Below are positions 1 through 32,000 of a stretch of 32,000 bases of DNA, in pieces. Every line of letters begins with the position of its first letter. Position 1 is the first letter of the stretch. The stretch lies in NCBI RefSeq assembly GCF_000195955.2, contig NC_000962.3:300001-332000 (forward strand). The letters run 5' to 3'. The notes beneath the pieces were generated by a model. It ran no database searches. It was not told where the DNA came from and saw nothing but the letters and a program-made list of their open reading frames with translations. A program made the translations under genes and the position numbers. The DNA is from Mycobacterium tuberculosis H37Rv. GTDB taxonomy: Bacteria > Actinomycetota > Actinomycetes > Mycobacteriales > Mycobacteriaceae.

Positions 1-803
1 ACACCCTCAGTGACCAGAATTCCCTTGACACTGGGCGGCCACACCATGCCCGTCGGGTGGAACTGGACGAACTCCATGTTGATCAGCGTCGCCCCGGCCC
101 GCAGTGCCAACGCGTGCCCGTCTCCGGTGTACTCCCAGGAGTTGGATGTCACCTTGAACGACTTGCCGATCCCGCCAGTGGCAAGCACCACCGCTGGCGC
201 CTCGAACACGATGAACCGGCCGCTTTCCCGCCAGTAGCCGAAGGCTCCGGCGATCGCGCCTTGGTCCTTGAGCAGTTCGGTGATGGTGCATTCGGCGAAC
301 ACTTTGATCCGCGCTTCGTAGTCGCCGAGCTCGGCGTGGTCCTCCTGCTGCAGCGAGACAACCTTTTGCTGCAGGGTGCGGATCAACTCCAGGCCGGTGC
401 GGTCGCCGACGTGCGCCAGTCGCGGATAGGTGTGTCCGCCGAAGTTGCGCTGACTGATTCGGCCATCGTCGGTGCGGTCGAACAGCGCGCCGTAGGTCTC
501 CAACTCCCAGACCCGGTCCGGCGCCTCCTTGGCGTGCAGCTCGGCCATACGCCAGTTGTTCAGGAACTTTCCACCGCGCATCGTGTCGCCGAAGTGAGTC
601 TTCCAATTGTCCTTCGGGTTGGCGTTGCCCATCGCGGCCGCGCAGCCGCCTTCGGCCATGACCGTGTGGGCCTTGCCGAATAGGGATTTGCACACGACGG
701 CTACTTTCAAGCCGCGTTCCCGCGCCTCGATGACCGCGCGTAACCCCGCGCCGCCGGCACCGATCACGACTACGTCGTAGGAGTGCCGCTCGACCTCAAC
801 CAT
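1..803 (-). CDS. Succinate dehydrogenase/fumarate reductase flavoprotein subunit, N-terminal ~267 codons. The gene continues beyond the left window edge (Rv0248c-like).
   Basis: Absent from the ORF track because it has no in-window stop. Hand translation of the minus strand from ATG at 803-801 gives MVEVERHSYDVVVIGAGGAGLRAVIEARERGLKVAVVCKSLFGKAHTVMAEGG (GxGxxG FAD fold). Near position 60 it gives MEFVQFHPTGMVWPPSVKGILVTEG. The 7..693 track ORF is a different, Arg-rich frame. Confidence 0.9.
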   Translation of the reverse strand, partial: MVEVERHSYDVVVIGAGGAGLRAVIEARERGLKVAVVCKSLFGKAHTVMAEGGCAAAMGNANPKDNWKTHFGDTMRGGKFLNNWRMAELHAKEAPDRVWELETYGALFDRTDDGRISQRNFGGHTYPRLAHVGDRTGLELIRTLQQKVVSLQQEDHAELGDYEARIKVFAECTITELLKDQGAIAGAFGYWRESGRFIVFEAPAVVLATGGIGKSFKVTSNSWEYTGDGHALALRAGATLINMEFVQFHPTGMVWPPSVKGILVTEG

Positions 804-833
804 AAAACCTCGCTCAGCTTCTGAAACGATCCT

Positions 834-1655
834 TCAGCCAATAAATCTGAGATCTGTGATGCTGCCACTGGCCACCAGCATGATGTAGAAATCGGTGAGC
901 GCCAGGGTCCCCAGCGTGATCCACGCGAATTGCATGTGTCGGGTATTGAGCTTGCTGACCTGTGTCCAGATCCAGTATCGCACTGGGTGCTTGGAGAAAT
1001 GCTTGAGCCGACCGCCGGTGGCGTGCCGGCACGAATGGCACGAGATGGTGTATGCCCACAGCAGAACCACATTGATCGTCAAAATGACATTGCCCAAACC
1101 GAAGCCGAATCCGGACGGCGAGTGAAATGCCGCGATCGCGTCATAGGTGTTGATCAGCGACACCACCACCGCGATATAGAAGAAATACCGGTGGGTGTTC
1201 TGGACGATCAGCGGAAGCCGGGTTTCACCGGTGTAATGAGCCCGCGGCTCGGGCACTGCGCAGCTTGTCGGCGACTGCCATACCGACCGGTAGTAGGCCT
1301 TGCGGTAATAATAGCAGGTGAGCCGGAATCCAAGCAGGAACGGTAATACCATCGCTCCCAACGGAATCCACCCTGGAAAATGCCCGAACCAGACGCCGAG
1401 ATGACTGGCGCCGGGCTGGCAGGACGCGCTGACGCACGGCGAGTAGAACGGCGTCAGGTAATGATATTTTTCCACCCAGTATTGGCTGCCCCAGAACGCC
1501 CGAGTGGTCGCATAGCAGATGAACGCCAAAAGACCGAGGTTGGTCAGCAGCGGTGGCAACCACCAGAGGTCGGTGCGAAGCGTCCGTTCTGGGATTTGTG
1601 CGCGGGTGGGTGTGAAAACGCCGATCGCAGGACGGTTCGCCGTGGGTGCGCTCAT
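834..1655 (-). CDS. Succinate dehydrogenase (Sdh1) membrane-anchor subunit (Rv0249c-like)
   Basis: 273-aa ORF with several hydrophobic spans (LWWLPPLLTNLGLLAFICYATT, LGAMVLPFLLGF, FFYIAVVVSLI, VILTINVVLLWAYTI). It ends 30 nt upstream of the flavoprotein start on the same strand. Confidence 0.8.
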   Translation of the reverse strand: MSAPTANRPAIGVFTPTRAQIPERTLRTDLWWLPPLLTNLGLLAFICYATTRAFWGSQYWVEKYHYLTPFYSPCVSASCQPGASHLGVWFGHFPGWIPLGAMVLPFLLGFRLTCYYYRKAYYRSVWQSPTSCAVPEPRAHYTGETRLPLIVQNTHRYFFYIAVVVSLINTYDAIAAFHSPSGFGFGLGNVILTINVVLLWAYTISCHSCRHATGGRLKHFSKHPVRYWIWTQVSKLNTRHMQFAWITLGTLALTDFYIMLVASGSITDLRFIG

Positions 1656-1734
1656 CTAATGTGATCCTCTTCGCGTGTTATCTCGTCGAAGGGTACACAG
1701 AGAACGGCCCCCTTTTTCTGGGGGGCTCGGTTGT

Positions 1735-2028
1735 TCAGTACCTGTGACCTCCGACACCCTCATCGTCGACATCGCGCCAAAATTCGCGATCGTACTCGGT
1801 GTCGGGGATGGCGATTTTCTCGCTGGGTTGCGGTACGGCGGCCCGTTCCAGGTCTAATTCAGAGACGTCGGTGTCGAGCAATTCGATGTCGGTGAGGATC
1901 CGGTCGGCATCGATCACGATGCGACGCGTTGCCGGGTTGTCGCCGAATCGCGCCTTCAGTGCGGTCACGCACCGCCGCAGTCCGCCGACGAGGTCGTGCA
2001 GTTCGGCGAGTTCGGCAGTCGTGGACAA
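1735..2028 (-). CDS. Small acidic conserved hypothetical protein (Rv0250c-like)
   Basis: 97-aa ORF between acr2 and the sdh genes on the same strand, with an acidic C-terminal half. No domain recognised; the call rests on the ORF, its context and my recollection of the locus. Confidence 0.6.
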   Translation of the reverse strand: MSTTAELAELHDLVGGLRRCVTALKARFGDNPATRRIVIDADRILTDIELLDTDVSELDLERAAVPQPSEKIAIPDTEYDREFWRDVDDEGVGGHRY

Positions 2029-2121
2029 TGGGTGCTCCCTGGGCTGGCGGTGTTACAGATCACAGTACGCTCCCGATACTAGCTATCGACGGACGGAGTC
2101 GTTGGGTCTACTCGGCCCAAT

Positions 2122-2162
2122 GGCATGATCCGGCGGACCCATCGGCCCGGCCGGATCATGCC
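2122..2162 (-). terminator. Perfect 13-bp stem / 15-nt loop hairpin immediately downstream of the acr2 stop (no U-tract)
   Basis: ggcatgatccggc (2122-2134) is the exact reverse complement of gccggatcatgcc (2150-2162). It lies 10 nt after the acr2 stop codon (2173-2175) on the transcribed strand. Confidence 0.45.
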
Positions 2163-2172
2163 GTATCGCGAA

Positions 2173-2652
2173 CTACTTCGTGATGGCGATGCGCTGCGCC
2201 TGAGTTTCGGCTGGGGCCTTGTAGGCGCCGGCAACCCGGACGGTCAGCACACCGGCGTCATAGGAAGCCGCGATGGCCTCGCTGGTGACGTGCGCGGGCA
2301 GCCGGAACGAGCGGCGGAATGATCCGTAGCGGATCTCACGCAGGGTGCGGCCGTCTTTGTCTCCGGCGTCTTGCGTGTGCTCGTCGCGGTGTTCGCCGCG
2401 GATCACCAGGCGGCTCACCGGCTGGCCAGGGTCAAGCTCGACGTTGACGTCCTTGTCGACGTCAATGCCGGGCAGTTCCAAACGGACCACCGCGTCGTCG
2501 CCATCCTTGACGATCTCGGCGGCCGGCGTGAAGTCTCCGGCGACCGGGCGGTACCAGTCCGTCGTCGCGGCAGGGCCGAAGAAGTCACGTAGCCAGCGGT
2601 CCCAGGGCTCAACGTCCCACACCGGACGCGACCACAATGCGAGATTGTTCAT
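2173..2652 (-). CDS. acr2: Alpha-crystallin/Hsp20-family small heat-shock protein Acr2 (Rv0251c, hsp)
   Basis: 159-aa ORF with an alpha-crystallin domain (AVVRLELPGIDVDKDVNVEL ... GSFRRSFRLPAHV ... ASYDAGVLTVRV). Stress-type promoter elements lie upstream. Confidence 0.93.
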   Translation of the reverse strand: MNNLALWSRPVWDVEPWDRWLRDFFGPAATTDWYRPVAGDFTPAAEIVKDGDDAVVRLELPGIDVDKDVNVELDPGQPVSRLVIRGEHRDEHTQDAGDKDGRTLREIRYGSFRRSFRLPAHVTSEAIAASYDAGVLTVRVAGAYKAPAETQAQRIAITK

Positions 2653-2718
2653 GGTTATCTCCTCATGCTTCGTTGTGAGTTAGCTGTGTCCGGCGCGTTG
2701 CCGGCCCGCTATACCAAG

Positions 2719-2745
2719 AACCTGAGTCGACCACGCTTAAGTTCC
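2719..2745 (-). promoter_or_regulatory. ECF sigma (SigE/SigH-type) promoter for acr2
   Basis: The minus strand reads GGAACT-N17-GGTT (ggaacttaagcgtggtcgactcaggtt), close to the mycobacterial SigH/SigE consensus GGAAYA-N16-17-cGTT. It overlaps the HAIR-like repeat. Confidence 0.5.
2721..2741. promoter_or_regulatory. HAIR-like inverted repeat (candidate HspR operator) in the acr2 promoter
   Basis: CCTGAGT-cgaccac-GCTTAAG matches the HAIR consensus CTTGAGT-N7-ACTCAAG at 11/14 positions with the correct 7-nt spacer. It sits about 70 nt upstream of the acr2 ATG. Confidence 0.5.
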
Positions 2746-2865
2746 ACCTCGGCGTTCACCGGAAGCGAACACTGTCACACAGCCGGTCGCCAGGTGTGAT
2801 CACAGCGTCATATGTGCGTCACATTCGGCGATTTTTCGGTAATTTGCCCCTCATACCCTCAGACC

Positions 2866-5427
2866 ATGCCTACGGCTGGGAGTTCGCGCGCGCCTGCCGC
2901 GGCTCGCGAGATCGTCGTGGTCGGCCACGGCATGGTGGGCCATCGGCTGGTCGAAGCGGTGCGTGCCCGTGACGCGGACGGGTCGCTGCGGATCACGGTG
3001 CTGGCCGAGGAGGGCGATGCGGCCTATGACCGGGTCGGCCTGACGTCCTATACCGAAAGCTGGGACCGCGCCCTGTTGGCCTTGCCGGGTAACGATTACG
3101 CCGGTGACCAGCGGGTTCGGTTGCTACTAAACACCCGAGTCACCCAGATTGACCGGGCAACCAAGTCGGTGGTCACCGCGGCAGGGCAACGGCATCGCTA
3201 CGACACCCTGGTGCTGGCCACCGGCTCCTACGCATTCGTCCCGCCGGTGCCCGGCCACGACCTGCCCGCGTGCCACGTCTACCGCACCTTTGACGATCTC
3301 GACGCTATCCGCGCCGGCGCCCAGCGCACCCTGGACGGCGGTCACACCGATGGCGGGGTGGTTATCGGTGGCGGCCTGCTGGGCCTGGAAGCCGCCAATG
3401 CGCTGCGCCAGTTCGGGTTGCAGACACACGTCGTCGAGATGATGCCACGATTGATGGCCCAACAGATCGACGAGGCCGGGGGTGCACTACTGGCCAGGAT
3501 GATCGCCGATCTCGGGATCGCGGTGCACGTCGGGACCGGTACCGAGTCGATCGAGTCGGTGAAGCATTCGGATGGCTCGGTGTGGGCGCGGGTTCGCCTG
3601 AGCGACGGCGAGGTGATCGATGCTGGGGTGGTGATCTTTGCCGCCGGCATCCGGCCGCGCGACGAGTTGGCCAGGGCGGCGGGGCTGGCGATCGGCGACC
3701 GGGGCGGTGTGCTCACCGACTTGTCCTGCCGGACAAGCGATCCCGATATCTACGCGGTCGGCGAAGTCGCCGCGATAGACGGGCGGTGTTACGGCCTGGT
3801 CGGGCCCGGATACACCAGCGCCGAGGTGGTGGCCGACCGACTGCTGGACGGGTCGGCCGAGTTCCCCGAAGCGGACCTGTCGACCAAACTCAAGCTGTTG
3901 GGTGTCGACGTCGCCAGCTTCGGCGACGCGATGGGGGCAACCGAGAACTGCCTCGAGGTTGTCATCAATGACGCGGTGAAGCGCACATATGCCAAGTTGG
4001 TGCTCTCCGACGACGCCACCACGCTGCTCGGTGGCGTGCTGGTGGGCGATGCCTCGTCGTACGGGGTGCTGCGGCCGATGGTCGGCGCCGAACTGCCCGG
4101 GGATCCCCTGGCGCTGATCGCGCCGGCCGGATCTGGGGCCGGCGCTGGCGCTTTAGGTGTTGGGGCGCTGCCGGATTCGGCCCAGATCTGCTCGTGCAAC
4201 AACGTCACCAAGGGCGAGCTGAAGTGCGCGATTGCCGACGGTTGTGGGGACGTTCCCGCGCTGAAGTCATGCACCGCGGCCGGCACGTCGTGTGGGTCGT
4301 GCGTGCCGCTGCTCAAGCAGCTGCTAGAAGCCGAGGGTGTGGAGCAGTCCAAGGCGCTGTGCGAGCACTTCAGCCAGTCGCGCGCGGAGCTTTTTGAAAT
4401 CATCACCGCCACCGAAGTCCGGACTTTCTCCGGGTTGCTTGACCGCTTTGGACGCGGAAAGGGTTGCGACATCTGCAAACCCGTGGTCGCCTCTATCCTG
4501 GCATCCACCGGCTCCGACCACATTTTGGACGGCGAGCAGGCCTCGCTACAAGATTCCAACGACCACTTCCTGGCCAACATCCAGAAGAACGGCAGTTACT
4601 CGGTGGTGCCGAGGGTGCCTGGCGGTGACATCAAGCCAGAACACCTGATTTTGATCGGCCAGATCGCACAGGACTTCGGCCTCTACACCAAGATCACCGG
4701 CGGTCAGCGGATCGACTTGTTCGGCGCCCGGGTGGATCAGCTGCCCTTGATCTGGCAGCGACTGGTTGATGGCGGCATGGAATCTGGGCACGCCTACGGC
4801 AAGGCGGTGCGGACCGTGAAGAGCTGCGTGGGCAGCGACTGGTGCCGCTACGGTCAGCAGGATTCGGTGCAGCTGGCCATCGACCTGGAACTGCGTTATC
4901 GCGGGCTACGGGCACCGCACAAAATAAAGCTGGGCGTCTCGGGTTGCGCGCGGGAATGCGCCGAGGCGCGCGGCAAGGATGTGGGCGTGATCGCCACCGA
5001 GAAAGGCTGGAACCTTTACGTCGCCGGCAACGGCGGCATGACGCCCAAGCACGCTCAACTACTGGCCAGCGACCTCGACAAAGAGACGCTCATCCGCTAC
5101 ATCGACCGCTTTCTCATTTACTACATCCGCACGGCCGACCGGCTGCAGCGAACCGCGCCATGGGTGGAATCGCTTGGGCTGGACCATGTGCGCGAGGTGG
5201 TCTGCGAGGACTCGCTGGGTCTGGCCGAGGAATTCGAGGCCGCGATGCAACGCCATGTCGCCAACTACAAGTGCGAGTGGAAGGGCGTGCTGGAGGACCC
5301 GGACAAGCTGTCCCGGTTCGTTTCCTTCGTCAACGCCCCCGATGCCGTCGACTCGACGGTGACCTTCACCGAGCGTGCCGGGCGCAAAGTACCTGTGTCC
5401 ATTGGTATCCCGCGGGTCCGATCATGA
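2866..5427 (+). CDS. nirB: Assimilatory NAD(P)H nitrite reductase large subunit NirB
   Basis: N-terminal FAD/NAD fold (EIVVVGHGMVGHR, VVIGGGLLGLEAA), BFD-like 2Fe-2S motifs (CSCNNVTKGELKCAI, CGSCVP) and a siroheme/4Fe-4S region (SCVGSDWCRYG, GVSGCARECAEA). Start chosen at the internal ATG 2866 (MPTAGSS, 853 aa) rather than the track start 2812. Confidence 0.93.
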   Translation: MPTAGSSRAPAAAREIVVVGHGMVGHRLVEAVRARDADGSLRITVLAEEGDAAYDRVGLTSYTESWDRALLALPGNDYAGDQRVRLLLNTRVTQIDRATKSVVTAAGQRHRYDTLVLATGSYAFVPPVPGHDLPACHVYRTFDDLDAIRAGAQRTLDGGHTDGGVVIGGGLLGLEAANALRQFGLQTHVVEMMPRLMAQQIDEAGGALLARMIADLGIAVHVGTGTESIESVKHSDGSVWARVRLSDGEVIDAGVVIFAAGIRPRDELARAAGLAIGDRGGVLTDLSCRTSDPDIYAVGEVAAIDGRCYGLVGPGYTSAEVVADRLLDGSAEFPEADLSTKLKLLGVDVASFGDAMGATENCLEVVINDAVKRTYAKLVLSDDATTLLGGVLVGDASSYGVLRPMVGAELPGDPLALIAPAGSGAGAGALGVGALPDSAQICSCNNVTKGELKCAIADGCGDVPALKSCTAAGTSCGSCVPLLKQLLEAEGVEQSKALCEHFSQSRAELFEIITATEVRTFSGLLDRFGRGKGCDICKPVVASILASTGSDHILDGEQASLQDSNDHFLANIQKNGSYSVVPRVPGGDIKPEHLILIGQIAQDFGLYTKITGGQRIDLFGARVDQLPLIWQRLVDGGMESGHAYGKAVRTVKSCVGSDWCRYGQQDSVQLAIDLELRYRGLRAPHKIKLGVSGCARECAEARGKDVGVIATEKGWNLYVAGNGGMTPKHAQLLASDLDKETLIRYIDRFLIYYIRTADRLQRTAPWVESLGLDHVREVVCEDSLGLAEEFEAAMQRHVANYKCEWKGVLEDPDKLSRFVSFVNAPDAVDSTVTFTERAGRKVPVSIGIPRVRS

Positions 5428-5452
5428 AGTCCGGGAGGACAAAGGAGGGACT

Positions 5453-5809
5453 GTGACGCTTCTCAACGACATTCAGGTATGGACCACCGCCTGCGCATAC
5501 GACCATCTCATTCCGGGACGTGGTGTCGGGGTGTTACTCGATGACGGTAGTCAGGTGGCACTGTTCCGGCTCGACGACGGCTCGGTGCACGCGGTCGGTA
5601 ACGTCGACCCGTTCTCCGGTGCTGCGGTGATGTCCCGCGGCATCGTCGGTGATCGCGGAGGTCGCGCCATGGTGCAATCGCCGATCCTGAAGCAGGCTTT
5701 CGCGCTCGACGATGGCTCGTGCCTCGACGATCCGCGCGTTTCGGTGCCGGTGTATCCGGCGCGCGTCACACCCGAAGGCCGCATTCAGGTCGCGCGGGTA
5801 GCGGTCTAG
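5453..5809 (+). CDS. nirD: Nitrite reductase small subunit NirD
   Basis: 118-aa product from GTG 5453, preceded by aaaggaggga (strong SD). NirD/Rieske-like fold sequence (VWTTACAYDHLIPGRGVGVLL...VALFRL). It starts 25 nt after the nirB stop. Confidence 0.88.
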   Translation: MTLLNDIQVWTTACAYDHLIPGRGVGVLLDDGSQVALFRLDDGSVHAVGNVDPFSGAAVMSRGIVGDRGGRAMVQSPILKQAFALDDGSCLDDPRVSVPVYPARVTPEGRIQVARVAV

Positions 5810-5824
5810 CTCACCCCGCGAACC

Positions 5825-6349
5825 TCACAGCTTGAGCACACGTCCGGCGATGACCAGATGTACCTCATCGCAGACGGCTGCCACGCGTCGGTTGATTGTG
5901 CCCAGTAGATCGCGAAACAGCACGCCCGAAGAATGGGATGGCACCACCCCGAGGCCGACCTCGTTCGTCACCACGATCGCAGTGGGCAATCCGGTCAGCG
6001 CGGCGCACAACCCGTCGAGCCGTGCCTCGAGGACGGCGTAGACGTCCGCGGTCGCAGCAGACCACAACGCCTCGCCATCCATGATGGCCGTCAGCCAGGT
6101 GCCCAAGCAGTCCACGAGCACGGGACTTCGTGCCTCGGACAAAGCCGTCGCGACGTCGGCCGTTTCCACCGTTAGCCAGGTCGGTGGGCGGCGAGCGCGA
6201 TGCAGTGCGACCCGGGCGTCCCAATCGGGATCGCTGCCAGCGGCCGGGCGGCCAGGCGCGACGTAGACGACGTCGGCCGCATCGCCCAACAACGCTTCGG
6301 CGTGCGTGGACTTTCCCGAGCGGACGCCGCCAGTGACCAGTATCCGCAC
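5825..6349 (-). CDS. cobU: Adenosylcobinamide kinase / adenosylcobinamide-phosphate guanylyltransferase CobU
   Basis: 174-aa ORF with P-loop MRILVTGGVRSGKST. It starts 24 nt downstream of cobQ1. Confidence 0.9.
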   Translation of the reverse strand: MRILVTGGVRSGKSTHAEALLGDAADVVYVAPGRPAAGSDPDWDARVALHRARRPPTWLTVETADVATALSEARSPVLVDCLGTWLTAIMDGEALWSAATADVYAVLEARLDGLCAALTGLPTAIVVTNEVGLGVVPSHSSGVLFRDLLGTINRRVAAVCDEVHLVIAGRVLKL

Positions 6350-6373
6350 CGGGTCATCGTAGGTGGGGCGGCC

Positions 6374-7858
6374 TCATGGCGCGCCCGGAGCGAGAAAGGG
6401 CAAGGTCGGCGGGCAACCATGGCGGGCCAGGTTGAGCAGCGCATCGACGTCGAGGTGTCGTTCGACGAGATCGCCGAGCAGGTCGAGGCGGCGCTCGCGT
6501 GCGGCCAGGAAGCATGAGCCCGACGGGGCGAGGCCGAGCGTCTCTCGCAGGAAGGCCTCGCGCAGGGCGTCGCCTTCCAACGAGCCGTGCCACATGGTGC
6601 CGAACACCGGTCCGTCGCGCGCGCCGCCGAGGAACTCCTCGGCGGTGTCACCGCGGGTGATCCGGCCGTGGTGAATCTCGTACCCCGACGCGGGCACACC
6701 GAGTCCTTCGCCGCGCGGTAGCCGCAGCACCTTGTGGGGGGAAAATGCGGTCTCCACGTCGAGCAAACCCAAGCCCTCGACCTCGGTCACCTGCCCTCCC
6801 GGACCTTCGATGCCGTACGGGTCGCGAATCACCCGGCCCAGCATCTGGAACCCGCCACAAATGCCGAGCAGCGGCTTGCCCGCCGCAACATGCACCAGCA
6901 GCGCACGATCTAGGTCTCGCGCCCTCAGCCAGGCTAGATCGGCGATCGTTGCCCGGGTGCCCGGCAACACGATCAGATCGGCATCGTCCAGCGCGCGGGG
7001 GTCGGAAGCGAACACGACATCCAAGTCGGGCTCAAGACCCAATGCGTCGACATCGGTGAAGTTGCTGATTCGTGGCAGGCGCACGACGGCTACCCGGCGG
7101 GCCCCGGTGCCCGCCGCGCGCCGGCCCTGTAGGTCGAGGGCATCTTCGGAGTCCAGCCAGAGGTCGGGGTGCCACGGCAGGGTGCCGTACACCCTGCGCC
7201 CGGTGACCCGTTCCAGGTCGCGCAGACCTGGCGCCAGCAGGTCGGAGTCGCCCCGAAACTTATTGACCACAAACCCCGCGACCAGCGCCTGGTCCTCGGC
7301 AGCCAGCAACGCGACGGTGCCCAGGAACGCAGCGAACACCCCGCCGCGGTCGATGTCACCGACGACGATGGTCGGCAGTCCCGCATGACGGGCAAGCCCC
7401 ATGTTGACGTAGTCACCTGCGCGCAGGTTGATTTCGGCCGGGCTGCCGGCGCCCTCCGCGACAACGACGTCGTAGCGGGCGGCGAGGGCGTCGAAGGCGC
7501 GGCATGCGGCCTCGGCGAGCGCTCGCCGCCCCGCACACCAGCTTGACGACGCCACCTCGCCCCAGGGCTTGCCCATCAACACCACGTGGCTGCGGTGATC
7601 ACTGGCCGGCTTGAGCAAGACCGGGTTCATCGCCGCCTCGGGCGTGGTCCTAGCCGCGAGTGCCTGCACCCATTGCGCCCGACCGATCTCCACGCCCGTG
7701 CCGTCGGGGCCTCGGCAGACCATCGAGTTGTTGGACATGTTCTGCGCCTTAAACGGCGCCACCCGCACACCGCGTCGGGCCAACGCGCGGCACAGCCCCG
7801 CGGTCACGGCGCTCTTACCGGCGTCGCTTGTCGTACCCGCGACCAGCAGACCCGACAT
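6374..7858 (-). CDS. cobQ1: Cobyric acid synthase CobQ
   Basis: 494 aa. N-terminal dethiobiotin-synthase-like ATPase (VAGTTSDAGKSAVTAGL) and C-terminal class-I glutamine amidotransferase (LLGICGGFQMLG, YEIHHGR). Confidence 0.92.
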   Translation of the reverse strand: MSGLLVAGTTSDAGKSAVTAGLCRALARRGVRVAPFKAQNMSNNSMVCRGPDGTGVEIGRAQWVQALAARTTPEAAMNPVLLKPASDHRSHVVLMGKPWGEVASSSWCAGRRALAEAACRAFDALAARYDVVVAEGAGSPAEINLRAGDYVNMGLARHAGLPTIVVGDIDRGGVFAAFLGTVALLAAEDQALVAGFVVNKFRGDSDLLAPGLRDLERVTGRRVYGTLPWHPDLWLDSEDALDLQGRRAAGTGARRVAVVRLPRISNFTDVDALGLEPDLDVVFASDPRALDDADLIVLPGTRATIADLAWLRARDLDRALLVHVAAGKPLLGICGGFQMLGRVIRDPYGIEGPGGQVTEVEGLGLLDVETAFSPHKVLRLPRGEGLGVPASGYEIHHGRITRGDTAEEFLGGARDGPVFGTMWHGSLEGDALREAFLRETLGLAPSGSCFLAARERRLDLLGDLVERHLDVDALLNLARHGCPPTLPFLAPGAP

Positions 7859-7876
7859 CCGTCTCCCGAAGGTTTC

Positions 7877-9547
7877 TCACTCCACCCGGGTCGCTGAGTC
7901 GGTGTCCCAGGTTCCGGGCATCATTGGCGTGCGTGGGCTGCCGCCGAACGCGTCGTTGGGTAACGTGATCAGTCCTGCGACTTGTCCGGGACTGGCCTTG
8001 TGGGTTGTTCCGGCGAAACCCAGGGTTCCCGCTCCTTGAGGCGAACCCGTCGGGTCGTGGCCGGTTTCGGGGTCTAAATCCAGGTATTCGTAACCGCGGC
8101 CGAGCTGTTTGATCTTTGGCCGCCGACGCCGCTGCGGTTGAACCTGTTCCTCGGGCGCCGCCGCGGCCGCTGGGGCCTCGGCGCTGTCGGGTTCCGGCGT
8201 CTTCTTTCGAACGCCGGTGCCGACGGCCTTCCTGGCCTGCGCCGCCGAGTTCAGGTCACCCACCAGGTACCCGAAGCTTTGTATGCCGGCTCCGGTCACC
8301 GGCGGCGGGGCGGTCACCGGCGGCGGTGGCGGCCCGGGCGGGGGCGTCGGCGCGGTCACGGCCGTGGGGGCCGGGGCTGGGGCTGGAGTTGGGGTGGGGG
8401 TCGGGATACTCGGGGCAATCGCCGCGACCGGCGGGATGACGGGCGGCGCGGATGGCGGGATGCCAACCAGGCCCGCCAGCCCAGACAAGCCCGCGAAGCC
8501 GCCTGCTGCACTCGCAGGGGCAAGGGTCAACGGCGCCAGCGGGGCGGCTAGCAGGGGCAGCGCCGCCGGGAGCAACGCAAGAGTTTGCTCGAGCAGCGTT
8601 TTAACCAGCGCGATGGTATCGGTGATGATCGTGCCAATGGCTTCGACCGTGGTGAACATCAGGGTAAAAGCGATAGTTGCGGGATTGCCCGACGCGAACG
8701 CCGCCGCCAGATCCGCCCCGATGAATGCGAAGGTTTGCGACAGGAAGGCGACATAAGATCCGATGTCCATGGGGTAGCCAAGGGCGAACGCAATGTTGGC
8801 CGGGCTTAGGAAGGTTAGCGGATTACCCAGCGAGGGCAGCCACGGATCAAATCCGGAAAACATCGCTTGCAAAAAGGGGAGGTTGGTCAGCCAGTTGATG
8901 AACGGTTGTATAACGTTGTTGTAGAAGTCGGTATACCCGATCTTCTGCAACCATTGCAGCCATTCCTGGACTTGGTTCGGCTCGTCGGAAGCCGCTGTCG
9001 GCGCGTTGGCTTTCACGATCTGGGGGGCTGGGGTGGTCTGCGGTGCGGCGGCCACCGCCGCGGTCGAGACCGCTTGATAGCTGGCCATCGTGGTGGCGGC
9101 CTGGATCCACATCCGCGCGTAGTCGGACTCGTTGAGCGCGATCGGGATGGTGTTGATGCCGAAGAAGTTCGTCGCCATCAGCACGCCGTGGAGGGCGTGG
9201 TTGGCGCCCAGCTCGGCCAACGTTGGCATCGCGGCCAAGGCGGTGCCGTAGGCGGTGGCCGCGGTTTCTTGCCGGGTGGCCATGGCCGCGCTGTTAGCGC
9301 TGGCCTGCACCAGCCACGCCAGATAAGGGGTATGGGCGGCCACGTAAACCGCGGCGGTCGGGCCGTCCCAGGTGCCGGCCTGTACGGCGGCCAACAGCGC
9401 GGCCAGCTCGTCGGCCGTCTCCGCGTAGGCGATGCTCAACGAGTGCCACCCCTCGGCCGACACCAGCAGCGGACCGGGCCCAGGCCCGCTGCTTAGCAGC
9501 GCCGAGTGCACCTCTGGGGGCGAAGCCATCCAGATCGGGGCGGTCAT
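7877..9547 (-). CDS. PPE2: PPE family protein PPE2 (PPE-PPW subgroup)
   Basis: 556 aa. Pro-Pro-Glu at residues 10-12 (MASPPEVHS) within a ~180-aa PPE domain, a hydrophobic central region, a Pro/Thr/Ala low-complexity tract, a basic RRRRPKIKQ at 473-481, and GFAGT plus PMMPGTW (PxxPxxW) near the C-terminus. Its stop lies 18 nt upstream of the cobQ1 start. Confidence 0.93.
8293..8328. repeat. 18-bp tandem duplication (2 copies, 17/18 identical) inside PPE2
   Basis: cggtcaccggcggcgggg is followed directly by cggtcaccggcggcggtg. It encodes the repeated [12 protein letters not shown] peptide. Confidence 0.8.
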
Positions 9548-9651
9548 CGGCGGCTGACCGCCGGCGGAGGTGTCGTCGCGTCGCGAGCAGCCACGTTAAG
9601 GCCCAGCAGCGTGGTGGTGGCCCGACCGCTAGACAAGGTTTGGAGCGTCAT
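9544..9651 (-). CDS. 35-codon upstream ORF in the PPE2 leader; its stop overlaps the PPE2 start (ATGA)
   Basis: Minus strand: ATG (9651-9649) ACG CTC CAA ... AGC CGC CGA TGA gives [38 protein letters not shown] (9546-9544) overlaps the PPE2 ATG (9547-9545). It lies between the riboswitch aptamer and PPE2. About 74% GC3. Confidence 0.5.
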
Positions 9652-9654
9652 GAC

Positions 9655-9840
9655 CGGTTAGCTTTCTCGGGGTACACCGCCCCGGGTGGCAGGACGCGAT
9701 GACGCGAGTCTCCTGGCTCCCGGATCGTTGCTTGCCTCGCCTTCCAGCCTGTGGCCGTGGCTTACGAGGGTCGCTCCCCGGTGACAGTGGCGGGACCGCG
9801 CCGGATTCTCACCGGCTTCCTGCATCGTCATCGCCTGACG
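9655..9840 (-). promoter_or_regulatory. Cobalamin (B12) riboswitch controlling PPE2-cobQ1-cobU
   Basis: The minus strand carries the conserved core GGAAGCCGGTGAGAATCCGGCGCGGTCCCGCCACTGT (9820-9784) and a B12 box GAGCCAGGAGACTCGCG (9719-9703). A 9-bp closing helix pairs GCGATGACG (9834-9826) with CGTCATCGC (9704-9696). A possible -10 TATTCT lies at 9849-9844. Confidence 0.85.
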
Positions 9841-10073
9841 GGAAGAATATTGGCATGCAGAGCGTGGATTTGCACGTTGAGCGGCATTTGCCAAGCAGGG
9901 GTCGGTCACATCGCACGGTCGCAACAGTCACATGTGTCACTGCACTAGGCGACATCCGATCTGCCCAGCTCTCAGCGACAGGCGCCTGGCCGGCGGTTTT
10001 GTTCCCAAGTTGGTCGTGGCTGTGCGGGATTGGAGGCGGCGTTGACCTGCAGAAACCGAGTTGTCGCGCTTAG
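9699..10073 (+). CDS. Doubtful 124-aa hypothetical ORF (Rv0257-like), probably non-coding
   Basis: An open frame exists, but its first ~140 nt are antisense to the riboswitch aptamer. The product is Arg/Ser/Pro/Cys-rich with no recognisable domain, and no SD is seen. Listed only because it is a typical annotation call. Confidence 0.15.
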   Translation: MTRVSWLPDRCLPRLPACGRGLRGSLPGDSGGTAPDSHRLPASSSPDGKNIGMQSVDLHVERHLPSRGRSHRTVATVTCVTALGDIRSAQLSATGAWPAVLFPSWSWLCGIGGGVDLQKPSCRA

Positions 10074-10181
10074 CTGGGCACAGCGACCATCGCCGACGGC
10101 GGAGCTCGGCGTCGGTGAGTCGCTTCGGTCGGCCGGGGCGGCGCGATTCGGGTTCGACCACGTGGTCGTCGACCAGCTGAC

Positions 10182-10249
10182 GCGCCGAACGTGCAACCAC
10201 GGCGGCAGCGCCCGGCGACGTGTCCCCGCCACCAGTACACGTTCGGCGC
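10182..10249. repeat. Perfect 12-bp inverted repeat with 44-nt spacer downstream of the Rv0258c-like gene
   Basis: GCGCCGAACGTG (10182-10193) is the exact reverse complement of CACGTTCGGCGC (10238-10249). The spacer can form a sub-hairpin (ggcg-gcag-cgcc). Confidence 0.7.
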
Positions 10250-10293
10250 AGCCAGTGCACACACGGCACGGAGTTTAGGACTTACTCATTTGG

Positions 10294-10749
10294 CTATCCG
10301 CGACCGATATCGCCGACCAGGTAGCGCTGCATTGTCGGGCCAATGGCGTCGACCAGCATCTCCACCGACATGGAGTGCAGCGGCTCAGAACGCACCCCGT
10401 AGCGCATGATGCCCAAACCGACGAGTTGAGCGGCGCACAGCGACGCTCGGATGGCAATCTTGTCGGCCCCGAGCATCTTGAGCAACGGGTTGAAGACCGG
10501 TCCGATGAACATGGACTGCACGATCTCGGCGGTCTTGGCTAGCCCGGTGGTTGCGATGGCGCTCGCCGCAAAGGGACCGCCGCCGGCCGCATCCCAGGTG
10601 GTGATCAGCACGTAGAGGGTTCGGCGGCCTACCTGGTTGACGCTTCCGGTGACGATTTTTTCGATGAAATCCGGTGTGCCGAAGGGCAACCGCAGCATCT
10701 TCGCTACCGGGTCGAGGAGTCCGCGTGATGGCTCTTGGCTACGGGCCAT
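10294..10749 (-). CDS. Conserved hypothetical protein resembling only the C-terminal (ligand/dimerisation) domain of TetR-family regulators (Rv0258c-like)
   Basis: 151 aa. The C-terminal part AAQLVGLGIMRYGVRSEPLHSMSVEMLVDAIGPTMQRYL resembles the common actinobacterial TetR C-domain pattern (recognised by eye). No HTH, and an in-frame stop lies 8 codons upstream of the ATG. Confidence 0.6.
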   Translation of the reverse strand: MARSQEPSRGLLDPVAKMLRLPFGTPDFIEKIVTGSVNQVGRRTLYVLITTWDAAGGGPFAASAIATTGLAKTAEIVQSMFIGPVFNPLLKMLGADKIAIRASLCAAQLVGLGIMRYGVRSEPLHSMSVEMLVDAIGPTMQRYLVGDIGRG

Positions 10750-10773
10750 GGTGTCAGGATCACCCCGCTGTGA

Positions 10774-11517
10774 TCAAAGATCAAGCGTCACCGGTGTCGG
10801 CGTGCCATGCCAGCGGTGCAGCCGTTGCTGACGTGCTACCGCGCTGCGAAATCGGTTCGCGACCAGCTGTGCCAAGCCCGGATGGGTGCCGAGCGGTCGG
10901 GTTACCACATCGGCACCGGATGCCCGCAGCCGCTCTTGAAAAAGGCCTTCTGCCAACAGGAAGGAGGCGACCGCGACGCGGCGCGCACCTCGGTTGGCTT
11001 CGGCCCGGTCTCGGGCCCGCTGCACAGCCGTGCGCACATCCGGACCGCCGGTGCCCGCAAATCCCATGTCCACCCATGATCCGGTCAGTTCGGACACTAG
11101 CGTCCGAGTGGTGTGCAGGTCGGCACGTGCCCGCCTATCCGACGCGCCGGCCGCTGCGAGGATCACTGAATCGCCAGGACGCCAACCGGATTCCACCAGC
11201 TGCTGGGTGACTATCTGCGCGATCTCACGGCATGGCCCCAACGCGGGGGTGACCGTGACATGCGGGTGCGCACTGGCTGCGACATGAGCGGGCAGGTCGG
11301 TGCGAACATGATATCCGCGGGACAAGAACGCGGGCACCACGATTGCGGGACGGCAGGAAAGGGCGGAAAGCACTTCGCTGGGTGAGGGTCCGAGCACATC
11401 AACGAAGGCGACCTGCACAGTGCGGTCGACGAGCGCGCTCACTTGCGCGGCGATGTCCGCTATCATCGCGACACCGGACGGTCTGCGGGTTCCGTGGGCC
11501 GTCAAGATCAGGTTCAT
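10774..11517 (-). CDS. CbiX/SirB-type sirohydrochlorin chelatase, two-domain long form (Rv0259c-like)
   Basis: 247 aa. The N-half has LILTAHGTRR (His8) and PAFLSRGYHV (His70), as in SirB/CbiX active sites. The C-half repeat is degenerate (ILAAAGASDRR, VASFLLAEG). Its start overlaps the upstream gene's stop (ATGA). Confidence 0.8.
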   Translation of the reverse strand: MNLILTAHGTRRPSGVAMIADIAAQVSALVDRTVQVAFVDVLGPSPSEVLSALSCRPAIVVPAFLSRGYHVRTDLPAHVAASAHPHVTVTPALGPCREIAQIVTQQLVESGWRPGDSVILAAAGASDRRARADLHTTRTLVSELTGSWVDMGFAGTGGPDVRTAVQRARDRAEANRGARRVAVASFLLAEGLFQERLRASGADVVTRPLGTHPGLAQLVANRFRSAVARQQRLHRWHGTPTPVTLDL

Positions 11518-12659
11518 ACGTCATCGTGCCGGCTGTCAACGGCGAGACGGTAGCCACGTTTCACCACTGTTGCCACGATGTTCTTGTCGCCCAGAGCCGT
11601 TCGTAGCCGCAGGACGGCGGTGTCCACGGCGTGGGTGTCGCTGCCGTCGCCGGGTAGGACGCGTAGCAAGTCGCCACGAGAGACGACGCCGCCGGGGCGA
11701 TGTACCAACGCGCGCAAAATCGCCATTCCGGACGGCGATAGTGGCTTCACCGAATCATCCACCAGCACAGAGGTTCCACGGATCTCGATCACGTGGCCGG
11801 CTGCTTTGAACGTGCACGAACCCAGCAGCGGCAGCTCCTCGGCAATGTGGCGGGCTAAGGCTCCCAACCGCATTCGCTCGGGAGCCGACGTCGGGACGCC
11901 CTTTCGGATCAACGGCCGCGAAGTTACCGGGCCGACACACATCGCGTGCACGTCGGTACGCAGCGCAGCCAACAGTTGGTCCTCGATATCCAATTCACGG
12001 CTGCGTTCTAGCACCGCGGCTGCGGCAGGTGCCGACGTGAAGGTGACCGCGTCGAATTGTCGTCGCGCGATCCCGGTGACTAAATGGTCGAACACGCCGC
12101 CTAGTGGCGCCGGCTTCCACCGGTAAACCCGGATCGGCACCACTTGCGCGCCGGCGAAACGTAACCCGCCCAGAAATTCCGGAAACGGGTCCCAGCTGTC
12201 GGCGGCACCGTGCAGCTGGACGGCAATACGCGTACGGGACACCCCCGATTCGAGCAGATATTCCAGCACTTCATGCGACGATTCAGAGTCGGGGGACCAC
12301 TCTTCACGCAGGCCGGCGGCACGCAGCGCACCAGTTGCCTTTGGTCCGCGGGAGATGATCCGGGCCGACGACAACGATTCCAGGAGCTCGTTGGCCAGCC
12401 CCCACCCCTCGGCCGCGGCCAACCAGCCGCGAAATCCGATGCCGGTGTGGGCGACCAGAATGTCAGGCGGGTCGGCGATCAACGCCTCGGTGTTGTTCTG
12501 CAGTTCATCGTCGTCGGGAAGCGCGATCATCTTGATCGCTGGGGCACTACAGACCTCGGCGCCCTGGCGGCGAAGCAATGCGCACAGCTCTTCGGCGCGG
12601 CGAGCGGATGTCACCGCGATCCGGTAGCCGGTCAGTGGCGCCGAGTGTGCCTGGGCCAT
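11514..12659 (-). CDS. Fusion protein: uroporphyrinogen-III synthase (HemD)-like domain plus C-terminal OmpR/PhoB-type winged-helix DNA-binding domain (Rv0260c-like)
   Basis: 381 aa. The N-terminal ~250 aa are HemD-like (YRIAVTSARRAEEL...ILVAHTGIGFRG...DAVTFTSAPAA). The C-terminal part LSPSGMAILRALVHRPGGVVSRGDLL...AVDTAVLRLRTALGDKNIVATVVKRGYRLAV is a Trans_reg_C-type wHTH. No receiver domain. Confidence 0.8.
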   Translation of the reverse strand: MAQAHSAPLTGYRIAVTSARRAEELCALLRRQGAEVCSAPAIKMIALPDDDELQNNTEALIADPPDILVAHTGIGFRGWLAAAEGWGLANELLESLSSARIISRGPKATGALRAAGLREEWSPDSESSHEVLEYLLESGVSRTRIAVQLHGAADSWDPFPEFLGGLRFAGAQVVPIRVYRWKPAPLGGVFDHLVTGIARRQFDAVTFTSAPAAAAVLERSRELDIEDQLLAALRTDVHAMCVGPVTSRPLIRKGVPTSAPERMRLGALARHIAEELPLLGSCTFKAAGHVIEIRGTSVLVDDSVKPLSPSGMAILRALVHRPGGVVSRGDLLRVLPGDGSDTHAVDTAVLRLRTALGDKNIVATVVKRGYRLAVDSRHDDV

Positions 12660-12758
12660 ATGACGTGTCTAGGCCTGTGAGGTTTCAGTCGCGTTACCAG
12701 GCAATTGCTGCCGGATTGCCCATTGCCGATACCCACCTCTGTGGCTTCGGGCGTGGCG

Positions 12759-14168
12759 CTAGACGTAGGCCAAGCCCGCGGGTGCGGTGGTCGCCGGCAC
12801 GAGCTCGCCGGCGCTCTTTAGGCCCCGACGCACATAAATCGCCCAGGTCAGCACCGAGGCGACCAGGTAGAACACCCCGAAGGCCCAAAATGCCGAGGTG
12901 GCCGTGCCACTGGTCAGGTAGGACTCTCGCAGAGCCAGGTTGACGCCCACTCCGCCGAGCGCGCCGACCGCCCCGGCCAGGCCGATCAGCGCGCCTGACA
13001 TCGACCGCGACCACTGCCTGCGCTCGGCTTCACTGATCTGCAGCGAATGGCTGCGCGCCTCGAAGATCGACGGAATCATCTTGTACACAGAGCCATTGCC
13101 GATGCCGGACAAAATGAACAGAGCCGTGAAGCCGATGACGTAGCCGACCATCGTCGCAGTCGGCATCGGCCCGGCCAGGTGGTCACCGAAAGTGCTTGCG
13201 CTGATGAGTATTCCGGTGGCCAGCAGCATGGCGCAGAAGGCAGCTAGGGTGACTCGGCCGCCACCGATACGGTCGGCGAGCTTGCCGCCATATATTCGGG
13301 ACAGCGATCCCAATAGCGGCCCCAGGAAGGCGATCTGGGCCGCATGCAGCGAGGCCTGCGCCGTGCTCTGACCGCTGGCGATGAAGTTGATCTGCAGCAC
13401 CTGACCGAATGCGAAAGAGAACCCGATGAACGAGCCGAAAGTGCCGATGTACAGCAGCGAGATCACCCAGGTGTGCGGCTCGGACACTACCGCACGCATG
13501 GTGTTCAGCTCGATGCGATACTCCGTCAGGTTGTCCATGTACAGTGCGGCGCCGAGGCCGGCGACCGCCAGCAGCACCAGATATATCGCGCACACCCAGT
13601 AGGGCTCGCGGTCACCGGCCGTTGCGATCACCAGCAGGCCGACCAACTGCACCATCGGCACCCCGAGGTTGCCGCCACCCGCGTTGAGCGCAAGCGCGGC
13701 GCCCTTGAGTCGTTGCGGAAAGAAAGCGTTGATGTTCGTCATGGAGGCGGCGAAGTTGCCGCCGCCGAGGCCGGCTAGCGCACCGCACACCAGATACGGC
13801 CACAGTGGCAAACCAGGGTTGGCCAGCAACAGAATGCTGCCAACGGTCGGAATCAACAGCACCAGTGCGGAAAAGATGGTCCAGTTGCGCCCCCCGAACT
13901 TTGCGGTGGCAAATGTGTAAGGGAAGCGCAGGCATGCCCCGACCAAGGTCGCGGTGGCGCCGAGCAGGAACTTGTCGCCGGCGGAAAAGCCGTACACCGA
14001 TGTGGGCATGAACAGCACCATCACCGACCAGAGGGACCAGACGGAAAATCCGACGTGCTCGGCGGCCACCGACCAGATCAGATTGCGTCGGGCGATGAAT
14101 TTGTTGCCGGCCTCCCACGCCACCGAGTCTTCGGGATCCCAGTCGGAGATCTGGTGGGAACGGCCCAT
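12759..14168 (-). CDS. narK3: NarK-family MFS nitrate/nitrite transporter NarK3
   Basis: 469 aa, about 12 hydrophobic spans, NarK nitrate-signature-like AGLGGGNFAASMTNI. Paralogous to the ORF at 21331..22722. Confidence 0.9.
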   Translation of the reverse strand: MGRSHQISDWDPEDSVAWEAGNKFIARRNLIWSVAAEHVGFSVWSLWSVMVLFMPTSVYGFSAGDKFLLGATATLVGACLRFPYTFATAKFGGRNWTIFSALVLLIPTVGSILLLANPGLPLWPYLVCGALAGLGGGNFAASMTNINAFFPQRLKGAALALNAGGGNLGVPMVQLVGLLVIATAGDREPYWVCAIYLVLLAVAGLGAALYMDNLTEYRIELNTMRAVVSEPHTWVISLLYIGTFGSFIGFSFAFGQVLQINFIASGQSTAQASLHAAQIAFLGPLLGSLSRIYGGKLADRIGGGRVTLAAFCAMLLATGILISASTFGDHLAGPMPTATMVGYVIGFTALFILSGIGNGSVYKMIPSIFEARSHSLQISEAERRQWSRSMSGALIGLAGAVGALGGVGVNLALRESYLTSGTATSAFWAFGVFYLVASVLTWAIYVRRGLKSAGELVPATTAPAGLAYV

Positions 14169-14176
14169 ACTGACCC

Positions 14177-14207
14177 CTATCGTGATCGACGTTCTCGATC
14201 ACGCTAG
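14177..14207. promoter_or_regulatory. 31-bp near-perfect palindrome abutting the narK3 ribosome-binding site
   Basis: The arms of ctatcgtgatcga-cgttc-tcgatcacgctag match at 12/13 positions, with a perfect 9-bp core. It lies 8 nt upstream of the narK3 ATG, and its 3' arm overlaps the AGGGG SD on the mRNA. Confidence 0.6.

Positions 14208-32000: not shown

Follow-up and report, generated by a model that had tools for sequence, protein, structure and literature searches.

Conservation of a cobalamin riboswitch with PPE2 across mycobacteria points to a possible envelope role in corrinoid uptake

The window analyzed here comprises 32,000 nucleotides of the Mycobacterium tuberculosis H37Rv genome (NC_000962.3, 300001-332000), and all positions are counted from its first letter. 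Three co-directional genes make up the body of the locus:

7877 to 9547, minus strand: PPE2, 556 amino acids, PPE-PPW subfamily (open reading frame call and Pfam)
7859 to 7876, minus strand: spacer between PPE2 and cobQ1, 18 nucleotides, GAAACCTTCGGGAGACGG, containing a GGGAG Shine-Dalgarno-like motif
6374 to 7858, minus strand: cobQ1, 494 amino acids, cobyric acid synthase (NCBIfam NF001989, 579 bits against a cutoff of 273)
6350 to 6373, minus strand: spacer between cobQ1 and cobU, 24 nucleotides
5825 to 6349, minus strand: cobU, 174 amino acids, adenosylcobinamide kinase / cobinamide-phosphate guanylyltransferase (PF02283, 163.5 bits against a cutoff of 27)

CobQ and CobU both match curated family models (Pfam/NCBIfam); against NCBIfam NF004469, CobU reaches 146 bits, slightly under the cutoff of 161. 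PPE2 is flanked upstream by the riboswitch and an open reading frame that carries a TetR_C domain only, and downstream by cobQ1. A check of open reading frames and Pfam domains on both sides of PPE2 in the window yielded no PE-like neighbor. The earlier note had described the three genes as co-directional, separated by gaps of 18 and 24 nucleotides behind a single B12 riboswitch and without an adjacent PE gene, and the coordinates, Rfam and the flanking frames all agree with it. This anatomy of a B12-repressed PPE2-cobQ1-cobU locus is already published for M. tuberculosis. The region preceding PPE2 holds the following elements:

9839 to 9850, minus strand: promoter end and transcription start site (TSS), with an AATATT/TATTCT -10-like element at 9850-9844 and the TSS at 9839
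9686 to 9867, minus strand: cobalamin riboswitch aptamer RF00174 (Rfam, 93.3 bits, E 3.4e-22, full-length model match)
9652 to 9685, minus strand: expression platform with a Shine-Dalgarno-like GAGAAAG (9668-9662) serving uPPE2
9544 to 9651, minus strand: upstream open reading frame (uORF) uPPE2, 35 codons, whose TGA overlaps the PPE2 ATG as ATGA (9547-9544)

RF00174, for which the Rfam gathering score is 31.5 bits, is the sole Rfam match within the window and lies upstream of PPE2 on the same strand. A TSS at genome position 309839, a leader of 292 nucleotides and a uPPE2 AUG at +189 have been reported (PMC11260477). The published leader length and AUG distance fit the intervals from window position 9839 to 9547 and 9651 exactly, and because both distances match, the TSS was put at 9839 (inferred offset of 300,000); the transcribed portion of the aptamer is then 9839-9686. 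A generic sigma-70 scan found no promoter match. PPE2 had been taken for the first cistron, which does not strictly hold, as uPPE2 (9651..9544) precedes it and overlaps its start.

Riboswitch function, the uORF relay and ppe2-cobQ co-transcription are established by others. uPPE2 is the direct target of the riboswitch, with B12-dependent masking of its start, and is coupled to PPE2 by termination-reinitiation; AdoB12 lowers the ppe2 and ppe2-cobQ amplicons about ten-fold, lacZ fusions respond to B12, and in vitro the affinity of the switch for AdoB12 is low (Kd 446 uM; PMC11260477). PPE2 and cobQ1 also belong to the seven-gene core B12 regulon (PMC10924821). In this B12-repressed transcription unit, the promoter (TSS 9839) drives the 292-nucleotide leader with its cobalamin aptamer, and bound B12 masks the Shine-Dalgarno sequence and start codon of uPPE2. 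PPE2, devoid of a Shine-Dalgarno sequence of its own, is translated solely via termination-reinitiation at the ATGA overlap and is therefore off whenever uPPE2 is off. Addition of B12 also lowers PPE2 and cobQ1 mRNA, and probably that of cobU. The proposed three-gene operon thus stands for its first part: B12 control and co-transcription of ppe2 and cobQ are documented (PMC11260477, PMC10924821), but RT-PCR across the cobQ-cobU junction failed (PMC11260477), and cobU is a likely member.

Three regions can be delineated in the PPE2 protein:

9044 to 9532, minus strand: N-terminal PPE domain, residues 6-168 (PF00823, E 3e-58)
8543 to 8902, minus strand: hydrophobic central core, residues 216-335, including conserved stretches 251-261 and 305-320
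7907 to 8044, minus strand: PPE-PPW C-terminal region, residues 502-547 (PF18878, 58.6 bits against a cutoff of 27)

PPE family members are marked by an N-terminal domain of roughly 180 amino acids with Pro-Pro-Glu close to residue 10, and in PPE2 the PPE motif occupies residues 10-12. The PPE-PPW subfamily is defined by a C-terminal region of 44 amino acids with GFxGT and PxxPxxW motifs (PMC1660551), found in PPE2 as GFAGT (510-514) and PMMPGTW (541-547). The long hydrophobic central region noted before is borne out: the peptide quoted for it corresponds to residues 273-315, and residues 201-345 have a mean Kyte-Doolittle hydropathy of +0.81 with nine charged residues. Windows of 19 residues exceed 1.6 at starts 322-325 (1.79) and 290 (1.66). 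Among 55 orthologues, the predicted helices of the core hold conserved D, E and K residues, and core 216-335 equals the PPE domain in its degree of conservation. The C-terminal region bearing the NLS is less conserved (top-residue frequency of about 0.55-0.6 versus 0.80 for the hydrophobic core). PPE proteins are exported rather than inserted by Sec. The core is modelled as all-helical with modest confidence, in models of low overall confidence (pLDDT 49 and 64), and a Foldseek search of the PDB with these models returned nothing at E < 3. A profile search of 1.84 billion representatives gave 27 matches for the central domain, all PPE2-like, with no homologue outside such proteins and none among PPEs shown to act in transport. 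In a word-indexed search, all 24 matches were PPE2 fragments.

The orthologue conservation and the gene-neighborhood pattern of riboswitch, PPE2 and importer are new here. We compared 80 orthologue loci from about 80 mycobacterial species, retrieved solely with the PPE2 central domain. A homologous cobalamin riboswitch lies 5' of PPE2 on the same strand in 76 of them, and Rfam confirmed it in seven out of eight sampled loci (84-95 bits); none was seen at the locus of Mycolicibacter acidiphilus. Many of the roughly 76 species with a riboswitch-PPE2 unit are environmental isolates or metagenome-assembled genomes. In most loci, the leader leaves no room for a PE gene. The position of the Shine-Dalgarno sequence and ATG 3' of the aptamer is conserved across all architectures, and 29 out of 62 uORFs, as well as FhuF-like genes, end overlapping the PPE2 start. 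Besides the window, cobU or cobQ follows PPE2 in only seven of the 80 loci (M. leprae, M. lepromatosis and five species of the M. kansasii group), so that co-localization with B12 biosynthesis genes is not a conserved feature. The suggestion that PPE2 feeds CobU/CobQ salvage therefore does not reflect a conserved logic, the more so as these genes are decayed in M. leprae. These counts also bear on the view that the riboswitch belongs to cobQ1-cobU and that PPE2 is a chance insertion without B12 function. PE/PPE genes are indeed mobile and expanded, cobQ and cobU are classical members of B12 regulons, and a review emphasizes the lack of conservation of the association (PMC12713380). Yet the riboswitch accompanies PPE2 in 76 loci but cob genes in just seven, and M. 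leprae lost its cob genes while keeping riboswitch and PPE2 intact. The comparison effectively refutes such hitch-hiking, which we regard as scarcely credible.

A more frequent neighbor is an ABC importer. PPE2 is linked to BtuFCD-like importer genes, with FhuF and DUF7676 modules, in 23/80 loci. FhuF-domain or ABC genes sit between the riboswitch and PPE2 in 17/80, a riboswitch-ABC-DUF7676 operon converges on PPE2 in 4/80, and decayed divergent importer copies are present in 2/80 (M. leprae and M. lepromatosis). In M. shimoidei and one further locus (L026), a single operon holds PPE2 together with the BtuF/C/D-like genes. The permease shows its closest similarity to BtuC.

These neighborhoods help to distinguish between possible ligands. 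Rodionov et al. put PPE2 (Rv0256c) forward in 2003 as a candidate cobalt transporter, 'CbtG' (as cited in PMC4428469, PMC2667541 and PMC12713380), so the idea of an uptake role is not novel. As a cobalt-ion uptake component, PPE2 would supply cobalt for corrin synthesis. The operon link with cobQ1/cobU in the window fits this, most PPE2-carrying non-tuberculous species synthesize B12 and need cobalt, and a CDF cation-efflux gene converges on PPE2 in about 20 loci. That gene, however, lies on the opposite strand and is limited to part of the tree, and the importer found with PPE2 belongs to the BtuC/Fhu/Fec chelate class rather than to the CbiMNQO or NiCoT cobalt systems. Moreover, both M. tuberculosis, which makes no B12 (PMC4428469, PMC10924821), and M. 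leprae, which is without the B12 pathway but retains bacA and the adenosyltransferase (PMC4428469), keep the riboswitch and an intact PPE2. In M. leprae, PPE2 (572 amino acids; ML1828c, among the few intact PPE genes of this species, PMC1660551) lies behind a riboswitch of 94.5 bits, while cobQ and cobU are reduced to fragments. Finally, TnSeq co-essentiality of PPE2 with bacA, mutAB and Rv1314c (bioRxiv 10.1101/2022.09.27.509804) links it to BacA and MCM in a non-producer, which suits a corrinoid and not cobalt. We consider cobalt transport quite improbable. Of the corrinoid/cobalt uptake role suggested earlier, B12-related envelope uptake is thus the best-supported reading, given the riboswitch in 76/80 loci, the importer links, M. 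leprae and TnSeq, while cobalt fits less well.

That the riboswitch is kept with PPE2 in about 80 species, often with importer linkage, revives the old idea that PPE2 aids the passage of B12 through the outer envelope, and the mycomembrane step of cobamide import has been named as an open question (PMC12713380). Judged from sequence and gene context, PPE2 would be an envelope factor for the uptake of corrinoids rather than cobalt, a reading to which we give slightly better than an even chance. Most probably it reaches the envelope by type VII export, and its hydrophobic helical core would help B12 or cobinamide to cross or dock at the mycomembrane under B12 scarcity, either by forming a channel or by serving at the surface as receptor or binder. 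The corrinoids would be passed on to an inner-membrane importer, BacA/Rv1819c in M. tuberculosis; export, localization, corrinoid specificity and mode of passage are inferred. Other PPE proteins, PPE-PPW members included, mediate uptake of solutes, heme or iron (PMC7140425, PMC12802285, PMC12607722). CRISPRi of PPE2 causes a defect on propionate plus itaconate (bioRxiv 10.1101/2022.09.27.509804); the TnSeq and CRISPRi phenotypes could reflect polarity on cobQ1/cobU, and for its in vitro assay the preprint states no B12 supplementation.

Several observations were counted against uptake. A screen in M. tuberculosis had BacA as the sole uptake determinant (as cited in PMC4428469), and B12-uptake screens in M. 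marinum yielded genes for lipids and permeability but did not recover PPE2 (PMC11237697); the high B12 used in both selections would itself repress PPE2. The weak Kd for AdoB12, the supernatant and host activities described below, the possible polarity and the M. acidiphilus locus were weighed likewise, as were the low-confidence models without structural analogue and the absence of central-domain homology to transport PPEs in the profile search.

The supernatant and host activities suggest an alternative in which PPE2 is a purely secreted, host-directed effector that blocks NO and ROS production by way of an NLS and p67phox binding, B12 being a cue of the host niche and PPE2 playing no part in acquiring corrinoids. 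PPE2 is detected in culture supernatant and has host-cell activities (PMC12302996), macrophage and mouse work points the same way (PMC12302996 and PMC12713380), and a recent review favors this view. We nevertheless find it unlikely: the riboswitch-PPE2 unit extends to some 76 species, many represented by environmental isolates or metagenome-assembled genomes, PPE2 lies within or beside B12-type ABC importer operons, conservation peaks in the hydrophobic core rather than in the NLS-bearing C-terminus, and TnSeq co-essentiality ties PPE2 to bacA, mutAB and the adenosyltransferase. Host effects could be a moonlighting function added specifically in the MTBC. Alternatively, PPE2 may serve the envelope without handling corrinoids, for example by a general remodelling of mycomembrane permeability under B12 scarcity or by aiding the export of another protein. 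The M. marinum screens suggest general permeability as the determinant of B12 entry (PMC11237697), and some PPEs affect membrane integrity (PMC12607722). This leaves unexplained both the repeated tight coupling to a chelate-type ABC importer and the translational coupling to the reading frames of the importer operon, and we deem it improbable.

Returning to corrinoid uptake, the neighborhoods also suggest how the unit may have arisen. An operon of a solute-binding protein (SBP), FecCD permease, ABC/FhuF_C and DUF7676 genes with a cobalamin riboswitch also occurs in Rhodococcus coprophilus and Streptomyces tirandamycinicus (one locus each), and therefore appears older than PPE2. The uPPE2 start is positionally homologous to that of the gene, btuF-like or FhuF-like, which comes first in other species, and the first codons, MSRR-C-W/G-V-A, recur in the SBP signal peptide and in FhuF-only genes as well as in the uORFs found at M. 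paraffinicum-like loci (L015, L035 and L046). PPE2 may have joined the 3' end of this riboswitch-controlled importer operon (SBP, FecCD permease, FhuF_C-domain ATPase, DUF7676). Later deletion of the ABC genes in most slow-growing lineages would have left the riboswitch, a relic uORF and PPE2. Attachment of cobQ1-cobU is peculiar to the clade of M. tuberculosis, M. leprae and M. kansasii. We tentatively propose, at somewhat less than an even chance, that PPE2 provides the mycomembrane step still missing from B12 import in slow-growing mycobacteria, as a gene recruited to an older actinobacterial BtuFCD-like/FhuF/DUF7676 operon whose importer it outlived, with uPPE2 as the remnant of the lost btuF-like 5' end.

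Compared with known systems, 'CbtG' denotes the same gene (Rv0256c) and rests on the same reasoning, namely an upstream B12 element, a predicted membrane-spanning hydrophobic region and a link to the cob operon. Our reading differs in favoring a corrinoid over cobalt, in a type VII-exported outer-envelope PPE protein instead of a classical inner-membrane permease, and in a BtuFCD-like importer, not cob genes, as the conserved partner. PPE51 (glycerol, glucose, disaccharides), PPE36/37/62/64 (heme) and PE5-PPE4 (mycobactin iron) have the N-terminal PPE domain in common with PPE2. Heme and B12 are both tetrapyrroles. The iron/heme group also shares the PPE-PPW C-terminus (PMC7140425). The role proposed for PPE2 is that of the mycomembrane PE/PPE uptake proteins, the passage of a hydrophilic nutrient; PPE2 stands apart by its unique central domain, the absence of an adjacent PE partner and being the only one under a riboswitch. 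The Gram-negative BtuB-TonB and BtuFCD system follows the same logic of an outer component plus a type II ABC importer under B12-riboswitch repression. BtuB, however, is a 22-strand beta-barrel with plug and TonB box, whereas PPE2 is predicted to be all-helical. Neither Pfam (sequence) nor Foldseek against the PDB (low-confidence model) detected similarity to a TonB-dependent barrel, and a BtuB-type receptor was rejected on these grounds; mycobacteria are without TonB (PMC11237697). BacA/Rv1819c acts in the same pathway as PPE2, is co-essential with it in TnSeq and is likewise retained in M. leprae (PMC4428469), but it is an inner-membrane protein of another family, experimentally proven and not under riboswitch control. 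Lastly, the metE riboswitch of M. tuberculosis and other uORF-relay leaders share the B12 OFF switch, translated uORFs and NUGA stop/start coupling (PMC11260477). The ppe2 switch differs from that of metE in being compact and more tolerant of ligands, and comparison across loci suggests that an ancestral btuF-like gene survives in its uORF as a 5' remnant.

PPE2, cobQ1 and cobU are preceded by a full-length cobalamin riboswitch aptamer, which is the sole Rfam match in the 32-kb window (93.3 bits, gathering score 31.5; E-value 3.4e-22). In window coordinates, the locus comprises:

9867..9686, minus strand: cobalamin riboswitch aptamer (Rfam)
9651..9544, minus strand: uPPE2, 35 codons, starting 35 nt past the aptamer, with GAGAAAG as Shine-Dalgarno-like motif ahead of it
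9547..7877, minus strand: PPE2, 556 aa, PPE domain and PPE-PPW C-terminus (Pfam)
7858..6374, minus strand: cobQ1, 494 aa, cobyric acid synthase (Pfam, NCBIfam)
6349..5825, minus strand: cobU, 174 aa, cobinamide kinase/guanylyltransferase (Pfam, NCBIfam)

The spacers measure 18 nt (PPE2-cobQ1) and 24 nt (cobQ1-cobU), and no PE gene is found beside PPE2 in the flanking ORFs of the window. What the earlier note had observed (riboswitch, three genes, both gaps, the absent PE neighbour and a hydrophobic peptide, here mapped to PPE2 residues 273-315) is borne out as written. Its operon description had the order of riboswitch, PPE2, cobQ1 and cobU right and overlooked uPPE2 ahead of PPE2, the stop codon of which overlaps the PPE2 start (ATGA). 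A generic scan of 5600-10400, which is uninformative for mycobacterial promoters, returned neither a minus-strand terminator nor a sigma-70-type promoter. An antisense 124-aa ORF across the aptamer (9699-10073, plus strand) is probably no real gene. Located 5' of the riboswitch are a TetR_C-only ORF, a CbiX-like gene and a HemD/Trans_reg_C fusion. The first of these (151 aa; 10294-10749, minus strand) matches the C-terminal TetR domain only (TetR_C_16, residues 39-144) and looks like a truncated regulator, the 24 nt that separate it from the upstream CbiX-like gene leaving no space for an N-terminal HTH. The CbiX-type chelatase gene shares a 4-nt overlap with the HemD-plus-winged-helix fusion gene (10774-12659, minus strand), and on the operon's other side nirB-nirD (2812-5809, plus strand) are convergent with the PPE2 locus. 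As these neighbours look related to siroheme and nitrite reductase rather than to cobalamin, they should not be taken as B12 context.

The PPE2 locus and its regulation have already been described, and the published numbering (transcription start site at genome position 309839, 292-nt leader, uPPE2 AUG at +189) fits the window exactly, in agreement with its placement at 300,001-332,000 of M. tuberculosis H37Rv. The riboswitch is a compact OFF switch that works on uPPE2 at the translational level, PPE2 in turn needs uPPE2 for its own translation by termination-reinitiation, and the ppe2-cobQ junction is co-transcribed, 10-fold lower with AdoB12 (Kipkorir et al., PMC11260477). The RT-PCR check of co-transcription proposed earlier is therefore already published as positive for this junction (PMC11260477), while RT-PCR across the cobQ-cobU junction did not work (Kipkorir et al., PMC11260477). 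The core B12 regulon of the MTBC, seven genes in all, also includes PPE2 and cobQ1 (PMC10924821). The transporter hypothesis, too, is already published: as related in three sources, Rodionov et al. named PPE2 'CbtG' in 2003, a candidate cobalt transporter, on the same three clues (PMC4428469, PMC2667541, PMC12713380). A 2025 review moved from a transporter toward host-effector roles, stressing that the operon link is not conserved (PMC12713380).

Whether the switch accompanies PPE2 or the cob genes was addressed by comparison. A protein database search with the central region returned no full-length PPE2 orthologues and only 24 fragmentary PPE2-like entries, so genome contigs were scanned instead. 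The query was the conserved central domain of PPE2 alone, holding no riboswitch or cob information, and the scan yielded 80 loci. They come from slow growers of the genera Mycobacterium and Mycolicibacter, M. leprae and M. lepromatosis among them. In 76 of the 80 loci, PPE2 is preceded by a same-strand homologue of the window riboswitch, with Rfam confirmation in seven of eight sampled (84-95 bits). The other four comprise two cut contigs, locus L037 with a sub-threshold upstream match (27.8 bits) and locus L078, where no riboswitch is detectable even at a relaxed threshold. By comparison, cob genes 3' of PPE2 are confined to seven loci: cobU in five species of the M. kansasii group, and fragments of cobQ plus cobU in M. 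leprae and M. lepromatosis. Given this pairing and the rarity of the cob genes, the riboswitch belongs to PPE2, not to cobQ/cobU. Hitch-hiking, in which the switch would serve cobQ/cobU and PPE2 would sit behind it by chance, fails on the same 76 loci. Feeding CobU/CobQ salvage, as proposed earlier, is an addition in particular lineages, cob genes following PPE2 in few loci. Two further observations concern the surroundings of PPE2. SAM-IV riboswitches (about 108-110 bits) occur a few kb upstream in Mycolicibacter-group loci (L007, 4669-4788, minus strand; L078, 4796-4915, minus strand) and are unrelated to the PPE2 finding. Immediately 3' of PPE2 and in the same orientation, M. shimoidei (L058, 9159-10607, plus strand) and a metagenome-assembled genome (L009, 9193-10066, plus strand) encode a PE-PPE domain protein (PF08237, hydrolase-like).

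Genes lie between the switch and PPE2 in 17 of the 80 loci. The M. shimoidei locus L058 and locus L026 carry a complete set of a Peripla_BP_2 binding protein (SBP), a FecCD permease and an ABC ATPase fused to FhuF_C, to which DUF7676 is added in L058; the other 15 have an FhuF-like gene of ~235 aa, with or without DUF7676. The permease is closest to BtuC (NCBIfam), and DUF7676 is widespread in Actinobacteria. The same SBP-FecCD-ABC(+FhuF_C)-DUF7676 operon stands behind a cobalamin riboswitch in Rhodococcus coprophilus and Streptomyces tirandamycinicus (69.8 and 83.7 bits), which identifies it as a B12-regulated type II ABC importer found beyond mycobacteria, with PPE2 attached in slow-growing mycobacteria. 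Riboswitch-controlled operons of this type, with FhuF_C fused or separate, span:

2778-9062 in L058 (M. shimoidei)
3096-9089 in L026 (PPE2-orthologue locus)
2518-7576 in L081 and 2410-7561 in L083 (the Rhodococcus/Streptomyces comparison)

Four loci, from three isolates of the Mycolicibacter group and a metagenome-assembled genome, carry PPE2 as a tandem pair of paralogues that share 45-48% identity over their N-terminal two-thirds. Each copy has its own clear riboswitch in three of them, the first copy of L054 having a weak partial match only, and L007 includes one switch of the AdoCbl RF01482 type. In all four, the pair converges with a third operon under riboswitch control, SBP-FecCD-ABC/FhuF-DUF7676, together forming a 'B12 island':

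about 7200-15850 in L007, L059 and L062
about 7190-16381 in L054 (contig ends)

In M. leprae and M. lepromatosis, the riboswitch and PPE2 are intact, cobQ/cobU are decayed downstream, and frameshifted SBP, FecCD and ABC-FhuF remnants lie divergently upstream of the riboswitch:

5868-6947 in L001 (M. leprae), strand opposite PPE2
5698-6948 in L002 (M. lepromatosis), strand opposite PPE2

A search of the window for remnants of SBP, FecCD, ABC-FhuF, DUF7676 and CDF genes matched only translated riboswitch/leader DNA. Short 'SBP+' tblastn matches over riboswitches arose from a query ORF extended too far and were discounted as artefacts. Both DUF7676 and the FhuF-like 2Fe-2S module are uncharacterised members of a B12 import system and might act as a corrinoid reductase or processing factor; PDB sequence searches with DUF7676 and the SBP gave nothing useful, and NCBIfam holds no model for PPE2 or DUF7676.

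The importer genes also bear on the origin of uPPE2. The Shine-Dalgarno motif and ATG after the aptamer keep their position in every architecture, and three kinds of ORF share their first codons (ATG TCA CGT CGT ... TGG GTG GCC GTC, or MSRR-C-W-V-A-V): the SBP lipoprotein signal peptide (L058, L026), FhuF-only genes (MSRRACVAL...) and, as MSRxxAWVAV..., the uORFs of M. paraffinicum-like loci (L015, L035, L046). Moreover, the PPE2 start is overlapped by the ends of FhuF-like genes as well as by those of 29 of 62 short-leader uORFs. From the coinciding start positions, uPPE2 looks like a remnant of the 5' end of a btuF-like or FhuF-like first gene. In the simplest reading, serial internal deletions would have taken out the importer genes and spared both the initiation site under riboswitch control and the stop/start overlap with PPE2. 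For MTBC and M. leprae, where the uORF start (MTLQ...) lies 2-3 nt off the conserved position and sequence similarity is weak, the proposed homology extends to position only. Only matches of >95% identity entered the published alignment of uPPE2 (PMC11260477), so that this correspondence lay out of its reach.

PPE2 itself is a genuine PPE-PPW protein, its C-terminus containing GFAGT and PMMPGTW motifs, and it carries an orphan functional domain. Residues 201-345 have a mean Kyte-Doolittle value of +0.81 with two windows >1.6. Over 55 full-length orthologues, conservation of the central core (216-335) equals that of the PPE domain, with a mean top-residue frequency of 0.80, and drops to about 0.55-0.60 in the basic, proline-rich 'NLS' region and the PPW region. 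Conserved polar residues (D261, D279, E302, D310, K316, E320) are found within the hydrophobic helices. For the central domain alone, AlphaFold2 gives an all-helical model of modest confidence (pLDDT 64.4), in which residues 262-286 and 289-334 form a long hairpin; the full-length model (pLDDT 48.8) is inadequate for fold comparison. Foldseek against the PDB returned no analogue with E <3, and the domain is confined to PPE2-like proteins in a profile search of 1.84 billion representatives. The 'W263' cited in a review as needed for p67phox binding is probably a numbering slip, residue 263 here being Gly and the nearest central-region Trp being W236 (DPW, residues 234-236, window 8840-8848).

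Regarding the substrate, the entire B12 pathway is gone from M. leprae, which keeps bacA, the adenosyltransferase and cobT (PMC4428469). Its PPE2 (ML1828c, 572 aa; riboswitch 94.5 bits) is intact, one of few such PPE genes in this species (PMC1660551). M. tuberculosis does not produce B12 (PMC10924821), and the importer partnered with PPE2 belongs to the chelate rather than the ion type. Taken together, these points favour a corrinoid rather than cobalt. The view of PPE2 as a cobalt-ion uptake component is downgraded, since both species have PPE2 without B12 synthesis; its sole metal-ion hint is a CDF (Cation_efflux) gene convergent to PPE2 in about 20 loci, which could reflect a cobalt or zinc link or merely clade-specific synteny, for example:

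9105-9800, minus strand, in L026
9142-9798, minus strand, in L010 (a further PPE2-orthologue locus)
10612-11286, minus strand, in L058 (M. shimoidei)

B12-uptake screens pointed elsewhere, to BacA, not PPE2, in M. tuberculosis (as cited in PMC4428469) and to permeability genes, not PPE2, in M. marinum (PMC11237697), but a B12-repressed factor would be off in these selections at high B12. In a preprint on co-essentiality by TnSeq, PPE2 falls into the same module as bacA, mutA/B, the adenosyltransferase Rv1314c and citE, no mechanism being offered (bioRxiv 10.1101/2022.09.27.509804); the preprint's CRISPRi phenotype was given little weight because it is polar and B12 supplementation is absent from the methods. 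On the comparative evidence, we lean modestly towards an envelope role in corrinoid uptake as the best explanation of PPE2. Of the earlier uptake proposal, envelope corrinoid import is the part best supported. The comparison shifts the hypothesis to B12 import, away from cobalt and cob-gene salvage, and suggests how the uORF relay arose. Alongside uptake, PPE2 may also have host-effector roles.

M. tuberculosis and M. leprae rely on host B12, the availability of which modulates virulence (PMC10924821), and the mycomembrane step of cobamide import was stated as unresolved in the 2025 review (PMC12713380). If PPE2 is the entry factor, the uptake pathway would be complete, from PPE2 through BacA to the adenosyltransferase. 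This would account for PPE2 mutants resembling bacA and mutAB mutants in mice, offer a route for B12-conjugated drug delivery and make the host-effector literature on PPE2 due for re-examination. PPE2 is homologous neither to BtuB nor to the PPEs with a demonstrated transport role. The M. shimoidei-type operon, with ABC importer and PPE2 together, represents a natural test system.

Follow-up and report, generated by a model that had tools for sequence, protein, structure and literature searches.

The closest described counterpart of the locus analysed here is uPPE2, an upstream open reading frame (uORF) between a B12 riboswitch and ppe2 of Mycobacterium tuberculosis (Kipkorir et al., NAR 2024, PMC11260477; reviewed in PMC12713380). 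Binding of B12 to the leader was measured there by in-line probing (Kd about 446 uM for AdoB12), and repression by B12 was determined in lacZ assays with the wild type and the delta-cobK strain; M. smegmatis was the host for the reporters. When fused to lacZ (uPPE2'-lacZ), the uORF was expressed and regulated by B12, again in the wild type versus delta-cobK. Removal of the uORF Shine–Dalgarno sequence (noSD) or a change of its AUG (A189C) nearly abolished PPE2'-LacZ, while expression and B12 sensing were both lowered when the uORF stop was removed or shifted by 3–7 codons in either direction (PMC11260477). In FLAG-tagging experiments, the uORF and PPE2'-LacZ products were mostly separate and LacZ was mainly untagged; a minor frameshifted uORF–PPE2'-LacZ fusion product was also detected. 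The published conservation analysis was limited to leaders of >95% identity (PMC11260477).

The original prediction, made for the stretch of DNA above, was that the riboswitch gates translation of the uORF and that PPE2 is expressed by termination–reinitiation coupling. The former agrees with the B12 response of uPPE2'-lacZ; the latter is in the main consistent with the SD, AUG, and stop mutants and with the separate products. The reporter experiment proposed along with it, in which the uORF start is mutated or its stop moved, has its counterpart in the published constructs, where PPE2'-LacZ fell (PMC11260477).

Identity and anatomy of the leader

The window (the whole stretch of DNA analysed, 32,000 nt of strain H37Rv) contained the features listed below. 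We take its first base to be H37Rv base 300001, and the genomic positions 309651, 309547, and 309649 used below are based on this assumption.

5825..6349, minus strand: cobU, an ORF with a Pfam CobU match of 163.5 bits; starts 24 nt past the cobQ1 stop
6374..7858, minus strand: cobQ1-type gene, an ORF with Pfam GATase_3 and CbiA matches; starts 18 nt past the PPE2 stop, without overlap
7877..9547, minus strand: PPE2 (Rv0256c), 556 aa; Pfam PPE PF00823, 196.9 bits, plus PPE-PPW
9547-9544, minus strand: ATGA stop/start overlap, read from the sequence; its disruption lowers PPE2'-LacZ (PMC11260477)
9539..9562, minus strand: predicted junction stem, GGCGGUCA (9562-9555) with UGACCGCC (9546-9539), in the MFE and centroid folds
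9562..9570, minus strand: Pro-Pro-Pro codons CCT CCG CCG of the uORF, from its translation; specific to M. tuberculosis and absent from orthologous uORFs
9544..9651, minus strand: uORF uPPE2 (MT0270 in CDC1551), 35 codons plus TGA; +189..+296 of the published leader
9662..9668, minus strand: uORF Shine–Dalgarno sequence GAGAAAG, 10 nt 5' of the ATG; -5.1 kcal/mol against the anti-SD
9666..9686, minus strand: expression-platform hairpin, predicted in every fold; agrees with the alpha-TIR/TIR hairpin of PMC11260477
9705-9697, minus strand: 3' strand of P1, CGUCAUCGC, probably paired with GCGAUGACG (9834-9826), to which it is perfectly complementary over 9 nt
9686..9867, minus strand: cobalamin (B12) riboswitch aptamer, Rfam RF00174, 93.3 bits, exceeding the gathering score of 31.5; E=3.4e-22

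The ORF listing placed the PPE frame at 7877..9547 and, between it and the riboswitch, a 35-codon uORF with its ATG at 9651; the original prediction of this frame was thus confirmed on the minus strand, and the peptide was exactly as given. The predicted two-base overlap was found as well: in the junction sequence CGCCGATGACCGC, the uORF TGA (9546-9544) and the PPE2 ATG (9547-9545) have T and G in common. The PPE2 protein was identical to PPE2 of the MTBC, and the uORF peptide exactly matched AAK44488.1 (MT0270 of strain CDC1551). With a transcription start site (TSS) at 9839, the published leader numbering agreed with the window for 15 of the 16 bases compared: A189 falls on the first base of the uORF ATG and A296 on the last base of its TGA, while G121-G135, A131-C134, and U164/G165 were also compared. 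The element is identical to the published uPPE2 in locus, TSS-relative coordinates, and peptide. The observation is therefore correct but already known, since uPPE2 was published by Kipkorir et al. (NAR 2024, PMC11260477).

Because the TSS of the published numbering lies at 9839, bases 9867-9840 of the aptamer match are upstream of it. A fused P1–P3 arm has been described for this aptamer (PMC11260477). The distance of 44 nt, originally given from the closing helix to the uORF ATG, varies with the end point chosen for the helix: the end of the Rfam model lies about 34–35 nt and that of the 9-bp P1 45 nt before the ATG. Just 3' of P1, GCGUC (9697-9693) is complementary to GACGC (9649-9645) at the uORF start; this pairing occurs in the MFE fold, and only part of the orthologues have it.

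The expression-platform hairpin consists of a 5' arm CCCGGGG (9686-9680), a loop CGGUGUA (9679-9673), which is L13 of the published kissing loop (PMC11260477), and a 3' arm CCCCGAG (9672-9666), overlapping the uORF Shine–Dalgarno sequence at its first bases (GAG). It was nearly invariant across the 36 mycobacterial leaders compared (85.7% of cells paired), and no covariation was detected in it among these leaders because the sequence is too conserved. In single-sequence folding, the energies of the leader, the platform, and the uORF were no better than those of dinucleotide shuffles (z from -0.5 to +0.2).

The uORF Shine–Dalgarno sequence was conserved with a spacer of 9–13 nt in 35/36 leaders, being GAGAGAG in most other species. 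The 25 nt 5' of the PPE2 start (CACCTCCGCCGGCGGTCAGCCGCCG) had been predicted to lack such a site; a purine-rich run is indeed absent, yet GGCGG (9562-9558) pairs with the anti-SD at -6.2 kcal/mol and 10-nt spacing, nominally no weaker than GAGAAAG of the uORF. Coupled orthologous PPE starts had weaker anti-SD pairing on average (median of -5.6 kcal/mol versus -7.6 kcal/mol in PPE relatives without an aptamer within 600 nt upstream, P=0.015), and several orthologues carried stronger purine-rich sites, down to -11 kcal/mol, 5' of the coupled start. The CCTCC described as anti-SD-like is present in these 25 nt but is simply part of the Pro-Pro-Pro codons, and a role of its own was not supported; the C-terminal polyproline stretch was also noted in PMC11260477.

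The suggested extension of coupling to cobQ1-cobU was not obvious, as the gaps of 18 and 24 nt leave no overlap and the cobQ1 ATG is preceded by GGGAGACGG in the PPE2–cobQ1 intergenic sequence. We found no ribosome-profiling or start-mapping support for the uORF in the supplement text of Smith et al. 2022, from which 309651, 309547, 309649, and "Rv0256c" were absent.

Conservation and origin of the frame

The comparison covered 36 leaders, i.e., that of M. tuberculosis and those of 35 further mycobacterial genomes in which a PPE2 orthologue is preceded by this riboswitch; the genome scan returned no M. marinum, M. kansasii, M. canettii, or other close relatives of M. tuberculosis. All 18 related loci scanned with Rfam had RF00174 at 80–100 bits. 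The hairpin, the Shine–Dalgarno sequence, and the ATG were nearly invariant. The ATG, which keeps a fixed distance to the aptamer, opened a frame of 12–64 codons reaching the PPE start in 30/36 leaders; 29 of these frames ended in an NTGA overlap and one in a one-base UGAUG overlap. This connection was kept in spite of leader lengths varying from 66 to 222 nt: among 26 distinct spacings, 22 were in the frame linking the ATG to the overlap (P=1e-7). The conservation test of the frame and the ATGA junction, proposed together with the original prediction, was thus positive, and the uORF frame is maintained across species far beyond chance.

The last sense codon of the uORF was CGA in 25/29 leaders, reflecting a conserved CG before the PPE start. 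The peptides (12–64 aa) fell into unrelated sequence groups in which nothing but the start, the reading frame, and the final codon was kept, and none had a Pfam match. Neither a conserved peptide nor regulatory codons, as in stalling or attenuation leader peptides, were found, the PPP motif being specific to M. tuberculosis. It is the reading frame, not the peptide, that is under selection. Departures from this layout were found in M. simulans, M. szulgai, and M. angelicum, where the PPE starts directly on the riboswitch-controlled ATG without a uORF, and in one locus (L021-type) with the uORF and PPE frames fused.

In 17 further loci, the riboswitch-controlled ATG opened a full-length gene of an FhuF-like 2Fe-2S protein, overlapped with the PPE start by ATGA/GTGA in 11 of them (e.g., L032). 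Since 13 short uORFs keep the 5' codons (first nine) of this gene, they are truncated relics of it. An origin of the uORF N-termini (M-x-x-P-x-W-V-A) from the PPE N-terminus was also considered and dropped, the FhuF-like 5' end being much closer (ATGTCNCGTCNT..TGGGTGGC). The M. tuberculosis uORF compared with the FhuF-like gene gave 11/27 nt at the anchored 5' end (control mean of 10.8) and 8/21 at the 3' end, and neither a profile HMM search nor a free local alignment was significant; the relic origin is therefore shown for the 13 other uORFs only.

No tblastn match to cobQ/cobU was obtained downstream of PPE2 orthologues in any of 80 related loci; the genes found there vary by species (AMP-binding enzyme, Stf0 sulphotransferase, sigma factor, methyltransferase). 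We give even chances to a scenario in which the relay uORF is a vestige of an ancestral first gene, uPPE2 of M. tuberculosis is a remnant of internal deletion with only its frame to the ATGA selected, and the riboswitch–PPE2 unit predates the linkage to cobQ1-cobU. The last point is the reverse of what has been speculated in print, namely an invasion by ppe2 of a cobQU locus under riboswitch control. What the present analysis adds to PMC11260477 is the wide comparison, together with the variants under direct control and the FhuF-like gene that occupies the place of the uORF.

Proposed relay and competing explanations

The uORF is very probably translated under the gate of the riboswitch, with PPE2 translation dependent on it. 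In the proposed mechanism, without B12, the Shine–Dalgarno sequence (GAGAAAG, 9668-9662) and the AUG (9651) of the uORF would be accessible, and ribosomes would translate its 35 codons. Once B12 is bound, the uORF initiation region would be partly masked by the hairpin CCCGGGG/CCCCGAG (9686-9666), which the kissing loop with the aptamer stabilises, and the hairpin would therefore act as an OFF switch. PPE2 would have no effective ribosome-binding site, and it would be mainly ribosomes terminating at the uORF UGA that restart on the overlapping AUG (AUGA, 9547-9544); PPE2 being translated by ribosomes coming from the uORF, B12 control of the uORF would thereby be handed to PPE2. The act of in-frame translation up to the junction would matter, and the peptide would not. 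Re-initiation by the same ribosome is the probable coupling step, and the relay presumably operates in M. tuberculosis cells as well, the functional tests having been made with reporter fusions in M. smegmatis, not with native PPE2.

The published shifts of the stop cannot tell true re-initiation apart from an unfolding of the PPE2 start with the help of ribosomes. It is possible, but unlikely, that translation of the uORF merely melts the 9562-9555/9546-9539 stem and that fresh 30S subunits initiate at the AUG, perhaps via the weak GGCGG. This 8-bp stem, predicted over the M. tuberculosis junction, encloses the GGCGG and pairs the UG shared by the PPE2 AUG and the uORF UGA; the start region was paired with upstream sequence with P=0.88 versus 0.43 in shuffled sequences, and 0/100 shuffles were as high. 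The anti-SD pairing of GGCGG (-6.2 kcal/mol), the real purine-rich sites before the coupled start of several orthologues, and the only gradual loss of expression in early-stop mutants (PMC11260477) also point in this direction. However, a hairpin burying the PPE2 start was not conserved, with only a weak trend over 32 leaders (mean of 0.61 versus 0.52 shuffled, median rank of 0.28), and the fold energy was ordinary (z=-0.5). Late-stop and no-stop mutants, in which the region is still traversed and opened, lose most expression (PMC11260477); since these losses are the strongest, re-initiation, or occlusion of the start, fits better than simple unfolding. The same mutants bear on a transcriptional role, in which uORF translation would shield the leader from Rho and its loss would lead to premature termination (polarity): they keep ribosomes on the RNA, yet PPE2'-LacZ is lost as strongly as in the start mutants. 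Conditional termination by Rho, associated with translated uORFs, is widespread in M. tuberculosis (bioRxiv 10.1101/2022.06.01.494293, preprint of D'Halluin et al. 2023, PMC10122055, in which ppe2 is not named), the ppe2 leader has a termination site at +178, and the authors of PMC11260477 raised this possibility for ppe2. Shielding alone, however, would not need the exact frame and junction kept in 30 leaders, and we regard this role as improbable.

More improbable still is that MT0270, the uORF product, functions as a small protein of an ordinary two-gene operon with PPE2. MT0270 is annotated in CDC1551, the FLAG-tagged peptide is detectable (PMC11260477), partial conservation exists among close relatives (PMC11260477, Suppl. 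Fig. S6), and a real FhuF-like gene occupies the uORF position in 17 loci; but the peptides, 12–64 aa long and without a Pfam match, belong to unrelated groups keeping the start, frame, and last codon alone, and the uORF is absent from three species and fused to the PPE in one. A chance open frame without a role has practically no probability left, although high GC makes long stop-free frames common and an ATGA follows of necessity from the Met-Thr start of the PPE (ATG ACC). When the 132-nt leader was shuffled 5000 times with dinucleotides preserved, 0.8% of the sequences contained an ATG frame with 35 or more codons that ended in ATGA, and 22/26 spacings were in frame (P=1e-7); with the uORF required by mutagenesis (PMC11260477), this reading is already refuted by the mutants and the conservation.

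Significance and comparison with known systems

The preferred reading, a riboswitch-gated uORF coupled to PPE2, implies that a metabolite-sensing RNA can control a gene devoid of its own ribosome-binding site via a gated short upstream frame and an overlapping stop/start. When published in 2024, the uPPE2 relay added a new layer of regulation to those known in M. tuberculosis; it is also relevant to the question of how a PPE protein whose function is uncertain comes to be linked to B12 sensing. The mechanism deduced from sequence alone agrees with the experimentally verified one. The natural variants (direct control, in-frame fusion, and a full-length FhuF-like first gene) are ready-made controls for the coupling model; the recurrent pairing of PPE2 with an FhuF-like iron–sulfur protein under B12 control is a lead on PPE2 function, and the comparative results give a testable evolutionary account of the uORF.

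Compared with uPPE2 of PMC11260477, no difference was found: the element (+189 to +296), the 35 codons, the AUGA, the absence of a purine-rich SD before ppe2, and the relay from riboswitch to uORF to PPE2 are the same. A similar design is represented by the short upstream ORF of CsrA/iraD in enterobacteria (Park et al., mBio 2017), which, as cited in PMC11260477, also has the regulator acting at leader-ORF initiation and the main gene coupled to it; there, a protein takes the place of the metabolite-binding RNA as regulator, and neither the organisms nor the sequences are related to those analysed here. A second mycobacterial riboswitch, the Mbox of M. tuberculosis (RNA 2026, PMC12810186), likewise has as its first target a uORF, which precedes an operon containing PE/PPE genes. 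That uORF is described there as conserved and small, the ligand is Mg2+, unlike B12 of ppe2, and Rho-dependent termination is also reported.

The uPPE2–PPE2 junction resembles gene pairs with termination–reinitiation (TeRe) coupling at NUGA/URRUG overlaps (Huber et al., Nat Commun 2019) in its four-base stop/start overlap, in the downstream start without a purine-rich Shine–Dalgarno run, and in the dependence of that start on upstream translation. NUGA overlaps number 515 among the annotated ORFs of M. tuberculosis (bioRxiv 10.1101/2022.06.01.494293). Unlike the TeRe gene pairs, uPPE2 is a short, non-conserved leader frame with riboswitch-gated initiation, and the uPPE2–PPE2 coupling therefore transmits a regulatory signal.

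Anatomy of the ppe2 leader

The cobalamin aptamer was the sole Rfam family found across the entire window. The PPE protein encoded 3' of it had the same sequence as M. tuberculosis complex PPE2, and the 35-aa peptide of the upstream frame (uORF) has already been recorded in strain CDC1551 (hypothetical protein MT0270); therefore, the locus is ppe2-cobQ1-cobU of M. tuberculosis (Mtb).

Features of the ppe2 locus (window positions)
9867..9686, minus strand: cobalamin riboswitch aptamer (Rfam, 93.3 bits; gathering score, 31.5)
9834-9826 with 9705-9697, minus strand: P1, 9 bp, GCGAUGACG with CGUCAUCGC
9668-9662, minus strand: Shine–Dalgarno sequence (SD) of the uORF, GAGAAAG, 10 nt 5' of the ATG (-5.1 kcal/mol against the anti-SD)
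9544..9651, minus strand: uORF, ATG start, 35 aa (ORF listing)
9570-9562, minus strand: Pro-Pro-Pro codons CCT CCG CCG, five codons ahead of the uORF stop
7877..9547, minus strand: PPE protein ORF, 556 aa (ORF listing; PF00823, 196.9 bits, plus PPE-PPW)
7858..6374, minus strand: CobQ-type amidotransferase, cobQ1 (ORF and Pfam)
6349..5825, minus strand: CobU (ORF and Pfam)

The 35-codon frame was recovered with exactly the peptide of the original prediction. At the junction CGCCG-ATGA-CCGC, the uORF stop (9546-9544) and the PPE2 start (9547-9545) have two bases in common, as had been claimed. The ATGA itself is uninformative, since PPE proteins of this kind begin with Met-Thr (ATG ACC), which makes it inevitable. 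Among dinucleotide shuffles of the 132-nt leader (n = 5000), 0.8% had a frame that starts with ATG, spans 35 codons or more, and reaches the ATGA; on its own, in the Mtb leader alone, the frame is moderately unlikely to be due to chance.

The distance from the closing helix to the uORF ATG, predicted as 44 nt, depends on the definition: 45 nt if counted from where the 9-bp P1 ends, 34 nt if counted from where the Rfam model ends. The 25 nt preceding the PPE2 start read as quoted and contain no purine-rich run, but their GGCGG (9562-9558) reaches -6.2 kcal/mol against the anti-SD, nominally at least as strong as the GAGAAAG of the uORF; thus, the absence of an SD concerns the motif and not the energy. 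The anti-SD-like CCTCC is present as well and belongs to the three proline codons. Among the leaders compared, this Pro-Pro-Pro run (9562-9570) occurred in Mtb only. A polyproline pause would set the ribosome over the junction and might alter re-initiation or the minor frameshift fusion.

Control of PPE2 through the uORF

Kipkorir et al. (Nucleic Acids Res 2024) named the frame uPPE2, extending from +189 up to the ppe2 start, and described ppe2 as having no obvious SD and an AUGA common to it and the out-of-frame uORF (PMC11260477). With the transcription start set at 9839, 15 of the 16 bases numbered in that paper fit the window, including A189, A296, the B12 box (G121-G135), and, in the loop of the hairpin, the hypercleaved U164/G165. 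All functional evidence on uPPE2 comes from reporters in M. smegmatis (PMC11260477); a literature search for ribosome-profiling support of the uORF yielded none. Expression of uPPE2'-lacZ exceeded that of PPE2'-lacZ, with B12 regulation (wild type versus delta-cobK M. smegmatis). Replacement of the uORF SD or of its AUG by CUG (A189C) nearly abolished PPE2'-LacZ. Removal of the stop (A296U) reduced both expression and B12 sensing, as did shifting it 3–7 codons upstream or 3–6 downstream, the downstream shifts having the stronger effect. With an N-terminal FLAG tag, the main products were a small peptide on its own and LacZ lacking the tag, indicating termination-reinitiation; a faint fusion-size band was ascribed to stop suppression and frameshift (PMC11260477). 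Such uORF/PPE2 reporter experiments had been proposed in the original prediction; the published ones, in which both the uORF start and the stop position were needed, back its model of a riboswitch-gated uORF with PPE2 made by termination-reinitiation.

B12 binding, regulation, and the dependence of PPE2 on the uORF have been shown by published experiments. We infer that the same ribosome re-initiates at the PPE2 AUG and that the relay also operates in M. tuberculosis itself. In the apo leader, CCGGG, located just 5' of the B12 box, would pair with CCCGG of the hairpin 5' arm, leaving the uORF SD free; the unconstrained MFE structure of +1..+210 contains this pairing, in agreement with the published apo model (PMC11260477). 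Upon B12 binding, the expression-platform hairpin (9686-9666, minus strand) would form with its loop docked on L5 and would partly mask the initiation region of the uORF. Ribosomes translating the uORF would stop at its UGA and begin anew on the AUG that overlaps it.

No stable fold beyond chance was detected in the leader, every segment folding no better than shuffles. Covariation was not found in the hairpin (85.7% of cells paired, 0 with changes on both sides) because it is too conserved. GCGUC (9693-9697, minus strand), directly 3' of P1, is complementary to GACGC (9645-9649, minus strand), i.e., the G of the uORF AUG and the next four bases. The two are paired in the platform MFE structure, lengthening the sequestering hairpin over the start codon; this pairing is possible only in orthologues with a uORF start ATGACGC or ATGGCGC. 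Just 5' of the B12 box (9724-9716, minus strand), Mtb has a G where 35/35 other leaders have an A (CCGGGAG versus CCGAGAG), and this G completes the pairing of the anti-anti-sequestering segment with CCCGG of the hairpin arm.

Conservation of the leader frame and alternative explanations

We analyzed 80 loci encoding PPE2 relatives (L001-L080), one genome per species; Mtb's closest relatives were not returned in this sample. Of the 80 loci, 35 had the same aptamer no more than 600 nt upstream of the PPE start, with Rfam scores of 80–100 bits in 18/18 loci scanned. In the 36 leaders, Mtb included, the platform was nearly invariant: CCCGGGG-CGGNGYA-CCCCGAGAGAG, then 9–13 nt, then ATG. Past the ATG, the leaders (66–222 nt) diverge freely. 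Even so, the ATG opens a stop-free frame of 12–64 codons reaching the PPE start in 30/36 leaders. In 29 of them, its stop is part of an ATGA or GTGA at the PPE start; in one, stop and start share a single base (UGAUG). Conservation of frame and junction across mycobacteria was a test put forward in the original prediction, and the outcome supports it. Among distinct ATG-to-PPE-start spacings, 22/26 were in the coupling frame and none in the third frame (P = 1e-7); for spacings above 10 nt, the ratio was 22/24 (P = 4e-9). A chance frame is excluded.

The uORF peptide was not conserved across groups (MTLQ/MTLH..SS, MAxQF, MSRPAWVAV, others). The frame being kept and the peptide not, selection therefore acts on in-frame translation to the junction and not on its product, and a functional peptide is disfavoured. 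Protection of the leader from Rho by uORF translation is disfavoured too: late-stop and no-stop mutants, as well as northern data, speak against it (PMC11260477). The only serious rival to true re-initiation is ribosome-assisted unfolding that opens the PPE2 start. An 8-bp stem is predicted across the Mtb junction (9562-9555 with 9546-9539, minus strand; GGCGGUCA with UGACCGCC), pairing the UG of the PPE2 AUG and uORF UGA with the sole upstream SD-like sequence; start pairing this strong occurred in 0/100 shuffles. However, the stem is not conserved in orthologues, and the same late-stop and no-stop mutants count against simple unfolding (PMC11260477).

Regarding re-initiation, CG directly precedes the coupled PPE start (9548-9549, minus strand, in Mtb) in 25/29 leaders, which usually makes CGA (Arg) the final sense codon of the uORF; this CG may be a context requirement.

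Several leaders deviated from this arrangement. In M. simulans (L003:2786-3010), M. angelicum, and M. szulgai (L006 and L031:2781-3003), the PPE ORF starts on the riboswitch-controlled ATG itself, 35–36 nt past the Rfam aptamer end, like the Mtb uORF ATG; judging by their leaders, these species have direct riboswitch control and no uORF. The leader frame of Mycobacterium sp. 1423905.2 (L021:2791-2970) runs into PPE, a natural in-frame fusion (MTLPVVPSGLAATPIWFASPPEV). In L001, the stop lies 6 nt ahead of the PPE start, and L034 has ATC where others have the uORF ATG.

Some loci contained a second riboswitch copy (L025:5257-5510, L044:4600-4855, L047:4608-4789, and L063:1703-2015). Short uORFs of 13 aa (L025, L044) and 29 aa (L063) end there in the ATGA of another gene. 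For L025 and L044, this downstream gene is PPE-like (MTA), with junctions ATGACCGCG/ATGACGGCG; for L063 (ATGAGCC), it is not a PPE gene. Thus, the relay module has been duplicated within genomes. An unrelated Rfam hya RNA (RF02992, 80.8 bits) was found about 1.4 kb upstream of the riboswitch in L011:1214-1287 (minus strand).

FhuF-like genes, cobQ1-cobU, and the published model

In 19 further loci, the aptamer was located 0.7–1.5 kb upstream of PPE or elsewhere in the locus, and 17 of these have a gene of 228–416 aa that begins on the same ATG behind the same platform.

Loci with a full-length gene at the uORF position
L032:2318-3004; also L015, L019, L022, L023, L026, L028, L029, L033, L040, L069
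Further loci: L018, L039, L049, L030, L036

Three of these genes were scanned: those of L032 and L069 matched Pfam FhuF_C (26–30 bits; gathering score, 20.5), and the 416-aa fusion of L049 matched FhuF (30.2 bits versus 25.2) and DUF7676. In 11/17 loci, the TGA of the FhuF-like gene is part of an ATGA or GTGA at the PPE start, a junction as in Mtb. CG precedes the start at several FhuF-like/PPE junctions as well. In L018:1730-2467 and L039:1731-2435, the stop of the FhuF-like gene overlaps, as GTGA, the start of a DUF7676 gene that separates it from PPE; in L049:1738-2988, the FhuF-like and DUF7676 genes are joined in one ORF.

Thirteen short uORFs of the MSRPAWVAV group match the FhuF-like gene over its first nine codons at up to 20/27 nt (maximum of 15–17 for in-frame internal control windows), and two uORFs (L038, L041) have retained its final codons too (14 and 16 of 21 nt). 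Therefore, uORFs of this group are truncated remnants of the FhuF-like gene. The Mtb uORF matched its 5' end at 11/27 nt (control mean, 10.8) and its 3' end at 8/21 nt, and HMM and local alignments of the Mtb uORF and its sequence group with the gene were non-significant. A FhuF-like ancestry of the Mtb uORF is not demonstrable from sequence and is suggested by position only. Our literature search found no paper joining FhuF, PPE, and a cobalamin riboswitch in mycobacteria.

The proposed extension of coupling to cobQ1-cobU found no anatomical support: neither gene overlaps the preceding one, the gaps being 18 and 24 nt. No cobQ or cobU homologue was found 3' of the PPE2 relative (about 4650-7600) in any of the 80 loci; thus, the conserved unit is the riboswitch, then the FhuF-like gene or uORF, then PPE2. 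Genes downstream of PPE vary by species (AMP-binding enzyme, Stf0 sulphotransferase, ECF-type sigma factor, methyltransferase). Within this sample, which lacks Mtb's closest relatives, linkage to cobQ1-cobU appears restricted to the lineage of Mtb. Such lineage-specific linkage does not fit the published speculation of a ppe2 invasion into a cobQU locus under riboswitch control.

The riboswitch-uORF-PPE2 mechanism, correctly inferred in the original prediction, is already known, having been published and restated in a 2025 review (PMC12713380). The leader alignment in the original paper included only leaders more than 95% identical (PMC11260477). To this model, our analysis makes modest additions: how widely and in what respects the leader is conserved, natural variants with direct control or a fusion, and evidence that a FhuF-like first gene can leave such relay uORFs behind as remnants.
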